NCBI GenBank assembly: GCA_033582455.1
Contig: JAVQRO010000007.1
Location: 12,628-76,627 of the forward strand
Reading direction: 5' to 3'
Origin: Thermomicrobium sp.
GTDB lineage: Bacteria; Chloroflexota; Chloroflexia; Thermomicrobiales; Thermomicrobiaceae
DNA length: 64,000 bases
Shown here: positions 1 to 64,000 of the stretch, piece by piece
Layout of the letters: each line of letters begins with the position of its first letter
How positions within the stretch are numbered: position 1 is the stretch's first letter
Program-made: the position numbers and the translations under genes
Notes under the pieces: generated by a model
Databases searched by the model: none
What the model was told of the DNA's origin: nothing
Seen by the model: the letters and a program-made list of their open reading frames with translations, nothing else

Positions 1-1
1 C

Positions 2-883
2 GTCTTCCCGATCCTGATCGAGTACGTCAAGCGCGCCGCCCGCGGCGAATCGATCGAGCGCGACACCGCCCACGTCCGTGCGGAGCGCGAGCGCATCACG
101 GCCGAATATCGCGCCCTCCTGCCTCGCGACTCCGATCGCCAGGCCTTCGACCAACTCCTCGGACTCGTCCGGCAGGTCTACTACGCTATCGAAGACCACA
201 AGTTCTGGGTCGATCACTGGTTCATGAGCATCTGGTGGAACAAGCTGCGTGAGCTCGGTGCACTCTTCGTCGAACACGGATTTTTCCAGGAGGTCGACGA
301 CCTGTTCTACCTGCACTGGACCGAGGTGAGCCACGCGCTGACCGACCTCCTCTTGGCTTGGTCGATCGGCACCGAGGCTTTCGGGCCCAAGCACTGGCCG
401 ACCGTGGTCGCACGCCGGAAGGAGATACTGGCCAAGCTCCGCGCCTTCAACCCGCCACCAGCGCTCGGCGTGGTACCGGATGTGATCGCCGATCCAGCCA
501 TCGTCATGTTGTGGGGAATCACGCCTGAACGCCTCCGCGCCTGGGTGACGAAGGACGAGGGAAACGTGCTCCGCGGCTTCGCCGCCTCGCCGGGCATCGT
601 CGAGGGGCCGGCCCGCGTGATCTTCGACGTCGCCGAGCTGAAGACGGTCCAGGATGGGGAGATCCTGGTCTGCTCGGTCACCGAACCGAGCTGGGCACCG
701 GTCTTCGCCAAGGTACGCGGGATCGTGACCGATATCGGCGGGGTCATGTCGCACGCGGCGATCGTCGCACGCGAGTACAGCGTACCAGCGGTCCTGGGTA
801 CCGGTATCGCGACCAAACGGATCCAGACGGGTCAACGACTCCGAGTCGACGGCAACGAAGGCACGGTCACGCTCCTCGAGTGA
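2..883 (+). CDS. PEP-utilising enzyme family protein with C-terminal phospho-His swivel domain (5' truncated by window edge)
   Basis: Frame is open from position 2. The C-terminus has GFAASPGIVEGPARV and the phosphocarrier motif TDIGGVMSHAAIVAREY, as in PEP synthase/PPDK/rifampin phosphotransferase/phenylphosphate synthase-type proteins. Confidence 0.85.
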   Translation, partial: VFPILIEYVKRAARGESIERDTAHVRAERERITAEYRALLPRDSDRQAFDQLLGLVRQVYYAIEDHKFWVDHWFMSIWWNKLRELGALFVEHGFFQEVDDLFYLHWTEVSHALTDLLLAWSIGTEAFGPKHWPTVVARRKEILAKLRAFNPPPALGVVPDVIADPAIVMLWGITPERLRAWVTKDEGNVLRGFAASPGIVEGPARVIFDVAELKTVQDGEILVCSVTEPSWAPVFAKVRGIVTDIGGVMSHAAIVAREYSVPAVLGTGIATKRIQTGQRLRVDGNEGTVTLLE

Positions 884-993
884 CTCGGACGACCAGGCCA
901 CGACGAGAGGAACACGCCACGGGTCGGTTCAGAGCAGGCCACGTGGCGATCGCTGATGCGGTACGCTCGAAGTAGGACACGCGGAGGCAGCCG

Positions 994-1554
994 ATGGAAC
1001 TGACGCCCGAGGACGTGCAAGAGATCCTGCGGATTCTCGAGCAGTCGTCGTTCGATGAACTGTATCTCGAGACGCCGCAACTCAAGCTGGTCGTCCGACG
1101 CGGCCCGACCGGGACCGCGATCGCCTCGCCAGTGCCACAGCATCCATTACCGACATCGCCGCTGCCGTCTCAGCCGGCGACGCCGTCGAGTCGAGAAACG
1201 GGAGAGACATCGCTGCAGGCCCCGACGACGACCACCGAGCCAGTGACTCCCGTCTCGACGGCACCCGAAGCAGACGGAACGGTCCCGATCATAGCCCCCC
1301 TCAAGGGCATCTTCTATCGGGCGCCACGCCCCGGCGCCCCGCCCTTCGTGGAAGTCGGGAGCCAGGTACGAGCGGATACCGTCGTCGGTATCATCGAGGT
1401 GATGAAGCTCATGCATTCGGTACTCGCTGGAGTGCACGGCGAGATCGCCGAGGTCTGCGTCGAGAACGGCCAGGCTGTCGACCGTGGGCAGCCGCTCTTC
1501 CGCGTTCGACCGACCGAGGAGCCTGACAGTTCAGCCGCGACGAACGCACCGTGA
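994..1554 (+). CDS. Biotin carboxyl carrier protein (AccB-like)
   Basis: Pro/Thr-rich linker, APLKGIFYRAPRPGAPPFVEVG, biotinyl-Lys motif IIEVMKLM; GGAGG RBS upstream. Confidence 0.9.
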   Translation: MELTPEDVQEILRILEQSSFDELYLETPQLKLVVRRGPTGTAIASPVPQHPLPTSPLPSQPATPSSRETGETSLQAPTTTTEPVTPVSTAPEADGTVPIIAPLKGIFYRAPRPGAPPFVEVGSQVRADTVVGIIEVMKLMHSVLAGVHGEIAEVCVENGQAVDRGQPLFRVRPTEEPDSSAATNAP

Positions 1555-1565
1555 GGAGTCGAGCG

Positions 1566-3101
1566 ATGGCACCGCGCATTCGACTCATCGACGTGACGCT
1601 CCGTGACGGAAACCAAAGCCTGTGGAGCGCGATCGGCATCGATACGCGCACGGTCGTCGAGGTCGCCCCCTGGCTGGATCGTGCAGGGTTCAAGTGCCTC
1701 GATTTCACCACCAGCACGCACATGGCGATCAGCGTGCGCTATCACCGGGAAGATCCCTACGAGAAGATTCGACTCGCCCGTCAACTCATGCCGAACACCC
1801 CGCTCATTTTCATGACCACCGGGATGCGCTTCATCACCTGGGAACCGGCACCGCGCGCCATCATCCGCTTGGGCATGCGCGTCGTCCTACGGCACGGTAT
1901 CCGCCGCATTCAGATCGTCGAGCCCATGAACAATATGGACGCGCTCCTCGAAGCAGCGCGGATCGCCCGGGAAGAAGGCGCGGAGCAGGTCGTCGCCGGA
2001 CTCGTGTACAGCATCAGCCCCGTCCACACCGACGAGTTCTACGTGCGCTGCGCCGAGGAACTCGCCAAAGAGCGTCATCTCATCGACACGGTGTACATCA
2101 AGGATCCGTCCGGTCTTCTAACACCGGAACGGGTGGAGACGATCGTTCCGGCCCTCCGCCGAGCGCTCGGGGACGACATGCCGCTCGAGATCCACTCGCA
2201 CTGCACGATGGGCATGGCTCCGCTCTGCTATCTCCGGGCCGTGCAACTCGGTGTGGAGACAGTGCACACAGCCATCCCGCCGTTGGCCGAGGGGACCTCG
2301 TTGCCGTCGATCTATCGAACCGTTGCCAACCTGCGCGAACTCGGCTTCGAGATCGAAGTCGACCTCGAGCCGCTGGGACGGGTGTCCGAGTATCTCCACC
2401 GCCTGGCACGCCGCAAAGGCTTCCCGATCGGCCGTCCGCTCGAGTACGACATCGCGTACTACCGTCACCAGGTTCCCGGCGGGATGATCACCACCCTGCA
2501 GCGGCACTTGAAGGAGGCAGGGGCCGAACACCGCTTCGAGCAGGTGCTGGAGGAAATCGTGCGGGTGCGGGCGGAGCTCGGGTACCCGATCATGGTCACG
2601 CCGTACTCGCAGCTGGTCGCCACCCAAGCGCTCCTGAACGTCGAGTCGCGCGAGCGCTACGAGAAAGTGCCGGACGAGGTGATCAAGTACGTGCTCGGTC
2701 GCTTCGGTCCGCCTCCCGCACCGATCGATCCCTGGGTCAAGGACCGCGTGCTCTCCTTGCCACGTGCCCGCGAACTCGACGTACCGGCCCCCGAGCCGAC
2801 GCTCGAGGAATTGCGACGCACCTTCGGAGGCAACGTCTCGGACGAGGAACTCCTGCTCCGGTGGGCGCTGCCGGCCGATCAAGTCGATGCAGCGCTGGCG
2901 CGGAAGACGGGGCACCTCTTCCCACGCGGGAACGGCTCGACGCATCCGCTCGCGCAACTCGTCGCGGAAGTCGCGCGCCGCCCCTCGATCTCGTACTTCC
3001 ACTTCGAGAACGACGGGATTCGCCTCGTCCTCCGCCGACAGGGCACGGACAGCCTCAGCGGGAACGCGGCCGAGAGGAGCCGATCGCATGTCGCACCCTG
3101 A
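1566..3101 (+). CDS. Biotin-dependent carboxyltransferase (pyruvate carboxylase subunit B / oxaloacetate decarboxylase alpha-like), no fused biotinyl domain
   Basis: DVTLRDGNQSL, IKDPSG, HSHCT, QVPGGM and MVTPYSQ motifs of the PC/OAD carboxyltransferase TIM barrel. ATG at 1566 after GAGGAG. Confidence 0.88.
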   Translation: MAPRIRLIDVTLRDGNQSLWSAIGIDTRTVVEVAPWLDRAGFKCLDFTTSTHMAISVRYHREDPYEKIRLARQLMPNTPLIFMTTGMRFITWEPAPRAIIRLGMRVVLRHGIRRIQIVEPMNNMDALLEAARIAREEGAEQVVAGLVYSISPVHTDEFYVRCAEELAKERHLIDTVYIKDPSGLLTPERVETIVPALRRALGDDMPLEIHSHCTMGMAPLCYLRAVQLGVETVHTAIPPLAEGTSLPSIYRTVANLRELGFEIEVDLEPLGRVSEYLHRLARRKGFPIGRPLEYDIAYYRHQVPGGMITTLQRHLKEAGAEHRFEQVLEEIVRVRAELGYPIMVTPYSQLVATQALLNVESRERYEKVPDEVIKYVLGRFGPPPAPIDPWVKDRVLSLPRARELDVPAPEPTLEELRRTFGGNVSDEELLLRWALPADQVDAALARKTGHLFPRGNGSTHPLAQLVAEVARRPSISYFHFENDGIRLVLRRQGTDSLSGNAAERSRSHVAP

Positions 3102-3939
3102 CCTGGGAACGATTCGCGCCGTCGTCTTCGACGTCGACGGCACGCTCATCCTCTCCGATGGCCCGGACTGGCGCGGAGCAGTTCCGCTCCCCGGCGCCGT
3201 CGAACTCCTGACATGGCTCGAGCAGTACCAGTATCCGTTCGCGCTTTTCACGAGTGGCAGCACCGAACTGCCCGCGACGTACGCAGCGCGCCTGCGCGCA
3301 GCCGGTCTACCCGTCGAAGACTGGCAGGTCATCACCACCGGCATCACGGCCGCAGAGATCATCGCGACCGAGTATCCAGGACGGACGGTCTACGTCTTGG
3401 GCGAAGAAGGAACCCGCGCCCCCCTCCTCGCGCGGGGAATCCCGGTGGTCGATGGGGAGGCGGGCAAGAATGCTGGTGTCGTCCTGGTTGGATGGAGCCG
3501 CGCGCTGACGTATGATCAACTCGACATCGCGTGTGGAGCGGTCTGGAACGGAGCCGACCTCTTGGTCACGTCGGCTGCTCGTGCATTCGTCTCCAAACGA
3601 GGACTCCGACCGGGATGGTCATGGTCGATCGCGATCGCCATCCAAGAGACGACCGGCAAGAAGCCGCGGGTGGTCGGGAAACCATCGGTCGAGGCACTGC
3701 GCGCGATCGCTCGCCTGCTCGGGCAGGAACTCGAGCACGTCGCCGTCGTGGGTGACGACCCTGACCTCGAGCTTCGGATGGGACGCGATGCTGGCGTTCT
3801 GACGATCCAGGTGCAGACCGGACGCGGCAACGAATCGATCGAGACTCCACTGGTCGGCGACCTCGTCGTCCGCGGTGTCGACGAACTCCTGGCACTCCTG
3901 GAGCGAGCTCAGGCAAAGGAGGGTGCCCTGGGCGAGTGA
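3088..3939 (+). CDS. HAD-superfamily class IIA hydrolase (NagD-like phosphatase)
   Basis: FDVDGT motif I, GKP motif III, VGDD motif IV. Start overlaps the upstream gene. Confidence 0.88.
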   Translation: MSHPDLGTIRAVVFDVDGTLILSDGPDWRGAVPLPGAVELLTWLEQYQYPFALFTSGSTELPATYAARLRAAGLPVEDWQVITTGITAAEIIATEYPGRTVYVLGEEGTRAPLLARGIPVVDGEAGKNAGVVLVGWSRALTYDQLDIACGAVWNGADLLVTSAARAFVSKRGLRPGWSWSIAIAIQETTGKKPRVVGKPSVEALRAIARLLGQELEHVAVVGDDPDLELRMGRDAGVLTIQVQTGRGNESIETPLVGDLVVRGVDELLALLERAQAKEGALGE

Positions 3940-3950
3940 GGAGTCGAACG

Positions 3951-5300
3951 ATGGCTGGACGACGCTATTGGAACGAACCGCTGGAGACGAGCGAGCCTGG
4001 TGCGTTGTGGCAGCTCGAAGACGAACGTCTGCGGTGGCAGCTGCGCTGGGTCTGGGAGCGTTCGCCATTCTACCGACAGAAGTTCGAAGAGGCCGGGATC
4101 GATCCCCTCCGGATCGGACGGGATTCGTTGCACCTGCTGCCCTTCACCGTCAAGGACGAGGTACGTCGCACCCAGCAGGAGTACCCGCCGCTCGGCGGCC
4201 ATGCGTGCGTCCCGCTCGAGCAGGTGGTCCGATTGCACGCGTCGTCCGGGACGACAGGGCAACCGACGCTCGTCGGTCTCACCGAAGCCGACTCCCGAAC
4301 GTGGAACGAAGTCCTCGCTCGCTTCTTCTGGGCCACCGGCGTGCGCCCCGGAACCCGCGTCTGGCTCGCCGTCACGCTGGGCTGGTACATCGCCGGACTG
4401 AGCTTCTACGAGGCGCTCCGGACGATCGGGGCAGCGATCTATCCAGCGGGGACGATGGAAGCCTCGCGTACCTTCAACGTGGTCCGGCGAGCCGGCGTGG
4501 ACTACGTGGTGTCGAGCCCGACGTTCGTCAATTTCTTGACGCACGTGGCGCGCGAACGGCTCGGCATCGATCCGGCCTCGCTCGGTATCAAAGGGATGGC
4601 GCTCGGTGGAGAACCCGGAGCAGGTGTCCCGCAGATCCGTCACCAGATCGAGGAAACCTGGGGCTGCAAGGTCTACGATGCGATGGGCACCGCCGACTTC
4701 GCCCCGATCCTCTGGACGGAATGCGAAGCCCAGGCCGGCATGCATTTCATCGGACAAGGCCTCGTGATCGCGGAGTTCATCGATCCGCAGACCGGTCAGC
4801 CGGTCGAGCCCAGGGAAGGGATGCTCGCCGAACTGGTCTACACCGCCATCCAACGCGAGTGCGTCCCCTTGATCCGTTTTCGGATCGGTGACCTCGTGCG
4901 GATCGAAGGAACGGGACGGTGCGAGTGCGGCCGCACCGGGATCCGGATCCGTTGTGTCGGTCGCATCGATGACATGTTCATCGTCCGCGGCGTCAACGTG
5001 TTCCCGAGTGCAGTCGCCGATGTCATCGCTTCGTTCCGTCCGCGCGTGACCGGAGAGTTCCAGATCCGCTTACCGGCACGGGGCCTCCCGATCGATCCGC
5101 CCATTCCGATCGTCGTCGAACTCGGTCCCGAGCCCGGGGACCTGCTCAAGCTCAAGCGGGAACTCGAAGAGGCGATCCGCGCCCAGCTCATCTTCCGCGC
5201 GAGCGTTCAGCTCGTGCCGAAGGGCGAACTGGCACCGACCGGTGCGATGAAGCGCCAGGTCATCGTCCGCACGGCGATGGAAGCGCTCGAACGCACCTGA
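3951..5300 (+). CDS. Phenylacetate-CoA ligase family (PaaK-like) acyl/aryl-CoA ligase
   Basis: HASSGTTGQP adenylation loop, PLIRFRIGD, GRIDDMFIVRGVNVFPS. Confidence 0.88.
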   Translation: MAGRRYWNEPLETSEPGALWQLEDERLRWQLRWVWERSPFYRQKFEEAGIDPLRIGRDSLHLLPFTVKDEVRRTQQEYPPLGGHACVPLEQVVRLHASSGTTGQPTLVGLTEADSRTWNEVLARFFWATGVRPGTRVWLAVTLGWYIAGLSFYEALRTIGAAIYPAGTMEASRTFNVVRRAGVDYVVSSPTFVNFLTHVARERLGIDPASLGIKGMALGGEPGAGVPQIRHQIEETWGCKVYDAMGTADFAPILWTECEAQAGMHFIGQGLVIAEFIDPQTGQPVEPREGMLAELVYTAIQRECVPLIRFRIGDLVRIEGTGRCECGRTGIRIRCVGRIDDMFIVRGVNVFPSAVADVIASFRPRVTGEFQIRLPARGLPIDPPIPIVVELGPEPGDLLKLKRELEEAIRAQLIFRASVQLVPKGELAPTGAMKRQVIVRTAMEALERT

Positions 5301-5635
5301 CCTTCCGGACAGCACCATCGCTGGCCGACCATCGATCGGTGGAGTCACCTCGACCGCCCCGCCCCGCTCGTGCTCACCGCTCCCGAAACCTCCTGTCGCT
5401 TCGCCGCGACGACACGATCACAGCGCTTTCAGCGCATCGCACTGCGCTCTCGGACGGACAACGATCACCGACCGAGACGCTCGCGCACTAGGGTGACGAC
5501 CGTGACGGACAGTGCAGCGAGGCCGCGCGTCCCTGCTCGTGCGGTGACTGATCCCCCAAGTCGTACCTGCCGAGTGCGGCCGGGCATCCCGGGTCGTCAC
5601 CGAACGCTGGCTACGCGCGACCCGCCGACGACGCA

Positions 5636-6604
5636 TCACCCAGTCAATGCTCGCCGGAGCACCGTTAGCACCTCCGCGTTGGCACGTTGGCTCACCCACG
5701 CCGTCGGCGCGAACGCGTCGAAGCCGTGGAATGCCCCTGCGAAGACATGCAGCTCGGTCAGCACGCCTGCCTGCATCAACCGCTGGGCGTACACGATGTC
5801 TTCGTCTCGGAACAGATCCGCTGTGCCCACCAGAATATAGGCCTGCGGCAGGCCCCGCAGGTCCGCTGCGCGGGCCGGCGCGGCGTAGGCGGGCACATCG
5901 GGACTCCCCGGCTCGCGTCCGAGATACGCCCGCCAGCCGAGGAGGTTCCACTCCCGCGTCCAGATCAGTCGGCGATCGGTGATCTCGTAGCTCGAAGGCG
6001 TCTGGTTTCGATCGTCGAGCATCGGGTAGATCAGCAACTGGAAGCGGACCGGTATCTCGCCGCGATCTCGGGCGAGCAGCGCGAGGCCAGCAGCCAGTCC
6101 ACCGCCGGCGCTGGCACCCGCGATCGCGATCCGCCCTGGATCGGCTCCGAGCTCCGTTGCCCGCTCCCAGACCCAGCACAGCGCTGCATAACAGTCCTCG
6201 AGTGGCGCTGGATAAGGGAACTCCGGTGCTAACCGGTAATCGACCGACGCGACCAGCGCGGGCAACGCCCGGGCGAACTCCGCACACTGCGGATCGTTCA
6301 TTTCCGGCGTCCCCATCACGTATCCACCCCCATGAATCCAGAGCAATACCGGCAGCGGACTGGGAACGTCGATCGGGCGATACAGGCGCACGCGCACGAC
6401 CGTTCGGTCGACTCGATTCGGCGCGAACTCGTCCGTTACCGCGACGTCCGCCGGGAGCGGCGGCATGTGGCTCGCCAGTGCTTCGCGCAGGATCGCCATG
6501 CGCTGCCGCGCGAATGGGATATCCCGGAGATCGAGCAAGAGCTCCTCGGGAAACGCTGCCAAGACCGCAGCGAGCTCCGGGTCGAGTCGAGTCAACGCGG
6601 ACAC
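5636..6604 (-). CDS. Alpha/beta hydrolase, HSL-family (family IV) esterase/lipase
   Basis: HGGGY oxyanion motif, VDYRLAPE, GASAGG nucleophile elbow, D(LFRDE) and HGF catalytic motifs. Confidence 0.92.
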   Translation of the reverse strand: MSALTRLDPELAAVLAAFPEELLLDLRDIPFARQRMAILREALASHMPPLPADVAVTDEFAPNRVDRTVVRVRLYRPIDVPSPLPVLLWIHGGGYVMGTPEMNDPQCAEFARALPALVASVDYRLAPEFPYPAPLEDCYAALCWVWERATELGADPGRIAIAGASAGGGLAAGLALLARDRGEIPVRFQLLIYPMLDDRNQTPSSYEITDRRLIWTREWNLLGWRAYLGREPGSPDVPAYAAPARAADLRGLPQAYILVGTADLFRDEDIVYAQRLMQAGVLTELHVFAGAFHGFDAFAPTAWVSQRANAEVLTVLRRALTG

Positions 6605-6837
6605 ACCAGCACCTCGCTTCCATGGACGGCACCGACGAGGGGGAGACTACCGCGGAGACTCGGACCACGCAAGCAGTACCGCTCGACGGCAGACGGGATC
6701 CGCCGCACCGACCACTGGAGCCACACCGAGGCTTCATCCGGACGAATCGGTACTCATCAGTCCACTGTCCGAGACCCGCACCCACTGGACATAGTCATTC
6801 GGTGGAGGTGTCCGGCAGGTGCTGTCGGCGCCCCGTC

Positions 6838-7719
6838 TCATCGCATCGGTGTCTCTTCTGGAACGAACGCCGCCACGATCATGCTGTAGTAACTGGGAGC
6901 CTCGTAGCAGAGCACCTCCCCGCGGAGCGGTACCCGCCGCATCACGCCGGCGAGCATCAGCGTCTGCCAGAGGCCGTCAATGGCAGCGTTCGTGGCTCGC
7001 TCTTCGGGCACGTCGATGAGGCGGCCAGGGTCGTTCGCCGCCAGCGCTTCGACGACCAACCGGTCGACGATCGCCGCATCCGGGTGGAAACCATACGGTC
7101 CATCAGCACGATGCGTATGCGCCCAGTCACAGCTGGCGATGAAGGCGATGCGGCGTCCGTCGCGCTCGGCAGCCTCCGCGACTGCCTCGCCGAACGTGAC
7201 CAGCAGTGCACGCGGCACCCGCCGCGAGGGCGTGACGATGACGACCGGCGGCCCGGCATCTTGCGGTGGGACGGGAGCGAGCACGTCACCGTAGCCGACC
7301 CGGTTGCGCCCATGACCGAGGAACCACAGCGGCGTCATCGTTCCCCAGTCGAGCGGAATCACCGATTGATCCCATCGATTGCCAGCGAAGCCGGCGAGGG
7401 CGACCGGGACTCCCAACTCACGCGCGGCGACTGCGATCGCTTCCGTCGCTCGGCGGTCCAACGGGACGTTCATCTCGATCTGCCGACCGTGCCAGCGCAG
7501 CGTTCCGGCACCACGTGCGGTGGACGCCAGGCAGACCATTCCATCGACCCGGACTCCGTGCGGCGTCGCGATGACCAAGACATCCGGTCGTGCCGCGGAA
7601 CAGCGCTTCCCGAGCTCGACCATCGCGGCACGAGTCGCTAGAGCGCCCTCCGCGTCTTCGGAGAGTTCTGGGATGATCGGAAACCCGTGGGGTGCGACCG
7701 CCGCGAAGACGATTGCCAT
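6838..7719 (-). CDS. LigB/class III extradiol dioxygenase-fold protein
   Basis: AVAPHG, IATPHG, LDWGTMTPL and SCDWAH motifs. ATG at 7719 after GAGGAGG; the ORF-track start (7944) is too long. Confidence 0.7.
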   Translation of the reverse strand: MAIVFAAVAPHGFPIIPELSEDAEGALATRAAMVELGKRCSAARPDVLVIATPHGVRVDGMVCLASTARGAGTLRWHGRQIEMNVPLDRRATEAIAVAARELGVPVALAGFAGNRWDQSVIPLDWGTMTPLWFLGHGRNRVGYGDVLAPVPPQDAGPPVVIVTPSRRVPRALLVTFGEAVAEAAERDGRRIAFIASCDWAHTHRADGPYGFHPDAAIVDRLVVEALAANDPGRLIDVPEERATNAAIDGLWQTLMLAGVMRRVPLRGEVLCYEAPSYYSMIVAAFVPEETPMR

Positions 7720-8021
7720 CGGCGCCTCCTCTCGTCGGCGGTAGTATCGTCGGAGGTCTCCGGCAACGCAACGCGGAGCGAGTGCGACGCGACCAGCGTC
7801 CGACAGCCGAGCGTCGCCAGTGGTGTTTTGCCACGGCGCGGGTCTCCCAGGGCGCGAAGGCTGGCACAATGGCGACGCGGGGCAACGCTCGACGTTCACG
7901 CGGCGCGAGCTTCGACCACGAGCCATCGCCGGTCGGTTACACACCGTTTACACACGCCATCGATACTCGGTTTCGACAAGCGTCTCGCCCGGTCGTGGGC
8001 GAACGACAAGGGGGGGCGGTC

Positions 8022-8600
8022 ATGGACGAGCAGGTTACGGCGATCCGGCAGTCCAAAAAACCGCGGCGACTTCGGCGTCTCGCGTTGGCGCTCGGGGGTG
8101 TGCTCGTCGCAGTCTTCGTCGTCCTCGAGGGAGCTGCCCTCGCGCTCCCGCGAAACAATCCGCCGGTCGTGGCGGAGCCGCCGTGGGATAGTCCACAGAC
8201 CCGGGAGCTCTTCATGCGAACCTGCGGCGATTGTCACTCCAACCAGACGCACTGGCGTTGGTACACCGACGTCGCACCGATAGCGTTTCTCGCGTACCGG
8301 GACGTGACCGAGGGCCGACAGAAGTGCAACGTGTCCGAGTGGGGAGTCGGCGGTGAGCGCGAATGCGACGACTCGGCGGAAGCGATGCAAAAAGGAACGA
8401 TGCCACCGTGGTTCTACCGACCGCTGCATCCGGAGGCACAGCTCTCTCCGCAAGAGAAGCAACGACTCATCCAAGGGCTGCTCGCGACCTTCGGCGAGGG
8501 CACTGGACCGGAACAAGAGGGTCTCCCGGGGGACGAGAACGGCGAGCAGGAAGGGGAAGGGAGGACGACTCCACGCCCGATCGCGTTCCGGCTGACGTGA
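8022..8600 (+). CDS. Membrane-anchored mono-heme c-type cytochrome (Haem-binding domain family)
   Basis: N-terminal TM helix, CGDCH heme motif, HSNQTHWRWY, GTMPPWFY. Confidence 0.8.
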   Translation: MDEQVTAIRQSKKPRRLRRLALALGGVLVAVFVVLEGAALALPRNNPPVVAEPPWDSPQTRELFMRTCGDCHSNQTHWRWYTDVAPIAFLAYRDVTEGRQKCNVSEWGVGGERECDDSAEAMQKGTMPPWFYRPLHPEAQLSPQEKQRLIQGLLATFGEGTGPEQEGLPGDENGEQEGEGRTTPRPIAFRLT

Positions 8601-8751
8601 GGAGCGAGACGCCAGAGCGCCAGCAGGCGAGCGGCACGAGAGGGGAGTGGGGCGACACCGCGTGGGCAGGCCGGCCAGCAGGCTCGCGCTGCGACGCGGG
8701 AGGGAGGACGTACCGAGCGCTGCCGCGACCGGGATGGAGCGACGGTCGGAC

Positions 8752-8781
8752 TTGACGAAGAGCGTCCAGTCCTGCTAGGCT
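8752..8781 (+). promoter_or_regulatory. Candidate sigma70-type promoter of the leu leader
   Basis: TTGACG (8752-8757), 18-nt spacer, TG-n extended -10 TAGGCT (8776-8781), immediately before T-box stem I. Confidence 0.55.
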
Positions 8782-8787
8782 TATCAG

Positions 8788-9023
8788 CAAAGGCGCGGAG
8801 GGGAAGTAGTAGCGCGCCGAATCCGATCAGCGAGCCGGGATGCGGTGGGAGCCCGGTCGGTGGTGGTGCGCGAACTCGTCCCTGAGCTGCGTTCGCGAAG
8901 GCAAGTAGCGAGCGCCGGGTGCGCCCGTTAGCGCGCAGCGAGTGGGCGCCGTGCTGCGACGGTGCGGCGACCAAGTAGGGTGGTACCACGGGAACGGCCC
9001 GTCCCTTCGTGGACGGGCCGTTC
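8788..9023 (+). ncRNA. T-box riboswitch, Leu specifier (CUC)
   Basis: AG-box/GNUG-box region CAGCGAGCCGGGATGCGGTGGGAGCCCGG; specifier GAA-CTC (CTC at 8875-8877); T-box AAGTAGGGTGGTACCACG (8973-8990); overlapping 13-bp hairpin 8992-9004/9011-9023; upstream of leuA. Confidence 0.9.
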
Positions 9024-9039
9024 GGTGTTGCAGGGAACA

Positions 9040-9126
9040 GTGACGGTGCACGAAATCTCGAGTCTGCTCCGACTCTCCCTTAGTCGGCCCCGAGGAGGGG
9101 CCAACGAGGACACGGGCCGGTCGTGA
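9040..9126 (+). CDS. Putative Leu-rich leader peptide (uORF) MTVHEISSLLRLSLSRPRGGANEDTGRS
   Basis: GTG at 9040 preceded by CAGGGAACA, TGA at 9124-9126, and four Leu codons within six (CTG CTC CGA CTC TCC CTT, 9064-9081). Not in the ORF track because it is short. Confidence 0.55.
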   Translation: MTVHEISSLLRLSLSRPRGGANEDTGRS

Positions 9127-9208
9127 CGGCTTTGGCCGCTGAGTACACGTCCGGCCTCCCGCATGGGAGGCCACTCGCTTCTCGAGCAGACCGATCCGGA
9201 GGGAGACG

Positions 9209-10747
9209 ATGGGCGAGCGCTTGATCATCTTCGATACGACGCTGCGTGACGGCGAACAATCGCCGGGAGCCACGATGACCGAGGACGAGAAGGTCGAAGT
9301 CGCCCGGCAGCTGGTCAAGCTGGGGGTCGATATCATCGAGGCCGGCTTTCCGGCTGCCTCCCCGGGCGACCTCCGTGCCGTGCAGCGCATCAGTCGTGAG
9401 GTGAAGGGTGTTACCGTCTGCGCATTGGCGCGCGCGAACCAACAGGACATCGACGCGGCGTGGGACGGTGTACGAGAAGCTGAGCAGCCACGCATCCATA
9501 CCTTCATCGCGACGTCCCCGATCCACATGGAGTACAAGCTGCGCAAGACGCCCGAACAAGTCTTGGAGGCTGCCCGGTTCGCCGTCCGCGCTGCCAAGCG
9601 GTACGTGAACGACGTCGAATTTTCGGCCGAGGACGCGACACGCTCCGACTGGGACTTCTTGTGCCGTGTCTTCGCTGCCGCGATCGAGGAAGGCGCGACG
9701 ACGATCAACATCCCTGATACGGTCGGGTATGCCGTTCCGCACGAGTTCGCGGAACTCGTCCGTTACGTCATGGAGCACACGCCCGGGATCGAGAAGGTGA
9801 CGGTGAGCGTGCACTGTCACGACGACTTGGGGTTGGCCACGGCCAACACGTTGGCAGCCATCCGCGTCGGGGCACGCCAGGCCGAAGTGACGATCAACGG
9901 GATCGGGGAGCGTGCAGGGAACACAGCGCTGGAAGAGGTCGTCATGGCCCTCCACGTTCGACGGGACATCTTCGGTGGCATCTTGCCGCGGATCGTCACC
10001 GAGCAGATCGTTCCGAGTTCCAAGCTCGTGCAGCGGATCACCGGCATTCTCGTGCAGCCGAACAAGGCGATCGTCGGTGCGAACGCGTTCGCCCACGAGG
10101 CAGGCATCCATCAGGACGGCATGCTGAAGCATCACCGCACCTACGAGATCATGACGCCACAGTCCGTCGGATGGGAAGCCAGCCGTCTCGTGTTGGGCAA
10201 GCACTCTGGTCGCGCCGGGTTCAGCGCCCGGCTGAAGGAACTCGGATACGGTGACCTCTCGCGGGAGCGGATCGAGGAACTCTACCAACGGTTCATTGAC
10301 CTCTGTGACCGGAAGAAGACGGTCACCGATGCCGACATCGTCGCGATCGTCGAGGACCAACTGGCACAGGTCCCGCAACGCTATACGCTGAAGGGATGGC
10401 GAGCGCACTCTGGGTCGGACGGTCGAGCCGAAGCATGGGTCAAGCTCGACGTCGATGGCGTCGAGCGCGAAGCGTCTGCTTCCGGCAACGGGCAGATCGA
10501 TGCGTTGTTCAAGGCGATCGATCGGCTCGTCGGTCGCCATTGCGAGCTGGAAGCGTTCCACGTCGACGCCGTGAGCCCTGGAGAAGACGCCCAGGGACAG
10601 GTGACGGTCCATCTGCGCTGCGGAACGCAGGTCTATAATGGCCGCGGCGTCGCCACCGACGTCATCGAGGCGAGCATCCGCGCCTATCTCATGGCCCTGA
10701 ATCGTGCCGTCTTGACGACACCTGCTGCAGTCAGTGGAGGTGAGTGA
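9209..10747 (+). CDS. leuA: 2-isopropylmalate synthase
   Basis: IFDTTLRDGEQSPG, HCHDDLGLA, GIGERAGN, HEAGIHQDG; C-terminal regulatory domain. Confidence 0.97.
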   Translation: MGERLIIFDTTLRDGEQSPGATMTEDEKVEVARQLVKLGVDIIEAGFPAASPGDLRAVQRISREVKGVTVCALARANQQDIDAAWDGVREAEQPRIHTFIATSPIHMEYKLRKTPEQVLEAARFAVRAAKRYVNDVEFSAEDATRSDWDFLCRVFAAAIEEGATTINIPDTVGYAVPHEFAELVRYVMEHTPGIEKVTVSVHCHDDLGLATANTLAAIRVGARQAEVTINGIGERAGNTALEEVVMALHVRRDIFGGILPRIVTEQIVPSSKLVQRITGILVQPNKAIVGANAFAHEAGIHQDGMLKHHRTYEIMTPQSVGWEASRLVLGKHSGRAGFSARLKELGYGDLSRERIEELYQRFIDLCDRKKTVTDADIVAIVEDQLAQVPQRYTLKGWRAHSGSDGRAEAWVKLDVDGVEREASASGNGQIDALFKAIDRLVGRHCELEAFHVDAVSPGEDAQGQVTVHLRCGTQVYNGRGVATDVIEASIRAYLMALNRAVLTTPAAVSGGE

Positions 10748-10753
10748 CCAGCC

Positions 10754-12013
10754 ATGGGTATGACGATGGCCGAAAAGATCCTGGCCCGGGCCGCGGGACG
10801 CCGCCGGGTCGAGCCAGGCGAGATCGTGGAAGTCGCAGTCGACCTGGTGATGACGAACGACATCACCGCACCCCTCTCGATCGCAGAATTCAAGAAGCTC
10901 GGCGTCGATCGCGTCTTCGATCCCAAGAAGGTCGTCTTCGTCCCGGATCACTTCGTCCCGGCCAAGGACATCAAGGCGGCCGAACAATCGAAGATCATGC
11001 GCGAGTTCGCTCTCGCACAGGGCGCGATCTACTTCGAGATCGGCCGCGCCGGCATCGAGCATGTCGTACTGCCGGAGAACGGTCTGACCCGCCCCGGCAT
11101 GGTGATCATCGGAGCCGACTCCCACACCTGCACGTACGGCGCATTCAACGCCTTCGCGACGGGCATGGGCTCGACCGACATCGCCGCCGCGATGGCGACC
11201 GGTACGACCTGGATGCGCGTTCCCCAGACGATCAAGTTCGTCTACACCGGGACGCTCCCCCCATTCGTCACCGGGAAGGACTTGATCCTCTACACCATCG
11301 GGCAGATCGGCGTGGACGGCGCCCTCTACGCCTGCATGGAGTTCACCGGTCCGGTGATCGACGAACTGCCGATGGACGACCGGATCACGATGGCGAACAT
11401 GGCCATCGAGGCCGGAGCGAAGACCGGGATGTTCGCGTGCGACGACAAGACGCGCGAGTGGCTGGCCAAGGTCACGAACGAACCCTATGAACCGGTCGAC
11501 AGCGATCCTGACGCGCACTACGCGCAGGTGATCGAGCTCGACGTGTCACACTTGCGCCCCCTCGTCGCACTGCCGCACCTGCCGTCGAACGTGCGACCAG
11601 CCGACGAAGTTCGCGATCTGCCGATCGATCAGGTCGTCATCGGCTCCTGCACCAACGGCCGGCTCAGCGACCTACGGATCGCCGCCGAGATCCTCAAGGG
11701 TCGTCAGGTCCACCCACACGTACGCTGCATCGTGATTCCCGGCAGTCAGGAGGTCGCCAAACAGGCAACGCGCGAGGGACTCGTCGACATCTTCCTCGAG
11801 GCGGGCGCAGTCTTCTCGGTCTCGACCTGCGGCCCCTGCCTGGGTGGCTACATGGGCGTCTTGGCCAAGGGCGAGCGCTGCGTCTCGACCACCAACCGCA
11901 ACTTCCGCGGCCGCATGGGGCACCGCGAGTCGGAGGTCATTCTGGCCAGCCCAGCGGTCGCCGCAGCGAGTGCGGTTCTCGGCCGCGTCGCCTCACCGTT
12001 CGAATTGAACTGA
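10754..12013 (+). CDS. leuC: 3-isopropylmalate dehydratase large subunit
   Basis: GADSHTCTYGA, IGSCTNGR, CGPCLGG Fe-S motifs, STTNRNFRGRMG. Confidence 0.97.
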   Translation: MGMTMAEKILARAAGRRRVEPGEIVEVAVDLVMTNDITAPLSIAEFKKLGVDRVFDPKKVVFVPDHFVPAKDIKAAEQSKIMREFALAQGAIYFEIGRAGIEHVVLPENGLTRPGMVIIGADSHTCTYGAFNAFATGMGSTDIAAAMATGTTWMRVPQTIKFVYTGTLPPFVTGKDLILYTIGQIGVDGALYACMEFTGPVIDELPMDDRITMANMAIEAGAKTGMFACDDKTREWLAKVTNEPYEPVDSDPDAHYAQVIELDVSHLRPLVALPHLPSNVRPADEVRDLPIDQVVIGSCTNGRLSDLRIAAEILKGRQVHPHVRCIVIPGSQEVAKQATREGLVDIFLEAGAVFSVSTCGPCLGGYMGVLAKGERCVSTTNRNFRGRMGHRESEVILASPAVAAASAVLGRVASPFELN

Positions 12014-12016
12014 CCG

Positions 12017-12047
12017 TCCGCGTGGCGGGACACACCCGCCACGCGGA
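12017..12047 (+). other. Perfect 13-bp GC-rich hairpin between leuC and leuD
   Basis: TCCGCGTGGCGGG / ACACA / CCCGCCACGCGGA; no U-tract. Confidence 0.7.
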
Positions 12048-12092
12048 TCCGATCCCTGCCGTCGACAGGTCGATAGGAGGAGGGCAGAAGCC

Positions 12093-12611
12093 GTGCCGAT
12101 GCGCGGGCGCGTCTGGAAGTTCGGGGACAACATCGACACTGACGTCATCATTCCGGCTCGCTACCTGGTGACGATCGATCCACAGGAATTGGCACAGCAC
12201 GTCATGGAGGACATCGATCCGGAGTTCGCCTCCAAGGTGCGCCCGGGCGACATCATCGTCGCGGGGCGGAACTTCGGCTGCGGTTCGTCCCGCGAACACG
12301 CACCGATCGCGATCAAAGCTGCCGGGGTCCAGGCCGTCGTCGCCGAATCGTTCGCTCGCATCTTCTTCCGCAACGCCATCAATATCGGACTACCGGTGGT
12401 CGAGGCTCCCGAGGCAGTGCGCGAAACCGAGACCGGAGACGAACTGGAAATCGACACGGAACGCGGTGTCGTCCGCAACCTGCGCACCGGCAAGACGTAC
12501 AAGGCGACGCAATACGACGAGTTCATCCAACACATCATCCGCGCCGGAGGCCTCCTGAATGCGGTCCGCGAGCGGATCGAGGCCCGCAAAGCAGCGGAGG
12601 CGAACCGGTGA
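12093..12611 (+). CDS. leuD: 3-isopropylmalate dehydratase small subunit
   Basis: GDNIDTDVIIPA, GRNFGCGSSREHAP, SFARIFFRN. Confidence 0.97.
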   Translation: MPMRGRVWKFGDNIDTDVIIPARYLVTIDPQELAQHVMEDIDPEFASKVRPGDIIVAGRNFGCGSSREHAPIAIKAAGVQAVVAESFARIFFRNAINIGLPVVEAPEAVRETETGDELEIDTERGVVRNLRTGKTYKATQYDEFIQHIIRAGGLLNAVRERIEARKAAEANR

Positions 12612-13729
12612 GCGAGGTGCGCGTCCTCTTGTTGCCCGGTGACGGGATCGGACCGGAGGTCGTCGCAGCAGCACAACGGGTGCTCGAGGCCGTCGGGCTC
12701 CACTGCGGGTACCGGTTCCACTTCGCGGAGGACCTCGTCGGTGGCTCGGCCATCGATGCCTACGGGACACCGCTCCGCGACGAGACGGTCGAGCTGGCGC
12801 ACCAGATGGACGCCGTCTTTCTCGGCGCGGTCGGCGGTCCGCAGTGGGATCACCTTCCGAAGACGACTCGTCCGGAAGCTGGGCTCCTCCGGCTGCGCAA
12901 GGAACTCGGCCTGTTCGCCAATCTACGCCCCGTCCGCGTGTTCGATGCGCTCGCGGACGCCACCCCGCTCAAGCCTGAGGTGGTGCGCGGCGTCGATCTG
13001 ATCGTCGTCCGCGAACTCACCGGCGGGCTCTACTTCGGACACCCCTCGGAACTCCGCCGTGAACCCGGAGGCCGTTGGGCGGTCGACACGCTCCCCTACC
13101 GCGAGGAAGAGATTGCGCGGATCGTCGATCTCGCCTTTCAGTTGGCCCGATCCCGGCGCCGCAAGGTGACCAGCGTCGACAAGGCGAACGTGCTCAACAC
13201 CTCGGCGCTCTGGCGTGAGGTCGCGAGTGAAGTCGGCGCCCGCTACCAGGACGTCACGCTCGAACACCAGCTGGTCGATTCCTGCGCTATGCGCTTGATC
13301 GCGCGCCCGCGGGACTTCGACGTGCTCGTCATGGAAAACCTCTTCGGGGACATCCTCAGCGACGAGGCTGCCGTCCTCGCTGGTTCGCTGGGCATGCTCC
13401 CTTCGGCGAGCCTCCATGGACGACCACCGGAACGCGCCGGTTCCCCCGCGATCCGCTTCGGGCTCTACGAACCAGTCCACGGCTCCGCGCCCGACATCGC
13501 CGGGCGGGGAATCGCGAATCCGATCGGCGCGATTCTGAGTGCGGCGATGCTCCTCCGCTGGACGCTCGGGGACGAACGAGCAGCAGCGGCTGTCGAGCAG
13601 GCAGTCGATGCGACGCTGGCTGCCGGTGCACGCACGGCCGACCTCGTGCGGTCCGGTGAGCTGCCCCTGACCACCGAGCAGTTCACGGACCGCGTGCTGG
13701 AACACCTCGGCGCAGTCCTCGCTGGCTGA
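12608..13729 (+). CDS. leuB: 3-isopropylmalate dehydrogenase
   Basis: LPGDGIGPEV, RELTGGLYFG, DKANVL, NLFGDILSDEA, EPVHGSAPDIAG. Confidence 0.97.
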   Translation: MSEVRVLLLPGDGIGPEVVAAAQRVLEAVGLHCGYRFHFAEDLVGGSAIDAYGTPLRDETVELAHQMDAVFLGAVGGPQWDHLPKTTRPEAGLLRLRKELGLFANLRPVRVFDALADATPLKPEVVRGVDLIVVRELTGGLYFGHPSELRREPGGRWAVDTLPYREEEIARIVDLAFQLARSRRRKVTSVDKANVLNTSALWREVASEVGARYQDVTLEHQLVDSCAMRLIARPRDFDVLVMENLFGDILSDEAAVLAGSLGMLPSASLHGRPPERAGSPAIRFGLYEPVHGSAPDIAGRGIANPIGAILSAAMLLRWTLGDERAAAAVEQAVDATLAAGARTADLVRSGELPLTTEQFTDRVLEHLGAVLAG

Positions 13730-13750
13730 GACGGCTCGGTTCACCCCTGT

Positions 13751-13790
13751 GACGACGGGGCTCTCCCCTCCGCGAGGAGGCCCCGTCGTC
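13751..13790 (+). terminator. Hairpin after leuB (probable terminator)
   Basis: 11-bp outer stem GACGACGGGGC/GCCCCGTCGTC with inner CTCC-GCGA-GGAG GNRA-capped stem; no U-tract. Confidence 0.55.
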
Positions 13791-14018
13791 GCTCATGAAC
13801 GAGGAGCGTGAACGTCCGGTGAACAGGCGATCGACCCGTGCCCTTCGGCGTGTGCCAGCGCGTCGACCGCACGGCGTCCCGCCACGCCTCCCTGGGGCCA
13901 TGCCTCGGCCTACTTCCCCTTCCAGTGCCGCAGGTCCGTGTGGGCACCCGCGCACCTCAGAGTGCCGAGGAAGCGGAGACGATGGTACGCTCTGGAAGCG
14001 AGCGGGAAGGGAAGGGAC

Positions 14019-15248
14019 GTGACGGGAAATCCCCGACACGGGCGGAGCCGCCCACGGAGGACAGGAGCGAGAGGAGAACGTCGCGCCCCCGCGCGGGGGC
14101 CGCTCGTCTTCGGTGCGGTGGTTTTCGTGGCGATGGTGCTCGTCGCAGCCTGGGCGATTCGCGGCCTCCTGCAGTCCGAGCCACCAGCAGTGCCGACACC
14201 GTCGAACTCTGCCGCCTCTGGGAGTCCGCTTCCAGTCGTCACCGCGACGGTACCCAGCGTCGAAGCGACGGCGACAGGGGTCGCCTCGGTCGAGCCCCCG
14301 ACGCCGCCGTCCTCGCCGACCCCGACACCCACGCCACCGCCACCGGTCGTCGTCGGAGCCTTCGGGGAACTGCCAGCTCCGAATCTCCCCCAACCTGCCT
14401 ATCCACCGGGACAGCTGACGCTCCAGTACGAACTGGGTCTCGACCTCGCAGCACTGCCGACCGAGGCGCCGGTCTATCGGTTGACTCCCCGACAGTGGGA
14501 CGACGCGAGCGTCAGCGCACTCGCCCGGTCACTCGGCCTCGAGGGACCGGTGGAGCGCACTCCAGGCGGCGGCTTCCTCGTCCGCAGCTCGCACGGCCAG
14601 CTCGTGGTCAGCGACCTCACGATCCAGTTCCAGGCTGCTACGCCGACTCCTACTCCGTCGCCTGCCGGCGACACGACGGCGACTCCGGAAGCCACCGCGC
14701 CTCCTCTGCCCCTTCCCTCCGATGGAGAACTCCTCACGGTCGCCCGTAGCTGGCTGGAGCGCAACCGGCTCGTCACGACACCGCTCGACGGTGGAAGAGT
14801 CCGCGAGCGCCTGCCGGAGATGGGGATGGCCATCGTTACCTTCGGTCCAGCGGAGCCCGAACCCGTCCTCTCGGCCGTCCCCAGTGCCACCCTCACCGTC
14901 ACCGCCGAGGGGACGATCCGGCAAGCGTTCGTCGCCTGGCCAGCAGCGCTCGAACCCTCCGTCTACAGTCTGCGCCCAGCCGAGACGCTCTGGACGGACG
15001 TGCAGAATGGGCGGGGCACCCTGGAGGTCGACGAAACGATCTTCACCCGAGCGAGTCTTCCGCTCCGCGGTACCGCTCGCATCACGAGTGCCCAACTGGC
15101 ATGGGTCGACGCCGGGCAGGGTAGCACGCGGTACCTGACGCCGGTCGTCCGCTTCCAGGGAACGGCGCTGTTCGAGGGCTACTCCGAACCGGTCGAGCTC
15201 TCGGTCACGGTCGCCGCAGTAGCCGCGCAGATCGCGCCGCGCGGTTGA
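14019..15248 (+). CDS. Membrane-anchored Pro/Thr-rich extracellular hypothetical protein
   Basis: Single N-terminal TM (LVFGAVVFVAMVLVAAWAI), PTPTP linkers, then a globular domain. GTG at 14019 after GGAAGGGA; start uncertain. Confidence 0.7.
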   Translation: MTGNPRHGRSRPRRTGARGERRAPARGPLVFGAVVFVAMVLVAAWAIRGLLQSEPPAVPTPSNSAASGSPLPVVTATVPSVEATATGVASVEPPTPPSSPTPTPTPPPPVVVGAFGELPAPNLPQPAYPPGQLTLQYELGLDLAALPTEAPVYRLTPRQWDDASVSALARSLGLEGPVERTPGGGFLVRSSHGQLVVSDLTIQFQAATPTPTPSPAGDTTATPEATAPPLPLPSDGELLTVARSWLERNRLVTTPLDGGRVRERLPEMGMAIVTFGPAEPEPVLSAVPSATLTVTAEGTIRQAFVAWPAALEPSVYSLRPAETLWTDVQNGRGTLEVDETIFTRASLPLRGTARITSAQLAWVDAGQGSTRYLTPVVRFQGTALFEGYSEPVELSVTVAAVAAQIAPRG

Positions 15249-16936
15249 ACCTTTCGGAGAAGGGGGGCTTTTTGCGCACGAGTCAGCCTTCGGTTCTCGC
15301 CCGCCTGGTCATCGTCTTCGCGCTCACAGCGAGCGCGCTCGGATCCGCCGGTCCGCCGGCTCAGGCTGCACCGCCGTTCGTCCGGTGGGGATACTACGTC
15401 ACCTATGACCGCACCTCATGGACATCGCTGCACGCGCATCTCGGAACGCTCGACCTCGTCTCCCCTTACTTCTTCCAGCTCCGGGCCGACGGAACGATCG
15501 AGGAATTGAGCGATCCGACGGCCGATGCGTTCCTCCGCCAGAGCGGGCTGCCCATCGTCCCGATGATCAAGAACGTTCCGCGGTGGGACGAGTTCACGCC
15601 GCTGCTCGCCGATCCGCAGCAGCGTGCTGCGATCATCGGTCGAATCGTCGACCTCGTGACGCGTCGGGGATATAGCGGGATCCACATCGACTTCGAAGCT
15701 GTCAATGCGCGGGATGCGCCACATCTCACCGCCTTCATGCGCGAACTCGCAGCCCAGCTTCGGCCGCGCGGGAAACTCGTCACCCAAGCCGTCATCGCAC
15801 GCACCTCGGATACACCCACCACGTGGGGTGGCGCTTACGACTATCCAGCTTTGGCGGAGGTCAACGACTATATCGTCGTCATGGCCTACGATTTTCACTC
15901 TGCTGGCGGCTCGCCGGGACCGGTTGCCCCGCTGACCTGGGTACAGCGCGTCGTGTCCTATCTCACGACGCGAGTTCCTCCCGATCGGTTGATCCTCGGC
16001 ATCCCGCTCTACGGCTACGACTGGAACCGCACTGCCGGTCCGCCAGCACGGTCCGTTCGTTTCGACCAGGTGCGCGAACTCCTCCGCCGGCCGGGCACGA
16101 CCAGCGGTTATGATCAGACGGAACACGAAGCGTGGCTCCGCTATACCGATGACCAAGGAAACCAGCACGAAGTCTGGTACGCCGACGTGCGCAGCGTGAC
16201 GGCACGGCTCAGCCTTGCACTCGATCGCGGACTGGCCGGCGCGGCATTCTGGCGACTGGGGCACGAAGACCCCGCCATTTGGGACGAACTCGGGCGGTTG
16301 AAGACTCCGGCCACGCGGATCCCTGCCTTCCAGTCGAGCCCAGAGCGACGCTATTTTCCAGAAACCGGTCATTCGCTGTCCTACGGCTTCAAGGCGTTTT
16401 GGGAGCGGAGCGGTGGCCTACCCGTCTTCGGCTATCCATTGACCGAGGAGTTCAGCGAGAACAACCCTGACCTCGGCCGACCGCTGACCGTCCAATACTT
16501 CGAGCGACAGCGCTTCGAGTACCATCCGGAACTCGCGGGGACACCGTACGAGGTCCAACTCGGCCGCCTCGGAGCCGAGGACGCGCGACGGCGGGGACTC
16601 CTCGCGACCGAACCGTTCCAGCCGGTCCCACCGAGCGCCGCGGAACCGGGCTGCCTCTACTTTCCGGAGACCGGCCATACGCTGTGCGATCCCTTCCTCT
16701 CGTACTGGCAGTCCCACGGTCTGGAACTCGGGGATCGAGGGATCTCTTTCCGCGAATCGCTCGCTCTGTTCGGCTACCCGATTTCCGAGCCGTTCCGCGA
16801 CCCGGCGACGGGGCTCATGGTCCAGTACTTCGAACGGGCCCGTTTCGAGTACCATCCGAATAATCCGGAGCCGTATCGCGTGCTGCTGGGGCTGTTGGGG
16901 ACCGATCTCGTGCGCGCGAAAGGATGGATTCGATGA
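15245..16936 (+). CDS. Secreted GH18 glycoside hydrolase with C-terminal Chloroflexi-type [19 protein letters not shown] repeats
   Basis: Signal peptide, GIHIDFE (DxxDxDxE-like), [22 protein letters not shown]; two YFPETGH...GYPxxE...QYFER repeats after about 16345. Confidence 0.88.
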
Positions 16937-17388
16937 CCCATCCGAAGCGGATCCTCGTCCTGCACGGACCGAACCTCAACCTCCTCGGTCGACGCGAACC
17001 GGAGATCTATGGGACGACGACGTTGGCCGAGATCGACCAGCGGTTGCACGAGCTCGCGGCGCAGCACGGGTTCGAACTCGTCACTGCCCAGTCCAATCAC
17101 GAAGGTGAACTCGTCGACCTGATCCACCGCTATGGCTGGGAAGTCGCGGGGATCGTGCTCAATCCTGGCGCGCTCACCCACTACAGCATCGCCCTGCGCG
17201 ACGCGGTCGCAGCCGTGCCGGCACCGACCGTGGAGGTCCATCTCTCCAATATCCACGCGCGGGAGTCGTTCCGACGTCGGTCAGTCATCGCGCCAGTCGC
17301 CGTCGGTCAGATCAGCGGATTCGGTGCACTGAGTTACGAACTCGCACTCACCTACTTGATCCGGCGAACGGAAGGAGCGACCACGTGA
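16933..17388 (+). CDS. aroQ: Type II 3-dehydroquinate dehydratase
   Basis: [39 protein letters not shown]. Confidence 0.97.
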
Positions 17389-18488
17389 ACACGGCGGCGC
17401 GGCTCGCACGCCTCCGAGCGCTCTTGCGCGAGCGGGAACTCGAGGCGATCGTCATCACCCACCCGTCGAATCGCTTCTGGCTCAGCGGCTTCACGGGGGA
17501 AGACATTCCCCCCAACGAGTCCGCCGGCCACCTCGTCATCGGCCAACACGAGGCGTTCGTCGTCACGAGCCGGCTCAACAGCACGCTCGCCCAGCAGGAG
17601 GCCCTGGGGTTCCACGTCTTCGACCGCGAACGCGACTTCGCGCGGGGCGACGCGATCGTCCTGCAGGAACTCGGGGTGCGACGCGTCGGCTTCGAGGATC
17701 GAGCGATCCTCTATCGTGACGTGCACGTGCTCCGAGAGACGCTCGGCGAAGGCATCGAGCTCGTCCCGGTCGGGACGCTCGTGGACGAGCTGCGTGCGGT
17801 CAAGTCGCCGGACGAACTCGAGATCATCGCGCGAGCGCAGGCGATCACGGACACGGCGTTCCAAGCTGTCGTGGCCGAACTCCGCCCGGGGCTCACGGAA
17901 CGCGACGTTGCACTCCGCCTCGAGCGTGCCCTCGTCGAGGCCGGCGCTGACGGGCCAGCCTTCCCGATCGCTGTGGCGTCCGGACCGCACGGCGCGCTGC
18001 CACACTACCGTCCCACCCGACGGGTACTCGCGAGCGGCGAGCCGATCGTGATCGATATGGGCGCGGTGGTCGACGGCTACTGCGCGGACCTCACCCGCAC
18101 GGTCTGGCTCGGTCGAGCCGATGAACGACTGGAAGCGATCTTCGCGGTCGTGCTGGAAGCCGTGGAAGCCGCCGAGGCCGGGATCCGACCCGGGATGACC
18201 GGACGGGAGGCCGACGCCCTGGCCCGTGCAGTGATCGCACGGGCCGGCTACGCCGACGCGTTCACGCACTCGTTGGGTCACGGTGTCGGTGTCCGCGTGC
18301 ACGAGGCTCCGTCGCTGTCGCCTGCCTCGGAGCACGTCCTGGAGCCCGGCCACGTGGTGACGATCGAACCGGGTATCTACCTGCCAGGTTGGGGTGGTGT
18401 CCGGATCGAAGACCTGGTGGTGATCCGGCAGAACGGCGTCGAGGTCCTGACCCGAACACCGAAGCGACTCGCAGTGCCAACCGGGTGA
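17385..18488 (+). CDS. Xaa-Pro aminopeptidase (M24 family, YqhT/PepQ-like)
   Basis: [41 protein letters not shown]. Confidence 0.93.
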
Positions 18489-18570
18489 GCGTTCCGCTGC
18501 CGGATGGGGGGAACGGTATACTCGTGCGACAAGAGGGAGCGTATCGCGCTCGCACCAGGGGGAATTCCGC

Positions 18571-19131
18571 ATGATCGAGACGGGTGATCTGCGCAAGGGA
18601 CTGACGTTGCTCATCGACGGAGAACTGGTACGCGTGTTGGACTACCAGCACGTCAAGATGGGGCGTGGTAGCGCGTTCGTGCGTCTCACCCTCAAGAACC
18701 TGCGCACGGGCGCGACCACGACCACCACCGTCCAAGCTGGCTCCCGGTTCGAACTCGCTCCGCTCGAGCGCCACCGGGTCCAGTTCCTCTACGAGGACAG
18801 CGGCCAGTACCACTTCATGGATACCGAAACGTTCGAACAGTTCGCGGTCGACCGCGAAGCGCTCGGCGACGCAGTCAACTACCTCAAGGAAGGGCTCCAG
18901 CTCGACCTTCTGACCTACGACGGTCAACCGGTCGAGGTCGAGCTACCAGTCACCGTCGACCTACGTGTCGTGGATACCCCGCCGGGCGTGCGCGGCGATA
19001 CGCAGTCGGGGGGTGGCAAACCAGCAACGCTCGAAACCGGTCTCGTCGTGACGGTCCCGTTCTTCGTCGAAGTCGGCGACATCGTCCGTGTCGATACCCG
19101 AACCGGCGAGTACATCGAGCGGGTGAGCTAG
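18571..19131 (+). CDS. efp: Translation elongation factor P
   Basis: [37 protein letters not shown]. Confidence 0.97.
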
Positions 19132-19133
19132 CG

Positions 19134-19610
19134 ATGACCGAATCGTCGCGATCGGAGGCGGTCTCCGTTCCAGACTACGCTGCGTTGACGCGCACGGTCC
19201 GCGAACTCGTCGACGTCATGCGGGCCGCCGGCTTGCACCGACTCGAGGTCTGTCAAGGCGATTTGCGAATCGCACTGGAATCGGCACCGATCGCCGGTCC
19301 CGTCCCGAGTCCCCACCCAGTAGGGAGCGCATCGGTCACCACTGCGCCCGCAGCCGCGGCCGCCGAGCCGCTGCACACGATCGTTGCTCCGATGGTCGGC
19401 ACGTTCTACGCCGCGCCGCGGCCAGGGGCCGACCCATTCGTCCGGATCGGTGATCATGTCGAGCCGGGACAGGTCGTGGCCATCATCGAGGCCATGAAGG
19501 TGATGAACGAAATCGTCGCCGAACGAGCAGGAACGATCGTGGAGATCCTCGTCGAGAACGGACAACCGGTCGAATACGGGCAACCCCTCATGCGGTTGCA
19601 GCCCGATTGA
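19134..19610 (+). CDS. accB: Acetyl-CoA carboxylase biotin carboxyl carrier protein
   Basis: [22 protein letters not shown]; conserved efp-accB order. Confidence 0.93.
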
Positions 19611-19627
19611 CGCGCTGGGGGGGACTG

Positions 19628-20863
19628 GTGCTCGGGCACGAGATCATCGGGGTCATCGAACTGACCAAGCGCATCAAGGACCTGCTCGAAGAGCAGCCCG
19701 AGCTCCAGTTCCTCCGGGTGCGTGGTGAAATCACGAACGCGCGGACGTACGCGAGCGGTCACTGGTACTTCAGTCTCCGCGAAGGAGAAGCATCGCTTCG
19801 CTGTGTCCTCTTCCGCGGCACCGCGCAATGGCTTCCCTATCTTCCACGCGACGGCGACGACGTCGTCGCGACCGGATCGATCAGCGTCTACGAACGTGAC
19901 GGTGTCTACCAACTCTACGTGGAACACCTGGAGCCGCTCGGTGACGGTGCCCTGCGGTTGCAGTTCGAGCGCTTGAAGGAAAAACTCGAGCGCGAGGGAC
20001 TGTTCGATCCGCGCCGCAAGCGTACGCCTCCTCCGCTGCCCCGCTGCATCGCGGTCATCACGTCACCGCACGGTGCGGTGTGGCACGACATCCAGACCGT
20101 TCTCCGCCGTCGGTACCCGTACGCCCATCTCCTCCTCGCGCCGGCGCGGGTCCAAGGCGATGGGGCAGTCGAGTCACTGATCGCTGCCCTCCACACCGTG
20201 CAAGCCGACGGCCGAGCGAACGTGGTCATCCTGGCTCGTGGCGGTGGATCGCTGGAGGACCTTTGGTGCTTCAACGACGAGCGGCTCGCACGCGCCGTCT
20301 TCGGCTGCCACATCCCGGTCGTTTCCGCGATCGGTCATCAGACCGACTGGACGATCTGTGACTACGTCGCCGACGTCCGCGCCCCGACCCCGTCAGCCGC
20401 CGCCGAGATCGTCACGCCGCACGACCGACTGACGCTGCTCGGGTGGCTCCAGGGCTATGCCGCCCGACTCGATGAACTCGTAGTTCGGCACCTGCGCTCC
20501 TCGCGCGAGCGGGTCGAGCAGTTGCAGCAGCGGATCCAACGAGCCGCTCCGCACCATCGTATGGACAACGTGCGGCAGCGGCTCGACCGCTCAGCGTCTC
20601 GACTCGACCAGGCGATGCTCCGTCAGCTCGCTCACGCTCGGGAGCGCGTGCACACCCTCGCGCGCGAACTCGCCTTGTTGAACCCCCGTAGTCCGCTCGC
20701 GCGCGGCTACGTGCTCGCCGAAGATATCACCAGCGGGGAACTCGTCCGATCGGTCGACCACCTGCGGATCGGGCAACGGCTCCGACTCCATTTCAGCGAC
20801 GGAAGCGCAGACACGACGGTCCACGCTGTCCAGCGAGAGAGAACGGGAGGGGGCCATGGTTGA
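19628..20863 (+). CDS. xseA: Exodeoxyribonuclease VII large subunit
   Basis: RVRGEITN, SGHWYFSL, ARGGGSLEDLWCFNDE, SAIGHQTD, RAPTPSAAAE. Confidence 0.95.
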   Translation: MLGHEIIGVIELTKRIKDLLEEQPELQFLRVRGEITNARTYASGHWYFSLREGEASLRCVLFRGTAQWLPYLPRDGDDVVATGSISVYERDGVYQLYVEHLEPLGDGALRLQFERLKEKLEREGLFDPRRKRTPPPLPRCIAVITSPHGAVWHDIQTVLRRRYPYAHLLLAPARVQGDGAVESLIAALHTVQADGRANVVILARGGGSLEDLWCFNDERLARAVFGCHIPVVSAIGHQTDWTICDYVADVRAPTPSAAAEIVTPHDRLTLLGWLQGYAARLDELVVRHLRSSRERVEQLQQRIQRAAPHHRMDNVRQRLDRSASRLDQAMLRQLAHARERVHTLARELALLNPRSPLARGYVLAEDITSGELVRSVDHLRIGQRLRLHFSDGSADTTVHAVQRERTGGGHG

Positions 20864-21149
20864 GCAGGTCGACGGCACGCAGGTTCCGCCACATCCGATC
20901 GATCTGTTCGAGCAGCTGGTGAGCGAAGTCGAGGCGATAGTCCAGAAGCTGGAAACCGGCGAGCTTCCGCTCGCTGAGGCCATACGGGAGTACCAACGCG
21001 GCATCGAACTCATCCGTCGGTGCAATCAAGTCCTCGACCAAGCCGAACTCCAGATCTCCCAACTCCGAGTCGGGTCCTCGGGTTACGACAAGGCGAGCGA
21101 TCTGTTGAGCTTCCTGAACGGGGAGGACGAGAACCTTCCGTTTTCGTGA
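20856..21149 (+). CDS. xseB: Exodeoxyribonuclease VII small subunit
   Basis: FEQLVSEVEAIVQKLETGELPLAEAIREYQRGIEL; follows xseA. Confidence 0.92.
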   Translation: MVEQVDGTQVPPHPIDLFEQLVSEVEAIVQKLETGELPLAEAIREYQRGIELIRRCNQVLDQAELQISQLRVGSSGYDKASDLLSFLNGEDENLPFS

Positions 21150-21830
21150 TCTCCCGGCGATACCCGTCCTCCGACATCTCGCCCGAGACGACGTGACGGT
21201 GCAGTTGTGCCTGTGCCCGCCGGGGCACCACTCGCTCGTCCAGCGACCCGCTCGGCCGCATCGCAGTCCACGATCGGTCCTCACTGGAGACGCCTCGGTC
21301 TCCACACTGGACAGGCGCACGCGTCCGTTTCCGAACAGGGGCTGGGGCGTCTCAGCCCAACCCATCCCTGTCTGTCCATTGCGGATCGCTCTCCGCTGCA
21401 CGGCGAGGTGGACAGCTCCGATCAGCGCGTCAGGGACAGGACGCATCGCAGCGCGAGCTGTTCCCCCGTTTCCGCTGTCAGCGGCCCCGTCCTGGCTCGT
21501 CGAGCACGCTGCCAGGGTCAGACATCCCCGCAGCTCGCTCATCCTCCAGTCTCGTCACCACGAATCGGCACGGCACGCTCGCATGCGACAGCAGGTGGCT
21601 GGAACGCTCGAACCCGTCGCCGCGTCGGTCTCCTCCGCATGCAACACCCGCGTCTCAGCATGCGGTGACTTCCGAATCAGGCTCTTCCTCCTGACCCAAC
21701 GGGGCTAGCACGCACTCACCCCCGATGACCTACCGCTCGCCGGGACATCCATCGCCTCCGCCTCTCCCGTCCCGCGCACGACCTCCTCTCGTAGAGGCCG
21801 CACTCGGCCACGACATCGAGGGAGGATCGG

Positions 21831-23744
21831 ATGCTCACGCGTACCTGGCTTCGCATCGTCACGAGCGTGTTCCTCGCCCTGCAACTCTTCGCGGCGGCAG
21901 TCGCGGTGGCCAGCGCCGACGGACCGCCGGCCCGGTACATCGTCGTCCTGCCTGGCAACGCGACGAACGCGAGCCACGCCGCGTCCTTCCGTCGCAGCGA
22001 GGTGCAGCAACTCGCGCAAGAGGTAGACGTCCAACCGGAACTGGTGTACGACACCGTGCTGAGCGGATTCGCCGGGCACCTGACTCCACGCCAGGTCGAG
22101 CGACTCTTGCGAACCGGGAGGGTCGCGGCGATCGTACCGGACGCCCGAACCCGTCTCGCCACGCAGAGCGTCCCGACGGGTGTTCAGCGCATCGGGACAC
22201 TGGCGAACACGACCGCCAAGGTCGACGGCGTCGACGATCCGCTGCCGGTCCACGTGGCCGTGCTGGACACCGGGATCGACGCGAGTCACCCGGATCTCAA
22301 CGTCGTCGGTGGCTATGACTGCACGGGGAGCGGCAGCTGGACCGACCGCCACGGGCACGGGACCCATGTCGCTGGCATCATCGGCGCCCGCGACAACGGC
22401 TTCGGCGTCGTCGGCGTCGCCCCTGGAGCACGCCTGTGGGCCGTCAAAGTGTTCAGCGACAGCGGGTCGGGCTACGTCTCCTGGTTGATCTGCGGCCTGA
22501 ACTGGGTCGCGAGCAATGCGAATACCATCCGCGTCGCCAACTTCAGCGGCGGTGCGAGCGGCAGCGATACGCCCAACTGCGGCGGGACGAGCGACCCCTT
22601 GCACCAAGCAGTCTGCCGAGTCGTGCAGGCAGGCGTGACGCTGGTCGTCGCCGCCGGCAACGACGGGCGTGACGCGGGTGGGACGATCCCGGCCGCCTAT
22701 CCGGAACCGATCACCGTCGGCGCCATCGTCGACACGGACGGGCGACCGGGCGGGCTCGGTCCGAATACCACTGTCGGGGCCGACGATACCCGTGCATCGT
22801 TCTCGAACTACGGACCAGCGGTCGATCTCTACGCTCCCGGTGTCTCCATCCTTTCGACCGTGCCCGGCGGTGGCTATCAGCGCTGGAGCGGGACCAGCAT
22901 GGCCACGCCCCACGTCGCCGGTGCCGCTGCGCTCTATCTGGCCCAGAATCCGAGCGCCTCGCCGAGCCAAGTTCGGTCCTTCCTGAACTCGATCGGCGAA
23001 GCAGGAGCATGGGACAACGCGGGCCAACGCCTCGTTCGAGTCGACTGGAGCGGGAGCGGCTCCGACGGCAGTGGGTCGACTCCGAGTGTCCGCGACGTCG
23101 CGGTCACGAGCGTGAACGCACCCAGCTCGGTCGCTGTCGGGAATACCGTGACCATCCAAGTGAACGTACGGAACGAAGGCACGACGAACGAGAGCGTGAC
23201 CGTCTCGCTCTCCGTGAACGGCAACCCGGTCGGATCACCGCGGAACGTCTCGCTCGCCGCCGGAGCGAGCACCTCGGTCAGCTTCAGCTGGCAACCCACT
23301 GCAGCTGGTGCGTATACCGTCCAAGCGGCGGCTACCCTCAGCGGTGACGACGCGGATCCCAGCGACAACCAGCGGACAACCAGCGTCACCGTCAGCGAGC
23401 AGCTCTGCGACGTAGCCATTACCGCACTGAGCGCGCCGGCGAGTGTGGTTCGCGGCCAGAACGCGCGCGTATCCGTGACCCTGGCGAATCGAGGGACGAG
23501 TAGCGTCACCGTGACCGTCACGCTCAGCACCGAGCCCCGGAATCCGGCGATGGGAACAGTTAGCGCCAAGATCACGCTCGGCGCTGGTCAGACCGGGACG
23601 GTCGCGTTCACTTGGCGCACTAACGGGCAAACAGCACTCCGCAGCTACACGTTGACCGCCTCCGCTCCGCTCAGCGGCGACGCGAATCCGGCGGACAACA
23701 CGCGGACGACGACGATCGCCGTCACGTCGACGCTCGGTCGCTGA
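21831..23744 (+). CDS. Secreted subtilisin-like S8 protease with I9 propeptide and two C-terminal CARDB/Ig-like domains
   Basis: Signal peptide; triad motifs VLDTG, HGHGTHVAG, GTSMATPHVAG; two DVAV/IT...V.N.G...DN..T repeats. Confidence 0.93.
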   Translation: MLTRTWLRIVTSVFLALQLFAAAVAVASADGPPARYIVVLPGNATNASHAASFRRSEVQQLAQEVDVQPELVYDTVLSGFAGHLTPRQVERLLRTGRVAAIVPDARTRLATQSVPTGVQRIGTLANTTAKVDGVDDPLPVHVAVLDTGIDASHPDLNVVGGYDCTGSGSWTDRHGHGTHVAGIIGARDNGFGVVGVAPGARLWAVKVFSDSGSGYVSWLICGLNWVASNANTIRVANFSGGASGSDTPNCGGTSDPLHQAVCRVVQAGVTLVVAAGNDGRDAGGTIPAAYPEPITVGAIVDTDGRPGGLGPNTTVGADDTRASFSNYGPAVDLYAPGVSILSTVPGGGYQRWSGTSMATPHVAGAAALYLAQNPSASPSQVRSFLNSIGEAGAWDNAGQRLVRVDWSGSGSDGSGSTPSVRDVAVTSVNAPSSVAVGNTVTIQVNVRNEGTTNESVTVSLSVNGNPVGSPRNVSLAAGASTSVSFSWQPTAAGAYTVQAAATLSGDDADPSDNQRTTSVTVSEQLCDVAITALSAPASVVRGQNARVSVTLANRGTSSVTVTVTLSTEPRNPAMGTVSAKITLGAGQTGTVAFTWRTNGQTALRSYTLTASAPLSGDANPADNTRTTTIAVTSTLGR

Positions 23745-23761
23745 GCGGACCGCACGACCTC

Positions 23762-23796
23762 GCGGTGTTGCAGCGGTCGCCCCGCTGCAACACCGC
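23762..23796 (+). terminator. Perfect 15-bp hairpin after the S8 protease gene
   Basis: GCGGTGTTGCAGCGG / TCGCC / CCGCTGCAACACCGC; no U-tract. Confidence 0.6.
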
Positions 23797-24178
23797 ATCC
23801 CCTCTCGAGCGTCCGACGACGAGTGTCGATGATCGGGTACACAGGCCCTTCCTCGCCCCCAACGCGGAAAACGGCACGGCCTCTCCGGGAGGAACTGACA
23901 GGGTCACGCGTACGCGTGCGAAGCGAACCGTTTCCGTCGATCACCGCCACGGCATGCAGCACTCGCCGTCGATGCGAGAGACTGGTCTGCGCCGTATCCA
24001 GCGGATCTCTGGATCCGGAGGGACACCGACCGAACCCGACCTCGCGCGTCACCCGCTCACGGTACAAAGCCGGCCCCCTTGCTGCCCAACTCCACTCGCT
24101 CGGGTGCCTCTTGTCGGGCACGCCGGGTTCCAGTAGTCTCACCGCGTTGGCGACACGACCCACACCACGGAGCCTTCC

Positions 24179-26059
24179 GTGACCGGGCTCCCCGGGCGGA
24201 CCGTAGCCAGATCCAGTCGCTCGACTCCGGCGGTCGCAGGACCGGACGTCACCCTCTGGGCGGTCGTCGCCGTCGCCCTGACGACGGTCTTGTGGGTTCA
24301 AGCGACACGCGTTTTCGTCTCCGATCTGGTTTTCGTCGTCGACCAAAGTCGACGCACCGTGCTCCTGCTCGTCGTCGCGACAGCGTACGCCAGTCCCCTT
24401 CTCGCTCCGTTCATCGGAACCATGACCGGCGGACGACTCCTGGGGGTCGCGACCGGCCTGCTCGTCGCCAGCCGTCTCGGCCTGCAAGTCATCGAGTGGC
24501 CGGTCGGACGGGTCGTACTCGGAGCGATCGGGCTGGCAGCTGGTGGATGGGCGCTGGTCCCGCTGCTCCGCTGGCGCGCTCGTGCCGGTCTCGGATGCCT
24601 GGTCGGTCTGGCAACCGATCTCGCGCTCCGCACGGCCCGCCAGACGTTGGATCTCCCGTGGCTACCGGGTCTCGAGAGTCACCTCGCCACGGTGCTGCTG
24701 ACGGCTGTCCTCGTTCTCGCAGTGGTAGCGGTTGCGGCGGACCGAGGACCGGTCGAGCCCCGCGGGGCGATCGGTTTCCTCGCGCTCGGACCGACCATCG
24801 GTCTCTCCCATCTCGTGACCGGAAACATCGGGTTCGCGATCGTCCACACCGGTTGGGACTTGCCGCTCGCGAGCGGACTCCTCGGGCTCGGGTTCCTCCT
24901 CGGCCTCCTCGCTGCCCCGTCCGTCACTCGGCACTGGGTCGGCTGGACCGTGACCGTCGTGGCTGGTGCGGCCGGGCTGTGGCTGGCATGGGACACGGGC
25001 TTGCAGGCGATCATCGGTCTGACGCTGGCGACGACCGCCTGGGCGATCCTCACGTTGACGGTCGCCATCGGCGGGCGCGTCCTCCGGAGACCCGCCGGCC
25101 CTGGACGAGCCGCTCTCGCCCTGGCGCTCGGTCAGCTGCTCCAGGTGGGGCTGCTCTTCCGCTACTACACCGAGACCGGCGACCGGTGGATCCCGTTCGT
25201 CCTGTGGGGCGCTCTGGCGCTCATCGCGGCGCTGGACTGGCCGAGCGGCTGGCCACCAGGCACCGTCGCCCTGCTCCCACACGTCACCCTCGGCATCCTC
25301 CTGCCACTCGCCGGTGCGATCGTCTGGTGCCTGCTCGAGAGGCCCGAGCCTCCTCTGGCATCCATGACGGGAACGCACCTCTCCGTCATGACGTACAACA
25401 TCCAGTCCGGTTATGACCGTTCCCGACGGTGGAACTTGGAAGCGACCGCTCGCGTCATCGAGGATGCGCAGCCCGACGTCGTCCTGCTCCAGGAAGTGAG
25501 TCGCGGCTGGCTGGTCACGTCGAGTGCCGACCAGCTCACCTGGCTGGCCCAACGACTCGGGATGCACGCGAGCTGGGGACCAGCCAGCACGGACGGATTG
25601 TGGGGTAACGCCGTGCTCACGCGTGAACAACCGCTCGAGATCCGCACGCTCCGTTTCAGCGAAACACAGAACCTGCGACGCAGTGCGATCGCGGTTCGCC
25701 TCGCCACACCGAACGGGAGCGTCTGGATCGTGAGTACGCATCTGGACGACCCCAAACCAGCGACCGCCGCGCGCCTCGCACAGATCGAGGAACTGCTCGC
25801 CTTTGTGGACACAGCGCGTCCGCTCGTCCTCGGGGGAGACATCAACGCCGATCCCGACAGCATCGAATTGGCACGCCTTCAAACGGCGGGCTTGCGCGAC
25901 GCTGCTGAGGCCGTCGGGGCCATTCAGCCCACCTCAGCCGATTCGCGCCGGATCGACTATATCCTGGTCTCGGACGGTCTCGAGCCTTCCAACGGGAGCG
26001 TGCTCGACGTGACGACGTCGGATCACCGCCCTCTGCTCGTCCGCCTCGCCGTCCGCTGA
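24179..26059 (+). CDS. Polytopic membrane protein with C-terminal endonuclease/exonuclease/phosphatase (EEP) domain
   Basis: Many hydrophobic segments followed by MTYNI, LLQEV, GNAVL, STHL, GGDINA, IDYI, SDH EEP motifs. Confidence 0.85.
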   Translation: MTGLPGRTVARSSRSTPAVAGPDVTLWAVVAVALTTVLWVQATRVFVSDLVFVVDQSRRTVLLLVVATAYASPLLAPFIGTMTGGRLLGVATGLLVASRLGLQVIEWPVGRVVLGAIGLAAGGWALVPLLRWRARAGLGCLVGLATDLALRTARQTLDLPWLPGLESHLATVLLTAVLVLAVVAVAADRGPVEPRGAIGFLALGPTIGLSHLVTGNIGFAIVHTGWDLPLASGLLGLGFLLGLLAAPSVTRHWVGWTVTVVAGAAGLWLAWDTGLQAIIGLTLATTAWAILTLTVAIGGRVLRRPAGPGRAALALALGQLLQVGLLFRYYTETGDRWIPFVLWGALALIAALDWPSGWPPGTVALLPHVTLGILLPLAGAIVWCLLERPEPPLASMTGTHLSVMTYNIQSGYDRSRRWNLEATARVIEDAQPDVVLLQEVSRGWLVTSSADQLTWLAQRLGMHASWGPASTDGLWGNAVLTREQPLEIRTLRFSETQNLRRSAIAVRLATPNGSVWIVSTHLDDPKPATAARLAQIEELLAFVDTARPLVLGGDINADPDSIELARLQTAGLRDAAEAVGAIQPTSADSRRIDYILVSDGLEPSNGSVLDVTTSDHRPLLVRLAVR

Positions 26060-26511
26060 AGCCGACACCGTCACGCTCGTGCCGGCTGCCTGTCGGTTCT
26101 CGGACCGGCAGCAGCGACACGGCCTGCCCCATACGGCTGTCCGTAGACCTCGCCGCTGGCTCGGCAACGCTGGGTTCGACCACAGTCCCTCGACGATCCT
26201 GCAGAGGAATGCAGGCGCATCGGTCATTCCTGGACAGCGACGAGCCGAACGGCGAGCAACCAGCGCGAGAAGGATATCCCGCGATTGCAGCGCGGCGAGT
26301 CCAGCACGCCGTGCGGACGCTCTGCATGCGGCAGACGATCCGCCGGCAGATCTCCGCTTTCACACGAGCAGCGTCCGCTGGAACGACTCCGTCAACGTCC
26401 TCCACACGCGAGACGGGGTACACGCTGCTCGCTGCCGTACGACTGCCGAGGAGTCATCGAGTACTATCGAGCAGCCACCCGACGGTCGGGAACCACAGAC
26501 GGATCGACGGC

Positions 26512-28161
26512 ATGGGAAGCGCGAACAGTTCGAGAGGGACATGGCGTAGTGCCGTCTTCCGAACAGTCTACCGACTTTGGCCTCCCTCGCTGCTCATCAC
26601 TCTGACCGTCGCTCTCTACGGCCCCTCGGTCGGGTTCAGTTTTCTCCTCGACGATAGCTATGACCTCACCGCAGCCAGGCGGACGAGCTACCGCGAACTC
26701 CTGGTCGAGCCGTTGCCCGGCTTCAGTTACTATCGTCCCTTGACCTTCGTCCTGTATAAGATCGTCCACGACCTGTGGGGTGGAACCGAGCCTCGGCACT
26801 ACCATGCGCTCTCCATCGCGCTCCACGCGTTGAATACGCTCTTGCTGGCCTGGCTGATCCAGCGGGTAACCGGACGAGCGGTGGCCCTGACAGCCGGCGT
26901 CCTCTTCGCGACCTTCCCTTTCGCCTACCAAGCGGTCCAGATCGTGTGCTCGCTCCCGCATCTCCTCGTGACATCCGCGGTGCTCGGTGCCCTCGTGCTC
27001 TGGGATCTGGCACCGCAACGCGGCTGGGTCGCCAGGCGACTCTCGCGATCCGCTGCGGTCATACTCGCGCTCGTCGCACCGGGGTTCCACGAGACGGGTA
27101 CCCTGAGCGGTCTACTCTTGCTGGTCTTCGCACGCTCGCGCCCGGGAGTCGACGGGTGGCTCGCGACGCGCGTGCAGCGCGCTGCGATCGGTGCCGTCCT
27201 CCTCGGGAACGCGGCCTACCTCGCAGCCTGGTTCTGGGGATTCGAGAAGCCAGGAATGCGTGCCGTCACCCTGTTCGATCGACAGCAGAACCTCGCATTC
27301 TGGGTGCAAGCCCTCGCCTACCCGGTCACTCGATCGCTCGTACTGTTCTTCGCACCGGACTGGTTGACGCAGCATGCCCGAAGCACCGTTCTCCTTACTG
27401 GAGCGACGACAGTCGCTCTCGCGCTCACCGTGCACGCACTCGGTAGGCAGCAGCGACTGGCTCTCGCGGCCTGTGGATTCGCGTTGCTCGCCTTTCTTCC
27501 TGCACTGCTGTTTCTCCCCTTCCGCGGATACGTCGAAGACGGTCCTCGCTTGCTCTATCCGGCAGCGCCTGCGATCGCCACCTTTTGGGGGCTGCTCCCG
27601 CGTGCCGGCTGGCGCTGGCGACGGGGACGATGGGGTGGCGTCACGTTGGGAACGCTCGTCGTCGCGACCACGCTCGTCCACAGCATCGGGTTCGTCGAGC
27701 GGCGCACCGAGCTCGCCCGCCTCGCCAGTCGAGCGCAGGAACAAGTCGTCGAGGCGGCGCGGAGCAACCCGGGATGGCCGCTCGTCGTCGTCGATGCCCC
27801 GGCCTGGCTCGCACTCCACCGCTACGAGTACCCGCTCGGCCACTTCGGCATGAACGCGCAGCCGGAGTATCTTGGCTTCGACGCGCTACTCGAAGCACGC
27901 TTGGGCTGGCGCCAACCGGTCGAATCGCTCGCTGTGACTCGATCATTCGACTACGGTCGATACACGGTGGGTCCCCACGGTCACCCGAGCACACAGGCCT
28001 CGCTCGCCTCCTACCGACTGAGCGGTTGGGTCCTCGTCCCTGTCGATCTCGCACGAGCGACAGCGGGCGGTACCGACCGAGTACCTGGCATGCCGCACGG
28101 GAGGCGCTCGGTCATCGGTAGCATGGGCGAGAATCGGTCGAGAACAGGACCGAATACCTAA
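26512..28161 (+). CDS. Multi-TM membrane protein, GT-C/PMT-like glycosyltransferase candidate
   Basis: First TM followed by FLLDDSY, YYRPL, SIALHALNT, LFATFP - pattern typical of GT-C fold proteins. Start uncertain (ORF open from 26209). Confidence 0.6.
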   Translation: MGSANSSRGTWRSAVFRTVYRLWPPSLLITLTVALYGPSVGFSFLLDDSYDLTAARRTSYRELLVEPLPGFSYYRPLTFVLYKIVHDLWGGTEPRHYHALSIALHALNTLLLAWLIQRVTGRAVALTAGVLFATFPFAYQAVQIVCSLPHLLVTSAVLGALVLWDLAPQRGWVARRLSRSAAVILALVAPGFHETGTLSGLLLLVFARSRPGVDGWLATRVQRAAIGAVLLGNAAYLAAWFWGFEKPGMRAVTLFDRQQNLAFWVQALAYPVTRSLVLFFAPDWLTQHARSTVLLTGATTVALALTVHALGRQQRLALAACGFALLAFLPALLFLPFRGYVEDGPRLLYPAAPAIATFWGLLPRAGWRWRRGRWGGVTLGTLVVATTLVHSIGFVERRTELARLASRAQEQVVEAARSNPGWPLVVVDAPAWLALHRYEYPLGHFGMNAQPEYLGFDALLEARLGWRQPVESLAVTRSFDYGRYTVGPHGHPSTQASLASYRLSGWVLVPVDLARATAGGTDRVPGMPHGRRSVIGSMGENRSRTGPNT

Positions 28162-28293
28162 TGATACGCGGTGATAAAAGAGCGATGTCATACGATGACT
28201 GCTGTCCAGCGAACGTTCCCTCTCGTCAGGAGAGGCGAAGGAGAGCGGGCATCGGAGGCCGAACCGCGTCGAAGCAGGGGATGGTGGGGGAAA

Positions 28294-31029
28294 ATGGAGG
28301 AGGAGCGCGATGCTCGTCCGCGACCGACGTCGCTCGAACCACACCGCGAGAGGGCCGAATCGACGGATGGTTCGAACCCGACGATCTCCGACCGGTTGGT
28401 CACGCTGACCCGTCTCGGAACGCTGTTGAACCGCGCGACCGACTTGCGCGCTGCCGTGGAAGAGACCCTACCGCTGGTATTGCAGGTCATCGGCTCGAGC
28501 ACGGGCTGGATGATGCTGCGCCAGGGGGAGTCGTTCGAACTGGTCGCTGCCGCAGGACTGCCCCCAGGACTCGTCGCTGAAGACCACCGCCTGCTCCGTT
28601 GGTCGCCGTGTCGTTGCCAGCGTCTCGCCGCTTCCGGAGACCTCGCCACCACGGCCGAGATCATCGGCTGCGAACGCCTGGCCCGCATCCGCGAGCAGGC
28701 TCGCGACGCGGACGAAGCCGAGCTGCTCACCGGTGGGCTCCGCTGGCACCTCTCGATACCGCTCCGCTCGCCGACCGGGAACATCGTCGGTCTCTTGAAC
28801 GTCGCACGCCGCGATTCCAGTCCGCTCGACGCAGCGACCACCCTCTTCCTCGATCTGGTCGGGGAGTTTCTGGCGAGCGCGATCGAGCGAGCTGCATTGA
28901 CTGCGGAATTGCGACGACTCCGTTCAGAAGAGCGGGAGCGTGCGACCACGCTCGCCCAGATGCTCGTCGGAAGGGAACGGCTCACGGACGTCGCGGAATC
29001 GATCTTCTCGGTCCTGCAACCGATCCTCGGCTCCGATGCGCTGGGACTGCTCGTCGTCGACCCATCCGGCCGGTTCCTGGTTCTCCGCGCCGCCCGTGGT
29101 TGGGCGGCCGACTGGGTTGGACGCCTGTGGCTCCCGGTCCAGCCACCGACGCACAACGGACCGGCATGGGCACTCCATGTCGCCCGCCCGTTCACGATCC
29201 GGCTGGACCAGCTCACTCGCCCCTTCCACGTGCCGCCGCCGGTGGTCCAGGCGGGCGTCCGGATGTCCGCGTTTTTCCCCCTCTTCGCCGACCAACGACC
29301 CGTCGGCGTGCTCGTCGCCAACTCGTTTCGCCTCGTCGACCTGACCGAGGAGCAGGTGCGCTTCGCGCAGCTTCTCGCCGAGATCGGCGCGCTCGCCATC
29401 GCCCGGGCACTGGAGCGCGAACGGAGCGAGGAACTGGTGAGCGAACTCCCGCTCGGCGTGTTTCAGCTCGACGCCGCCGGTCGCCTCGTGCGAGCGAACC
29501 GAGCCTTCGCGCGCTTGCTCGGTCGGGAACGCCCCGAAGACGTCGAAGGATCCACCTTCGCAGACCTCTTCGCGGAACGGGCCGAGGCGCACCGTTTCTG
29601 GCGCGCACTCCGGCGCGGAGCGCTCCTCAGCGGCGTGGAATATCGCTGGCGGCGACCGGACGGCACGACGCTCTGGGTCCGTCTCTCAGCTCGCGCGACT
29701 CGAACCCCTGACGAGCAGGTCCTCCTCGTCGAGGGCACGGCCGAGGACATCAGCGAACGCAAACGGACGGAAGAGCATCTCGTCTACCTCGCTCGTCACG
29801 ACCCGCTGACCGGCATCGCCAACCGGTACGCGCTCATGGAGACGCTCGGGCGAGTTCTCGCCGAACACCGGCAGCTCCAGCGCGGCGGTGCCTTGCTCCT
29901 GATCGATCTCGACAACTTCAAGGTGGTCAACGACCGACTCGGGCACGCGGCCGGCGATGCCGTGTTGCGTTCGGTGGCGACACGCCTGGCCGGTATCGCA
30001 CGGACGAGCCAACTGGTCGCCCGGCTCGGCGGCGACGAGTTCGCTGTCCTGATCTTCCCGGCCACTCTCGCCACCGCCGAACGGGTCGCGCAGCGGGTCC
30101 TCGCAGCGATCGGGGAGATCACCGTGACGCTGCCCGAGCGCATCCTGCGCCTCGGCGCGAGCTGCGGCATCGCCCTTTTTCCCGAACATGGGACGACCGT
30201 CGAGGAACTGCTGATCGCAGCCGACCGCGCACTCTACACCGCCAAGTACCGTGGCGGTCGTCGCAGCGCAACGTACGATCCTCGAGAAGCGTATCGGATC
30301 CCGATCACCACACGGATTGCCACCGATCTAGAGACCGCGCTGGAGGACGGGACTTTCTTGCTCTATGCGCAGCCGATCCTCGACCTCCGCACCGGTCTCG
30401 TGGCCGGACACGAGCTGCTCGTCCGCCTCAGGGAGGATGAGCGACTGCTCGATCCGAGTTCCTTTCTGCCGATCGCGGAGCGACTCGGGCTGATGCCGAA
30501 GATCGATCGGTGGGTCGTGGAACGCGCGATCCACTATGCTCGGGGCTCCCCAACGCGCATCCACGTCAATCTCTCCGCGCAGACGCTGCACGATGCGGAG
30601 ACGCTCGACGCCCTCGCCGAACTCATGTCGCGTCACAGCGTCCCGTCTGGAACCATCGTGCTCGAACTGACAGAGACTATCGCAGTCACGGACGTCGCCT
30701 GGGCACGAGAGCAGCTCGGTCAGCTGCGCGACCAGGGATACCTCTTGGCGATCGACGACTTCGGCGTCGGTTACTCCTCGCTCTACCAGCTCCGTTCGCT
30801 GCCGGTCGACTTCGTCAAGATCGACGGCAGTTTCGTCACCGACGTGCTGCAGGACACGGTGAACCGAAACGTCGTGCGCGCTATCGTAGAGCTCGCCCAC
30901 GCGTTGGGCGCTGCGACGATCGCCGAGTGGGTGGAGCACGAGCCGGTGCTCCGAGCGCTGCGCGAACTCGGTGTCGACTACGCCCAGGGGTATGCCACCG
31001 GCCGACCAGAACCGGTCGAACGACTCTGA
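28294..31029 (+). CDS. GAF-GAF-PAS-GGDEF-EAL diguanylate cyclase/phosphodiesterase
   Basis: HDPLTGIANR, DLDNFK.VND, RLGGDEF; EAL domain with ELL, ELTE, IDDFGVGYSSL, VKIDGSF, AEWVE, YAQGY. Start uncertain (28171-28294). Confidence 0.93.
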   Translation: MEEERDARPRPTSLEPHRERAESTDGSNPTISDRLVTLTRLGTLLNRATDLRAAVEETLPLVLQVIGSSTGWMMLRQGESFELVAAAGLPPGLVAEDHRLLRWSPCRCQRLAASGDLATTAEIIGCERLARIREQARDADEAELLTGGLRWHLSIPLRSPTGNIVGLLNVARRDSSPLDAATTLFLDLVGEFLASAIERAALTAELRRLRSEERERATTLAQMLVGRERLTDVAESIFSVLQPILGSDALGLLVVDPSGRFLVLRAARGWAADWVGRLWLPVQPPTHNGPAWALHVARPFTIRLDQLTRPFHVPPPVVQAGVRMSAFFPLFADQRPVGVLVANSFRLVDLTEEQVRFAQLLAEIGALAIARALERERSEELVSELPLGVFQLDAAGRLVRANRAFARLLGRERPEDVEGSTFADLFAERAEAHRFWRALRRGALLSGVEYRWRRPDGTTLWVRLSARATRTPDEQVLLVEGTAEDISERKRTEEHLVYLARHDPLTGIANRYALMETLGRVLAEHRQLQRGGALLLIDLDNFKVVNDRLGHAAGDAVLRSVATRLAGIARTSQLVARLGGDEFAVLIFPATLATAERVAQRVLAAIGEITVTLPERILRLGASCGIALFPEHGTTVEELLIAADRALYTAKYRGGRRSATYDPREAYRIPITTRIATDLETALEDGTFLLYAQPILDLRTGLVAGHELLVRLREDERLLDPSSFLPIAERLGLMPKIDRWVVERAIHYARGSPTRIHVNLSAQTLHDAETLDALAELMSRHSVPSGTIVLELTETIAVTDVAWAREQLGQLRDQGYLLAIDDFGVGYSSLYQLRSLPVDFVKIDGSFVTDVLQDTVNRNVVRAIVELAHALGAATIAEWVEHEPVLRALRELGVDYAQGYATGRPEPVERL

Positions 31030-31085
31030 CGCCTGCGCGTACACTCAGCTGTCGGCAAGACGTCATCTGGCGCAGGGAGGCACCG

Positions 31086-31796
31086 ATGAGCAACGAGCGG
31101 CCGGTCGTACTCATCACGGGTGGCACGGGTCAGGTCGGCTCGATCGTCACGCACTGGTTCGCCGAGCGCGAGACTCGTCTCTTCGTGCCCTACCGCTCTC
31201 CCGAAGCATGGGAACGGCTTCGCGAACGCCTCGGCCCGCTGGCGGAAGCCGTCGCAGGGCGACGCGTCGACCTCGCACAGCCGGACGGAGCCGAGCAGGC
31301 GGTCGCAGGAGCCGTCGAGCGGTACGGGCGCGTGGACTGGGTCCTCTGCTTGGCGGGCGGCTTCCAGCCGGGGCGGATCACCGAGACGACTCCTGCACTC
31401 TGGCAGGAGCTCCTCGCGCTCAACCTCTGGCCGACCGCCAATGTCCTGCGCGCGGTCGTGCCGCGGCTCTTGGCGCAAGGGGCAGGAAGGATCGTCACCG
31501 TCGGCGCGCGCTCGGCGCTCGAACCCGGTGCCGGAGCGGTCGCGTACGCGGCAGTGAAGCACGCGGTCATCACGCTCACGCTGGCCGTGTCGCGGGAACT
31601 CCGCGGGACTGGAGTGACCGCCAACTGTATCGCACCGGCAACGATCGATACGCCTGCCAACCGCGCTGCCATGCCGAATGCCGACCATTCCAAGTGGGTC
31701 CGCCCGGAGCAGGTGGCGGCATTGCTCTGGTACCTCTGCTCTCCAGAGGCTGCCGCCGTCAATGGAGCGGTCATTCCCATCGTCGGCGGGCAATGA
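31086..31796 (+). CDS. Short-chain dehydrogenase/reductase
   Basis: ITGGTGQVG, YAAVK (YxxxK), NCIAPATIDT. Confidence 0.92.
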   Translation: MSNERPVVLITGGTGQVGSIVTHWFAERETRLFVPYRSPEAWERLRERLGPLAEAVAGRRVDLAQPDGAEQAVAGAVERYGRVDWVLCLAGGFQPGRITETTPALWQELLALNLWPTANVLRAVVPRLLAQGAGRIVTVGARSALEPGAGAVAYAAVKHAVITLTLAVSRELRGTGVTANCIAPATIDTPANRAAMPNADHSKWVRPEQVAALLWYLCSPEAAAVNGAVIPIVGGQ

Positions 31797-31800
31797 GGAG

Positions 31801-33501
31801 CTACCAGCGACCAGCAGCGTGAGTCGGCATGTCGGAGCGTGGCCGACCGTCCCACGTCGCCCCGTAGAGATGCCAGCGGAACGCCTCGACGAGCGAACGG
31901 AGCGTGCGCGTGATCTCCTCCGGTCTCGGCTGGCCATCGGGAGCGAACCAGGGACCGACCGGCTCGGGAGAGAGAACGGTCGCACCGTGGGTCGGCACCT
32001 CCGGGTGCGGTGCTCCGTCCCAGCTGATCCCGTAGAGGTGCCAGCGGAACGCTTCGACCAGCGCACGGAGCGTCGCCTCGGTGGCCTGCCGGTCGAAGCC
32101 GTTCTCGGTAACCAACACCGGCACCGGCTCGCCCGGCCGGAGTTCCGCTGCATGGGTCGGCAGGTCACCGCGGTGGTCGACCCCGTCCCAACTCATCCCG
32201 TACAGGTGCCACCGAAACGCTTCCACCAGTGCGCGTGCCGTCGCATTGATCGCCTCGGCACGCGGCTGTCCGCGACTGTCGAACCAGGGGCCATCGGCCA
32301 GGTCCCAACTCGCGACGACGTCCCAAACGGTCCGCAGTTCCCGCCCGTCCACGTCGCGGGCGATCGCCTCGACGGGGTGATTCCCGGGGTCGAGGTGCGC
32401 GGTCACGGTGACCGTCGGTTCCCGACTGCGCGCCTCCTGTCCTGCGACACGTAACACGAGTTCCGCGAGCGGGCGTGGTGACGAGACCGTGACGCTGAAG
32501 GAGACCGGGCCAGGCAGGACGGTCGACCAGCGCGCCGGCTGGACCGAGACGAAGGAGAGCGTTTCGTGCGGGGTCGGAGGCGGGGTCGAAGGTGGTGGAA
32601 CGGGCGGCGTCGGGGGAGGGATCGGAGCCGGCTGCACCGTGCAACCAACGTCGGCACAGAAGTCCTCGACGAACGTCAGGACGTCCGGCGTGACCCGCCG
32701 GGCGAAGTTCGCCGAGAGCGTCTCGAAAGAGACGATGCCGAAGACGGCCCAACCGTCAGCCGTGACGAGCGGCCCACCGCTCATCCCCTCGACGAGATCA
32801 GCCTGCAGTCCGAGCAGGGCGGGCCCGACGGGCACGAGCCCCTGCCCAGGAGCCATCCACAACGTGCCGAACGGCTTGTCGCCCGGATAGCCGAAGGCGG
32901 TATAGGAGACGTGGTTCAGCTCCTCGTCGGACAGCGAGGTGAGCGCCAGTGTTCCCGCTCGCTCGCCGAGCGGTTCAGCCAGCGTGACGACGCCGATGTC
33001 GAACGCCACCGGCTCGCCGAGTTCGACCCATCCGCGCGGCACGGCCATCTCGACGCCCCGCGTCGTCCCGAACGGGGCGACGACCTGCGTACCGGTCCGG
33101 TCAGCGCCAGGAACCACCACGAGTACATCGACCCACCCCCCGAACTCGGACGCGTACAGGCAATGGGCGCTCGTGAGGACGACGTCGCGTCCGACCAACG
33201 TGCCCGAGCAGGTGACCATGACTCCGGTGGAGAACTCGCCGACCAGCAGCACGATCGCTGCAGCAGGGAGCTGCGTCGTCGGCGTGACGCGCGTCCGTTC
33301 GTCCGGTGGGAAGACGCGCTGATACGAGGCTCGGCTGGCTCGCTCGAGCAGCGCATCCGCGGAGACCTCGTTCGACCGAACGAGCCGGTGCTGGACGAAG
33401 GAACCCGGCTCAGCCGCGACCGGGGCGGCCACGAGCACCACCGGGAGAGCGAACGAGGCGACGAGCAGGAATGCGAGCCATCGAACACCGCGGTTCAACA
33501 T
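31801..33501 (-). CDS. Secreted trypsin-like (V8/glutamyl endopeptidase-like) serine protease with Ig-like domain and three C-terminal 56-aa repeats
   Basis: Signal peptide; CSGTLVG..VVLTSAHC, DIGV, GMSGGP triad motifs; Pro-rich linker; repeated LVEAFRWHLYG. Confidence 0.88.
   Translation of the reverse strand: MLNRGVRWLAFLLVASFALPVVLVAAPVAAEPGSFVQHRLVRSNEVSADALLERASRASYQRVFPPDERTRVTPTTQLPAAAIVLLVGEFSTGVMVTCSGTLVGRDVVLTSAHCLYASEFGGWVDVLVVVPGADRTGTQVVAPFGTTRGVEMAVPRGWVELGEPVAFDIGVVTLAEPLGERAGTLALTSLSDEELNHVSYTAFGYPGDKPFGTLWMAPGQGLVPVGPALLGLQADLVEGMSGGPLVTADGWAVFGIVSFETLSANFARRVTPDVLTFVEDFCADVGCTVQPAPIPPPTPPVPPPSTPPPTPHETLSFVSVQPARWSTVLPGPVSFSVTVSSPRPLAELVLRVAGQEARSREPTVTVTAHLDPGNHPVEAIARDVDGRELRTVWDVVASWDLADGPWFDSRGQPRAEAINATARALVEAFRWHLYGMSWDGVDHRGDLPTHAAELRPGEPVPVLVTENGFDRQATEATLRALVEAFRWHLYGISWDGAPHPEVPTHGATVLSPEPVGPWFAPDGQPRPEEITRTLRSLVEAFRWHLYGATWDGRPRSDMPTHAAGRW
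31805..32300 (-). repeat. Three coding tandem repeats with exact 168-nt (56-aa) period
   Basis: The conserved core CCCGTA(G/C)AG(A/G)TGCCA(G/C)CG(G/A)AACGC begins at 31861, 32029 and 32197 on the + strand. Confidence 0.9.
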
Positions 33502-33649
33502 CGCCCCCTAGCCGATTCAGCGCTACCGATCCCACTCTACAGATCGGTGGAACCGACAGCAAGCACGAGAGGACTCTTCAGGAGTATCCTAGGTCGGTCA
33601 GGCGGGGCGGCGCGCGCCGAGCCCTGAGTCTGGACGGGAGGGAGTTCTC

Positions 33650-34396
33650 GTGGGAGACGAGCGACGGGTGCTCGTGGTCGTTGCGCACCCGGACGACATG
33701 GAGATCGGGTGTGGGGGAACGGTCGCCCGCTGGGTCGACGAGGGTTGGACGGTCGCCCTCGTCGTCGTGACGGATGGAGGCGGCGGCGGTCCTGACGACG
33801 CCGAGGACGTCAGCCCAGAGGCACGGCGACGAATCAGCGAGATCCGCAAGGCGGAGCAGCACGAGGGAGCGCGTATTCTCGGTGTGCAATCCGTCGCATT
33901 CCTCGATTACCCGGATGGTCGACTCGAACCGACCTTGGACCTGCGGCGTGACCTCGTCCGCGTCATCCGACACTTTCGACCCCAGATCTTGGTCATCCCG
34001 TCACCGGATCGGAACTGGTCACCGGGATACCAGGTCGGGCGCTATCACCCGGACCACCTGGCGGTCGGGCAAGCGGCGCTCGCGGCGGTCTATCCGGCGG
34101 CTGGGAACGCGTGGGACTTCCCGGAACTCCTCGCGGAAGGACTTCGCCCGCATCACGTGCAAGAGATCTGGGTCATCAACGCCCCGGTCCTGAACCACGC
34201 TGTGGACATCACGACGACGATCGAACGGAAGCTCGAGGCACTCAAGGCCCACCGGAGCCAGTTCGGTGAGCGCCTCGCCCTCTTGGAACGCTGGATCCGG
34301 CAAGCCGCGATGGAACGAGGTGTCCGACACGGGATGCACTTCGCGGAGGAGTTCCATCGGATCCGCGTCCGGGAACCGTTCCCGTTCCGACGGTGA
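33650..34396 (+). CDS. PIG-L/LmbE family deacetylase
   Basis: AHPDDMEIGCGGT, RKAEQ, YPDG, HPDH metal-binding motifs. Confidence 0.92.
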   Translation: MGDERRVLVVVAHPDDMEIGCGGTVARWVDEGWTVALVVVTDGGGGGPDDAEDVSPEARRRISEIRKAEQHEGARILGVQSVAFLDYPDGRLEPTLDLRRDLVRVIRHFRPQILVIPSPDRNWSPGYQVGRYHPDHLAVGQAALAAVYPAAGNAWDFPELLAEGLRPHHVQEIWVINAPVLNHAVDITTTIERKLEALKAHRSQFGERLALLERWIRQAAMERGVRHGMHFAEEFHRIRVREPFPFRR

Positions 34397-34451
34397 GGCG
34401 AGCGAACGGAGGACCGCTGATCCCCCATGCGGCCCTCCGCCCTTCGCCGCT

Positions 34452-35228
34452 TCACCCGGCTCGACTGACGACCGTCGGACTCTCCGATCCAGCCGGGCAG
34501 GTCAAGGCCGCAAGGATTTCCGCTCGCAATGCCGCGAGGCGCGCGTCACCGCGTGCGCGTGGCCGTGGGACGTCGATCGGCACCATCCGGTGGATCGTCG
34601 CGGGCGTACCTGCGAGGAGCACGATCCGGTCCGCTAGCCACACCGCTTCGTCGACATCGTGCGTCACCAAGACGGTGGTGAACCCGAAGCGTTCCCAGAG
34701 TTCCAGCAGGTAGGCCTGGAGGCGCAACCGCGTGAGCGCATCCACCGCACTGAAGGGCTCGTCGAGCAACAGGAGGTCGGGTTCGGTGACGAGCGCTCGG
34801 GCGAGCGCCACCCGCTGAGCCATCCCACCGGAGAGTTGACGCGGCCATGCGGTGAATGCACGCTCCGGCAGATGGACGGTCGCGAGTGCAGCGAACGCCC
34901 GCTGTCGGCGTTCCGCAAGCGTTCGACCCGGCGCGACGAGCGCGACGTTCTCCCAGGCACGCAACCACGGCAAGAGACGCGGCTCCTGAAAGACGAACGC
35001 GATGTGCGGCCGATCCCCTCCTCCATCGGCTCGCTCGATGCGAACGCTCCCCTGTGCGACCGGTACCGTTCCGGCGAGGAGACGCAACAGCGTCGTCTTG
35101 CCCACACCGCTCGGACCGACGACCGCGACGAACGATCCGGCGTCGACCTTCAGCGTCAGACCGGAGAGGACCGGTTGGCGACCGAGAGCGACCGTGACGT
35201 CATCGAGCAGGACTGTGGCACCGTTCAC
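34452..35228 (-). CDS. ABC transporter ATP-binding protein (SsuB/TauB-like)
   Basis: GPSGVGKTT, FQEPRLLPW, LSGGMAQR, LLDEPFSAVD, VTHDVDEA. Confidence 0.92.
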   Translation of the reverse strand: MNGATVLLDDVTVALGRQPVLSGLTLKVDAGSFVAVVGPSGVGKTTLLRLLAGTVPVAQGSVRIERADGGGDRPHIAFVFQEPRLLPWLRAWENVALVAPGRTLAERRQRAFAALATVHLPERAFTAWPRQLSGGMAQRVALARALVTEPDLLLLDEPFSAVDALTRLRLQAYLLELWERFGFTTVLVTHDVDEAVWLADRIVLLAGTPATIHRMVPIDVPRPRARGDARLAALRAEILAALTCPAGSESPTVVSRAG

Positions 35229-36091
35229 GAGCGATCCTCCTCGTCTTGGACACGCGCCACCGTTTCACGCCAGACCAGCAGAGACCGCTCGCCCCTCGCG
35301 AGCAGCGTGTCCGAGAGCTTCCCGAGAAGCCCGAACAGGAGCAGCGCGACGATGACGCGATCGGGACGCATGGTCGACTGTCCATCGACGAGCAGAAACC
35401 CCAGTCCCCGACTCGCCGCGATCAACTCAGCCGCGACGACGAACATCCAGCCGAGACTCAGCCCTGCACGGAGACCGGTGAGCACGCCCGGGAGCGCACC
35501 AGGTACTACGACCGCGCGGAACGTCCGCCAGCGCCCGAGCCGGTACACGTGGGCGAACTCGAGCAGCCGCCAGTCGATGCTTCCGACACCCGCTGAGACG
35601 TTGAAATAGACCGGCAGAAAGACACCGAGCGCGATGAGGAGTACACGCGCCTGCTCGCCGATACCGAACCAGAGCAGAAACAGCGGCACCCAGGCGAGCG
35701 AGGGGATAGCGCGTAGTCCTTGGATCGTCGGTTCGAGCGCCCGGCGAAGCGTCGGCCAAAGACCTGTCGCCACGCCGAAGACGATACCGGGGACTGCACC
35801 GCACGCGTACCCCCACGCCAGTCGTCGGACCGTCGCGAGCAGGTGCACGAGCAGCTCACCGCGCGCGATCATCTCCAACAGAGTCCACGACACGCGCGCA
35901 GGCGGTGGAAGCAGATACGCGTCGATCCACCCCGTCGCGACGATCCCCCACCAGGCAGTGACGACGGACGCCGGCACCAGCCACGGCACGAGCGGGCGCG
36001 CGACTCGTCGCCACCGGGAACGACCGCGTCCTGAACGATTCCGCGCCTTCAGTGCATCACTCGCTACGGAAAACGACGAGGAGCCCATCAC
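35225..36091 (-). CDS. ABC transporter permease (SsuC/TauC-like)
   Basis: LRAIPSLAW.PL, VAAELIAASRGLG. Confidence 0.92.
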   Translation of the reverse strand: MMGSSSFSVASDALKARNRSGRGRSRWRRVARPLVPWLVPASVVTAWWGIVATGWIDAYLLPPPARVSWTLLEMIARGELLVHLLATVRRLAWGYACGAVPGIVFGVATGLWPTLRRALEPTIQGLRAIPSLAWVPLFLLWFGIGEQARVLLIALGVFLPVYFNVSAGVGSIDWRLLEFAHVYRLGRWRTFRAVVVPGALPGVLTGLRAGLSLGWMFVVAAELIAASRGLGFLLVDGQSTMRPDRVIVALLLFGLLGKLSDTLLARGERSLLVWRETVARVQDEEDRS

Positions 36092-36097
36092 GCCCCC

Positions 36098-37147
36098 CTA
36101 ACTCGCTCGCCCGAGAGCGCGTCGGGCCGGCGACGGCTCGATCAGCGTGGCGAGCGCTCCTTCCAGATCGGCTCCCGGTTGGACGAGACCTTCCTTCCGG
36201 ATCAACGGAACGAGTTCGGTCAGGGTCGCCCGAAGCGCCTCGCCTGGGATCGGATCGGGGAACGAGACACGCTCGCTGAGGACCTTGCGCGCGACCGAGC
36301 GATCGAGCTGGGCAGCCTCGCTCAGGATCTGTGCCAGCTCATCCGGATGCGCCAGCACCCACTGTCGTCCCCGTTCGTAGAGCGCGAGAACCCGCTCGAC
36401 CACGTCCGGATGGCTCGCGATGAACGACTCCAGCGCGTTCAGCGTCCCGAAGGTGTTCCACTCGCGCCGCCGGAAAAAGAGACGAGCACCGGCGGTCAGC
36501 TCCGCGTGCGCCATGTACGGATCGAGTCCGGCCCAGGCATCCACTTCGCCGCGGAGGAGCGCTCGTTCGCCGTCAGGGTGCTGGAGTTGCACGACCGTCA
36601 CATCGCCCGCCGAGAGACCGACGCTGTCGAGCGCGCGGAGGAGGAAGAACCACGGATCGGTCCCCCGGGTGGCCGCGATCGTCGTTCCGCGGAGGTCGGT
36701 GACCGAGGCGATCGGAGTTTCCTGGCGAGTGACGAGGGCGGTCCACTCCGGTTGCGCGTAGATCCAGACCGTCTTCAGCGGTACGCCGTTGGCACGGGCG
36801 AGCACGGCCGCGCTCCCCGCCGTCGAGCCGAAGTGGACAGCGCCGCTAGCGGTGAACTCGTTCGCCTTGTTGCTGCCGAGGCTCAAGACCCATTCGACCG
36901 CAGTCCCCTGCGCGGCGAACTCCTCCTCCACCCACCCCTGGTGCTTGAGGACGAGACTGACCGGGTTGTAGTAGGCGTAATCGAGGCGAAGAACCGCGAG
37001 CCGACCGCGGCTCGCGGCAGTCGGTGAGACCGCGCTGTGGTTCGTGCTCGACCCCGTGTCGGTCCGCTCCTGGCCGCAGCTGGCCAGAAGTCCACTCAAG
37101 ACGACGGCCGAAGCGGTCCGTAGGAAGGTTCGTCGTGTCCCACGCAT
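36098..37147 (-). CDS. Aliphatic sulfonate-type ABC substrate-binding lipoprotein (SsuA-like)
   Basis: RRTFL twin-Arg-like N-terminus with LLASC lipobox; LDYAYYNP, SLGSNKANE, TRGTDP, AWAGLDP. Confidence 0.88.
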   Translation of the reverse strand: MRGTRRTFLRTASAVVLSGLLASCGQERTDTGSSTNHSAVSPTAASRGRLAVLRLDYAYYNPVSLVLKHQGWVEEEFAAQGTAVEWVLSLGSNKANEFTASGAVHFGSTAGSAAVLARANGVPLKTVWIYAQPEWTALVTRQETPIASVTDLRGTTIAATRGTDPWFFLLRALDSVGLSAGDVTVVQLQHPDGERALLRGEVDAWAGLDPYMAHAELTAGARLFFRRREWNTFGTLNALESFIASHPDVVERVLALYERGRQWVLAHPDELAQILSEAAQLDRSVARKVLSERVSFPDPIPGEALRATLTELVPLIRKEGLVQPGADLEGALATLIEPSPARRALGRAS

Positions 37148-37652
37148 CCTCGAGTCCTCCTCGTTCGCATCGTCGCACCGAGCCGACGACCGTCCCGTGC
37201 ACGGCTTCCAAGCGAGCCGACGCACGGTACAGTTCGGCCTACGCCGAGAACTGGAACGTGGTTCCGGGGATCAGAGGACTACGCGGAGCGAGGACACTCG
37301 CAGATCCGTGGCCAGAAGGCGAAGACCCCGACCATCGCCGGGCATGGGGGAACCGAACTCGCTCGGTCCTGAGTGCGATTGCGACGCGGTACCATCGTCG
37401 GGTTCCTGGCCACACCGAACCGATCGCGAACCGACACCATTTACCCTACCGGACGGTTCCACCCGTGTCAAGGCAGCAAGCGAACGCGCGCGACGCCCAC
37501 GAGGATCCATCGCTGTGCTTTGGATCCCCGGCACGGCCCCGAACGTCGTGCCGTCTCTTTCCACGAGTCGACTGGCTGTGCGAAACTCCCCGACGGTGCT
37601 GGAACCACGACCGTCGTTCCTCCGCACCGCTGAGAGGCAGAGGAGGACAGGG

Positions 37653-40600
37653 ATGACGAGCGATCTCGTCGGCAGTTTGACTCGAGCGTTGCGGTTTCGT
37701 TGCATCGGTCCGCATCGTGGTGGCCGCGTCGTCGCCGTCGTCGGGCACCCTGACGACCCGATGACCTTCTACTTCGGTGCCTGCGCTGGTGGGGTCTGGA
37801 AGACCGAGGATGGCGGAACGACCTGGTGGAACGTGTCGGACGGCTACTTCGGCACCGCGGCGGTCGGTGCGATCGCGATCGCGCCGTCGGATCCCAACGT
37901 CCTGTATGTCGGAACGGGCGAGGCTTGTATCCGCGGAAACGTCTCGCATGGCGATGGCGTGTACAAGTCGACCGATGGAGGGCGGACCTGGACGAACGTC
38001 GGATTGCGCGACACTCGTCACATCGCCAAGATCCGCGTCCATCCCCAGAACCCGGATCTGGTGTACGTCGCCGCACTGGGACACGCCTTCGGCCCCAACG
38101 AGGAGCGCGGCGTCTTCCGCAGCCGCGACGGCGGACGGACATGGGAACGGATCCTCTACCGAGACGAGCACACTGGAGCGATCGACCTGGTCATGGACCC
38201 ACACAACCCGCGCATCCTGTATGCCGCTTTCTGGCAAGCACGGCGGTGGCCGTGGAAGCTCGAGAGCGGTGGCCCCGGCTCCGGCATCTTTCGCTCGACC
38301 GACGGCGGCGACACGTGGGAAGAACTGACCCGTCGACCAGGGCTCCCCAGGGGGATCATCGGACGCGTGGGACTGGCCGTCTCGGCCCAGCGTGGGCGGC
38401 TCTGGGCACTCGTCGAGGCAGAGGACGGCGCACTCTTCCGGTCGGAGGACTACGGAGAAACCTGGAAGCGGGTCAGCGAGAAGGGCGACTTGCGCTGGCG
38501 CGCCTGGTACTTCCACCACCTCTGCGCTGATCCGGTCGACCCGGAGACGCTCTGGGTGCTCGATCTCAAACTCTGGAAGTCAGTGGACGGCGGCCGGACG
38601 TTCGTCGAGGTCCCGACGCCCCACGGGGACCACCACGATCACTGGATCGATCCCAAGAACCCGTTGCGGATGATCAACGGCAACGACGGCGGTGCATGCG
38701 TCAGCTTCGACGGTGGCCGGACGTGGTCGAGTCAGTTCAACCAGCCGACGGCACAGCTGTACCACGTCACGGTCGACAACCGGTTCCCGTACTGGGTCTA
38801 CGGCTCCCAGCAGGACAATACCGCCATCGCGCTGCCGAGCCGTTCCGTGTACGGTGCCATCACCACCTGCGAGTGGGAGGAACCCGGCGGCGGCGAGAGC
38901 GGACACATCGCCGTCAAACCGGACGACCCGAACATCGTCATCGGCGGAGCGATCGGCAGCGGCGAAGGGAACGGCCGACTCATCCGCTACGACCGTCGCA
39001 CCGGCGAACAGCGCACTATCACGGTCTGGCCCTACGAGCACAGCATGGCCGAGGGAGCCGAGTCGCTGCGTTACCGCTTCCAGTGGACCTTCCCGATCGT
39101 CTTCTCGCCCCACGATCCCAACACCCTCTATGTCTGCTCGCAGGTCGTCCACCGGTCGCGCGACCTCGGCTACACCTGGGAGGTGATCAGCCCGGACCTG
39201 ACCCGCAACGACCCGGACAAGCTCAAGCCATCCGGCGGGCCGATCACCCGCGACAACACCGGAGCAGAGGTGTACTGCACGATCTTCGCCTTCGTCGAAT
39301 CACCGCACCAGCCGGGCGTTTTCTGGGTCGGAACGGATGACGGGTTGGTCCACGTCTCTCGCGACGGTGGTGCGACTTGGGAGAACGTGACACCACCGGA
39401 CCTACCGGAGTGGGCCACCGTGGCCTCGCTCGAGGTATCCCCCCACGATCCGCAGACCGTCTACCTCGCGGCACACCGGTACCGCCTCGACGACCCAGCA
39501 CCCTATCTCTTCAAGACGAGTGACGGAGGGCACACCTGGAGATCGCTCCGCGGCGATCTTCCCGAGGAAGCGATCTGCCGCGTACTCCGGGTCGATCCAG
39601 CCAAGCCTGACCTGCTCTACCTCGGTACCGAGACAGGACTGTGGATCTCGTTCGACGACGGAAGGCACTGGCACCGCTGGCACGGGAACCTCCCGACGTG
39701 TCCCGTCTATGACCTCGTCGTCAAGGACGACGATCTCGTCGTGGCGACCCATGGTCGTAGCTTCTGGATCCTCGACGACGTGACGCCACTGCGCCAGTTC
39801 GATCCAACGCTGCTCGACGGTCCTGCCTACCTCTTCGCTCCTCGCCCGACGGTTCGCGTCAAGACCTATCCGGGGTTCGGCAGCGAGACAGTGAACGCGG
39901 TCAGTTACCGCTGGGCCGGCCCGATCGTCTACGCGGCCTGGGTCACCGAACGTCCGACCGGTGTCCGCGAGGCATTTCCGCTCGATGCTGGAGAGAATCC
40001 ACCGGATGGAGCGATCATCACCTACTATCTGGCTGAGGAGCCGGCCGAGGTGACGCTGACCATCCTCGATACCAGTGGACGCGTGGTGCGACGCTATTCG
40101 AGCGAGAAGCCAGCCGACCCCTATCCGGACCTCCCGGAGGAAAAGAAGCCATCCTTGCCGCCGCGCCTCGACAAGACGCCCGGATTCCACCGGTTCGTCT
40201 GGGATCTTCGCGTCGAAGGGGCGCAGCGAGCGATCGGCGACAAGCCGTACGAGGGATACCTCGTCGGTCCACGCGTGGTTCCCGGTTCGTACCAGGTGCG
40301 TCTGACGATCGGCGAGCGCAGCTGGACACAGCCACTCGAGATCCAACCGGACCCGCGACTGACGGTGACTGCGGAGGACCTCGCTCGACAGTACGACTTG
40401 CTACTCCGCATCCGTGACAAGGTCTCCGAGGCGCACGAGGCGATCAACCTGCTGCGCGATGCCCGCCACCAACTGGACGAATGGCTGCGGCGATTGGAGG
40501 CCTCATCGGCCAGCGAGGACCTCCGCAAGGCCGTCCGGAGCCTGAGCGACAAGCTGGCCAGCCTCGTCGACGAACTGCTCGAGCCACGGATGGACGACCC

Positions 40601-40841
40601 GCGACAATTTCCACCGCGCCCACCGGCACGCTTGGCAACCCTGCAGAGCTTCGTCGACAGCGCGGACGATCGCCCGACTGCCGCCGAGGAAGCGGTCTAC
40701 GCCGAACTCGCAGCACAGATCGACGCCATCCTCGCTCGCGTGCGAGAAGCGATCCAGGGAGAACTCCCGGCTCTCAACCGTCAGTTGCTCGAGGCCGGAG
40801 TGAGCCCAGTGGTACCGCAGCCGCGCCTGGCACGACCGTGA
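37653..40841 (+). CDS. Large BNR/Asp-box (VPS10/sortilin-like) beta-propeller glycosyl hydrolase-like protein
   Basis: Repeated S.D.G.TW Asp boxes, IGP.RGGR N-terminus, helical C-terminus; ATG at 37653 after AGGAGG. Confidence 0.85.
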   Translation: MTSDLVGSLTRALRFRCIGPHRGGRVVAVVGHPDDPMTFYFGACAGGVWKTEDGGTTWWNVSDGYFGTAAVGAIAIAPSDPNVLYVGTGEACIRGNVSHGDGVYKSTDGGRTWTNVGLRDTRHIAKIRVHPQNPDLVYVAALGHAFGPNEERGVFRSRDGGRTWERILYRDEHTGAIDLVMDPHNPRILYAAFWQARRWPWKLESGGPGSGIFRSTDGGDTWEELTRRPGLPRGIIGRVGLAVSAQRGRLWALVEAEDGALFRSEDYGETWKRVSEKGDLRWRAWYFHHLCADPVDPETLWVLDLKLWKSVDGGRTFVEVPTPHGDHHDHWIDPKNPLRMINGNDGGACVSFDGGRTWSSQFNQPTAQLYHVTVDNRFPYWVYGSQQDNTAIALPSRSVYGAITTCEWEEPGGGESGHIAVKPDDPNIVIGGAIGSGEGNGRLIRYDRRTGEQRTITVWPYEHSMAEGAESLRYRFQWTFPIVFSPHDPNTLYVCSQVVHRSRDLGYTWEVISPDLTRNDPDKLKPSGGPITRDNTGAEVYCTIFAFVESPHQPGVFWVGTDDGLVHVSRDGGATWENVTPPDLPEWATVASLEVSPHDPQTVYLAAHRYRLDDPAPYLFKTSDGGHTWRSLRGDLPEEAICRVLRVDPAKPDLLYLGTETGLWISFDDGRHWHRWHGNLPTCPVYDLVVKDDDLVVATHGRSFWILDDVTPLRQFDPTLLDGPAYLFAPRPTVRVKTYPGFGSETVNAVSYRWAGPIVYAAWVTERPTGVREAFPLDAGENPPDGAIITYYLAEEPAEVTLTILDTSGRVVRRYSSEKPADPYPDLPEEKKPSLPPRLDKTPGFHRFVWDLRVEGAQRAIGDKPYEGYLVGPRVVPGSYQVRLTIGERSWTQPLEIQPDPRLTVTAEDLARQYDLLLRIRDKVSEAHEAINLLRDARHQLDEWLRRLEASSASEDLRKAVRSLSDKLASLVDELLEPRMDDPRQFPPRPPARLATLQSFVDSADDRPTAAEEAVYAELAAQIDAILARVREAIQGELPALNRQLLEAGVSPVVPQPRLARP

Positions 40842-40890
40842 TCGTTGCCCGGTCTCCGTCGCGCGTGTCCATCACTCCGACGCGCCATCC

Positions 40891-40917
40891 GGCGGGCCCG
40901 GTCGTTCCGGGCCCGCC
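40891..40917. terminator. Perfect 11-bp hairpin between convergent genes
   Basis: GGCGGGCCCGG / TCGTT / CCGGGCCCGCC. Confidence 0.55.
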
Positions 40918-41101
40918 CTCGAGTAACAGGCAGCTTCCCCAAGAGGATTCCGCCCACCGTCCCGGGTCATCGGGCCGAGTCAGTGTCCCGCATCCGACCC
41001 CAGGCTCGGTCGTTCCGCCTACCGATGGACCGGCCGAGCGCTCCGCACGCCGCGCTCCCAGAGAGCATGGCCGACGCGGAAGCGCCGGAGACGGCCGATC
41101 G

Positions 41102-41449
41102 TCAACCCAGCGGGAGACGCAACCGGTTCCCTCCCAACAGATGGAAGTGCAGGTGGAACACGCTCTGTCCAGCGTCGGGACCGACGTTCGTGACCACCCG
41201 GTAGCCGCTTTCGGCCAGTCCTTGTTCGCGAGCGACCTGCGCGGCGACTTGGAGACAGCGACCGAGCAACGCAGGGTCAGCGGTCTCCACCTCGGCGAGC
41301 GACGGAATATGTTGGTTGGGGACGACCAGCAGGTGGATTCGGGCCTGCGGATGGATGTCCCAGAAGACGGTGACGGTATCGTCCTGATAGACTTTGCGCG
41401 CTGGTTGACGACCGGCAATGATCTCGCAAAAGATGCAGAAATCGGTCAT
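41102..41449 (-). CDS. HIT family nucleotide-binding protein (Hint-like)
   Basis: DFCIFCEII, DIHPQARIHLLVVP, GQSVFHLHFHLLGG; ATG at 41449 after GGAGGGA. Confidence 0.95.
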   Translation of the reverse strand: MTDFCIFCEIIAGRQPARKVYQDDTVTVFWDIHPQARIHLLVVPNQHIPSLAEVETADPALLGRCLQVAAQVAREQGLAESGYRVVTNVGPDAGQSVFHLHFHLLGGNRLRLPLG

Positions 41450-41478
41450 CGATTCCCTCCCCGTTCGGTGAGGCTGAC

Positions 41479-42393
41479 GTGCCTGAACTCCCGGAAGTCG
41501 AAACGATCCGTCGGACGCTCGCCCCGGTTCTCGTCGACGCGACCATCGTCGTGACACTCCGGGGCGAACGCCCCGACGATATTCTGCTCGATCCTTGGCC
41601 ATCGTTCGCGCACCGCGTGCGAGGTCAGCGGATCGTCGGGCTCGAGCGCCGCGGGAAATACCTCGCGATCCGACTCGCTGACGATCACTACGTCCTGGTC
41701 CACTTCGGGATGACTGGTGAGTTGCAGCTGGCGCGGCCAAATGACCCTCCAGCCCGCCACTGCCACCTCGCCTTCGTCCTTCGTTCGAGTCGAGCGGTGC
41801 CAGGGATCGCCACCGACCGCAAGGGTCGGTTCGTGCTGCGCTACTACGATGTTCGGCGCTTCGGGCAGATCGGGCTACTCACGGCAGATGAGTGGTCCCG
41901 ACACGCCGCACGTCTCGGCCCTGAACCGTTCGACCCGCAGGTGGATCCGGTCGCGCTATGGCGACAGCTCGGGCGTCGCCGCGCCCCCGTCAAGGCGGTC
42001 CTGCTCGACCAGACGCTGCTCGCAGGCATCGGCAACATCTACGCTGACGAGGCCCTGTTCCGAGCAGGGATCCATCCGCTGCGTCGCTGTGCGACGCTCA
42101 GCGCGCCTGAGGTCGAGCGCCTGCTCACCGCCCTGCGCGATGTCTTGACCGCCGCCATTCAGGAGCGGGGAACGACGATCCGGGACTTTCGCGACGGTCG
42201 GGGAGAGAAGGGGACCTACCAGCGGCAGCTCCAAGTCTACGGCAAGCGCGCGGGAACCCCCTGTCCTCGGTGCGGAACCCCCTTGGAACGAGTGCGCGTG
42301 GGCGGTCGGAGCAGCACCGCCTGTCCCCGATGCCAACCTCTCGCTCGAGATGCACCGCGGTCCCCCCTGAACGACGTCCAGCGGCAGCGATGA
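41479..42393 (+). CDS. mutM: Formamidopyrimidine-DNA glycosylase
   Basis: PELPEVET N-terminus, RRGKY, HFGMTG, GIGNIYADE, C-terminal CPRC...CPRC zinc finger. Confidence 0.96.
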   Translation: MPELPEVETIRRTLAPVLVDATIVVTLRGERPDDILLDPWPSFAHRVRGQRIVGLERRGKYLAIRLADDHYVLVHFGMTGELQLARPNDPPARHCHLAFVLRSSRAVPGIATDRKGRFVLRYYDVRRFGQIGLLTADEWSRHAARLGPEPFDPQVDPVALWRQLGRRRAPVKAVLLDQTLLAGIGNIYADEALFRAGIHPLRRCATLSAPEVERLLTALRDVLTAAIQERGTTIRDFRDGRGEKGTYQRQLQVYGKRAGTPCPRCGTPLERVRVGGRSSTACPRCQPLARDAPRSPLNDVQRQR

Positions 42394-42418
42394 ACGTCAC
42401 GAGCGGGGACAAGGGCGG

Positions 42419-43648
42419 TCAGGCATCGAGGAGCATGCGGTCCGGTTCGTTCGGATCGATGACCGGAAGCGCCTCCGCCGAAGGCAACAGCTCCGGATGC
42501 TTGAGTCCGGTCCCGGTGAGGATGAGCACTACTTCCTCCGATGGCCCCAGCCAGCCCGTCGCCCGCAGCAACCGGACCGCCGCGACGGTCGCACCAGCTT
42601 CCGGCGAGACCAGGAGACCTTCCGTGCGCGCGAGCAGCTGCATTCCTTCGAGCACTGCGGCATCGCTCACGGCGACCGCCTCCCCTCGACTCCGCCGCAC
42701 GGCCTCTAGGACCAAGCGGTCGCCGATCGTCGCTGGCACCCGCAAACCGGGTGCGACGGTCATCGCCTGTTCCCACGGCTCAGCAGTGGTCGCTCCCGCA
42801 TGGAAAGCGCGGACGAGCGGCGCGCATCCTTCCGGCTGCACCAGGACCACGCGCGGCCGTTCCGGACCGAGCAGCCCCATCGCCTCCAATTCAGCGAACG
42901 CCTTCCACATGCCGACGATTCCGGTTCCACCACCGGTCGGAGAGACGAGTACGTCCGGGACTCTCCACCCCAGCTGTTCCACCAGTTCCAGCCCCATCGT
43001 CTTCTTCCCCTCGGCACGGTACGGCTCGCGCAGCGTCGAGAGATCGACCCACCCGCGTTCGGCAGCGAGGCGACGCGCCAATCGTCCGCAGTCGGTGATG
43101 AGACCACGGACACGAACGACGCGCGCGCCATAGGCGAGACACTCGCCCACCAGCGTCGGCGGGGTATCGACCGGGACGAAGACGTAGGCAGGGATTCCGG
43201 CGCGAGCGGCGTACGCGCTGGCCGCAGCAGCGGCATTCCCAGCCGAGGGGAGAACGACCGCTCGTGCTCCGAGTTCGACCGCACGGCTGACCGCAACGGC
43301 CAGTCCACGCGCCTTGAAACTGCCGGTCGGGTTGCGACTCTCGTCCTTGAGACGGACCGTCTGCAGGCCGAGTTCCGCAGCGAGGCGCGGGGCATCGATC
43401 AGCGGTGTCCCTCCTTCACCGAGCGTCAGCCGATGGCGTGCGTCCCGAACCGGGAGGAGTTCACTGTACCGCCAGAGACTCCAGGGACGCTCGCGTAGAT
43501 GTTGCGGACGCAAGGTACGGCGGGCCCGTTCGAGGTCGTAGTGCGCCGCCAACACACCACCGCAGCGCGGGCATGTGCCGTGCCATTCGTCAGCGTCGAG
43601 GATCAGATCACAGACCGTACACCGCAGCGCAGCCAAGGCACTCTCCAT
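42419..43648 (-). CDS. thrC: Threonine synthase-like PLP enzyme
   Basis: TLGEGGTPL, NPTGSFKARG (PLP Lys), SAGNAA, EGKKTMG, PTGGG, TGTGLK; N-terminal CxxC...CxxC. Confidence 0.8.
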   Translation of the reverse strand: MESALAALRCTVCDLILDADEWHGTCPRCGGVLAAHYDLERARRTLRPQHLRERPWSLWRYSELLPVRDARHRLTLGEGGTPLIDAPRLAAELGLQTVRLKDESRNPTGSFKARGLAVAVSRAVELGARAVVLPSAGNAAAAASAYAARAGIPAYVFVPVDTPPTLVGECLAYGARVVRVRGLITDCGRLARRLAAERGWVDLSTLREPYRAEGKKTMGLELVEQLGWRVPDVLVSPTGGGTGIVGMWKAFAELEAMGLLGPERPRVVLVQPEGCAPLVRAFHAGATTAEPWEQAMTVAPGLRVPATIGDRLVLEAVRRSRGEAVAVSDAAVLEGMQLLARTEGLLVSPEAGATVAAVRLLRATGWLGPSEEVVLILTGTGLKHPELLPSAEALPVIDPNEPDRMLLDA

Positions 43649-43719
43649 CGTCCGTTCCTTCCCGTGCGCCCGACCTGGAATGCCAGTGACCGAGGTTTGC
43701 GCCCGTTCATGCGCGCGAC

Positions 43720-43749
43720 TTGACACGAACGCACTCAATGCGTTATGTT
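43720..43749 (+). promoter_or_regulatory. Candidate sigma70-type promoter of the GT4 gene
   Basis: Consensus TTGACA (43720-43725), 18-nt spacer, TATGTT (43744-43749). Confidence 0.5.
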
Positions 43750-43838
43750 CCGATGGTCGGCAGGCAATGACCGCCGGCGCGAGCCGTCGCCGGCATCCCG
43801 CGCGTCCGACACAGAGCGGAAGGACGAGAGGAGGTGCC

Positions 43839-44975
43839 ATGCGGATCGCGCAGATCGCACCGCTCTACGAGGCGGTTCCGCCGAAGTATTATGGGGGGAC
43901 GGAACGAGTCGTCCATGCGCTCGTCGAGGAACTCGTCCGTCGGGGGCACGACGTGACCCTCTTCGCGACCGCTGACTCGCGGACGAGTGCGCGTCTCGTC
44001 CCGATGGCCGAAGAGGGACTACGCCTCAGCGGAGCCAAGGATCCGATCGCGCTCCACATCGCTATGCTCGAAGCAGTCTATGCACAGGCCGAGGAGTTCG
44101 ACCTCATCCACTCCCACGTCGACTATCTGACCTTTCCCTTCGCTCGCGGTGTGACGACGCCGACCGTCACGACGCTGCACGGACGCTTGGATCTTCCGGA
44201 GACGCGCCGGGCACTCTCTCGTTTCCCGGACCAACCGCTGGTCAGCATCAGCCGAAGCCAACGACGGCCGATCGCTGACGTCCCCTTGCGCTGGGTCGGG
44301 ACGGTCTACAACGGAGTGCGCCTCGAGCACTTCCCGTTCCGACCGGAGCCGGACGATCCGCCGTACTTGGCCTTCGTCGGCCGCATCTCTCCCGAAAAGC
44401 GACCCGATTGGGCGATCGAGGTCGCTCGGCGCGTCGGGTTGCCGCTGCGGATCGGTGCCAAGATCGACCCCGCCGACCGCGAATGGGCGGAAACGCATTT
44501 CCTCCCCTTGCTCGGGACACCCGGCGTCGAGTACCTCGGTGAGGTCGACGAGCAGCAGAAGGCCGAACTGCTCGGCGGAGCGATCGCCCTCCTCTTCCCC
44601 ATCGACTGGCCGGAACCGTTCGGGCTCGTCCTCGCTGAGGCGATGGCCTGTGGCACCCCGGTGATCGCTTTCCCCGGCGGGGCAGTCGAGGAAATCGTCG
44701 TCGACGGGCTGACCGGGTTCCTCTGCCGGAGCCGAACGCTCGACGAAATGGTCGCTGCAGTGCAGCGGGTCGACCAGCTCGATCGGGCAGCGTGTCGTCG
44801 CCACGTCGAGCGACACTTCTCGAGCGTCACCATGACCGACGCCTACGAGGCGATCTACCGTCAGGTAGTGTTCGGGCAGGCCGTGCCGCTCGTCGCGCGG
44901 TCGGACAGCGCCGCGACCGCGGTCATGGTCGACCAGCAGCGGATCGTCGCTGGGGCGATCAGCCGGAGACGTTGA
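43839..44975 (+). CDS. Glycosyltransferase family 4 protein
   Basis: MRIAQIAPLYEAVPPKYYGGTERVV, GRISPEK, EPFGLVLAEAMACGTPV. Confidence 0.93.
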   Translation: MRIAQIAPLYEAVPPKYYGGTERVVHALVEELVRRGHDVTLFATADSRTSARLVPMAEEGLRLSGAKDPIALHIAMLEAVYAQAEEFDLIHSHVDYLTFPFARGVTTPTVTTLHGRLDLPETRRALSRFPDQPLVSISRSQRRPIADVPLRWVGTVYNGVRLEHFPFRPEPDDPPYLAFVGRISPEKRPDWAIEVARRVGLPLRIGAKIDPADREWAETHFLPLLGTPGVEYLGEVDEQQKAELLGGAIALLFPIDWPEPFGLVLAEAMACGTPVIAFPGGAVEEIVVDGLTGFLCRSRTLDEMVAAVQRVDQLDRAACRRHVERHFSSVTMTDAYEAIYRQVVFGQAVPLVARSDSAATAVMVDQQRIVAGAISRRR

Positions 44976-44991
44976 GCACCGTCGTGCGAAC

Positions 44992-46083
44992 TCACTCGAG
45001 CGGTTGGCCTTTGCCTGTACGGAGGTCTTCGACCAACTGCCGGTAGGCGTCTGGATCCGGCGTCGGAAGTGCCCGAGCGACGACGTGGGTCACGCCGAGC
45101 TCCGCGAGCCGTGCGAGGCGCCGGCGCAGCGCAGTGACCGGACCGACCAGACAGAGCTGAGCCATCAACTCGGTCGGGACGATGCGCTTGATCGCGGCGG
45201 GATCGACGGCCGCCCGTACGTCGTGCCAGGGGCGCCCCGCACGGAGCAGCTCCTCAGTCCGCAACACGCGGCGGAGCTCGGCGATCAGCCGCGCCGTGTC
45301 GAACCCGGGGACGACCACCTGCTGTGCCATCCCGGGGAGCGTGCAGAGGAGAGCGAACGGCACTTTGCGCTCTTCGAGCACCGGTTCCGGGTCTTCGGTC
45401 ACGACCAGGTTGCCCCGCAGAAAGACCGAGAAGGCACCGGGATCGCGTCCGGCAGCGACGATGGCTGCCCGGAGTTCCGGGAGCACCGTCGCCAGGAAGA
45501 ACTCGCTCGCGAAGTCGGCGATCAGGATGCCATCCGCGAGTCGCGCGGCGAGATCGCGTGCTCGCCGCCCGAGTGCGGCCAAGTAGATGGGGACCTGGAC
45601 CTGCACGGGAGGCACGCTCAACGGCCAGTCGCGAACCCGGAAGCGCCGACCCTCGAGCGACGCTCGGTAGGGAGGTCGCCACCACTGCCGGAGCAGCGCG
45701 ATCGTTTCAGCTACAGTAGTCAGGGGTTCCTGTACCTCCATCCCGAGCCCGTTGGCATAGAACTCCGGTTGACCACGTCCGAGTCCCACGAAGGCGCGTC
45801 CGTCGGACAGGCGGTCGAGGGTCGCGATCGCGAGCGCGATCTGGACCGGCTGACGCAGCAAGGGACTCGTGACACCAGTGCCGAGGCGGATCCGTTCCGT
45901 CCGCACGGCAGCCGCCGCCGCGACGGCGACTGCGTCCCAACCGTCCGGGTCCTCGCTCAGCCAGACCGAGTCGAGGCCACCGCGGTCGGCCGCCACGATC
46001 GTCTCCAGCGTCCACTCGACCGCTGTACGCGGTTCGCGCGCTCGTGCCCACCGATGGTGTGACAGGTCGAGACAGAGTTCCAC
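44992..46083 (-). CDS. Luciferase-like monooxygenase (LLM) family flavin-dependent oxidoreductase
   Basis: DSVWLSED, RIRLGTGV, LDRLSDGRAFVGLGRG, PIYLAALG; GTG at 46083 after AGGAG. Confidence 0.88.
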   Translation of the reverse strand: MELCLDLSHHRWARAREPRTAVEWTLETIVAADRGGLDSVWLSEDPDGWDAVAVAAAAAVRTERIRLGTGVTSPLLRQPVQIALAIATLDRLSDGRAFVGLGRGQPEFYANGLGMEVQEPLTTVAETIALLRQWWRPPYRASLEGRRFRVRDWPLSVPPVQVQVPIYLAALGRRARDLAARLADGILIADFASEFFLATVLPELRAAIVAAGRDPGAFSVFLRGNLVVTEDPEPVLEERKVPFALLCTLPGMAQQVVVPGFDTARLIAELRRVLRTEELLRAGRPWHDVRAAVDPAAIKRIVPTELMAQLCLVGPVTALRRRLARLAELGVTHVVARALPTPDPDAYRQLVEDLRTGKGQPLE

Positions 46084-46538
46084 GAGCGAACTCCTCGACG
46101 CCAAGACATCCTGCGACGAGACTCGTTGCAGCGCGCTCGACCGACCCGTACTCCGCCGAGCACGGTCCGCTTCTCGTCAGGGCGACCGCGGCACTGCCGC
46201 CTCATGGAGCGATGAAATCCGACGACGAATCCGTCCAGAGCACCCCCAGCGCTGCGCGGAAACGCATCCGAACCCCGCCCGAGCAGCGGCCACGCAGCAG
46301 GTATCGGGACCGGTTGCGGAACGCAGCGCCGTTCGACCGTTCGTCCGCTCCCGTCGGTTTCCATCCCGGATCGACTCTACCATCGCATGACGCTCGACGG
46401 CGATCTCGATCCTCCCAGTGCGATGACGATACCAGGAACGTCCTGGCAACGGTCGCAGACCGTCGTCGCATCGTTGGCCGCGCGTTGCGCACCAGCGACA
46501 CGTACCGAGCGATGTTGCTGGTGCACCCGTCCCTCATC

Positions 46539-46567
46539 TTGTGCAACGAGCCAGCATCCGTTATACT
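46539..46567 (+). promoter_or_regulatory. Candidate promoter of the riboswitch-terC leader
   Basis: TTGTGC, 17-nt spacer, TATACT (46562-46567) directly before the aptamer. Confidence 0.6.
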
Positions 46568-46574
46568 CCCAGCC

Positions 46575-46672
46575 GCGTGGGGAGTAGCCTCCCAGCGGCA
46601 CGCTGGTGTGCTCGGTCGTCAACACAGGGTACTCCCTCGGCCGAGCAGGACGGAGAGGCGAGACCACGACGG
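46575..46672 (+). ncRNA. yybP-ykoY (Mn2+-sensing) riboswitch
   Basis: Conserved blocks TGGGGAGTAGC, GGTCGTCAACAC and GGCGAGACC in the expected order, upstream of a TerC-family gene. Confidence 0.88.
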
Positions 46673-46742
46673 GAAGGATGCCCGTCTGGCTCGCCTCTCC
46701 GTCTCATTGCGAGCAGCGGGCGCAGCGGAGGTGAGGGGAGTG

Positions 46743-47702
46743 ATGGTAGAGATACCGCTGTGGGGATGGTTCGCGTTCATCGGCCTGATCCTCGGCCTTC
46801 TCGCACTCGACCTCGGTGTCTTCCATCGCAAAGCACACGTGGTCGAGATGAAAGAGGCCGGCATGTGGGTCGCCCTCTGGGTCTCGCTCTCGCTCCTCTT
46901 CGGAGTCTTCCTTTGGTACCGCGCTGGCCACGAAGCCGGCCTGCAATACTTCACCGGCTACCTGATCGAGCTTTCGCTCTCCGCCGACAACATGTTCGTC
47001 TTCGTCCTCATCTTCACGGCATTCGCGGTGCCGGCGCAGTTCCAGCACCGAGTGCTCTACTACGGCATTCTCGGGGCCTTGATCATGCGCCTGGCGATGA
47101 TTCTCGGTGGGGCATGGCTCATCAAGGAGTTCCACTGGATCCTCTACATCTTCGGCGCGTTCCTGGTGTTCACCGGAATCCGCATGCTGATGGAGCGGGA
47201 AGAACGTGAAGTCGACGTCGAGAACAACATCGCGATCCGCCTGGTTTCGCGCTTCTTCCCGATCGTCCCCCGCTACTTCGAGCAGCGTTTCTTCGTGCGG
47301 CTCGACGGACGGCTGTATGCGACGCCGCTCATCGTGGTCCTGGTACTCGTCGAGTTGAGCGACCTCATGTTCGCCATCGACTCGATTCCGGCGATCTTTG
47401 CCGTCACCCGCGATCCGTTCATCGTCTTCTCCTCCAACGCCTTCGCCATTCTCGGCCTCCGCTCGATGTACTTTCTCCTGGCTGGACTCGTCCGTCGGCT
47501 GGCCTACCTACGCTACGGTCTGGCCGTGATCTTGAGCTATATCGGTGTGAAGATGCTCATCCAGGACTTCTACAAGATTCCGACCGCGATCTCGCTCGGA
47601 ATCGTCATCGCGATCCTGGCCATCAGCATCGTCGTCTCGCTGCTCCTGGCGGAGCGTCGACTGGTGCGGCAGCCAGCCGAAATCACGCAGTCCCACGAGT
47701 GA
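46743..47702 (+). CDS. TerC/Alx family membrane protein (Mn2+ homeostasis)
   Basis: GYLIELSLSADNMFVF, QHRVLYYGILGA, DLMFAIDSIPAIFAVT, SNAFAILGLRSMYF. Confidence 0.95.
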   Translation: MVEIPLWGWFAFIGLILGLLALDLGVFHRKAHVVEMKEAGMWVALWVSLSLLFGVFLWYRAGHEAGLQYFTGYLIELSLSADNMFVFVLIFTAFAVPAQFQHRVLYYGILGALIMRLAMILGGAWLIKEFHWILYIFGAFLVFTGIRMLMEREEREVDVENNIAIRLVSRFFPIVPRYFEQRFFVRLDGRLYATPLIVVLVLVELSDLMFAIDSIPAIFAVTRDPFIVFSSNAFAILGLRSMYFLLAGLVRRLAYLRYGLAVILSYIGVKMLIQDFYKIPTAISLGIVIAILAISIVVSLLLAERRLVRQPAEITQSHE

Positions 47703-47765
47703 GCCGCCGGTGGACGACCGTGCGGTGAACGGAGCGATGGCGGATGACGGGGAGGGAGGACGTCT

Positions 47766-48674
47766 ATGCCGACCTTGATCGTTCCGCTCGAATACGATCG
47801 GACGAAGCCACAACCCCACGGCGTGAGCGAGCGTGTCCTCCCGTGGGCACGTGCGCTGGCGCAGCGGCTCGCTGCCCCGGTCGTCTTGGTCGCAGTCCTG
47901 GACATCCCGGTCGGACTCCGATCGGTGCACGAACAGGAACTCCTCCGTGCGTTGCTCGAGGATTGGCGCAAGGAATGTGAGACGTATCTCGAGGAGGTCG
48001 CACGGAGCTTCCCAGTGGACCGCCCGGTGCGGATCGTCGTCCACGAAGGCGATCCGGCGGTCGTACTGACGAAGATCGCAGAGGACGTGTCCGACCCGCT
48101 CCTCGTCATGGCGGCGCATGCCCGCGCTGGTTGGCGGAGACTGGTCCTCGGGAGCGTCACCGCTCACGTGATCGCGACCGGCATCGCTCCCGTCTTCGTG
48201 GTGCCAGCCCACCTGCAACCGCCAGCGGAGACACCGATCCACCTCGACCGAGCCCTCGTCCCGCTCGACGGATCGCGCCTGGCAGAGGGAGCGCTCGAAC
48301 TCGTGCCCCTGCTCGGCACCGAAGGTTGGGAACTCCTCCTCCTGCACGTGCGAGAGAGTCGAGCCCGACGGATCGAGGTCGACATCGCCGGCGACGACCC
48401 GGCTGCCTATCTCGAACAGGTCGCAGGTCGCCTCCGTTCGCTCGGGTATCGGGTTACCTGGCGGGTGGTCGAAGGAAAGCCAGCGCAGATGATCGTCGAG
48501 GTCGCACGCGAAGCGCGAGTCGACCTGATCGTCATGGTCACCCACGGGTGGAGTGGTCTGCGCGACGTGTTGATGGGATCGACTGCCGAGCAAGTCCTGG
48601 CGCACGCTCCAGCGCCGGTTCTCGTCCGACGTCCAGCGCCGTTCACTCCTCCAGGTGGTACGGAACCGAGGTGA
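47766..48674 (+). CDS. Tandem-domain universal stress protein
   Basis: Two USP domains (VPL...VMAAHARAG...LGSVT; VPLDGS...IVMVTHGWSG...MGSTAEQVL). Confidence 0.9.
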   Translation: MPTLIVPLEYDRTKPQPHGVSERVLPWARALAQRLAAPVVLVAVLDIPVGLRSVHEQELLRALLEDWRKECETYLEEVARSFPVDRPVRIVVHEGDPAVVLTKIAEDVSDPLLVMAAHARAGWRRLVLGSVTAHVIATGIAPVFVVPAHLQPPAETPIHLDRALVPLDGSRLAEGALELVPLLGTEGWELLLLHVRESRARRIEVDIAGDDPAAYLEQVAGRLRSLGYRVTWRVVEGKPAQMIVEVAREARVDLIVMVTHGWSGLRDVLMGSTAEQVLAHAPAPVLVRRPAPFTPPGGTEPR

Positions 48675-50661
48675 TGACCAGGTCAGGGATCTCGAGCAGA
48701 GCACGGCGAAGACGCCATGCCGTTTGGGTGTGGAGAACACGCTCCCACCAGTGGGCAGTGATGAACTCAGGAATGATGACCGTGATCAGTGGCCCACCCT
48801 TTTCGCGGTGCAGCTTCTCGACCACCGCGACGAGCGGACCGATGAGTTCCCGATAGGGTGAGTCCACGATGATCAAGGGGATCGTCAATCCCGCTTCGCG
48901 CCAGCGCTGCTCGATGAGTTCGCCTGATTCCGGCTCCGTCGCGACGTGCACCGCCGTCACGTCGTCCGCGATCGCCCGGGCATAGTTCAACGCGGTCAGC
49001 GAGGCTCGGTTCAGCGAGGACACCGGGACGACTGCCACGATCCGTCGCGGCACCAGCCGAAGACGCCGACGCGCCTCCGCAGGAGTCACCCGCAGCTGCT
49101 GAGCGACGAATGCGTAGTGTTTTCGGATACCGAGCATGAGGAGGATCAAGGTCGGGATCAGGAGGATCACGATCCACGCACCGTGAATGAACTTGGTCAC
49201 GACGACGACCACGGTGACGATCCCCGTGGCGAGCGCACCGAGGCCGTTCAGGATCAGGCTGTGCCACTCCACGCGGCGGAGCCGCCCTTCCGCAACGCGC
49301 CACCAGTGGACGACCATGCTGACCTGAGAGAGCGTGAACGCGGTGTAGACACCGACCGCGTAGAGGGGAATCAGCGCCGAAACGCTCGCTCCGCGGAGGA
49401 GGACCAGCAGGATGCTGAGCGCACTCAGCGTCAGGATTCCAGTCGAATATGCGAGTCGTTCGCCTTGAAACCGAAACTGCCCCGGCAAGAACCGGTCATG
49501 CGCCAGAAAGTAGGCGAGCCGCGGAAAATCAGCGAATGCCGTATTGGCTGCCAAGAACAGGATCAACGCAGTCGCAGCCTGCACTGCATAGTAGAAGGGG
49601 GACCCATCGACGAGCGTCCGCGCCAACTGGGAAACGATCGTCTCACGATCACTCGGAACGAGGTGGAACCGATAGCTCAGGAGCGTGATTCCACTGAAGA
49701 GCGACGCGAGGATCAGCCCCATGAAGAGGAGCGTCTTACGGGCATTCTCCGCTTGCGGTTCCTTGAAGGCCGGAAGCCCATTCGAAATCGCCTCGATCCC
49801 GGTCAATGCCGTGCTCCCGGACGCGAACGCGCGGAGGATGAGAAACACGGTGAGCGGGCTCGTCGACGGAGGGATCTCGTAGCGCACCGGATGCGGCACC
49901 GGTCCGATTCCGACGAGCGAAGCGAACCCGAGCCCCAGGAGTATCGCCATGCAGGCGAGGAAGGCGAAAGTCGGCACCATGAAGATCGTGCCACTCTCGC
50001 GCATCCCTCGAAGATTCGCGAGCGTCATGAACAGAATCGCAGCGACCGCCAGTTCCACCCGGTACGGGTACAGCCCCGGCACTGCCGAGACGATCGCCGC
50101 CACGCCAGCCGAGATACTCACCGCGACGGTCAGGAGATAATCGGTGAGCAAAGCCGCTGCTGCCAGCAGTCCTGGCCCCGTCCCGAGATTGGCACGGGTC
50201 ACGATGTACGTACCGCCCCCGTGCGGATACGCTCGGATGGTCTGCCGGTAGGAAAAGACGACGATCCCGATCAAGATCGTGATCGCGATCCCGATCGGCA
50301 ACACGAACGCGTACGCTGCGCTACCTGCGAGGATCAAGATGCGCAGGATCTCTTCGGTGGCATACGCCACTGAGGACAGTGCGTCCGAGGAGAAGACCGC
50401 GAGCGCTTTCGCCTTGCCGATGCGCTCGTGCGGTGCCTCAGTCGTACGCAGCGGCCGCCCGATGAGAACGCGACGGATCCCCAACCAGGCTTTCCCGAGA
50501 ACCGACGCAGGCTGCGCCAGGTCGGCAACGAAACGCCCAGGGGCGATCTCGCGCAGCGGGAGATCATTGGAAGTAACGTGACGGATATAGCGGTCTCCCG
50601 GGTGCGAACCCGGAATACTGGTCCCGTTCCGGATCGTTGAACTCGGTTCGCTCGTTTCCAT
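48643..50661 (-). CDS. APC-family permease, KimA/YdaO-like (probable K+ transporter)
   Basis: LAVFSSDALSSVAYATEEI, YPHGGGTY, DYLLTVAVS, ALTGIEAISNG, PLYAVGVYTAFTLSQ, C-terminal cytosolic domain; ATG at 50661 after GGGAG. Confidence 0.9.
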   Translation of the reverse strand: METSEPSSTIRNGTSIPGSHPGDRYIRHVTSNDLPLREIAPGRFVADLAQPASVLGKAWLGIRRVLIGRPLRTTEAPHERIGKAKALAVFSSDALSSVAYATEEILRILILAGSAAYAFVLPIGIAITILIGIVVFSYRQTIRAYPHGGGTYIVTRANLGTGPGLLAAAALLTDYLLTVAVSISAGVAAIVSAVPGLYPYRVELAVAAILFMTLANLRGMRESGTIFMVPTFAFLACMAILLGLGFASLVGIGPVPHPVRYEIPPSTSPLTVFLILRAFASGSTALTGIEAISNGLPAFKEPQAENARKTLLFMGLILASLFSGITLLSYRFHLVPSDRETIVSQLARTLVDGSPFYYAVQAATALILFLAANTAFADFPRLAYFLAHDRFLPGQFRFQGERLAYSTGILTLSALSILLVLLRGASVSALIPLYAVGVYTAFTLSQVSMVVHWWRVAEGRLRRVEWHSLILNGLGALATGIVTVVVVVTKFIHGAWIVILLIPTLILLMLGIRKHYAFVAQQLRVTPAEARRRLRLVPRRIVAVVPVSSLNRASLTALNYARAIADDVTAVHVATEPESGELIEQRWREAGLTIPLIIVDSPYRELIGPLVAVVEKLHREKGGPLITVIIPEFITAHWWERVLHTQTAWRLRRALLEIPDLVITSVPYHLEE

Positions 50662-50982
50662 CTCCCACCCGACGGAGTCGCGACTCTCGTCACGCTCCGC
50701 CCCAGCTGCCCGAGTATACGCCTGCGGCAGATGCGCGGAGGAGGGGCAGCAGCACACGGAACGCCTGGCGGGCGTCCACACCCCCCTGGACCCCTCCGCC
50801 CCCCACCATTCGGTCCTCCCACGGTAACGACTGGCAAGACCCCTCCGCCTGCGTGGTTCGTGCCACACGCGCGGCGCGACGGCGCTGACGAGCGCTACCG
50901 GTTGCCGAGTCGAGACGCCCGCTCACGGGTGGTACCCTTGATGACCAGGTACAGAATGACGCGCTCGGTCCGAGGTGCGGTC

Positions 50983-51843
50983 ATGCTCCTACCCGTTCTC
51001 CATTCGTGCCCCACGTGCCCGAGTATCCTCGGGATCACGCTCTATCCGCCCTCGCTCGCGCTCGTCATCGTTCCGACTGTCGTCTACAGCGTCGCCCTCT
51101 GGCGCCTCCGACGGATCGGTCGGTCCGTTCCCTCGCGTTGGCCCGCAGCGTTCTATCTCGGGATGGGTACCGCACTCGTCGCGCTCGCCGGTCCGCTGGA
51201 TACGTACAACGACGAACTCTTGACGATGCACATGGCGCAGCACCTCGTGCTCATCCAGATCACCGCTCCACTCGTGCTGCTCGGGCGCCCACTCCACGTG
51301 CTCCTCCGCGCCGTGCCGCCGCATCGGGCCGGCCTGCTCACGCGCCTACTGCTACGGCCAACGTGGTCACGGCGCATCCTGACGGTCCTGACAGCGCCCT
51401 TGGTCGCCACAGCGCTGGCGAGTCTGGCGCTCGTCGTCTGGCACGTTCCCGCGTTGTACGAGCGAGCGGTCCTGAGCCAGCCGGTCCATGACCTCCAGCA
51501 CCTCAGTTTCTTCGGCACGGCACTCCTCTTCTGGTGGCCGATCATCGATCCGATCCCTCGCCACCACCGCGTGAACGGACTCTGGGCGAGTCTCATGGTG
51601 TTCATCAACGCGGTCGTGAGCACGGTCGTCGGCGCGATCCTCACCTTGGCGGACGATGTCCTCTATACTCCCTACCGCTTTGCCGCCATGCCCTGGGGAT
51701 TCACGCCGTTGGTCGATCAACAGGTGGCTGGGCTCCTCATGTGGATCGGCGGTGGGACCCTCTATGTCGTGATCATCCTCGTCCTGCTCGCTCGCTGGCT
51801 CTTGCACGAGGAAGGTCGCCGGATGGCGAGCGAGCCAGCGTGA
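50983..51843 (+). CDS. Cytochrome c oxidase assembly factor CtaG (Caa3-type) family
   Basis: HMAQHLVL, VWHVPALY, QHLSF...FWWP, DQQVAGLLMWIGG. Confidence 0.9.
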   Translation: MLLPVLHSCPTCPSILGITLYPPSLALVIVPTVVYSVALWRLRRIGRSVPSRWPAAFYLGMGTALVALAGPLDTYNDELLTMHMAQHLVLIQITAPLVLLGRPLHVLLRAVPPHRAGLLTRLLLRPTWSRRILTVLTAPLVATALASLALVVWHVPALYERAVLSQPVHDLQHLSFFGTALLFWWPIIDPIPRHHRVNGLWASLMVFINAVVSTVVGAILTLADDVLYTPYRFAAMPWGFTPLVDQQVAGLLMWIGGGTLYVVIILVLLARWLLHEEGRRMASEPA

Positions 51844-51919
51844 ACGCGTCGATCCACCGTCGTCTCCCGGGCGCAACCGGTCTCGCGACGAACCACTCGG
51901 CAGCAGGCGACCAGGAGCC

Positions 51920-53368
51920 TCATTCGCTGGGTGGCGCACAGCACGCCGAGGGACCGCTCGCGTCGGCCTGGAGCCGCTGGCCGGTTGCACCCGTCAAGGG
52001 AGACGTCCCGTCCTCGCAACAGGAAGACGCAGCGATCGGAACCGCGCGTGCTCGCCGCTCGGTGGCTCTCGTCGCAGCGAGAACTCCTGGATTCCGTTTC
52101 GGTGTGGTCAGCGAGCAGCACTCGTCACCGGCCGAGCCACCGCACACGCCGGTCGCAGGCAGTTCCAGATGGACGCGCCGGGCTTCGTCCCACGCTCCCG
52201 CGAGGGCAGCCACGACCGAACGGACCTGTTCGTAGCCCGTCCGCAGGAGAAATGTCGGAGCTCGCCCGTAGCTCTTGAGCCCGACGACGAAGAAATCTGG
52301 CTCCTGTGGATGCGCGAGCTCGACGGCCCCGTGCGGTGGTACCGTCCCGCAGCTGTGGACGTTGGGATCGATCAGGGGAGCGAGTGCGGCGGGTGCTTCG
52401 ACGACCGGATCGAGCGTCAGCCGCAGTTCACGCAGCGGTGCCAGATCAGGACGGTAGCCGGTGACGCAGACGATCCGATCGACCGGTGGCAGCGACCGCA
52501 CTCCGCTCCACACCACGAGTCCTTCCGGGTGACGCTCCACACGCTCGATGGTGATGCCGGTGTGCAACCGGATCCGTCCGGCCGCGACCGCCTCGGCCAC
52601 GCGGAGTCCGAGTCGGCCCCGCTCCGGAAGCTCGTCATTCGGACTCCCCAGACGACCAGCGAGCGAGCGACGCCGGACGGCCCAGTGAATCTCGGTGCCA
52701 GGTTCCTGCCGAGCCAGTTCGACGAGATCGAGGAGAACGCCGAACGCCGAGTGACCCGCACCCACCACCAACGTGCGCCTTCCAGCGTAAGCAGGTCGCT
52801 CGATCCCGAGCACGTCCGGCATGCCGTACGCGATGCGCTCGGCGAGCATCGCCTCGCCGAGCGCTGGAAGACCGGAGGCTCCGAGCGGGTTCGGCACCGC
52901 CCCGGATGCATCGATCACCGCCCGAGCCAGCAGCTCCATCTCGCCTTCGGGAGTCGAGACGCGGACCACGAACGGCCGCCCCGCTCGGTCACACCCCGCG
53001 AGCTTGTCGCGACCGAAACGAGCGACGGCAACCACGCAGTGGAGGAAGCGGAGCGCAGGACGGACCATCGGCAGGGAGGCCAGTGGCTCGAGGAAGGTCG
53101 CGACGAGTTCACCGCCAGTCGGGTAGGATGCCGGATCGGGCGCCTTCCACCCATGGGCAGTGAGGAGCTCGACGGCGAGCGGATCCAGATCGAAACGCCA
53201 GGGAGAGAACATCCGGACGTGAGCCCAGCGGCGGACCGCCGTCCCCACGGTCGGTCCCGCCTCGAGAACGACGAAAGGCATGCGGCGCTGGGCCAAGTGC
53301 GCAGCAGCGACGAGCCCGACCGGGCCAGCACCGATCACGACGATGGGAAGTACGCGCGGTGACGGCAT
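51920..53368 (-). CDS. FAD/NAD(P)-dependent oxidoreductase, ArsO-like, with Cys-pair-rich C-terminal tail
   Basis: VIGAGPVG, VVGAGHSA, CVTGYRPD, NVHSCGTVPPHG, KSYGRAPTFL; tail with ECCS, SSCCE, ACCA; ATG at 53368. Confidence 0.85.
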   Translation of the reverse strand: MPSPRVLPIVVIGAGPVGLVAAAHLAQRRMPFVVLEAGPTVGTAVRRWAHVRMFSPWRFDLDPLAVELLTAHGWKAPDPASYPTGGELVATFLEPLASLPMVRPALRFLHCVVAVARFGRDKLAGCDRAGRPFVVRVSTPEGEMELLARAVIDASGAVPNPLGASGLPALGEAMLAERIAYGMPDVLGIERPAYAGRRTLVVGAGHSAFGVLLDLVELARQEPGTEIHWAVRRRSLAGRLGSPNDELPERGRLGLRVAEAVAAGRIRLHTGITIERVERHPEGLVVWSGVRSLPPVDRIVCVTGYRPDLAPLRELRLTLDPVVEAPAALAPLIDPNVHSCGTVPPHGAVELAHPQEPDFFVVGLKSYGRAPTFLLRTGYEQVRSVVAALAGAWDEARRVHLELPATGVCGGSAGDECCSLTTPKRNPGVLAATRATERRARAVPIAASSCCEDGTSPLTGATGQRLQADASGPSACCAPPSE

Positions 53369-53513
53369 CGTTTCGTACCCCTCCTGTGACCTCGCTCCGA
53401 AGGCGGTGTCGGTCGGCGAGCCTGGCATCGGATGACAAACGCGTGCGGCGAGCAACACCCCACGGCGATCCTCGGCCCAACGGACGCTCCGCGTTCTCCC
53501 CACCAGCCGCCCA

Positions 53514-53849
53514 TCACGTCGACCGTTGGAACAGCGCCTGCTCGAGACCAGCGAGCGCCGCTCGTGCGAGATCCGTCGCCTGGTAGTACGCCCACGTGCC
53601 ACGACGCTCGACCGTCACCAGACCCGCGCGACGCAAGCGTTGCAGGTGATGGGAGACCGTGGGCTGACCGACCGCCAGTCGTTCCACTAAGTGACAGACA
53701 CAGAGGGGCGCTTCGTGTCGGAGGAGCACGGTGAGCAGAGCGAGTCTCGTCTCGTCGGCCAGCGCTCGCGCCAGTGCCGCGAGTCGACGAGTCCGCTCTC
53801 CGTCGTGCTCGGGAATCCGAGGCTCGATCGGGCAGCAACGCTGCACCAT
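53514..53849 (-). CDS. ArsR/SmtB family metalloregulator
   Basis: N-terminal CC, ALADETRL, LCVCHL (ELCVCD-like As(III) site), QPTVSHHL..L, RRGTWAYY; ATG at 53849 after GGAGG. Confidence 0.92.
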   Translation of the reverse strand: MVQRCCPIEPRIPEHDGERTRRLAALARALADETRLALLTVLLRHEAPLCVCHLVERLAVGQPTVSHHLQRLRRAGLVTVERRGTWAYYQATDLARAALAGLEQALFQRST

Positions 53850-53870
53850 CCGTCCACCTCCATCATCGTC

Positions 53871-53902
53871 AGTGTACCAGCTATATCGACGAATATCGAT
53901 AC
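53871..53902 (-). promoter_or_regulatory. arsR promoter with overlapping ArsR-type operator palindrome
   Basis: Minus strand: TCGATA-17nt-TACACT with a TGn extension. The inverted repeat ATATCGA-N6-TCGATAC (53883-53902) covers the -35 and the spacer. Confidence 0.6.
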
Positions 53903-54132
53903 GATACCTGATCGAGTACCATGCGCGAGCGCACCGCACCCGGCACAGCGGCACGGTGCAGTCCGCACTGGGCACCGAGCGGTACGTCGCCTCTGCGCTT
54001 CCCTCGTCTGGAATGCGCCGGACTCACCGAGCGCGAGCGCAGGAGACACCGCGACCGCGTGAACGCGCTTGCCCGTCCGCACGGAGCCCGCTATCGTGTC
54101 GAAGAGGAACGGAGACAGACGAGGAGACGTCG

Positions 54133-55728
54133 ATGGACGCCTACGTCGTCACGAACGGGACGATTCTGACCATGGACCCGAACCGGCCCCAGGTCGACGC
54201 GTTCGGCGTGATCGGCGAGCGTATCGTGGCAGTCGGTTCGCTCACCGACGTCGAGCCTGCGCTCCCGCGCGGCGCTCGCCGACTCGACTTGGCCGGAGCG
54301 ACGTGCCTGCCCGGCTTCAACGAGGCCCACAACCACATGATCAACTTCGGCTTCGTCCTCGGGCAGGTCAACTGCCGCTACCCCGCCGTCCGCTCGATCG
54401 AGGAGATCGTTGCGCGGTTCGCGGAGCGGGCCCGAGAACTCGCGCCGGGGACATGGATCCGCGGTCGGGGCTACGACGACAACGCGCTCGCTGAGCACCG
54501 ACATCCGACGCGCTGGGATCTGGATCGCGCCAGTACCGACCACCCGCTCGTCCTCGTCCACAGCTCGGGACACATGCTGGTCGCGAACTCGCGCGCGCTT
54601 CAGCTCGCCGGAGTGACTTCCGAGACTCCTGATCCCCCGGGTGGTCATCTGGTCCGCGACGCCTCCGGTGAGCCGACCGGCCTCCTCCAGGAGAACGCGA
54701 TGGAACTCGTCGAGCGGGTCGTCCCTGCCCCCACGCTCGAGGACATGGTGGAAGCACTTCGACGCTGCAATGCCGCCTACGTCGCCGCAGGGATCACCTC
54801 CAGTCAGGACGCTGGTTCCGACCATCCGCTCCAGCTGGAAGCATTCCAGCGCGCAGTGGAACGGGATGTTCTCCACCTGCGCACCTCGATGATGATCCGC
54901 CACCAACTCCTACCGCACCTCCTCGGACTCGGCCTCAAGCAAGGTTTCGGTGACACCCGGTTGCGCATCGGCCCGATCAAGCTCTTCGCCGACGGCAGCC
55001 TGATCGGCCGGACCGCCGCAGTCAGCCGCCCGTTCCTCGACGATCCTCGGCCGGATAACTACGGTATCGCGATCTGGACACAAGAAGAACTCGACGACCT
55101 CGTGTGGCAGGCCCATGCAGCCGGCTTCCAGGTCGCGACGCATGCGATCGGTGACCGGGCGATCGAGATGGTCCTGGAGGCCTACGAACGCGCTCTCGAC
55201 CGCCTACCGCGAGCCGACCATCGGCACCGCATCGAGCACTGCGGCGTCCTGCGTCCCGACCTGATCGAGCGGATCGCGCGACTCGGCGTCGTGGTCGTCA
55301 GCCAGCCGATCTTCATCGCCGAGTACGGGGACGGCTTCATCCGCCACCTCGGCCTGGAGCGGATCCAGCTGACCTACCCCTTCCGCAGTCTACTCGAGGC
55401 TGGGATCCGACTCGTCTTCTCGACCGACTGCCCCGTGTCCGCCTATCAGCCACTCCGTTGTCTCCAGGCCGCGATTCTGGAGCGCACAGCGAGCGGTCGT
55501 TGCTTTGCGCTCGAGGAAGCGATCACGGTGGAGGAGGCGTTGCCGCTCTATACGGTGAACGGCGCGTACGCGACCTTCGAGGAACACTGCAAGGGGATGC
55601 TGCGACCTGGCCACTTGGCCGATTTCGTCGTCCTGGAACGTGACCCACGACGTGTCGATCCCGAGGAATTGGCCGACATCCGCGTGCTCCGCACCGTCAT
55701 CGGTGGCCGCACTGTCTATGAGGCATGA
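54133..55728 (+). CDS. Amidohydrolase family 3 (YtcJ-like) metal-dependent hydrolase
   Basis: PGFNEAHNH, KLFADGSL, HAIGDRA, RIEHC, STDCPV. Confidence 0.9.
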   Translation: MDAYVVTNGTILTMDPNRPQVDAFGVIGERIVAVGSLTDVEPALPRGARRLDLAGATCLPGFNEAHNHMINFGFVLGQVNCRYPAVRSIEEIVARFAERARELAPGTWIRGRGYDDNALAEHRHPTRWDLDRASTDHPLVLVHSSGHMLVANSRALQLAGVTSETPDPPGGHLVRDASGEPTGLLQENAMELVERVVPAPTLEDMVEALRRCNAAYVAAGITSSQDAGSDHPLQLEAFQRAVERDVLHLRTSMMIRHQLLPHLLGLGLKQGFGDTRLRIGPIKLFADGSLIGRTAAVSRPFLDDPRPDNYGIAIWTQEELDDLVWQAHAAGFQVATHAIGDRAIEMVLEAYERALDRLPRADHRHRIEHCGVLRPDLIERIARLGVVVVSQPIFIAEYGDGFIRHLGLERIQLTYPFRSLLEAGIRLVFSTDCPVSAYQPLRCLQAAILERTASGRCFALEEAITVEEALPLYTVNGAYATFEEHCKGMLRPGHLADFVVLERDPRRVDPEELADIRVLRTVIGGRTVYEA

Positions 55729-55787
55729 CCTGGCAGTCAGCAGGCCGCTTGTAGTGAACCGACCAGCGGGCGGACCGCGACGAGCCG

Positions 55788-56801
55788 CTAGCAGCCTGGG
55801 GTCGCCGCGTCGCTCCCTGACGCGCGTGCTTCCCCCGCCGATCCTGCCGCACCGGCCCCCCGGAGGAAGCGCTGCACGCGCGAACGGGTCGGGAGGGCAG
55901 GGATCGCGCCACGCCGAGTGCAGACGAGCGCACCGACCGCGTTGGCGAAGCGCACGACCTGCTCGAGCTCGTGCAACGACCAGTCACCAGGCCGTTCGAG
56001 CAGGCCGACGAGGAGTCCAGCGACGAAGCCATCGCCCGCGCCGGTCGTATCCACCACGCGGACCGGAAATCCTGGAACGGTCCCTTGCCCGTTCGCCGTC
56101 AGGTAGGTACACCCGGCAGCTCCATGCGTCACCACGACCAGGCGCAGTCGCTCGTGCCAGAACCCGCGCAGCACCTCGGGTGCACGTGTCCCGGTAAGGA
56201 ACTCGAGTTCCTCTTCGCTGAGCTTGATCACCTCCGCCTCGCGCCAGCCGAGAAGGATTCCGTCTCGGGCAGCCTGCGGCGAGGGCCAGAGTGCGAGCCG
56301 CAGGTTAGGATCGTAGGAAATCAGCGCTCCGGAGGTGCGTGCCTCGGCTACGGCCGCGAGCGTCGCCGATCGGGCAGGTTCCCCGATGAGCGAGATGGAG
56401 CCGAAGTGGAGAACCCGCGTCGCGCGCACGACTTCTCGCTCGACATCGTCCGGGCGCCACAGCATGTCCGCGCTCGGATGCCGGTAGAACAGGAAATCGC
56501 GCTCGCCGTCCGCCCGTACGCTGACGAAGGCGAGCGCTGTCCGCGCGAGCGGCGTGAAGCACAAGCCGCGCACGTCGACTCCTGCCCGCCGCAACGTGTT
56601 CGCGAGAAAATGCCCGAAGTCGTCGTCACCGACCTGGCCGAGGAACGCTGCGCGACGCCCGAGTCGGGCGACACCGACAGCGACGTTCGCTGGCGCGCCA
56701 CCAGCGGCACGCCGGAACGCTGACGCCTCCGCCAGACGAACCCCTCGCTGCAGCGCCACGAAATCGATCAACAGTTCTCCGCAGCTGACGACGTCGAACA
56801 T
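55788..56801 (-). CDS. PfkB family carbohydrate kinase (fructokinase-like)
   Basis: GELLIDF, GGAPANVA, YDPNLR, VDTTGAGDGF. Confidence 0.93.
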   Translation of the reverse strand: MFDVVSCGELLIDFVALQRGVRLAEASAFRRAAGGAPANVAVGVARLGRRAAFLGQVGDDDFGHFLANTLRRAGVDVRGLCFTPLARTALAFVSVRADGERDFLFYRHPSADMLWRPDDVEREVVRATRVLHFGSISLIGEPARSATLAAVAEARTSGALISYDPNLRLALWPSPQAARDGILLGWREAEVIKLSEEELEFLTGTRAPEVLRGFWHERLRLVVVTHGAAGCTYLTANGQGTVPGFPVRVVDTTGAGDGFVAGLLVGLLERPGDWSLHELEQVVRFANAVGALVCTRRGAIPALPTRSRVQRFLRGAGAAGSAGEARASGSDAATPGC

Positions 56802-57042
56802 CGCGGTTCGTCCCTCGACCACCGCTCCAGCGACGCCTGGCGATGATGTAGCGCCGCTGGCACCACCGTCAAGCGTCCTGTCCCTCGGCAGTGGACACCG
56901 CTCCACCTCGTGGGCTGCAGTCTCCGGTCCGCCGCTGCACCTCCGAGCGCGTCTCCCGGCCCTCGTCCCGGTCGCCCGCGACGCTCCCGCCGACCGCTGC
57001 ACGTCGAAACCATCGCCGTGCCCCCGAGTTCACCAGTGCCCG

Positions 57043-58647
57043 TTACCCGTGGAGCGCGACGATGCAACCCTCGTTCGGTCGCAACGCCAACCGGTCCTCC
57101 ACTGGTTCGTTCGCGCGATCGAGGTGCGTCGAGAGAAGAACCTGACCACGCACCGGCATGCGGTCCGTGGTGAAGAGCCGTTCGCGCCCACCGAAGTTGA
57201 GGACCACGAGCAGACGGCGACCGGCTGCCTCCCGGACGTAGGCGAGCACTTCCTCGCTTCCCGGAACGGGCCGATAGCGACCGATGGCGAGCGCCGGCTC
57301 GGCGCGGCGGAGAACCAGCAGAGCGCGATACAAGGCCAACATCGAACGGGGATCGTCTCGTTGCACCGCGACGTTGCGGAGGGGGTAATCCGGATTCAGT
57401 GGCAGCCACGGGTCTCCGGTGGTGAACCCAGCCCCTGGACTCGGATCCCAGGGCATCGGCGTGCGACACGCGTCACGGCCTGCACCGGGACCGAGCGTCC
57501 ACTCGAGCGGATCGCGTCGCCGTTCCGGCGGAATCGGGACATCGGGAAGCCCGAGTTCGTCGCCGTAGTAGATCGTCGGTGTCCCACGCAGCGTCAAGAG
57601 GAGCATCGCTGCGACTCGCGCTTGCGCTTCTCCGACCCGCGTCGCGACCCGGGGTCGGTCGTGGTTGCTGAGCACCCAGTTCGGCCAGTCGTCTGGTCCC
57701 AGCAGCGCCTCGTACGTGTCGATCGCTGCTGCGATCCGTCGCGCCTCCCAGGGGAGCAGGAGCAGTTCGAAATTGAACGGGAGGTGCAGTTCCCTGCGGT
57801 GCGGACAGCCATAGTACGTCACGAGGCGGCCGATCGGAAGATAGATCTCACCGATCAGAACGCGCTCACCGAACGCATCCGCGACGTGGCGCATGCGGGA
57901 GAGCAGCTCGTGGATCTCCGGTCGATCGCTCGTATAGACGGGGAGCAGCTCGCGATAGGGTGGCTGGTCCGGTGTATAGTCGGGATTCACCGGATTGTCA
58001 CGAAGTTCCTCGTCTTTGATGAGGAACCAGATCGCGTCCAGCCGGAAGCCGTCCACCCCTCGGGCGAACCAGTACCGCAGGACGTCGAGCATCGCGGCCT
58101 GGACTTCCGGATTCCGCCAGTTGAGATCCGGCTGCTCTTTCAAGAACGTGTGGAGATAGTATTGCCCCGTGGCAGCGTCGAATTCCCACGCCGACCCCCC
58201 GAAGACGCTGCGCCAGTTGTTCGGCGGGCCTCCTCCGGGACCAGGATCGGCCCAGACATACCAGTTCCGGCGCGGGTCGTCGCGGCTCCGGCGTGCTTCG
58301 ACGAACCAAGGATGCTGGTCGGACGTGTGGTTCGGGACGAAGTCGAGAATCACCTTGAGCCCGCGAGCGTGGGCGTCCGCGATCAGGCGGTCGAGATCCT
58401 CGAGGGTCCCGAACGTCGGATCGACGTCGAGGTAGTCGCTGATGTCGTAGCCGAAGTCTGCCATCGGGGAACGGAAGACCGGCGAGAGCCACAGCGCATC
58501 GACACCGAGCCACGTGAGATACTCCAGCTTTCGCCGGATCCCCTCCAAGTCCCCGATCCCGTCGCCATCGCTGTCAGCGAACGACCGCGGATAGATGTGG
58601 TAGATCACGGCACGCTGCCACCACTGCCAGCGGCGTTCCTCTTCCAC
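57043..58647 (-). CDS. GH13 alpha-glucosidase / oligo-1,6-glucosidase
   Basis: YHIYPRSF, DFVPNHTSDQH, GFRLDA, IGEI, SNHD, YYGDE. Confidence 0.93.
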   Translation of the reverse strand: MEEERRWQWWQRAVIYHIYPRSFADSDGDGIGDLEGIRRKLEYLTWLGVDALWLSPVFRSPMADFGYDISDYLDVDPTFGTLEDLDRLIADAHARGLKVILDFVPNHTSDQHPWFVEARRSRDDPRRNWYVWADPGPGGGPPNNWRSVFGGSAWEFDAATGQYYLHTFLKEQPDLNWRNPEVQAAMLDVLRYWFARGVDGFRLDAIWFLIKDEELRDNPVNPDYTPDQPPYRELLPVYTSDRPEIHELLSRMRHVADAFGERVLIGEIYLPIGRLVTYYGCPHRRELHLPFNFELLLLPWEARRIAAAIDTYEALLGPDDWPNWVLSNHDRPRVATRVGEAQARVAAMLLLTLRGTPTIYYGDELGLPDVPIPPERRRDPLEWTLGPGAGRDACRTPMPWDPSPGAGFTTGDPWLPLNPDYPLRNVAVQRDDPRSMLALYRALLVLRRAEPALAIGRYRPVPGSEEVLAYVREAAGRRLLVVLNFGGRERLFTTDRMPVRGQVLLSTHLDRANEPVEDRLALRPNEGCIVALHG

Positions 58648-58724
58648 CGGACTCCCCTCTCCGAACGACCGGGCGCCGCTCGAGACGGAACCCGGCGGCG
58701 CCCTGATTCACCATGGCGTCCAGT

Positions 58725-58982
58725 TCAACGACGGACCACCTGTCTGGCACCGACGAAACGTCTGAGGAGGAGGCTGGTTCCCACCGCGACCAGGAAGACC
58801 AACGGGATATCGATCAGGAGGAACCCCCACGTCAAGGCTAGCTCACCGGTGAGGAAGCTCGCCAGCGCCCCGAACACGACACTGAGGATCACCAGCACTG
58901 CCGTCCGCAACCGTGGAGAAGCGATCCGCCAGCAGAGCAGCCCGACCACGACGCCGGCACTGATCGGTAACAACTCACCCAT
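58725..58982 (-). CDS. Small three-TM membrane hypothetical protein
   Basis: 85 aa of almost entirely hydrophobic helices; AAAGGGG RBS. Confidence 0.65.
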   Translation of the reverse strand: MGELLPISAGVVVGLLCWRIASPRLRTAVLVILSVVFGALASFLTGELALTWGFLLIDIPLVFLVAVGTSLLLRRFVGARQVVRR

Positions 58983-59099
58983 CGCCGGACCCCTTTCCTG
59001 TGTTCCGCTGCCCAGCCTGCCCGAGACCCACTCGTCTGTCAAGCACCCCCTGCAGACGGCACACTCGGGAGACGCGTTTGGGCCATCGACCGGTCATCT

Positions 59100-60406
59100 G
59101 ACCGTCGATCGCCAATGCCCCCTCACCGCCGGATCGAACGGCACCATCCGACTCGACGGGGACCGACCCACACCGCGGTGAGCGGAGCCTGCGCGCCATG
59201 CGGATGCCTCAGGATCGCCCGAGCAGCGCCGGGACCACACACTGCGCTCGTCCGGCCAAGGCACGAAGCGATGTGTCGGCATGCCGCTGCAGCGATGGGT
59301 CGTCATCGGGGCCCAGTCGACCGTCTGCACGACGCGCCAGCCTCCGGCCGTGCGGGTCACGCCCAACGCTGCCTCTGGAGGTCTGAGATCCGCCCGGACG
59401 ATGACGAGCGGATCCGACCATCCGAAGCACGCAGCCAGCTCGGCAGTGCCGATAGACCACCGCAGCGATATCGCGGCGAAACAGAGCGATACCGCTCGCG
59501 TCGGCCTCACGCGTCAAGTACGCCGGACCGGCATTCGATACGCCGGTCGTGTGGGAGACGAGCACCCGGTCTGGCTGCCCCTCGCACGCGGGAGACCAGA
59601 AAGGCCCGTGCACGTCCGCACACCGACGCGGCATGAAGGCGACGACAGCCAGAAACCCTTCGGTTTCTCCACGCTCCGATGCGGTGTCGATCGCTGCGAC
59701 GAATCGGCAGAACGATTCATCGTCCACCGGACACGGTGGCACCGGAACGGAGACACGCTGAAGGAGCAGCGCGCCGAGTCGACCGAGCAGGACATCGAAC
59801 CGCTTCGGCCAAATGCCAGGTTGTCATTCCAGCCGGTGCCGCTCGAAGTGCTGCACCACAGGGGGGTAACCGGTGTCCGCATCGACTCGGATGAACTCCT
59901 CCGAGATCGGGTCGCCAGAGACGGCCACCCCCGAAGGACTCCCAGGAAGCGCGAAATCCTCCACCTCCACAGACGTTGTGTCCCGTCTCAGGGAAGCAGC
60001 GACAGCTCGAGATCGGTCGAGCTGGCTGGAAGGGAGCGTCAGAGCGCTCGGCTGTCAGCTCGCGCCCGAGTAAGCCGAGCAGTACGTCCAAGCGTTGAGG
60101 GAATTTCCCCGGATGCCACTCGAACCAAACTCTCTCGAACCACTGGGGCACGAGACCAGGTGTCGGATCGACGCACTCATCGGTCAACGGATAGCCGAAG
60201 ATGGCAAGTCCGCCGCAGGTTTCCCAATACGTCGGGAACCGACCACATGCGTGAAAGCCCGTCTCGGGGAAATACCGACAGGGGATCTGTGCGGCGAGCG
60301 CCGAGACGGGACCGGCTGCCGGCTGGTACTGCCAGCTTCCCTCGCTCGAGCGTTGCCGTTCGACCCCTCGCTCGGTCGCTGTCGTGGTCGGTGATAGGAG
60401 TGACAT
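59100..60406 (-). pseudogene. Degraded gene for a YFPETGH-repeat surface protein
   Basis: Recognisable repeats (YFPETG...GYPLTDE...QWFER; CFPETGHNV) are interrupted by a frameshift near 59930, after which GDPISEEF...VQHFERHRLE reads in another frame and ends at TGA 59826-59824. Left boundary is approximate. Confidence 0.7.
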
Positions 60407-60669
60407 CGTACGGAATCAGGACATTGACCAGCGAAATCAGGACCGATGCGATCATGACCACGGGACGCCTCAAGCGCATCGTTCATCCCCGTTGCTCTCG
60501 CGCGCTGTCTCCCCTCCCTTGTACCATCCCGCGCAGAGAACGCTGTTCTTCCCGCGCCGGGAGAGCACACCGCTCGGAATCGGTCGCGCGGTTGACCGCA
60601 GTCATCGGGCGGTGCAAGATGGCCAGACGGAGGAGGAGCGTCGGAGAACTCGCTCGAGGAGGCACCCTC

Positions 60670-61893
60670 ATGCGCATCGATCTCCAGCGCTTGCTGGCAC
60701 GTCTCGACCGTCTGGCACGGATCGGCGGTACGCCGAGCGGAGGAGTCACGCGCCTCGCCCTCACGGACGAAGACCGAGCAGCTCGCGACCTCCTCCGAAC
60801 GTGGATGGAAGAGGCCGGCCTCGTGGTCCGCATCGACGATTTCGGCAACATGGTTGGACGGCGTGAGGGAACCGACCCGGAGGCACTCCCGGTTCAGCTC
60901 GGGTCACACTGCGACTCCGTACCGTCAGGCGGCGCGTTCGACGGCACGCTCGGTGTGCTGGGCGCACTGGAGGTGGTCCAGACCGTGCACGACGCTGGCA
61001 TCCTGACCCGGCGGCCGTTGGAAGTGATCAACTGGACGAACGAGGAAGGCGCGCGGTTCCAACCCCCGATGCTCGGCAGCGGTGCCGTCTCGGGCCGCTT
61101 CGACAAATCATATGTCTACGCCCGCACCGACGCAGAGGGCCGCTCCTTCGCAGCGGAACTCGAACGGATCGGCTACCTGGGCAGGGAAGGGAATCGGCCA
61201 GGACCAGGAGTGGCCTATCTCGAACTCCACATCGAACAGGGGCCGGTGCTCGAAGCGGAGGGCGTACCCGTCGGCGTCGTCGAGGGAATCGTCGGAATCA
61301 CCTGGTGCGAGGTGGCAGTCCTGGGGAAAGCCAGCCACGCTGGGACGACTCCCTTGCCCATGCGGCACGACGCCCTGTTGGCCGCCTCCCAGCTCGTCGA
61401 GCGCGTGCAGCGCCTCGCCCGCGAGGCCGGTCCACCGGCACTCGGAACAGTCGGCCGTTTGCAGGTCGAGCCCAACGCCGTCAACGTCGTTCCGGGGCGT
61501 GTCACCTTCAGCGTCGACTTCCGCCATCCCACGAGCGCGGGACTGGACTGGCTCGTCGCCCAGTTCGAGGCAGCGGCGATACAGGTCGCGGCCGAGACCG
61601 GGACCGTGGTGCACGTCGATCGGTACTGGACCAGCGAGCCGACCCCGTTCGACCCGCAGGTCGTCTCGACCGTCGAACGGGTCGTGCAGCGCCTCGGGCT
61701 GCCGTATCGGCGCCTCTGGTCAGGCGCTGGACACGACGCCAAGTATCGGCAAGACATCTGCCCTACCGGCATGGTCTTCGTGCGGAGCCGAGACGGGCTC
61801 AGTCATTGCCCGCAGGAGTACAGCGCCCCGGAGGACATCGAAGCAGGGGTGACCGTCCTGCTCCACACCACGCTCGAACTCGCGAACCGCTAG
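60670..61893 (+). CDS. M20 family Zn-dependent amidohydrolase (N-carbamoyl-L-amino acid/allantoate amidohydrolase-like)
   Basis: GVTRLAL, GSHCDSVP.GG.FDG.LGV, NEEGARF, ELHIEQGP, HAGTTP, SGAGHDA. Confidence 0.93.
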   Translation: MRIDLQRLLARLDRLARIGGTPSGGVTRLALTDEDRAARDLLRTWMEEAGLVVRIDDFGNMVGRREGTDPEALPVQLGSHCDSVPSGGAFDGTLGVLGALEVVQTVHDAGILTRRPLEVINWTNEEGARFQPPMLGSGAVSGRFDKSYVYARTDAEGRSFAAELERIGYLGREGNRPGPGVAYLELHIEQGPVLEAEGVPVGVVEGIVGITWCEVAVLGKASHAGTTPLPMRHDALLAASQLVERVQRLAREAGPPALGTVGRLQVEPNAVNVVPGRVTFSVDFRHPTSAGLDWLVAQFEAAAIQVAAETGTVVHVDRYWTSEPTPFDPQVVSTVERVVQRLGLPYRRLWSGAGHDAKYRQDICPTGMVFVRSRDGLSHCPQEYSAPEDIEAGVTVLLHTTLELANR

Positions 61894-62416
61894 GGATCGC
61901 TCGCCGCGGCCAGCGTTTCGGCATGCCGCTCTCCGACTGCAGGCGGAACGCCACGCTGGAGGCGGTACGCAGGAGTTCGACCGTGCGGAGACTGGTCCTG
62001 CTGTGGGGCATCGGATCAGTCCCCTCGAGACGCTCCTGCAGACCGGCGCGGGCACCCGCACGTGCTCCACCGACCGCCCGGTCGTGGATCGCGGGCACGT
62101 TCGACCTGCATCGACCGCCGCGACGCGGAAGGCCGTCGCGCGAGGGCCAGACGAACCCGGTGCCGGAGCGATGCGTCCCGGCTCGTGCGGGCGGAGCGGC
62201 TCGCCCCTGACCACCGGGACGACCGGCGAGCCGAGTGGACAGTGGTCTCCCAGCGCCCGTTTCCGCGGTACCATCGAGGCTGGATCGCGCTGTCTCACCG
62301 CTCGAGCGGGCTGACCAGCACGCGCGACGATCCGATGCAGGAGACACGGCGCTCACCCCAGGACGGACTCGCGGCGGCGGAGACTCCTCGCGCAGCGAAC
62401 GGAGCGAGCCTGCTCC

Positions 62417-63615
62417 TCAGCGGGTGACCGTGAGCCCGAGGAGTTCGCCCATCTCGCGCAGGTGTGCGCGCGCTCGCTCCACTTCGCGCCCCTCGTCAGC
62501 TGCCCGAACGAGCCGCTGGGCCGCTTCGGCCAGCAGATCGATCGCTCGGGGGGTATCGAGATCGTTCGCGAGCGCGGCGACCAACGCGTCCCGCACAGGG
62601 CCGAGTTCGAGCGGCGTCGATCGGCCGCCGACGACGTTCACCGCCTCGCGTAGCTGCCGGACGAGCGGTTCGTAGCGGGATGGCCCGTCGTCTCGGTATT
62701 CGTAGGGAGTCCGGTAATGATGACTGAGGAGATAGAGCCGGATGGCGTCGCCGGTGTGACGACGGAGCGTGTCGCGCACGAGGACGAGGTTGCCCAGGAG
62801 TTGGACATCTTCGCCCCCTAGTACTCCACCATCGCCACGTGGACCCAGAAACGCGCGAAGGGACGGATGCCGGTATAGCTCTCCGATTGGGCGATTTCGC
62901 TTTCGTGGTGCGGGTAGATCAGATCCAAGCCACCCCCGTGGACGTCGATCTGCGGACCGAGGTACTTCATGGCCATCGCACTGCACTCGATGTGCCATCC
63001 TGGCCGCCCCGGTCCCCACGGACTCTCCCAGGTCGGCTCACCCGGTCGAGCCGCCTGCCACAGAACGAAGTCGAGCGGGTCTTCCTTCCGCGGATCGTAC
63101 GGATCGGCGCCCCGCTCGGCCGAGAGACGGATCATTTCCTCGCGCGGACAGCGACAGAGGTGCCCGTAGTCGGGATCGGCCGCGACGCGGAAATAGACGT
63201 TCCCGTCGCGCACGTAGGCAGCGCCCCGCTCCAGCAGTCGCTGGATGATCTCGATCATGAGCGGGATCTCTTCCGTCGCCCGCGGGAAGACGGAAGGAAA
63301 CAGCACATTGAGCGCATTCAGGTCTTCCTGGAACTGGCGGATATAGCGATCCCCCAGACGATCCCACGGTTCACCCACTTGGCGGGCCTTGCGCAGGATG
63401 TCGTCGTCGATGTCGGTGATGTTCTGCACGTACTTGACACGCCATCCGTGGTACTGGCAGACCCGGTTGAAGACATCGAAGACGAGGTAAGTCATCGCAT
63501 GACCCATGTGGGTCGTGTCGTAGGGGGTGACGCCGCAGACGTAGAGCCGAACGGTTCGCCCGTCGGCTGGGGCAAAGGTCTCGACTCGTCCGGACAGTGC
63601 ATTGAACAGGTGCAC
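62417..63615 (-). pseudogene. MshC-like / truncated-CysRS-like cysteine ligase, disrupted by TAG (62820-62818) and a 1-nt frameshift in the KMSKS loop
   Basis: YVCGVTPYDTTHMGH, QNITDIDD, WESPWGPGRPGWHIECSAM, HHESEIAQ, then Y*GAKMSN; LGNLVLV...RLYLLSHHYR...NDLDTP continues in another frame. Span is 1199 nt (3n-1). About 399 aa, with no anticodon-binding domain. Confidence 0.8.
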
Positions 63616-63714
63616 GGTCGCAGTCGCTCCCTCCAGCACTCGCGCTGCTCGCTTGCGGTATCGTACCATCGGTCTAGGCGTTGGACTCGTCGTCGATCGA
63701 AGGAAGGAGTGACG

Positions 63715-64000
63715 ATGGCTGGACAAGTCGGTGAACGGGCTCCGGACTTCCGTCTGCCGAGTACGCTCGGCCAACCACTCGCGCTGAGCGAGATTCTCAG
63801 CGAGCGGATCGCGGTACTGGCCTTCTTCCACTTCGCCTTCACTGGTGGTTGAGGGAACGAGCTGTCCCAGTTGTGGGGCAGAATCGACGAGATCCGCAGT
63901 CTCGGCGCGGAAGTCTACGCGATCAGTTGCGACAGTCACTTCGCCCAGGGCGCCTGGGCACGGGAACTCGGTGTCGACTTCCCCTTCCTCAGCGACTGGA
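63715..64000 (+). CDS. Selenocysteine-containing peroxiredoxin (AhpC/TSA, AhpE/BCP-like); 3' truncated by window edge
   Basis: ATG at 63715 after AAGGAAGGAG. Reads VGERAPDFRLPSTLGQ...FFHFAFTGG-TGA(63850-63852)-GNELSQL...EVYAISCDSHFAQGAWARELGVDFPFLSDW, with uninterrupted Prx homology across the UGA at the peroxidatic Cys position. Confidence 0.88.
63862..63881 (+). promoter_or_regulatory. Bacterial SECIS-like hairpin
   Basis: CUGUCCCA / GUUG / UGGGGCAG: 8-bp stem (one G-U) with a G-initiated apical loop 17 nt after the UGA. Confidence 0.7.

Follow-up and report, generated by a model that had tools for sequence, protein, structure and literature searches.

A conserved five-gene operon of Thermomicrobium as the probable chromosomal half of an Hpe/Acv-type aryl-ketone pathway

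The locus at the start of the window (the whole stretch of 64,000 nucleotides of Thermomicrobium sp. DNA that was analysed) raises the question of which pathway would bring together a phospho-His kinase subunit, a biotin-dependent carboxyltransferase, a phosphatase and a CoA ligase. The preliminary description had read five co-directional genes here, and all five are present on the + strand at the positions it had given. Tightly packed, they encode, in order, the C-terminal 293 codons of a kinase subunit of the HpeH/PpsA-like type, here called alpha2 (2..883, PF00391); a putative pathway-specific BCCP of 186 aa, HpeC/AcvC/XccB-like (994..1554, PF00364); a stand-alone carboxyltransferase of the XccA/HpeA/AcvE type, with HMGL-like and PYC_OADA domains and no fused BCCP (1551..3101); an HAD-IIA (NagD-type) phosphatase, HpeD/AcvF-like in its domains and motifs (3088..3939); and a PaaK-type AMP-forming CoA ligase, recognized by its domain profiles and P-loop (3936..5300). 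The first junction is a gap of 110 nt, the second an overlap of 4 nt or a gap of 11 nt (start of gene 3 at GTG 1551 or ATG 1566), the third an overlap of 14 nt between the phosphatase gene and the end of the carboxyltransferase gene, and the fourth again an overlap of 4 nt or a gap of 11 nt (start of gene 5 at GTG 3936 or ATG 3951).

The four same-genus genomes examined all have the five genes in this order and with the same flanks, 8 of 11 Thermomicrobium genomes have the carboxyltransferase gene, and in the neighbouring genus Sphaerobacter all five genes are kept, embedded in a larger cluster that reads alpha1-beta-alpha2-BCCP-carboxyltransferase-HAD-PaaK-Amidohydro_2 in both a Sphaerobacter-like genome (G011) and a named Sphaerobacter MAG. 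Against same-genus orthologues, dN/dS ranges from 0.05 to 0.18 across the five genes (0.05–0.08 for the kinase gene alone), values that are approximate because dS is close to saturation and that indicate purifying selection; the catalytic motifs are intact in all five products. The five genes are a genuine conserved operon, beyond chance, and the preservation of the neighbourhood, on which the preliminary description had made its proposal of a linked pathway depend, favours such a pathway.

As to which pathway this is, the closest parallel is the Hpe/Acv route, reported in 2022, by which lignin-derived 4-hydroxyacetophenone and acetovanillone are phosphorylated, carboxylated, dephosphorylated and then converted into a CoA ester (PMC9618137). 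In that route the phenol is phosphorylated by HpeHI, HpeCBA accepts nothing but the 4-phospho form for carboxylation, and HpeD dephosphorylates the product (PMC9618137); the same chemistry was shown in 2022 for acvABCDEF of Sphingobium SYK-6 (bioRxiv 10.1101/2022.04.28.489975). With the hpeHICBADEF cluster of Rhodococcus rhodochrous GD02 the Thermomicrobium operon shares a PpsA-like alpha subunit bearing a catalytic His, a BCCP with a gene of its own, a free-standing PycB-like carboxyltransferase followed at once by a NagD-type HAD gene and then by an AMP-forming CoA ligase, and co-directional genes with overlapping junctions, although its host is a thermophile of the Chloroflexota/Thermomicrobiota. 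The set of genes, their catalytic motifs, their conservation, the purifying selection on them, a family membership drawn from synteny and the place where relatives encode the missing subunits all support the view that the locus quite probably forms one half, the chromosomal one, of a pathway of the Hpe/Acv type. Its substrates would be p-hydroxyphenyl methyl ketones such as 4-hydroxyacetophenone, acetovanillone and perhaps acetosyringone, and that of the Thermomicrobium copy is presumably a p-hydroxyphenyl ketone.

Its first three steps, whose chemistry is taken from the literature on the homologues, would then run as follows. A two-component dikinase would phosphorylate the phenolic hydroxyl, with alpha binding the substrate and carrying the phospho-His and a separate ATP-grasp beta subunit charging this His from ATP; a biotin carboxylase, together with the local BCCP and carboxyltransferase, would add a carboxyl group to the acetyl methyl of this aryl phosphate, yielding a 4-phospho-benzoylacetate; and the HAD phosphatase would take off the phosphate. 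In a fourth step the PaaK-type ligase would form the beta-ketoacyl-CoA, which would then be cleaved into a 4-hydroxybenzoate and acetyl-CoA. The phosphorylate-carboxylate-dephosphorylate-CoA-ligate logic on an aromatic enolisable ketone, as first proposed for this DNA, is thus upheld, while the accompanying idea of an uncharacterised route with an unknown substrate gives way to the pathway published in 2022. That publication lists Sphaerobacter thermophilus WP_012873266/267/268 in its supplement as hpe-homologous kinase components with substrates labelled unknown, and these entries match the Sphaerobacter-type locus described above. No fewer than five paralogues of the DesA/LigM-like aryl O-demethylase type are also encoded in the Thermomicrobium genome, and one adjoins another alpha paralogue, which fits the catabolism of methoxylated lignin monomers; literature searches gave no report that Thermomicrobium or Sphaerobacter uses the Hpe/Acv ketones.

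The kinase gene is cut by the edge of the window; the full gene (11696-13510 of the contig, 604 aa) begins 931 bases before the first base of the window. The part within the window matches NF006151 (PRK08296) at positions 312-604 with 571 bits, and residues 528-598 of the subunit form the PF00391 phospho-His swivel domain, in which His562 sits in GGVMSHAAIVARE and aligns with the HpeH motif holding His581, reported as essential; the gene thus encodes an alpha subunit of the PpsA/HpeH-like kind, in which the swivel domain is C-terminal and the catalytic His is in place, as is characteristic of the Hpe/Acv type. It is orthologous to alpha2 of the Sphaerobacter-type locus (74% identity) and 64% identical to alpha1. 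In the tree it groups with alpha subunits adjoining a BCCP, and the alpha2 clade (support 100) is nested together with alpha1 in a clade of support 97. By these comparisons the gene is a second alpha paralogue, specific to Thermomicrobiota and extra by comparison with the hpe cluster of GD02.

The phosphatase carries the DVDGT and GDDPD motifs, its nearest solved structures are HAD-IIA enzymes of the p-nitrophenyl-phosphatase type, and its place directly downstream of the carboxyltransferase is that seen in Hpe/Acv clusters. The ligase departs further from the model. It has the P-loop SSGTTGQP, reaches 243 bits against its best NCBIfam profile (cut-off 700) and scores about 200 bits to structures of both PaaK and 2-hydroxyisobutyryl-CoA synthetase. 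The AcsA-type HpeE of GD02 is not found at the locus; the PaaK-type ligase, kept in the clusters of Thermomicrobiota and of some Solirubrobacterales, occupies its slot, presumably replaces it and would act on the beta-keto acid product. [quoted passage not shown]

These two departures, the alpha2 paralogue and the ligase, could also mean that the enzyme logic is unchanged but serves a phenolic other than 4-hydroxyacetophenone or acetovanillone, with another side chain or ring substitution. Such a reading, which we hold to be unlikely though worth keeping in mind, draws on the separate, lineage-specific nature of alpha2, on the dikinase being reported to set the specificity of the pathway, on a ligase family that is not that of HpeE and on the label given to the Sphaerobacter kinase components. 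Against it, the carboxyltransferase-HAD core is common to clusters of canonical architecture, alpha2 nests with alphas of the same kind of cluster and not with distant paralogues, and AcvE, XccA and HpeA, at 42-55% mutual identity, diverge from one another as much as from the window copy.

The Hpe/Acv reading requires two further proteins, and the preliminary description had looked to the upstream contig for a nucleotide-binding subunit and a biotin carboxylase. Neither is there. A PPDK_N-only gene for an ATP-grasp beta subunit (PpsB/HpeI-like) is absent from the cluster and from this whole assembly, and a biotin carboxylase gene (HpeB/AcvD/XccC) is absent from the cluster in every Thermomicrobium genome and from this 2.1-Mb assembly, which has no alpha1 either. 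Relatives encode both on a second replicon, in contrast to GD02, where HpeI and HpeB belong to the cluster. Megaplasmid NC_011961.1 of T. roseum DSM 5159 carries, at 759999-764699, alpha1-beta and, in divergent orientation, an accC-like biotin carboxylase, and alpha1-beta and the dedicated biotin carboxylase occur together on the second replicon in 4 of 4 same-genus genomes checked (G001, G004, which is T. roseum, G005 and G010). The accC-like gene next to alpha1-beta is 64-66% identical to the biotin carboxylase of the Sphaerobacter cluster, and the best solved-structure match of the T. roseum beta subunit is HpeI (PDB 9GOJ, 250 bits), whose structure was reported together with HpeHI enzymology (PMC12167813); in the Sphaerobacter-like genome the beta gene lies inside the cluster. 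Alpha2 may then borrow the megaplasmid beta subunit whose gene accompanies alpha1, which would give a second specificity, and the BCCP of the cluster would be charged by the product of either the accC-like gene of the megaplasmid or housekeeping accC.

That the chromosomal cluster is instead a decaying remnant, no longer working after the loss of beta and biotin carboxylase, would accord with the absence of both genes from the cluster throughout Thermomicrobium and from this assembly. The absence from the assembly says little, however, because at 2.14 Mb it is smaller than those of relatives (2.9-3.1 Mb) and is missing even chromosomal accC, a gene present in every one of these relatives; with five intact genes, their catalytic motifs, strong purifying selection and the joint presence of the missing genes on the second replicon of relatives, decay appears very improbable. 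The T. roseum arrangement, in which beta and biotin carboxylase are kept together on another replicon, suggests that the pathway may be split and not reduced.

A different role for alpha2, in which it would partner the carboxylase as an aryl-phosphate:phenol phosphotransferase independent of beta and would not be a second ATP-dependent kinase subunit, is a speculative option to which we give little weight. If it were true, fresh substrate would receive its phosphoryl group from the carboxylated product or from some other aryl phosphate, and ATP would be spared. The points from which it starts are that alpha2 comes without its own beta gene and in every case stands directly ahead of the BCCP, carboxyltransferase and HAD genes; HpeH alone was reported to move phosphate, slowly, from 4-phosphoacetophenone to acetovanillone.

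The carboxylase components of the operon also fit the Hpe/Acv-type pathway. The BCCP gene has a GGAGG 7 nt ahead of its ATG, and its product carries the biotinyl-Lys138 in EVMKLM downstream of a Pro/Thr-rich linker, scores 100 bits against TIGR00531 (below the cut-off of 115) and is 39% identical to the BCCP of a Polaromonas cluster; as the housekeeping accB is a separate gene (19134-19610), this is a dedicated BCCP with the biotinyl-lysine motif, as in Hpe/Acv clusters. The carboxyltransferase is 77% identical to its Sphaerobacter orthologue and belongs to a family with the signature RDGNQSLW, found in at least 587 species genomes. Homologues 44-54% identical to it sit in clusters ordered alpha-beta-BCCP-BC-carboxyltransferase-HAD(-Acs)(-Amidohydro_2), which is the hpeHICBADEF/acvABCDEF order, and one homologue (50% identical) is named xccA by its source. 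Synteny, this one name and the literature link via Sphaerobacter would place the enzyme in the HpeA/AcvE/XccA family. In 54 adequately flanked loci of carboxyltransferase homologues, the full set occurs 26 times, an HAD gene lies nearby in 50 and a BCCP is present in 46, while 13 have no nearby biotin carboxylase and 8 have the UPF0261 kinase architecture, which does not occur at this locus.

Among NCBIfam profiles and solved structures, the carboxyltransferase is best matched by PycB, OadA and the 5S transcarboxylase subunit (PDB 5KS8, 2NX9, 1RQB), with which it shares the DRE-TIM carboxyltransferase fold family and the metal ligands (Asp19, Lys184 at the carbamylated-Lys position, and His215-x-His217). 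A bona fide PycB or OadA identity was rejected: the scores lie below all curated cut-offs (NF006761, 328 against 402; TIGR01108, 286 against 756; NF008985, 282 against 718; NF010644, 279 against 734), and an Asn follows RDG in the block RDGNQSLW, invariant in the family alignment, where PycB and OadA have the His of RD(A/G)HQS (compared with 5KS8 and 2NX9). The gene partners, an aryl-kinase gene and an HAD gene, also differ, and the chance, raised in the preliminary description, that the enzyme would prove to be an ordinary PycB did not materialize. It is accordingly hardly credible that BCCP and carboxyltransferase form a common pyruvate carboxylase or oxaloacetate decarboxylase module with the kinase, phosphatase and ligase genes as unrelated neighbours, despite these best matches, given the scores and the Asn, the HAD gene that overlaps the carboxyltransferase gene here and follows it directly in 43 of the 54 loci across many phyla, and the lack of adjacent biotin carboxylase or membrane OadB/OadG genes.

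Among other known systems, the acv genes of SYK-6 and Novosphingobium aromaticivorans share the module of kinase, BCCP/biotin carboxylase/carboxyltransferase and HAD phosphatase, with the carboxyltransferase-HAD pair as the conserved core, but in SYK-6 the later steps are carried out by VceAB, and in N. aromaticivorans (acvCDEF) the UPF0261 kinase MarK replaces the two-component kinase (PMC12624787). XccABC of Aromatoleum aromaticum EbN1, predicted to carboxylate 4-hydroxyacetophenone when p-ethylphenol is degraded anaerobically, is a homologous three-part biotin carboxylase whose genes are clustered with hpeHI homologues (PMC9618137); unlike the Thermomicrobium operon, that cluster has its own biotin carboxylase and serves an anaerobic route in which the ligase is AcsA-type and a thiolase takes part. 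PpsABC/PpcABCD of Thauera aromatica resemble this system in having a homologous alpha/beta dikinase and in phosphorylating before carboxylating, but there a UbiD-type carboxylase carboxylates the ring and releases the phosphate in the same step, whereas here a biotin enzyme would act on the side-chain methyl and a separate HAD enzyme would remove the phosphate; no UbiD-type carboxylase is found among the domain assignments of the cluster or its flanks.

The locus represents no new kind of chemistry, being most probably a partial Thermomicrobium copy of an already published pathway; what sets this thermophile copy apart is an alpha2 paralogue, a PaaK-type ligase and, in T. roseum, the ATP-using subunits on a megaplasmid. 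The split between replicons also touches on other clusters of the family that apparently lack a biotin carboxylase. The Hpe/Acv aryl-ketone pathway would thereby extend to thermophilic Thermomicrobiota (Thermomicrobium and Sphaerobacter), which could yield a heat-stable kinase, carboxylase and phosphatase for lignin valorisation.

The cluster comprises five co-directional genes on the + strand between bases 2 and 5300 of the window, and in this respect gene positions as well as Pfam and NCBIfam assignments bear out the preliminary description. Gene 1 (window 2-883, +), encoding the kinase subunit alpha2, carries a PEP-utilizers swivel domain and matches NF006151/PRK08296 positions 312-604; it is truncated by the window edge, and the whole gene on the contig (C7:11696-13510) encodes a 604-aa product in which no PPDK_N domain was found. 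It is followed, after a 110-nt gap, by the gene for the biotin carboxyl carrier protein (BCCP; window 994-1554, +), with a GGAGG 7 nt 5' of its ATG. Next come a carboxyltransferase (CT) gene (window 1551 or 1566 to 3101, +), with HMGL-like and PYC_OADA domains and without a fused BCCP, a gene for a HAD-IIA protein of the NagD type (window 3088-3939, +) and a PaaK-type ligase gene (window 3936 or 3951 to 5300, +), the assignments of all five coming from Pfam and NCBIfam. Depending on the start codon, genes at these remaining junctions overlap by 4 to 14 nt or are separated by 11 nt.

A pathway of this kind has been described in Rhodococcus rhodochrous GD02, where the products of the hpeHICBADEF cluster include a homologue of phenylphosphate synthase, the two-component kinase HpeHI, which phosphorylates 4-hydroxyacetophenone and acetovanillone, a biotin-dependent carboxylase, HpeCBA, by which only the 4-phospho forms are carboxylated, a NagD-like phosphatase, HpeD, which removes the phosphate from the carboxylated product, as well as the CoA synthetase HpeE and HpeF, a hydrolase of the CouO type (PMC9618137). 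Sphingobium SYK-6 cannot grow on acetovanillone or acetosyringone without the homologous acvABCDEF genes (bioRxiv 10.1101/2022.04.28.489975), and UPF0261 is the acetovanillone kinase MarK (PMC12624787). Thus, the order phosphorylation, carboxylation, dephosphorylation and CoA ligation that had been inferred from the five genes stands, being the same as that of the Hpe/Acv steps published in 2022, while the view of the route as uncharacterised does not, since the pathway is already known. The cluster is most likely a thermophilic member, itself uncharacterised, of the known Hpe/Acv family, to which the kinase components WP_012873266, WP_012873267 and WP_012873268 of an hpe-homologous cluster in Sphaerobacter thermophilus have also been linked (PMC9618137 supplement). 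It differs from Hpe/Acv in its extra alpha paralogue and in its ligase, which is of another type (PaaK), and T. roseum moreover probably splits the pathway over two replicons.

Judged from its sequence, the carboxyltransferase is not a PycB or OadA. Its closest solved structures are PycB, OadA and the 5S subunit (171-224 bits) and the metal ligands Asp19, Lys184, His215 and His217 are retained, but it scores under the cut-off for every curated PycB/OadA model and has Asn where PycB/OadA have the His of RD(A/G)HQS; the RDGNQSLW block is invariant across the family alignment. One of the homologues at about 50% identity is named xccA by its source, and EbN1 XccA is not among the 120 matches listed for a Rhodocyclaceae carboxyltransferase used as query.

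The carboxyltransferase is present in 8 of 11 same-genus genomes and in 2 of 3 genomes from the neighbouring genus; across 61 relatives, it did not turn up in any further genus. Four same-genus genomes have an alpha-BCCP-CT-HAD-PaaK order and both flanks identical to those of the present cluster. A larger locus occurs in a Sphaerobacter-like genome (G011) and in a named Sphaerobacter MAG (L038), where a biotin carboxylase (BC) gene and then opposite-strand Meth_synt_2 and cyclase-domain genes are followed by alpha1-beta-alpha2-BCCP-CT-HAD-PaaK-Amidohydro_2, the last of which is a plausible HpeF counterpart. When one genome per species was scanned with the family patterns RDGNQSLW and (T/S)STHMA, relatives of the carboxyltransferase were found in at least 587 genomes; SYK-6, EbN1 and GD02 are not among the 80 best loci listed. 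The contexts of the homologues at about 50% identity include BCCP-BC-CT-HAD-AcsA-UPF0261 in Polaromonas, BCCP-BC-CT-HAD-UPF0261 in Ramlibacter and alpha-beta-CT-HAD in an Armatimonadota/Sysuimicrobium genome. In the 54 best loci that had enough flanking sequence, a HAD gene lies near the carboxyltransferase in 50 and immediately adjoins it in 43, BCCP is nearby in 46, an alpha subunit in 43, BC in 41 and a beta subunit in 36, the complete alpha-beta-BCCP-BC-CT-HAD set being found in 26. A UPF0261 gene is the sole kinase candidate in 8/54 loci, and a PaaK-type ligase is nearby in 4/54. Clusters with no BC near the carboxyltransferase (13/54), or with neither BCCP nor BC (7/54), recur across several phyla (loci L036-L115).

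Alpha2 is 64% identical to alpha1, and phylogenetic evidence identifies it as a lineage-specific duplicate, because a tree built from 59 alphas of related loci unites the BCCP-preceding alphas of Thermomicrobium and Sphaerobacter in one clade (support 100), which nests in a clade (support 97) with alpha1 of the same taxa and Sysuimicrobium. It retains an intact catalytic His motif, and alpha2 and the carboxyltransferase have similarly low dN/dS values. In T. roseum, three alpha homologues stand against two beta homologues, and alpha2 is therefore without a beta of its own. Since the specificity of the pathway reportedly depends in part on the dikinase (PMC12167813), the two alphas would most likely provide two substrate specificities; less likely, the second alpha may act as reported for HpeH alone, which moves phosphate between aryl phosphates and phenols (PMC12167813).

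Two more alpha paralogues, about 45% identical, lie at contig ends (C42:3-1950, and C18:1-1041 with C14:39494-40132). A HAD paralogue (44% identical) stands before the former, and after the latter comes a DesA/LigM-like aryl O-demethylase gene (C14:38053-39480), whose product falls short of the cut-offs of both the syringate O-demethylase model (DesA; 579 bits) and the vanillate one (LigM; 521 bits). The assembly contains five or more such O-demethylase-like paralogues (C14, C29, C12, C45 and C22), which, together with the further alphas, are consistent with lignin-monomer catabolism. A second, distant kinase locus is found on the T. roseum megaplasmid (L034, ~59000-68500), with genes resembling alpha (27-29% identical) and beta (~40%), the latter reported to contain one in-frame TGA in each of the four genomes, as well as a UPF0261/MarK-like gene that shares 39% identity with its Polaromonas counterpart.

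By analogy with characterised homologues, on which the first three steps rest, the following mechanism can be proposed. A beta subunit encoded elsewhere would charge His562 of alpha2, and the His of alpha1, from ATP, and the charged alpha would phosphorylate the phenolic OH, a mechanism shown for HpeHI, where the catalytic His is essential (PMC12167813). BCCP (Lys138), BC and the carboxyltransferase would then carboxylate the acetyl methyl of the aryl phosphate, which would in turn be hydrolysed by the HAD enzyme. Several p-nitrophenyl phosphatases are among the closest solved structures of the latter; a role as a mere structural partner was rejected, as it has intact catalytic motifs and phosphatase activity has been shown for HpeD/AcvF. 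Lastly, the beta-keto acid would be activated by the PaaK-type ligase, a presumed non-orthologous replacement of HpeE. We infer which substrate the Thermomicrobium copy acts on, that the two alphas share beta and what the ligase does.

The nucleotide-binding subunit and BC were sought upstream on the contig, as the preliminary description had suggested, and neither is there; instead, genes for an ABC peptide transporter and for Cpn60-like, BNR-repeat and QueF-like proteins are found, followed by a 450-nt gap 5' of gene 1 with one sigma-70-like consensus match. The Cpn60/TCP-1-family (577 aa, only 116 bits), BNR/Asp-box repeat (662 aa) and QueF-like (197 aa) genes (C7 7085-11246, L003) are co-directional and keep their order immediately 5' of the cluster in same-genus genomes. 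At the 3' side, convergent with the cluster, an Abhydrolase_3 esterase gene of the hormone-sensitive-lipase type (window 5636-6604, –) and a LigB-family extradiol dioxygenase-like gene (window 6838-7944, –), kept within the genus and not in Sphaerobacter, may be aromatic-catabolic neighbours.

A search of the whole 2.14-Mb assembly (64 contigs, 93% complete) found the ATP-grasp kinase subunit and BC neither near the cluster nor elsewhere: PPDK_N matches are confined to a 945-aa PPDK/PEP-synthase frame (C6) and a PPDK fragment (C63), carB, with which C6 begins, is the top CPSase_L_D2 (ATP-grasp) match, and tblastn with the cluster BC and beta sequences of relatives gave no convincing match. Because the chromosomal accC present in relatives is missing too, this lack is most likely due to DNA that was not binned or not assembled, and not to biology. 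The housekeeping efp-accB-xseA genes lie at window 18571-20863, accC not adjoining accB. The idea that a PEP-synthase-like protein charges biotin in place of BC was rejected, as alpha2 is without an ATP-grasp domain and relatives retain a dedicated BC.

In same-genus genomes of 2.9-3.1 Mb, a second replicon carries alpha1-beta together with a divergently transcribed accC-like BC. In Thermomicrobium roseum DSM 5159 this replicon is a megaplasmid of 917,738 bp (NC_011961.1, genes at 759999-764699), whose annotation of these genes goes no further than PEP-utilizing enzyme, PEP/pyruvate-binding protein and accC. The top solved-structure match of the megaplasmid beta subunit is 9GOJ, the crystal structure of HpeI (PMC12167813). 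Adjoining these genes (L033, NC_011961.1, ~751000-765000) are genes for a molybdenum hydroxylase with three subunits, belonging to the xanthine dehydrogenase family, for an ABC transporter and for a small protein with a biotinyl domain, along with a CT_C_D (PxpB-like) gene. T. roseum shows that BC can be retained elsewhere, beside kinase genes, which bears on the BC-less clusters of the carboxyltransferase family.

Follow-up and report, generated by a model that had tools for sequence, protein, structure and literature searches.

The leuACDB operon and its T-box leader

The window analysed here is the whole stretch of 64,000 nucleotides taken from the forward strand of contig JAVQRO010000007.1 of a Thermomicrobium sp. 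assembly (GCA_033582455.1; 2.1 Mb, 65% GC), and it carries the leuACDB operon preceded by a long leader. The product of leuA, whose ATG lies at 9209, is 2-isopropylmalate synthase (NCBIfam, 767 bits versus a cut-off of 532), and the operon matches the Pfam families HMGL-like and LeuA_dimer, Aconitase, Aconitase_C and Iso_dh. The operon and the first part of its leader comprise the following features.

8752-8781, forward strand: promoter-like hexamers TTGACG (8752-8757) and TAGGCT (8776-8781) with an 18-nt spacer, directly 5' of the T-box; putative, read by eye
8787-9009, forward strand: T-box leader (tier 1) with Stem I, specifier loop and T-box sequence, RF00230
8993-9022, forward strand: T-box terminator hairpin of 12 bp (8993-9004 with 9011-9022), loop CUUCGU, weak U-tract CGGUGUUGC
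9209-13729, forward strand: regulated operon leuACDB (leuA 9209-10747, leuC 10754-12013, leuD 12093-12611, leuB 12608-13729)

The Rfam covariance model RF00230 matches positions 8787-9009 with 103 bits (gathering threshold 93, E = 1.3e-21) over model positions 1-219, which is its full length. The features that define the class are all present, namely a specifier loop GAA-CUC-G at 8872-8878 in which the CUC codon (8875-8877) follows GAA, the UGGU of the T-box bulge at 8981-8984, and a terminator that overlaps the antiterminator. The original prediction had placed here a complete Leu T-box ending at 9023, with leuA starting 185 nt later, and the covariance-model check bears this out, the element ending with its 12-bp terminator at 9023 and the leuA ATG being at 9209. 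The GAACUCG specifier is identical in 11 of the 11 T-boxes of relatives that were aligned, and a gene for tRNA-Leu(GAG) was found in the genome of the window. The terminator homologues in lower-GC relatives are followed by UUUUUUG, while the T-box terminators of ileS and thrS in the same genome have weak tails like that of leuA.

Among the four T-boxes of this genome, the distance from the T-box to the start codon is 44-74 nt for trpE, ileS and thrS and 200 nt for leuA, the leader of which contains roughly 150 nt more than the others. The TAG(G/C)CT hexamer of the promoter-like site is retained in some members of the genus of the window. A scan of the leader with strict consensus promoter and terminator patterns returned no site, including no terminator-like site at the second hairpin described below (hairpin 2). 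A promoter between the T-box and the downstream short reading frame was also considered and was rejected for the genus of the window, where only 17 nt separate the T-box terminator from the start of that frame.

A leader-peptide module and its isoleucine-codon paralogue

The gap between the T-box and leuA contains a short open reading frame (uORF) rich in leucine codons, together with a hairpin that lies inside it.

9032-9036, forward strand: Shine-Dalgarno-like (SD-like) AGGGA 5' of the uORF, read from the sequence
9040-9126, forward strand: leader-peptide uORF (tier 2) from GTG at 9040 to TGA at 9124-9126, 28 codons, peptide MTVHEISSLLRLSLSRPRGGANEDTGRS followed by the stop
9064-9081, forward strand: putative regulatory Leu codons CTG CTC CGA CTC TCC CTT (L-L-R-L-S-L), from the codon table
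9086-9102, forward strand: hairpin B, GGCCCC-GAGGA-GGGGCC, inside the uORF and 4 nt 3' of the CUU codon

The frame begins GTG ACG GTG CAC GAA ATC TCG AGT CTG CTC CGA CTC TCC CTT AGT CGG CCC and thus holds four Leu among six codons. Both the uORF and its L-L-R-L-S-L stretch had been predicted from the window alone, and both proved to be conserved across the family, above chance. For this comparison leuA orthologues were taken from 40 relatives and about 35 leaders were compared. In these leaders the start, the frame and the position of the stop are kept, with ATG as the start in most of them and a length of 27-41 codons, the exceptions being two readthrough cases (L002 and L010). The sequence of the N-terminal part diverges freely while start, frame and stop stay, and purine-rich SD-like motifs are found 3-9 nt 5' of the start in most genera. 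Overall, nine genera of the family retain the uORF together with its frame and its Leu codons; the Sphaerobacter-like leader peptide, for example, reads MVIGQMAARNLDLLGLFLLSLLRPLGGARGALGGCP up to its stop.

The number of Leu codons ranges from 2 to 12 per leader, and only two are present in genus g7, in leader L016 and in one copy found before leuS (the other leuS copy has three). The last Leu codon, CUU (9079-9081), is invariant across leaders. Codon -2, which is CUC at 9073-9075 in the window, encodes Leu in 26 of 30 leaders and is mostly CUC, while codons -5 to -2 vary synonymously and codons -5 to -3 are often Leu, written as CUG, UUG, CUU, CUC, CUA or UUA. CUU accounts for 3.8% of Leu codons genome-wide versus 37% in the uORFs, and CUC for 48% of the Leu codons in the genome of the window. 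Both codons are read by tRNA-Leu(GAG), which is the tRNA matched by the specifier of the T-box. The sequence offers two features of a leader-peptide attenuator: a conserved in-frame short ORF with an SD, and codons for the amino acid that the operon's pathway makes. A -1 frameshift site at CUC UCC CUU, 5' of hairpin B, was considered as well and was rejected, there being no slippery heptamer in the frame of the uORF.

Hairpin B is 98% paired and sequence-invariant in 16 leaders, with no covariation. It is likely to be either the 1:2 hairpin of an attenuator or a pause hairpin, and its invariance without covariation could reflect another constraint, such as a bound factor.

A T-box 5' of leuA, followed by a gap of 185-270 nt, is found in nearly all members of the family and in one neighbouring family. 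The covariance model R1, which was built from the second module, matches almost every genome of the family strongly, as a rule at a single site that lies upstream of leuA, and it finds next to nothing in the other members of the class. A scan of the gap against Rfam at E <= 10 returned chance matches only, so that the module is not in Rfam. Genus g3 has the entire composite, T-box with CUC specifier and second module, before leuS as well; in genus g9 the leader carries 12 Leu codons and no T-box is found within 457 nt. In another family of the same order, a leader peptide rich in Ile, Leu and Val (MSLPHNSIAIISLVLIELPVG...) stands with a terminator and a U-tract before ilvB, without a T-box. 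Judged on these sequences, the gap between the T-box and leuA appears to hold a conserved second regulator.

A weak additional match of model R1 led to a paralogue of LeuA identified as citramalate synthase (cimA; TIGR00977, 691 bits versus a cut-off of 450). A homologous module stands before this gene in the genome of the window and in 12 relatives; it has its own promoter-like site, TTGACA-17-TAGGCT, matching the layout seen before leuA, and no T-box. The scaffold is shared, with the peptide motifs ...RPRVAG...ALG..., hairpin B (here GCCCCGC/GCGGGGC), the antiterminator strand 2' described below and the terminator. At the positions of the Leu codons of the leuA leaders, however, the cimA leader peptides carry 4-7 Ile codons, examples being MTTIAIIAILRPRVAG..., ...LAILSIIIAIIRPRVAG... 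and ...VTIIIEIIEPRVPG.... Citramalate synthase is the entry step of the threonine-independent isoleucine route, and for this reason the codons can be said to follow the pathway. As far as comparison of leaders can tell, this exchange of Leu for Ile codons is the strongest argument in support of translation of the uORF and of amino-acid sensing by it.

Predicted output of the second module

Three further features lie between the Leu codons and leuA, and they bear on how the module would act on the operon.

9111-9120, forward strand: putative antiterminator strand 2' (CACGGGCCGG), of which GGCCGG at 9115-9120 pairs with CCGGCC at 9151-9156; a single codon (3 nt) separates it from the UGA
9151-9172, forward strand: hairpin 2, homologue of terminator 2, GGCCTCCC-GCAT-GGGAGGCC; stem 9153-9160 with 9165-9172, loop GCAU, tail ACUCGCUUCUCG
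9198-9206, forward strand: leuA Shine-Dalgarno (SD) region GGAGGGAGA, complementary to 9074-9081

Hairpins at 9086-9102 and 9153-9172 had been noted in the original prediction; both are present and conserved in the family, the second with compensatory changes. Indeed, pairing in hairpin 2 reaches 90% over 16 leaders, four base pairs have both partners changed, and the covariation score is 0.133 versus 0.084 in shuffles, with 0 of 500 shuffles reaching the score and all slid registers scoring lower. Clear U-tracts follow the hairpin in the lower-GC genera g2, g4, g5, g7 and g8 (GGUUUCAUUUUUUG, GGUUUUAUUUUG, CGUUUUAUUGUU, CGUUUUUGUUUG and GGAUUUUUUUGG, with UUUUAUUUUG and UUUUUGUUUG as further examples of tails from these genera). 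Because of these tails in lower-GC relatives, hairpin 2 is read as an intrinsic terminator. No U-run follows it in the window and its genus, and the genera without a U-tract at this position are g1, g3 and g6.

Strand 2' can pair with the 5' arm and the loop of hairpin 2 (strand 3), and the two change together. The pairing is GGGAGGC:GCCUCCC in g2, g3 and g5, GUUGGGGG:CCCCCAAC in g8, GUUGAGGG:CCCUCAAC in one species of g8, GGAGAC:GUCUCC in g7 and GCGGGA:UCCCGC in the genus of the window, and in the leuS copy it extends to a perfect match of 14 bp. With terminator arms read by hand, the mean energy of the cognate duplexes (RNAduplex) was -20.8 kcal/mol versus -17.1 kcal/mol for non-cognate ones; 0 of 20000 re-assignments were as good, and with one representative per lineage the permutation fraction was 1e-4. 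The covariation of the 2':3 and of the 3:4 pairings makes antiterminator and terminator mutually exclusive by sequence.

Strand 2' always lies 1-7 codons 5' of the stop of the uORF. It would be covered by a ribosome at the stop and left open by one held at the Leu codons. To judge from the sequences, this layout of strand 2', uORF stop and hairpin 2 is the geometry of classical attenuation. The free-energy fold of 9024-9230 was uninformative (z-score 0.03), and in folds constrained to keep the stretches of the Leu codons or of the stop unpaired, the stable terminator wins mostly regardless of the constraint. For this reason, equilibrium folding cannot decide a kinetic switch of this kind.

A different output had been proposed at the outset, in which stalling on the Leu codons unmasks the SD of leuA through two long-range helices that cross and form a pseudoknot or alternative folds. 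Both complementarities are present and the helices do cross: TCTCCCT (9074-9080) is complementary to AGGGAGA (9200-9206), over 7-8 bp that are formed in the minimum-free-energy fold, and GTCTGCTC (9062-9069) is complementary to GAGCAGAC (9184-9191). Nonetheless, neither rises above shuffled controls. Between the uORF and the 39 nt running through the leuA ATG (9173-9211), a perfect match of 8 bp arises in about 10% of dinucleotide shuffles and at least three complementary 7-mers in about 5%. The helix 9062-9069:9184-9191 was rejected as a chance match, being 53% paired across the genus, no different from shuffles; a double compensation was seen in it in one sister clade and failed genus-wide.

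The anti-SD helix itself (9074-9081:9199-9206) could, in this alternative, close a compact fold at its base and mask the SD (9199-9206) until a stalled ribosome opens it, so that tier 2 would be translational and would replace or supplement termination in the genus of the window. The complementarity is real, it is also present in L017, and in g1 and g3 the helix is 93% paired, but both of its sides are invariant there and show no covariation, and for this reason the pairing count is uninformative. The duplex of region 1 with the SD is no better than that of shuffled region 1, and a comparison of cognate with non-cognate pairs gave no diagonal signal except in g6; the pyrimidine-rich Leu/Ser codons pair about equally with the SD of any relative. 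In g6 the pairing is made by different sequences (cognate -17.8 versus about -12 kcal/mol). In g7 and g8 it is weak despite a conserved region 1, and elsewhere outside g1 and g3, apart from g6, it is at chance level. The genera g1, g3 and g6 are also those that lack a U-tract at hairpin 2, and the actinobacterial LEU element offers a precedent for masking (PMC1262725). The missing U-tract is nonetheless no pointer to an SD switch, because a U-tract is likewise missing from the cimA module in this genus, where the Ile codons are AU-rich and unable to pair with an SD.

Comparison across relatives thus divided what had been predicted for the module, since the uORF and its Leu codons are conserved whereas the anti-SD shows no covariation. 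The conserved output is the covarying antiterminator and terminator pair, with U-tracts in the lower-GC relatives, and not the unmasking of the SD. SD masking may be a minor add-on, and it is unlikely to be the main output.

Two probable leucine attenuators in one leader

The preferred reading, to which we assign a probability of about 70%, is that the leuACDB leader comprises two complete Leu-responsive attenuators in series, first the T-box and then the leader-peptide attenuator. From what was computed, which is to say the parts, their conservation, their covariation and the codon swap of the paralogue, we infer the following termination, stalling and regulatory logic. In tier 1, uncharged tRNA-Leu(GAG) would pair with the CUC specifier and with UGGU, and the bound tRNA would hold the antiterminator, allowing the RNA polymerase to pass the hairpin at 8993-9022. 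In tier 2, a ribosome translating the uORF (9040/9046-9126) would come upon Leu codons, CUC and the rare CUU among them, shortly 5' of hairpin B. If Leu-tRNA is plentiful, it would reach the UGA and cover strand 2' (9111-9120), hairpin 2 (9153-9172) would form, and transcription would stop. If instead the ribosome stalls at the Leu codons, strand 2' would be available to the 5' arm of hairpin 2 (9151-9160), the two would form the antiterminator, and leuA would be transcribed. Together, the two tiers would act as an AND gate on the charging of leucyl-tRNA. The idea of two mechanistically different tRNA-Leu sensors wired in series was already part of the original prediction, and it survives as regards the RNA-level T-box and a leader-peptide tier, the latter upheld by the conserved Leu codons, the Ile paralogue and the leuS copy; the anti-SD output that went with it does not.

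A more far-reaching version, which is tentative and which we regard as rather less probable than its negation, takes the T-box and the leader peptide as a single cassette that was copied whole to leuS in one genus. Such a cassette would read tRNA-Leu(GAG) both uncharged (at the CUC specifier) and charged (by the ribosome at CUC/CUU), which would give a steep, ratio-like switch, and in the high-GC genera, including that of the window, SD masking might come on top as a third layer, acting on translation and convergent with the LEU element of Actinobacteria.

The copy of the second module in the window departs in several respects from those of its relatives. At 9043-9045 it has ACG where eight sister-species leaders have ATG, a change found in the window alone, and in-frame GTGs at 9040 and 9046 flank the lost start. 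Its strand 2' has diverged (ACGGGCCGG versus GCGGGACGG), and its 2':3 duplex, at -16.8 kcal/mol, is the weakest cognate duplex of the genus. With the ATG lost, the U-tract eroded and the antiterminator match weaker, tier 2 may be less effective here than it is in relatives. These same changes, the lack of a U-run after hairpin 2, and the sister assembly L002, in which the uORF stop is lost and hairpin 2 is broken, would also suit a decaying relic, in which the T-box alone regulates the operon and the gap is a structured 5' UTR. Such decay is improbable, more so than masking of the SD, given that the GTGs could stand in for the ATG, that region 1 and both hairpins are preserved in a module that still scores 109 bits with the R1 model, and that the module is retained by the genus as a whole and in the cimA copy of this very genome. 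Least probable is a ribosome-independent module in which CUU-N4-GGCCCC...GGGGCC is the binding site of a protein or small ligand deciding between antiterminator and terminator, the ORF being a by-product of GC-rich DNA: the invariance of hairpin B and CUU without covariation, the leaders with only two Leu codons, the frequency of open frames in DNA of 65-70% GC and the protein factor favoured by the authors of the LEU-element study (PMC1262725) are in keeping with it, but it would not account for an ATG, SD-like motif and frame that are conserved while the N-terminal sequence diverges, for a stop always just 3' of strand 2', for synonymous changes among the Leu codons, or for the Leu-to-Ile swap on the same scaffold before citramalate synthase.

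Two attenuators in series, each resembling a known type, can be compared with these types one at a time. Like the Leu T-boxes of RF00230, such as that of the Bacillus subtilis ilv-leu leader, the element in the window is full-length and has the specifier loop, the UGGN and the terminator; it differs in that a second attenuator, predicted to be ribosome-dependent, stands between the T-box and the gene. The tandems known so far join a T-box to a second T-box or to a guanidine riboswitch (PMC12452182).

With classical attenuators (E. coli leuL RF00512, trpL, ilvL) the second module shares a codon-rich short ORF, an antiterminator strand beside the stop and a terminator after it, in a geometry like that of trpL. 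In contrast with them, it has Leu codons separated by others (L-L-x-L-x-L), among them a rare CUU that never varies and adjoins an invariant hairpin, and it lies downstream of a T-box, is confined to one family of Chloroflexota and has an Ile-codon paralogue there. No match to the Leu_leader RF00512 was obtained in 8990-9260 even at E <= 10, so that the module is similar in its kind of mechanism and is not a member of that family.

The actinobacterial LEU element (Seliverstov et al. 2005, PMC1262725) likewise lies upstream of leuA and has a Leu-codon uORF with a pyrimidine run able to pair with the leuA SD, with crossing helices possible. Actinobacteria, however, have no T-box at this place and LEU has no terminator, whereas the core of the present module is a covarying terminator and antiterminator. 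A conserved pseudoknot of the LEU type was not found in these leaders, the crossing helix 9062-9069:9184-9191 being unconserved and a terminator homologue being present. For the LEU element, mutations of the Leu codons reportedly did not behave as in classical attenuation (PMC1262725).

In its combination of a direct RNA sensor and a translated short ORF in one leader RNA, the leader described here resembles that of Salmonella mgtA. The latter, as reported by Park et al. (2010), joins a Mg2+ riboswitch to mgtL. Of its sensors, one responds to Mg2+ and the other to proline/tRNA-Pro, through a common expression platform, whereas both tiers before leuA are predicted to read leucyl-tRNA and each has its own terminator. 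Leaders that join a riboswitch and a leader ORF are set in context elsewhere (PMC6460261).

The tandem had been put forward as undescribed, and the literature search agrees with this: the searchable literature yielded no report of a leader-peptide attenuator placed after a T-box, though its coverage is partial, so that an earlier mention is possible. The leader of leuA is a new combination of known parts. For the annotation of these genomes it provides a rule for long leuA leaders, and it adds an uncatalogued family of leader-peptide attenuators in the Thermomicrobium/Sphaerobacter group, built on a common scaffold that carries Leu codons before leuA and leuS and Ile codons before citramalate synthase, in which the exchange of Leu for Ile codons is a clean natural experiment on codon-specific sensing. 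It is also a natural system for asking what each sensor measures (uncharged tRNA or decoding speed), why one would be insufficient, and what two checkpoints passed one after the other do to the response. The usual account has T-boxes and leader-peptide attenuators as alternatives, one phylum relying on the first where another relies on the second (PMC2965389); against this either/or picture, the leader of leuA has both kinds of sensor in one RNA, conserved over a whole family of Chloroflexota.

Paralogues of module 2 and copies of the composite

The leader of the citramalate synthase gene, a leuA paralogue, in the genome of the window carries a paralogue of module 2 (uORF, hairpin B, antiterminator strand 2' and hairpin 2) without a T-box. 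Its leader peptide is Ile-rich (MTTIAIIAILRPRVAGLSALGRLGSRSE*), and the module is kept in the window's own genus, g1, and in three other genera of the family, g3, g6 and g7 (alignment A6). In genus g3, a copy of the entire composite of T-box (CUC), uORF and terminator is located upstream of leuS, with an antiterminator that forms a perfect match of 14 bp and a uORF that holds only two to three Leu codons. In the window's genus, leuS is without a T-box, and the genome of the window contains only three T-boxes besides that of leuA. A promoter-like pair, TTGAC(G/A) and TAGGCT, separated by 17-18 nt, stands at the head of both the T-box leader of leuA and the leader of citramalate synthase.

Features of these leaders (contigs C1, C5 and C9 are from the genome of the window)
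C9, ~34051-34290, minus strand, outside the window: module 2 paralogue before citramalate synthase
Window 8752-8781: promoter-like pair of leuA; also present in the C9 leader
L065 198-640 (G020:C3): composite before leuS in g3; second copy in L066 (G012:C47)
C5:71897-72181: T-box (UGG) before trpE
C1:301733-301965: T-box (AUC) before ileS
C1:328228-328463: T-box (ACC) before thrS

State of the proposed second tier

At 9043-9045 the window has ACG where eight sister-species leaders have the canonical ATG of the uORF; the difference may be genuine, or it may stem from an error in the assembly of this 64-contig genome. In the leuA leader of a sister assembly (L002, G009:C88), the uORF stop is lost (TGA to CGA) and hairpin 2 is broken, which suggests decay of tier 2, the proposed attenuator, in that lineage, or sequence errors.

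Leaders in other genera and families

An ilvB leader from a different family of the order (L068 442-600, G031:C71) lacks a T-box; it encodes an I/L/V-rich peptide, MSLPHNSIAIISLVLIELPVGSRWCVGGQQSW*, and has the terminator GGCCUCCCCACAUGGGAGGCUUUUUU. The leuA leader of genus g9 (L020, G018:C313) encodes a peptide with 12 Leu, ending in MNRLILLASLLLLPAALLLLLISP*; neither a T-box nor a clear terminator was found in the 457 nt between leuA and the contig end. In the neighbouring family f3, the leuA leaders L023 and L025 have a T-box followed by a uORF that stops exactly at hairpin B (...SSLVRLSLI* or ...SSSLVRLMLS*), and neither hairpin 2 nor a U-tract follows the uORF. These two leaders may represent a differently wired version of the leuA leader, one that is perhaps translational.

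Follow-up and report, generated by a model that had tools for sequence, protein, structure and literature searches.

A gene on the reverse strand of the window (the whole stretch of Thermomicrobium sp. DNA that was analysed, 64,000 nt) encodes a secreted protease whose C-terminal end consists of three tandem repeats. The question raised by this locus is whether these repeats constitute a new domain and what such a domain might do on an exported enzyme. An earlier note, made from the sequence alone, had described the repeats as unrecognised and proposed that they form a new cell-envelope anchoring or ligand-binding domain family, analogous to SLH trimers.

The carrier protein and its triple repeat

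The layout of the gene is given in Table 1. A Shine-Dalgarno-like motif, AGGGGG, lies immediately 5′ of the ATG. We identified 34 full-length orthologues of the protease; their alignment was used to build a full-length AlphaFold model (pLDDT 85.7), in which the repeat module occupies aa 403-566.

Table 1. Features of the protease gene; positions are those of the window
Feature	Residues (aa)	Position (nt)	Strand	Basis
Whole gene, 566-aa secreted protease with Ig and triple-repeat cassette		31801..33501	(-)	ORF list, translation
Signal peptide; hydrophobic core LAFLLVASFALPVVLVAA; likely cleavage after VAA (site inferred)	1-30	33412..33501	(-)	Kyte-Doolittle maximum 2.71 at residue 10; AF2 helix 4-22
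Short pro-region	~31-80			Full-length AlphaFold model
S1B glutamyl-endopeptidase-like protease domain	83-285	32647..33255	(-)	Pfam, orthologue alignment, Foldseek
Pro-rich linker, PAPIPPPTPPVPPPSTPPPTP	290-312	32566..32634	(-)	Sequence; pLDDT <50 at 296-312
Ig-like (Big_7-related) beta-sandwich	313-398	32308..32565	(-)	First half of conserved cassette
Repeat 1, helix 415-434	400-455	32137..32304	(-)	
Repeat 2, helix 471-490	456-511	31969..32136	(-)	
Repeat 3, helix 527-546, protein C-terminus	512-566	31804..31968	(-)	
Stop codon of protease gene		31801-31803	(-)	

The protease domain matched the Pfam models PF00089 (Trypsin, aa 92-278, 7.6e-11) and PF13365. The catalytic triad (H113/D168/S241) is unchanged in the 34 orthologues, as are the Cys pairs C98/C114 and C282/C287, whose conservation is consistent with export. 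The closest solved structure in the Foldseek search was 1p3c, the glutamyl endopeptidase GluBI of Bacillus intermedius (TMt 0.89); Esp and V8 matched as well, and TMt was in the range 0.81-0.89 over 1p3c, 6tya and 1wcz. By predicted fold and triad the carrier is S1B glutamyl-endopeptidase-like, its Glu specificity being a prediction. The S1B fold and the intact His/Asp/Ser triad are shared with V8/SspA, Esp and GluBI; the known S1B glutamyl endopeptidases, however, are single-domain proteins of ~215 aa, whereas in the carrier the catalytic domain is followed by the Pro linker, the Ig-like domain and the triple repeat. In the AF2 model the Ig-like domain has 7 or 8 strands (aa 316-397, pLDDT >90). 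The Ig domain of the 566-aa protease (P0001) has no Pfam match itself; related cassettes match PF17957 (Big_7) with values from 1e-5 to 4e-8. The order read by the earlier note upstream of the repeats (trypsin-like domain, Pro linker, Ig-like domain) is thus borne out by the Trypsin match, the linker at aa 296-312 and the beta-sandwich.

The motif LVEAFRWHLYG occurs exactly three times in the protein (aa 425, 481 and 537), which gives a period of 56 aa or 168 nt. The earlier note had named this invariant core together with WDG and PTH, and both of the latter were indeed found three times, at aa 438/494/550 and 448/503/559, respectively. The repeat units are 56, 56 and 55 aa long; the PTH spacing, 55 and then 56 aa, indicates a single 1-aa indel after WDG. 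The range originally assigned to the repeats, 31801-32320, holds in part: it includes the repeats proper (31804-32304) and also takes in the stop codon and the last five residues of the Ig domain.

In the nucleotide sequence, a repeat search detected a 73-nt core in three copies with spacing 168/168 and identity of 77-79%, in agreement with the exact 168-nt period that had been claimed. Tandem Repeats Finder did not report the 168-nt period because the DNA copies are too diverged. Pairwise identity of the repeat units at the protein level is 48-60%. Within the core, the 11 identical residues are encoded by synonymous codons that differ among the three copies; therefore, the identity is held by protein-level selection and does not reflect a recent duplication. 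Family-wide profiles of repeat positions 1, 2 and 3 match one another in hhalign at a probability of 99.9% (E 1e-34 to 1e-38), so the similarity of the repeats is not due to chance.

An unannotated domain and its comparison with SLH triplets

The repeat module was left unmatched by Pfam, both in the 566-aa protease (E ≤ 1) and in 43 modules (E ≤ 10), and by NCBIfam; the noise consisted of short-helix models such as UBA_At5g58720, SAM_LFY and TraF, far below the cut-offs. The Pfam models of LysM, PG_binding_1, CW_binding_1, CW_binding_2/CWB2, ChW, SPOR and SH3b were all silent on the module at E ≤ 10, and no such match was found in NCBIfam. These scans bear out the earlier statement that the repeats could not be matched to SLH, LysM, choline-binding or PG-binding domains. 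Searches of PDB chain sequences with the module (phmmer and profile) gave no match, and no description of the triple-repeat domain was found in the literature. The existing labels of the carrier proteins are limited to ‘trypsin-like peptidase’, ‘Ig-like domain-containing’ and ‘hypothetical’.

The AlphaFold2 model of the module, for which an alignment of 43 modules was used as input, is a single compact domain (pLDDT 94.9, pTM 0.88). The secondary structure recurs with a strict period: every repeat contains one helix of 20 residues (module residues 16-35, 72-91 and 128-147), and the loops between the helices are connected via short beta-bridges. As modelled, the three 56-aa repeats are one domain rather than three, and the folded unit is probably pseudo-three-fold. 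Each repeat would supply its 20-residue helix (..NATxRSLVEAFRWH..) and a Trp/His-rich loop (G-SWDG-xxH-xx-PTH). Foldseek searches with this model gave nothing meaningful in the PDB (best E 2.2, TM <0.2) and no similar structure in BFVD. The triple-repeat domain is unannotated and has no sequence or structural relative in Pfam, NCBIfam, PDB or BFVD.

The proposal of a new domain family has therefore stood. Three outcomes had been named in advance as speaking against it: a match to a known family, a complete lack of homologues and predicted disorder. Instead, Pfam, NCBIfam and the PDB sequences hold no match, homologues exist (see below), and the structure prediction gave a confident compact fold.

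With CWB2 (present in three copies in Clostridioides Cwp proteins), LysM, PG_binding_1, CW_binding_1, ChW, SPOR and SH3b the module shares a general character; these domains are likewise modular, non-catalytic, often tandem and fused to amidases or proteases. They differ from it in length, secondary structure and motifs; the folds were compared via the negative Foldseek search of the PDB only.

The likeness to SLH triplets deserved a separate comparison. In both cases three tandem units of ~55-60 aa act as one module placed N- or C-terminally on diverse secreted enzymes; the hosts are alike in being monoderm or in having an atypical envelope, and non-covalent attachment to the wall is presumed for the module. 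The hosts among Thermomicrobiaceae are monoderm bacteria, most of them thermophiles. One may then ask whether the module descends from an SLH triplet by strong divergence and has a pyruvylated secondary cell-wall polymer (SCWP) as its ligand. The three tandem ~56-aa units and their presence on secreted enzymes, as with SLH triplets, would agree with such an origin; in real SLH triplets, which we extracted from Chloroflexota genomes for profile comparison, the period is 58 aa. We nevertheless find this origin scarcely credible. The SLH model PF00395 gave no match in the 566-aa protease at E ≤ 1 and remained silent on the 43 modules at E ≤ 10. In hhalign comparisons with the profile of Chloroflexota SLH triplets the whole module reached a probability of 3.8% and single repeats 0.3-2.2%, against 99.9% in the control with the module's own repeats. 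Solved SLH trimers have a three-prong spindle fold, and no SLH entry was present among the PDB matches listed by Foldseek for the module model. A unit of the module has one long helix and a Trp/His loop, whereas an SLH unit is a helix-loop-helix; the module signature is FRWH..WDG..PTH, without the TRAE motif of SLH.

Genome content points in the same direction. Pyruvylated SCWP, the ligand of SLH, is made with a CsaB-type pyruvyl transferase. The corresponding family, PF04230, is absent from the own genome (93%-complete) and was found in 10 of 14 control genomes. No SLH domain was found in the own genome either; across the phylum, SLH was present in 4 of the 151 genomes sampled. Unlike SLH, the module is confined to a single bacterial family. 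On the HMM, profile–profile and fold searches, the helix count and the missing pyruvyl transferase, we rejected SLH membership: the module is not an SLH triplet, and the likeness is one of plan. The analogy drawn in the earlier note thus survives as an analogy of design (three units of ~56 aa) and fails as a statement of membership.

Distribution, architecture and conservation of the module

A word-indexed search with the repeat region returned 87 proteins, and every named source was Thermomicrobium, Thermorudis, Sphaerobacter or Nitrolancea; a repeat annotation was present in none of the 87. An exhaustive HMMER search of 1.84 billion representative proteins produced only 25 clusters, two of them spurious; the weak matches P0099 (a SpaA/thioester adhesin) and P0101 (an insect cuticle protein) were rejected on this ground.

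We also surveyed 201 genomes of the class with the module profile. Within the own GTDB family the module was detected in 20 of 24 genomes, among them all nine of the own genus, with two to six carrier proteins per positive genome; it was not found in the other four. Sister families within this survey had no match, and outside the own family the module appeared in one 51%-complete bin only. The own genome has two carriers, the 566-aa protease and a 583-aa paralogue on contig C5. The idea that this paralogue might be the T. roseum wall protein, which is rich in Gly, Pro, Glu and Ala (reported as ‘75,000 kDa’), is unsupported; the paralogue has a mass of 63 kDa, and its contents of these residues are G 10.8, P 6.8, E 5.0 and A 10.1%.

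Three repeats were found by the repeat HMM in 88 of 97 true members, and the nine with one or two repeats include evident fragments. In one subgroup, to which the own-genome paralogue belongs, an inserted Ig domain of ~100 aa separates repeat 1 from repeat 2, the three repeats still being kept. In 85 of the 88 complete members, a family HMM placed a specific Big_7-like Ig domain immediately before the repeats; thus, the mobile unit consists of the Ig domain and the three repeats. Together these make up a portable cassette of ~250 aa restricted to Thermomicrobiaceae.

The cassette is C-terminal, N-proximal (just past the signal peptide) or central. Its partners include Trypsin, Amidase_3, SNase (staphylococcal-nuclease-like), PD40 beta-propeller, Germane, 3-keto-disaccharide-hydrolase/LamG-like, Big_1 and unrecognised domains. 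The search for co-occurring catalytic domains, suggested in the earlier note, therefore yielded many different extracytoplasmic catalytic and binding partners. In P0082 and P0083 the module occupies the place next to Amidase_3 that is usual for wall-binding domains. In a divergent member the module is fused to a DUF1616 polytopic membrane protein, adjoining a GT4 glycosyltransferase. An N-terminal signal peptide was predicted by a hydrophobicity heuristic in 83 of 99 members; most of the others are fragments.

Judged by sequence identity, no part of the protein evolves more slowly than the module: its mean identity is 71%, whereas the protease reaches 46% and the Ig domain 48%, and in the closest orthologues the values are 93% versus 61%. 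When repeats of a given position are compared across proteins, identity is 60.7%; between positions within one protein it is lower (45-51%), so the triplication predates the spread of the family. This pattern agrees with an old triplication that a shared ligand has maintained. Among 250 distinct repeats, eight residues (L, R, W, H, W, D, P and H) are conserved at 96-100%; conservation of the individual His residues is 99-100% in RWH and PTH and 90% in WDGxxH. The module is acidic (mean pI 5.3) and contains 6.3% Trp and 5.7% His. The SLH modules extracted from Chloroflexota are acidic as well.

The gene order PIG-L deacetylase, protease, SDR, GGDEF-EAL is kept only within the genus. In Sphaerobacter the context of the protease differs and includes two tandem protease paralogues. 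Across genera we saw no conserved neighbour gene hinting at a ligand pathway or a partner.

Putative role of the module

Domain architecture and conservation suggest that the module may serve for non-covalent retention at the envelope via a lineage-specific wall component, a reading to which we give about an even chance of being right. Sec export of the carrier would precede binding. The module would then bind, non-covalently, a conserved lineage-specific component of an envelope rich in protein and glycan and poor in peptidoglycan, and thereby hold the attached enzyme at the cell surface. Here the enzyme would be the glutamyl-endopeptidase-like protease; in paralogues and relatives the retained part would be an N-acetylmuramoyl-L-alanine amidase, a nuclease, a beta-propeller or a lectin-like domain. 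Spacing between enzyme and module would fall to the Ig domain and the Pro linker. As a candidate ligand-binding or metal-stabilised surface we propose the Arg-Trp-His found unchanged in every helix, together with the WDG/H/PTH loops.

Several observations argue for this role. Since the portable cassette is found on unrelated exported proteins, it points to a non-catalytic targeting module with a ligand common to its carriers; the slow evolution of the module and its Arg/Trp/His-rich conserved residues point to such a module as well. The signal peptides of the members, the constant number of three repeats, the compact predicted fold and the position beside Amidase_3 were also counted in favour. 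In T. roseum, protein is described as dominating the wall, peptidoglycan is scarce and the outer layer has a regular structure (PMC2615216); Nitrolancea has a layered envelope with Orn/Lys peptidoglycan (PMC3504966). The taxonomic range of the module coincides with the lineage having the atypical envelope. This match, together with the lack of standard anchors found, supports retention on a lineage-specific envelope component. The sequence of the 566-aa protease has neither a C-terminal TM segment nor a sortase-type signal; with SLH missing from the own genome, no alternative anchor was found, which favours retention. The DUF1616 fusion beside a GT4 glycosyltransferase places the module in a glycan context and was counted on the same side.

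Other observations count against envelope retention. With two to six carriers per genome, the set is small for a system of general surface display; among the carriers there is no large protein of S-layer type; four genomes of the same family gave no match to the module; and no conserved neighbour gene leads to a ligand pathway. The acidity of the module disfavours binding to anionic wall polymers. Finally, the protease, amidase and nuclease partners would suit the targeting of foreign substrates equally well.

This last point leads to the possibility that the module resembles a CBM and binds an external polymer, such as wall or matrix material from other microbes that live in compost or hot-spring mats. 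We regard such targeting as unlikely, and we hold it just as doubtful that the lytic enzymes (protease, amidase and nuclease) are concentrated on a substrate instead of being attached to the producer. The catalytic partners are all degradative, the carriers per genome are few, and the high Trp content, along with Trp, Arg and His residues that do not vary, is a usual mark of carbohydrate-binding surfaces. However, in many carriers (Ig only, PD40 propeller, Germane or unrecognised domains) no hydrolase can be recognised, fusion to a polytopic membrane protein would make no sense for a diffusible targeting module, and the very narrow taxonomic range better suits a self-ligand than a common environmental polymer. 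A protein ligand is also conceivable: the module might work as a dockerin-like docking or assembly unit that plugs into a protein partner, such as a major wall or S-layer protein, or that oligomerises the carriers. The extreme conservation of the module, its fixed copy number and the constancy of the adjoining Ig domain agree with docking, as does the protein-dominated wall of T. roseum with its regular outer layer (PMC2615216). Yet no co-distributed or neighbouring partner gene was seen and there is no evidence for a cohesin-like counterpart, so we consider docking improbable; it overlaps in any case with envelope retention, being also a form of surface retention that differs in the ligand only.

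Nine His residues (three per repeat, in RWH, WDGxxH and PTH), with Asp, could instead coordinate metal, in which case the module would act mainly in thermostability, metal sensing or metal sequestration and would have no targeting role. The His content, the conservation of the His residues and the thermophily of most hosts speak for such a role. It would leave unexplained why unrelated secreted proteins need the same appended domain and why that domain is placed on a flexible Pro linker, and metal sites could be purely structural inside a binding domain; we judge a mainly metal-binding or stabilising role to be very unlikely.

Going one step beyond envelope retention, the Ig and triple-repeat cassette may be a surface-display system of Thermomicrobiaceae, with a new pseudo-trimeric single-chain receptor for a lineage-specific envelope polymer that would be a functional counterpart of the SLH–SCWP pair. 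We put this forward tentatively, as somewhat less than an even prospect. If it is true, the identity of the ligand would reveal a wall component of Thermomicrobiaceae. The module offers a concrete handle for this purpose: in tagged form it could fish out the ligand and map the envelope layer that is bound, and it could also act as a thermostable display or immobilisation tag. What is new is the domain family; the functional class to which it most plausibly belongs, tandem-repeat surface-targeting modules, is already well known. The reach of the finding is limited to a small family in one bacterial family, with a function that we infer. The family fills an annotation gap among the exoproteins of Thermomicrobiaceae. 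The nearest module-less relatives of the protease carry other, equally unannotated C-terminal domains.

Gene neighbourhood of the protease

The gene for the secreted protease is flanked by a divergent deacetylase gene and by a convergent short-chain dehydrogenase (SDR) gene, which in turn adjoins the gene of a large signalling protein. Only 4 nt separate the end of the SDR gene from the protease stop codon (31801-31803, − strand); the two convergent genes are arranged essentially without a spacer, and no hairpin resembling a terminator was detected (window 31086-31803). The order PIG-L / protease / SDR / GGDEF-EAL is kept within the genus (L017, a locus of this genus); it is not kept in Sphaerobacter (locus L018). 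In the latter locus, two paralogous Sphaerobacter thermophilus proteases of 573 and 597 aa are encoded in tandem (L018:8001-11730), both with the cassette of Ig domain and three repeats.

Features near the protease gene and the second carrier of the triple repeat
Feature	Coordinates	Strand	Remarks
PIG-L/LmbE-type deacetylase gene	window 33650-34396	+	divergent from protease gene
SDR gene	within window 31086-31803	+	3′ end at 31796
GAF-PAS-GGDEF-EAL signalling protein	window 28171-31029	+	952-aa maximal ORF
583-aa paralogue	G000:C5:36152-37903 (= L002:1495-3246)	−	N-terminal domain (~230 aa), Ig, repeat 1, second Ig (inserted), repeat 2, repeat 3

A second carrier of the module

Besides the protease, the genome has only one carrier of the module, a secreted protein of 583 aa that is kept in all nine genomes of the genus (9/9). 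Its N-terminal domain (sequence QVTTDGWSGHVEACG...) has no annotation.

Related proteins and SLH domains

The closest protease relatives without the module (P0104, P0105 and P0106) end in a different, conserved domain of ~250 aa (RTWARTDxPVA..RTWMWGPEPF..), for which the precomputed table holds no Pfam annotation.

SLH domains, likened to the module in plan only, are rare in Chloroflexota: they were found in 4 of 151 genomes of a phylum-wide sample, three of these from one family. The SLH domains of these genomes are arranged in triplets of 58-aa units, in which an unusual GGCG..(F/Y)CP motif occurs.

In P0096, a divergent member from a metagenome contig (L019:2113-3930), the triple repeat is fused to a DUF1616 polytopic membrane protein, and the gene overlaps a GT4 glycosyltransferase gene at the latter's end. 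This fusion and this overlap hint at a connection with surface-glycan assembly.

What the first reader, a model, noticed from the sequence alone, without database searches (positions are those of the whole stretch)
62417..64000. Selenoprotein peroxiredoxin paired head-to-head with an MshC-like cysteine ligase: hint of a Chloroflexi low-molecular-weight thiol / seleno-peroxidase system
Seen: divergent genes with 99 nt between their start codons (63615 and 63715). One has MshC-type signatures (CGVTPYDxxHxGH, KMS..GNLVLV) and lacks the CysRS anticodon domain. The other is an AhpE/BCP-like Prx with Sec. Known: MshC ligates Cys to GlcN-Ins in mycothiol synthesis, and mycobacterial AhpE is recycled by mycothiol/mycoredoxin; mycothiol is considered actinobacterial. 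Inference: this lineage may make a mycothiol-like or novel Cys-sugar thiol that recycles a selenium-dependent peroxidase, with both genes controlled from one shared promoter region.
Basis: partly seen in the sequence, partly recalled or inferred. Interest (0 to 1): 0.78.

Follow-up and report, generated by a model that had tools for sequence, protein, structure and literature searches.

The report
MshC-type cysteine ligase beside selenocysteine peroxiredoxin
A Thermomicrobium-like bacterium carries a tRNA-synthetase-derived cysteine ligase of the mycothiol (MshC) type head-to-head with a selenium-containing peroxide-destroying enzyme, which hints that this non-actinobacterial lineage makes a mycothiol-like protective thiol, although the ligase copy in this assembly is broken.

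Summary
A ~399-aa CysRS-like gene without the anticodon domain (minus strand, 62417-63615) sits 99 nt head-to-head with a peroxiredoxin (63715 onward) that has UGA at the peroxidatic position. In this assembly the ligase is broken inside KMSKS by an in-frame TAG and a 1-nt deletion. A 99.94%-identical public contig carries the intact gene.

The ligase is not the housekeeping CysRS, because a full-length copy lies elsewhere in the genome. In a maximum-likelihood tree all canonical CysRS separate (100/99) from a clan holding this family and actinobacterial MshC. All 61 genomes of the order keep the paralog. 57 of 61 also have an MshA-like glycosyltransferase and inositol-phosphate synthase. MshD and mycothione reductase are absent, and MshB candidates are ambiguous.

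The peroxiredoxin is a real selenoprotein: the TGA is conserved in 33 genomes, a SECIS-like hairpin follows it, and SelA, SelB and tRNA-Sec are present. It has no resolving Cys and is closer to archaeal BCP than to AhpE.

The pairing is kept in seven genera of one family and is absent elsewhere.

Verdict: partly supported. This is an MshC-type ligase outside Actinobacteria. The thiol product and its link to the peroxidase remain inferences.

The parts
62417..63615 (-). MshC-type, anticodon-domain-less CysRS paralogue (about 399 aa), disrupted in this assembly
   Evidence: NCBIfam scores: MshC 396.5 bits (cut-off 485) and cysS 383 bits covering positions 2-399 of 466. Pfam tRNA-synt_1e scores 366 bits. 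The intact allele P0002 is 99% identical. The AF2 model has pLDDT 92 and matches MshC with TM 0.89-0.91.
62818..62820 (-). In-frame TAG stop (CAG/Gln in the intact allele), two codons before KMSKS
   Evidence: It is unique to G000 among the 61 related genomes, apart from G036, which is broken differently.
62795..62809 (-). KMSKS motif reading KMSNS (AAG>AAC) followed by a 1-nt deletion that shifts the frame before LGNLVLV
   Evidence: Alignment to L020 shows differences at window positions 62800 and 62797.
63627..63634 (-). Shine-Dalgarno GGAGGGAG of the ligase, 11 nt before GTG 63615
   Evidence: Read from the sequence. It is invariant in genus g1 while the spacer varies.
63659..63668 (-). 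Conserved extended -10-like element (TGGTACGATA here; TGGTAGCATA in other genera)
   Evidence: Present 45-60 nt upstream of the ligase start in all 15 intergenic regions inspected. Its role as a promoter is an inference. The strict sigma-70 scan found nothing.
63616..63714 (.). 99-nt divergent intergenic region
63715..64000 (+). 1-Sec peroxiredoxin, first 95 of 158 codons (the gene runs to 64191, beyond the window)
   Evidence: Pfam AhpC-TSA scores 101 bits. The full ORF was read from the genome. Orthologues occur in 33 of 61 genomes.
63850..63852 (+). UGA selenocysteine codon at the peroxidatic position (U46)
   Evidence: Every one of the 33 orthologues has exactly one in-frame TGA at this position, down to 38% identity.
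63862..63881 (+). SECIS-like hairpin (8 bp, GUUG loop) starting 12 nt (9 intervening nt) after UGA
   Evidence: MFE fold. 82% of cells are paired against at most 54% for slid registers, and 3 pairs show compensatory changes.

Best explanation
The minus-strand gene belongs to the MshC-type clan of CysRS-derived, tRNA-independent cysteine ligases.

Shown. The intact allele keeps the Zn/cysteine site (C35, C219, H244/H245, E246), HIGH (HMGH) and KMSKS. It lacks the anticodon-binding domain and coexists with a canonical CysRS.

Inferred. It activates Cys as Cys-AMP and transfers it to the amine of an amino-sugar, most probably GlcN-inositol. That acceptor would be made by the order-wide MshA-like GT4, the actinobacterial-type Ino1 and one of three LmbE deacetylases. 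The product would be a mycothiol-type thiol, possibly without the actinobacterial N-acetylation and Mtr recycling.

Shown. The plus-strand gene is a 1-Sec BCP-type peroxiredoxin with no resolving Cys. It decodes UGA through a SECIS-like hairpin, SelA, SelB and tRNA-Sec.

Inferred, and weaker. In the Thermomicrobium family the Prx gene was placed head-to-head with the ligase and kept there because its selenenic acid or selenenyl-sulfide is reduced by that thiol, perhaps through a redoxin.

The TAG and the 1-nt deletion in KMSKS of this assembly are one very recent lesion or a consensus error. They are not a feature of the system.
For: - Trees. Canonical CysRS (29 rows from bacteria and archaea, including the genome's own copy) forms one side of a 100/99 branch. 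This family and actinobacterial MshC lie on the other side (the same topology appears with 242 rows).
- There is a shared MshC-type insertion, AERG(A/G)DP, absent from 93-97% of CysRS.
- 50 catalytic columns are universally conserved.
- The genome's own canonical CysRS scores 518 bits and covers positions 2-464.
- The paralogue is present in 61 of 61 genomes of the order.
- MshA-like genes score 340-400 bits in 57 of 61 genomes. Only C. glutamicum among 14 control genomes reaches this level.
- Ino1 is present in 57 of 61 genomes, and the genome's own copy scores 537 bits on TIGR03450.
- All 41 Chloroflexota genomes with two MshC-model hits also carry MshA-like, against a base rate of 199 of 301.
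- Sec evidence. The TGA is conserved in 33 genomes. The hairpin shows covariation. SelA scores 539 bits, SelB scores 353 bits, and tRNA-Sec is present.
- The pair is adjacent in 7 genera, while the M20 gene and most other flanking genes differ.
Against: - The MshC model score (396.5) is below NCBI's cut-off (485), and the family is not nested inside actinobacterial MshC. The clan is a polytomy.
- No MshD was found (best hit 30 bits). No Mtr was found (best hit in relatives about 286 bits against a cut-off of 636, with nothing in the genome itself). The LmbE proteins score higher on BshB1 than on MshB.
- MshA-like is much more widespread in the phylum than two-copy CysRS genomes, including small Dehalococcoidia, so it may have another role.
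- msh-like genes are not clustered with the ligase.
- The ligase is kept in lineages that lack the Prx, and distant Sec-Prx genes in family f2 are not adjacent to it.
- BCP-type Prx are usually thioredoxin-dependent.
- Residual synteny exists: the NDH-2-like gene in g1 and g8, and cluster 1 in g1, g2 and g8. Adjacency could therefore be partly inherited.
- The window's copy is broken.
Confidence: 0.5

Rival explanations
1. The adjacency has no functional meaning. The ligase does make (or once made) a Cys-sugar thiol, but the Sec-Prx is an ordinary thioredoxin-dependent BCP that happened to insert next to it in an ancestor of the family and stayed there through inherited synteny.
For: - The closest solved relatives are archaeal BCPs at 81 and 65 bits, with AhpE at only 47 bits.
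- The ligase is universal in the order, while the Prx is present in only 33 of 61 genomes and is unlinked in family f2.
- Other genes near the pair are also partly conserved between g1, g2 and g8.
- Outside this genus, intergenic spacers are 150-250 nt long with separate -10-like boxes.
Against: - Direct adjacency and divergent orientation are invariant wherever the f1-type Prx exists (7 genera, with Prx identity down to 42-46%), while the immediate outer flanks change.
- The Prx has no resolving Cys, so it needs an external thiol for both reduction steps.
Confidence: 0.4
2. The paralogue is an auxiliary cysteinyl-tRNA synthetase (for example a stress-time CysRS) that still charges tRNA-Cys despite lacking the anticodon-binding domain.
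For: - It scores above the cysS cut-off (383 against 340).
- The best PDB sequence hit is E. coli CysRS at 331 bits, against 313 bits for MshC.
- The fold matches both about equally well.
- No column is shared with MshC against CysRS except the small insertion.
- NCBI names relatives 'cysteine--tRNA ligase'.
Against: - The anticodon domain, a major identity reader for tRNA-Cys (established knowledge on E. coli CysRS), is missing in every member.
- Every genome of the order also has a full-length CysRS.
- It is separated from all canonical CysRS by a 100/99 branch and lies in the same clan as biochemically proven MshC.
Confidence: 0.12
3. The ligase attaches cysteine to a different acceptor that is not a redox buffer, such as another amino-sugar, a lipid or cell-envelope glycoconjugate, or a secondary metabolite.
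For: - MshD and Mtr are absent.
- MshA-like and Ino1 are widespread in Chloroflexota irrespective of the paralogue and may serve inositol glycoconjugates.
- The clan is a polytomy of deep lineages from several phyla.
Against: - The only characterised members of the clan make mycothiol.
- All two-copy genomes have MshA-like.
- It is linked to a peroxidase gene in 7 genera.
Confidence: 0.2
4. In this particular strain the ligase is a true, very recent pseudogene. The pathway is being lost, so the pair is non-functional here.
For: A TAG plus a frameshift lie in the catalytic KMSKS loop. One other relative (G036) also has a broken copy.
Against: - Four changes within 26 bp of an otherwise identical 7.7-kb stretch look like a single artefact or event.
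- There is no other decay in the gene.
- A near-identical public contig is intact.
- No internal gene-conversion donor was found.
- Reads could not be inspected.
Confidence: 0.3

Closest known systems
[quoted passage not shown]
   Same: - It has a class I CysRS catalytic core with the Zn/Cys site, HIGH and KMSKS.
- It has the same truncated architecture of about 400 aa without the anticodon domain.
- It shares the AERGxDP insertion.
- It lies in the same clan in the tree.
- The AF2 model superposes on MshC with TM 0.89-0.91 and rmsd 1.9-2.2 A.
- It coexists with a canonical CysRS, an MshA-like GT4 and an actinobacterial-type Ino1.
   Different: - Identity is only about 40%.
- It scores below the TIGR03447 cut-off.
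- It is a separate deep lineage in Chloroflexota.
- No MshD or Mtr partner was found.
- The KMSKSLGN and PHHESEIAQSE motifs read as in CysRS.
- The acceptor substrate is unknown.
Canonical bacterial CysRS (E. coli 1LI5/1U0B)
   Same: It shares the catalytic domain, Zn ligands, HIGH/KMSKS, SC-fold and DALR_2 helical bundle. Identity is 40-47%.
   Different: - It lacks the C-terminal anticodon-binding domain.
- It is not the only copy in the genome.
- It lies on the other side of a 100/99 split.
Bacterial Sec-containing peroxiredoxins (Prx selenoprotein family with a T/SxxU active site; Zhang et al. 2006, PMC1794560; PrxU)
   Same: It has the AhpC-TSA fold, UGA at the peroxidatic position in FTGGU, a downstream SECIS-like hairpin, and the Sec machinery in the genome.
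   Different: - It is not a PrxU equivalog (43.5 bits against a cut-off of 270).
- It has a small BCP-like 1-Sec form with no other Cys.
- It occurs in an aerobic thermophilic Chloroflexota lineage.
- It is mis-annotated in public records as a 105-111-aa 'redoxin domain-containing protein'.
M. tuberculosis AhpE (1-Cys Prx reduced by mycothiol/mycoredoxin-1)
   Same: It is a small one-cysteine-type Prx without a resolving residue, in a genome with MshC-type genes.
   Different: - Sequence similarity is only 47 bits.
- Archaeal BCPs (A. pernix 2CX3) are closer.
- It uses Sec instead of Cys.
- The reductant is unknown.

Membership tests
MshC (NCBIfam TIGR03447, EC 6.3.1.13) | Class I CysRS-type catalytic domain with Zn/Cys ligands, HIGH and KMSKS | tested here: met
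   The intact allele P0002 has C35, C219, H244/H245, E246, HMGH and KMSKS, and 50 universally conserved columns. In the window's copy KMSKS is broken.
MshC (NCBIfam TIGR03447, EC 6.3.1.13) | About 410 aa with no C-terminal anticodon-binding domain | tested here: met
   Length is 399 aa. The cysS model is covered over positions 2-399 of 466. The AF2 model ends after the helical bundle.
MshC (NCBIfam TIGR03447, EC 6.3.1.13) | Score above the curated equivalog cut-off (485.1 bits) | tested here: not met
   396.5 bits. Relatives in the phylum reach at most 410 bits.
MshC (NCBIfam TIGR03447, EC 6.3.1.13) | Phylogenetic grouping with characterised MshC to the exclusion of CysRS | tested here: met
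   CysRS is monophyletic at 100/99. The family lies on the MshC side, but in a polytomy and not inside the actinobacterial clade.
MshC (NCBIfam TIGR03447, EC 6.3.1.13) | Genomic co-occurrence with MshA, MshB, MshD (and Ino1) | tested here: inconclusive
   MshA-like scores 361 bits (cut-off 462) and Ino1 scores 537 bits (cut-off 638), both order-wide. MshB has only LmbE-type candidates at 50-56 bits. MshD is absent. Mtr is absent.
MshC (NCBIfam TIGR03447, EC 6.3.1.13) | ATP-dependent ligation of Cys to GlcN-Ins | not testable with these tools
   This needs an enzyme assay.
Canonical CysRS (TIGR00435) | Score above the cut-off (340 bits) | tested here: met
   383.1 bits for the read-through sequence.
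Canonical CysRS (TIGR00435) | C-terminal anticodon-binding domain | tested here: not met
   Model positions 400-466 are unmatched. The genome's copy on contig C3 covers positions 2-464.
Canonical CysRS (TIGR00435) | Groups with tRNA-charging CysRS in a tree | tested here: not met
   It is separated by a 100/99 branch.
Sec-containing peroxiredoxin (T/SxxU selenoprotein family) | AhpC-TSA/redoxin fold with in-frame UGA at the peroxidatic position | tested here: met
   PF00578 scores 101 bits. The motif is FTGG-U. All 33 orthologues have one TGA.
Sec-containing peroxiredoxin (T/SxxU selenoprotein family) | Bacterial SECIS hairpin just downstream of UGA | tested here: met
   The hairpin lies at 63862-63881, with 82% of cells paired and 3 compensatory pairs. 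Because it is coding sequence, covariation is constrained.
Sec-containing peroxiredoxin (T/SxxU selenoprotein family) | Sec-decoding machinery in the genome | tested here: met
   tRNA-Sec at C3:200983-201076. SelA scores 538.6 bits. SelB scores 353 bits. SelD was not searched.
AhpE subfamily (mycothiol/mycoredoxin-dependent 1-Cys Prx) | Closest similarity to AhpE | tested here: not met
   AhpE scores 47 bits against 81 bits for A. pernix BCP.
AhpE subfamily (mycothiol/mycoredoxin-dependent 1-Cys Prx) | No resolving cysteine | tested here: met
   C72 is not conserved, and g8 orthologues have no Cys at all.
AhpE subfamily (mycothiol/mycoredoxin-dependent 1-Cys Prx) | Reduced by LMW thiol plus mycoredoxin | not testable with these tools
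PrxU (NF040737) | Score above the cut-off (270 bits) | tested here: not met
   43.5 bits.

The most novel reading that the evidence does not exclude
Thermomicrobia, and probably many other Chloroflexota, synthesise a mycothiol-type Cys-GlcN-inositol thiol using deep-branching MshA/MshC/Ino1 homologues, without the actinobacterial MshD and Mtr. In the Thermomicrobium family this thiol is the dedicated reductant of a one-selenocysteine peroxiredoxin encoded head-to-head with the ligase. That would be the first mycothiol-type buffer outside Actinobacteria and the first selenium peroxidase coupled to a sugar thiol.
Probability: 0.2. Interest if true: 0.8.

Novelty: new member of a known kind. Interest (0 to 1): 0.45.

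Why it matters
Mycothiol is treated as a hallmark of Actinobacteria, and I found no paper in the searchable library describing the major low-molecular-weight thiol of Chloroflexota. A conserved MshC-type ligase, MshA-like transferase and actinobacterial-type Ino1 across a whole order with cultured members (Thermomicrobium roseum, Thermorudis, Sphaerobacter) makes that question directly testable with a bimane/LC-MS experiment.

The Sec-peroxiredoxin is systematically mis-annotated as a truncated 'redoxin domain protein' in public records. Its strict head-to-head position next to the ligase gives a concrete candidate reductant to test for a 1-Sec Prx.

If the product turns out to be ordinary mycothiol and the Prx is Trx-dependent, the result is a modest taxonomic range extension plus an annotation fix.

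Tried and rejected
These were used only as outgroups.
- The phylum-wide search with the MshC model did not separate paralogues from high-scoring canonical CysRS. Only 'two-hit' genomes could be used for a one-directional association with MshA-like.
- Signature-column analysis found no residue that discriminates the acceptor, only the shared AERGxDP insertion. No GlcN-Ins-bound structure exists in the papers read.
- The fold search does not discriminate MshC from CysRS.
- Neighbourhoods of the ligase in families f2-f5 and in other phyla show no msh-like clustering. The only exception is an LmbE gene about 3 kb away in f5.
- I initially hoped the flavoprotein next to the Prx was a thiol-disulfide reductase. 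It is NDH-2-like, with its best sub-threshold hit to 'Nterm_to_SelD'.
- A search for a gene-conversion donor for the lesion was negative.
- The strict sigma-70 and terminator scan found nothing.
- Literature searches for mycothiol in Chloroflexi or Thermomicrobia found no relevant statement.
- One NCBIfam call was wasted on a 70-aa SelA fragment.
Full report
**What is in the sequence**

The window is C7:12628-76627 of a 2.14-Mb, 64-contig, 65% GC genome estimated at 93% complete.

On the minus strand a CysRS-like gene runs from GTG 63615 to the TGA at 62417-62419. On the plus strand a peroxiredoxin starts at ATG 63715 and runs past the window end to 64191.

Three observations support that start:
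- More distant homologues begin MQLYN or MRLYN at this position.
- GGAGGGAG lies 11 nt upstream and is invariant in the genus, while the spacer between it and the GTG varies.
- The apparent conserved 'N-terminal extension' MVRYRK, which gene callers include, coincides with a motif (TGGTACGATA here, TGGTAGCATA elsewhere) found 45-60 nt upstream of the ligase in every genus inspected. I read this motif as an extended -10 element. That is an inference, and the strict sigma-70 scan found nothing.

**The ligase is broken in this assembly**

Read in one frame, the gene gives ..FWVHVAMVEY*GAKMSNSWATSSS. The homologous continuation LGNLVLVRD.. lies in another frame.

A Logan contig from SRR15826899 (L020) is 99.94% identical over 7,713 bp and encodes an intact 407-aa product..VEYQGAKMSKSLGNLVLV... 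Only five differences separate the two sequences, and four of them lie within 26 bp (window 62797, 62800, 62820, 62821).

Among 61 genomes of the order, all orthologues except this one and one other (G036) are open. No donor sequence for gene conversion exists in the genome.

The cluster is therefore a single recent event or a consensus artefact. For searches I read the protein through with X at the stop, or used the intact allele P0002.

**What the ligase is**

Family and structure comparisons do not separate MshC from CysRS:

| Comparison | MshC | CysRS |
|---|---|---|
| NCBIfam model | 396.5 bits (cut-off 485.1) | 383.1 bits (cut-off 340), covering positions 2-399 of 466 |
| Best PDB sequence hit | 313 bits (M. 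smegmatis) | 331 bits (E. coli) |
| AF2 model superposition (pLDDT 92) | TM 0.89-0.91, rmsd 1.9-2.2 A | TM 0.85-0.90, rmsd 2.6-3.0 A |

The whole C-terminal anticodon-binding domain is missing.

The genome has a separate full-length CysRS (C3:13953-15329, 518 bits, positions 2-464) and tRNA-Cys.

The phylogeny is the discriminating test. In a FastTree of 242 sequences and an IQ-TREE LG+C20 tree of 72 sequences, all canonical CysRS, bacterial and archaeal and including the genome's own copy, form one side of a branch with 100/99 support (length 0.40). The window's family (100/100) lies on the other side. With it are the actinobacterial MshC clade (99/96; mycobacteria, Streptomyces, Acidimicrobiia) and other ~400-aa proteins from Chloroflexota, Acidobacteriota and a CPR bacterium. 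Inside this clan the branching is unresolved, so the family is a sister lineage and is not nested within actinobacterial MshC.

A column-by-column comparison found 50 universally conserved catalytic positions. The only character shared with MshC against CysRS is a small insertion, AERG(A/G)DP.

Strict equivalog membership in MshC is not met either.

**Pathway context**

Results across 61 genomes of the order (5 families, 24 genera):

| Gene | Result |
|---|---|
| Ligase paralogue plus a canonical CysRS | 61 of 61 have the paralogue |
| MshA-like GT4 | 57 of 61 at 340-400 bits. Only C. glutamicum among 14 controls reaches this. The genome's copy scores 353 bits on MshA and 111 bits on BshA |
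| Inositol-phosphate synthase (Ino1) | 57 of 61. The genome's copy scores 537 bits on the actinobacterial 'mycothiol_INO1' model (cut-off 638) |
| LmbE-family deacetylases | Three copies, scoring higher on BshB1 (103-120 bits) than on MshB (50-56 bits) |
| MshD | Nothing better than 30 bits |
| Mycothione reductase | No candidate (at most 286 bits against a cut-off of 636, with none in the genome itself) |

At phylum level MshA-like genes are widespread (199 of 301 genomes, including small Dehalococcoidia). All 41 genomes that clearly carry two CysRS-like genes have MshA-like. The association is therefore one-directional.

The msh-like genes are not clustered with the ligase anywhere I looked, except for an LmbE gene about 3 kb away in one family.

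I estimate a Cys-amino-sugar (most likely GlcN-Ins) ligase function at about 0.5-0.6. An auxiliary tRNA-charging CysRS is at about 0.12. The remainder goes to another acceptor.

**The peroxiredoxin**

The 158-codon ORF matches AhpC-TSA (101 bits) and has TGA where the peroxidatic Cys belongs, in FAFTGG-U-GNEL.

Orthologues occur in 33 of 61 related genomes. Every one has exactly one in-frame TGA at that position, down to 38% identity.

An 8-bp hairpin starts 12 nt (9 intervening nt) after the UGA (63862-63881). Its cells are 82% paired against at most 54% in slid registers, and three pairs show compensatory changes.

SelA (538.6 bits), SelB (353 bits) and tRNA-Sec are present. SelD was not searched.

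No other Cys is conserved, so this is a 1-Sec enzyme that needs external thiol for both reduction steps.

Its closest solved relatives are archaeal BCPs at 81 and 65 bits. AhpE scores 47 bits. It is not a PrxU equivalog.

Sec-Prx with a T/SxxU site is a known bacterial selenoprotein family (PMC1794560).

Public records annotate these genes as 105-111-aa 'redoxin domain-containing protein' from Thermomicrobium. This also identifies the genus, because G001's 2,046,163-bp contig matches 'Thermomicrobium sp. 4228-Ro'.

**Is the pair conserved?**

Within family f1 the Prx lies directly head-to-head with the ligase in genera g1, g2, g3, g5, g6, g8 and g9. Ligase identity falls to 66% and Prx identity to about 42% across these genera.

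The outer neighbours change. The M20 amidohydrolase is found only here. The NDH-2-like flavoprotein is present in g1 and, one gene removed, in g8. An arginase-fold gene follows the Prx in g3 and g8. Some residual synteny remains.

The Prx is absent from g4, g7 and families f3-f5, which all keep the ligase. In f2 a distant Sec-Prx is located elsewhere.

The ligase is therefore an order-wide housekeeping-type gene. The Prx is an accessory gene that, where present in this family, always sits beside it. This is suggestive of coupling but not proof. I put a real functional link (thiol-dependent recycling and/or co-regulation) at about 0.3-0.4.

**Comparison with the literature**

Full-text searches found no report of mycothiol or its genes in Thermomicrobia or Chloroflexi beyond metagenome gene lists. 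The T. roseum genome paper mentions neither selenoproteins nor thiols. JGI pipelines already label relatives 'MshC', while NCBI labels them 'cysteine--tRNA ligase'.

**Verdict**

The ligase is a new, non-actinobacterial member of the MshC-type clan. The Prx is a new, mis-annotated member of the Sec-Prx family. Their association is a lineage-specific arrangement whose functional meaning is untested.

Earlier notes e1-5225138 (Sec-Prx) and e1-5225136 (KMSKS lesions) agree with what I found independently.

Noticed in passing
window 63659-63668 (minus strand), and the same position in L101-L128: The conserved motif TGGTA(G/C)(C/G)ATA lies 45-60 nt upstream of the ligase start in all genera. It looks like an extended -10 box. 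It explains why gene callers produce a 'conserved' MVRYRK N-terminal extension.
   Followed up: partly
C7:76798-78240 (window-equivalent 64171-65613, just beyond the window): A 480-aa NDH-2-like flavoprotein lies convergent with the Prx (3' ends overlap by about 20 nt). It is conserved near the pair in genera g1 and g8. Its best NCBIfam hit is the sub-threshold 'Nterm_to_SelD' family (137 bits against a cut-off of 310), a domain otherwise fused to selenophosphate synthetase.
   Followed up: partly
G000 C32:5874-8986: The MshA-like glycosyltransferase and SelA (538.6 bits) are divergent neighbours, separated only by tRNA-Arg(CCT) and tRNA-Pro(CGG).
   Followed up: no
L154, L157, L158, L160, L162, L163 (genera g3 and g8): An arginase/ureohydrolase-fold gene (292-331 aa) follows the Sec-Prx on the same strand, possibly forming an operon. 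It is absent in genus g1.
   Followed up: no
C7:79135-79602 and 79638-80294 (beyond the window): A DinB_2-family protein, a glyoxalase-like protein and an F420-type LLM oxidoreductase lie within 4 kb of the pair in genus g1. DinB-fold proteins include mycothiol- and bacillithiol-S-transferases.
   Followed up: no
window 60671-61893 (+): A hydantoinase/carbamoylase-family M20 amidohydrolase (NCBIfam allantoate amidohydrolase subfamily, 505 bits) lies convergent with the ligase. This neighbour is unique to this genome among relatives.
   Followed up: partly
public records of Thermomicrobium spp. (P0392-P0403): The Sec-Prx is annotated everywhere as a 105-111-aa C-terminal fragment ('redoxin domain-containing protein'), because the UGA is read as a stop.
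   Followed up: yes
Chloroflexota genomes G061-G356: MshA-like GT4 genes scoring 340-420 bits on the mycothiol MshA model occur in two thirds of sampled Chloroflexota, including 1.4-1.9-Mb Dehalococcoidia. Their role there is unexplained.
   Followed up: no
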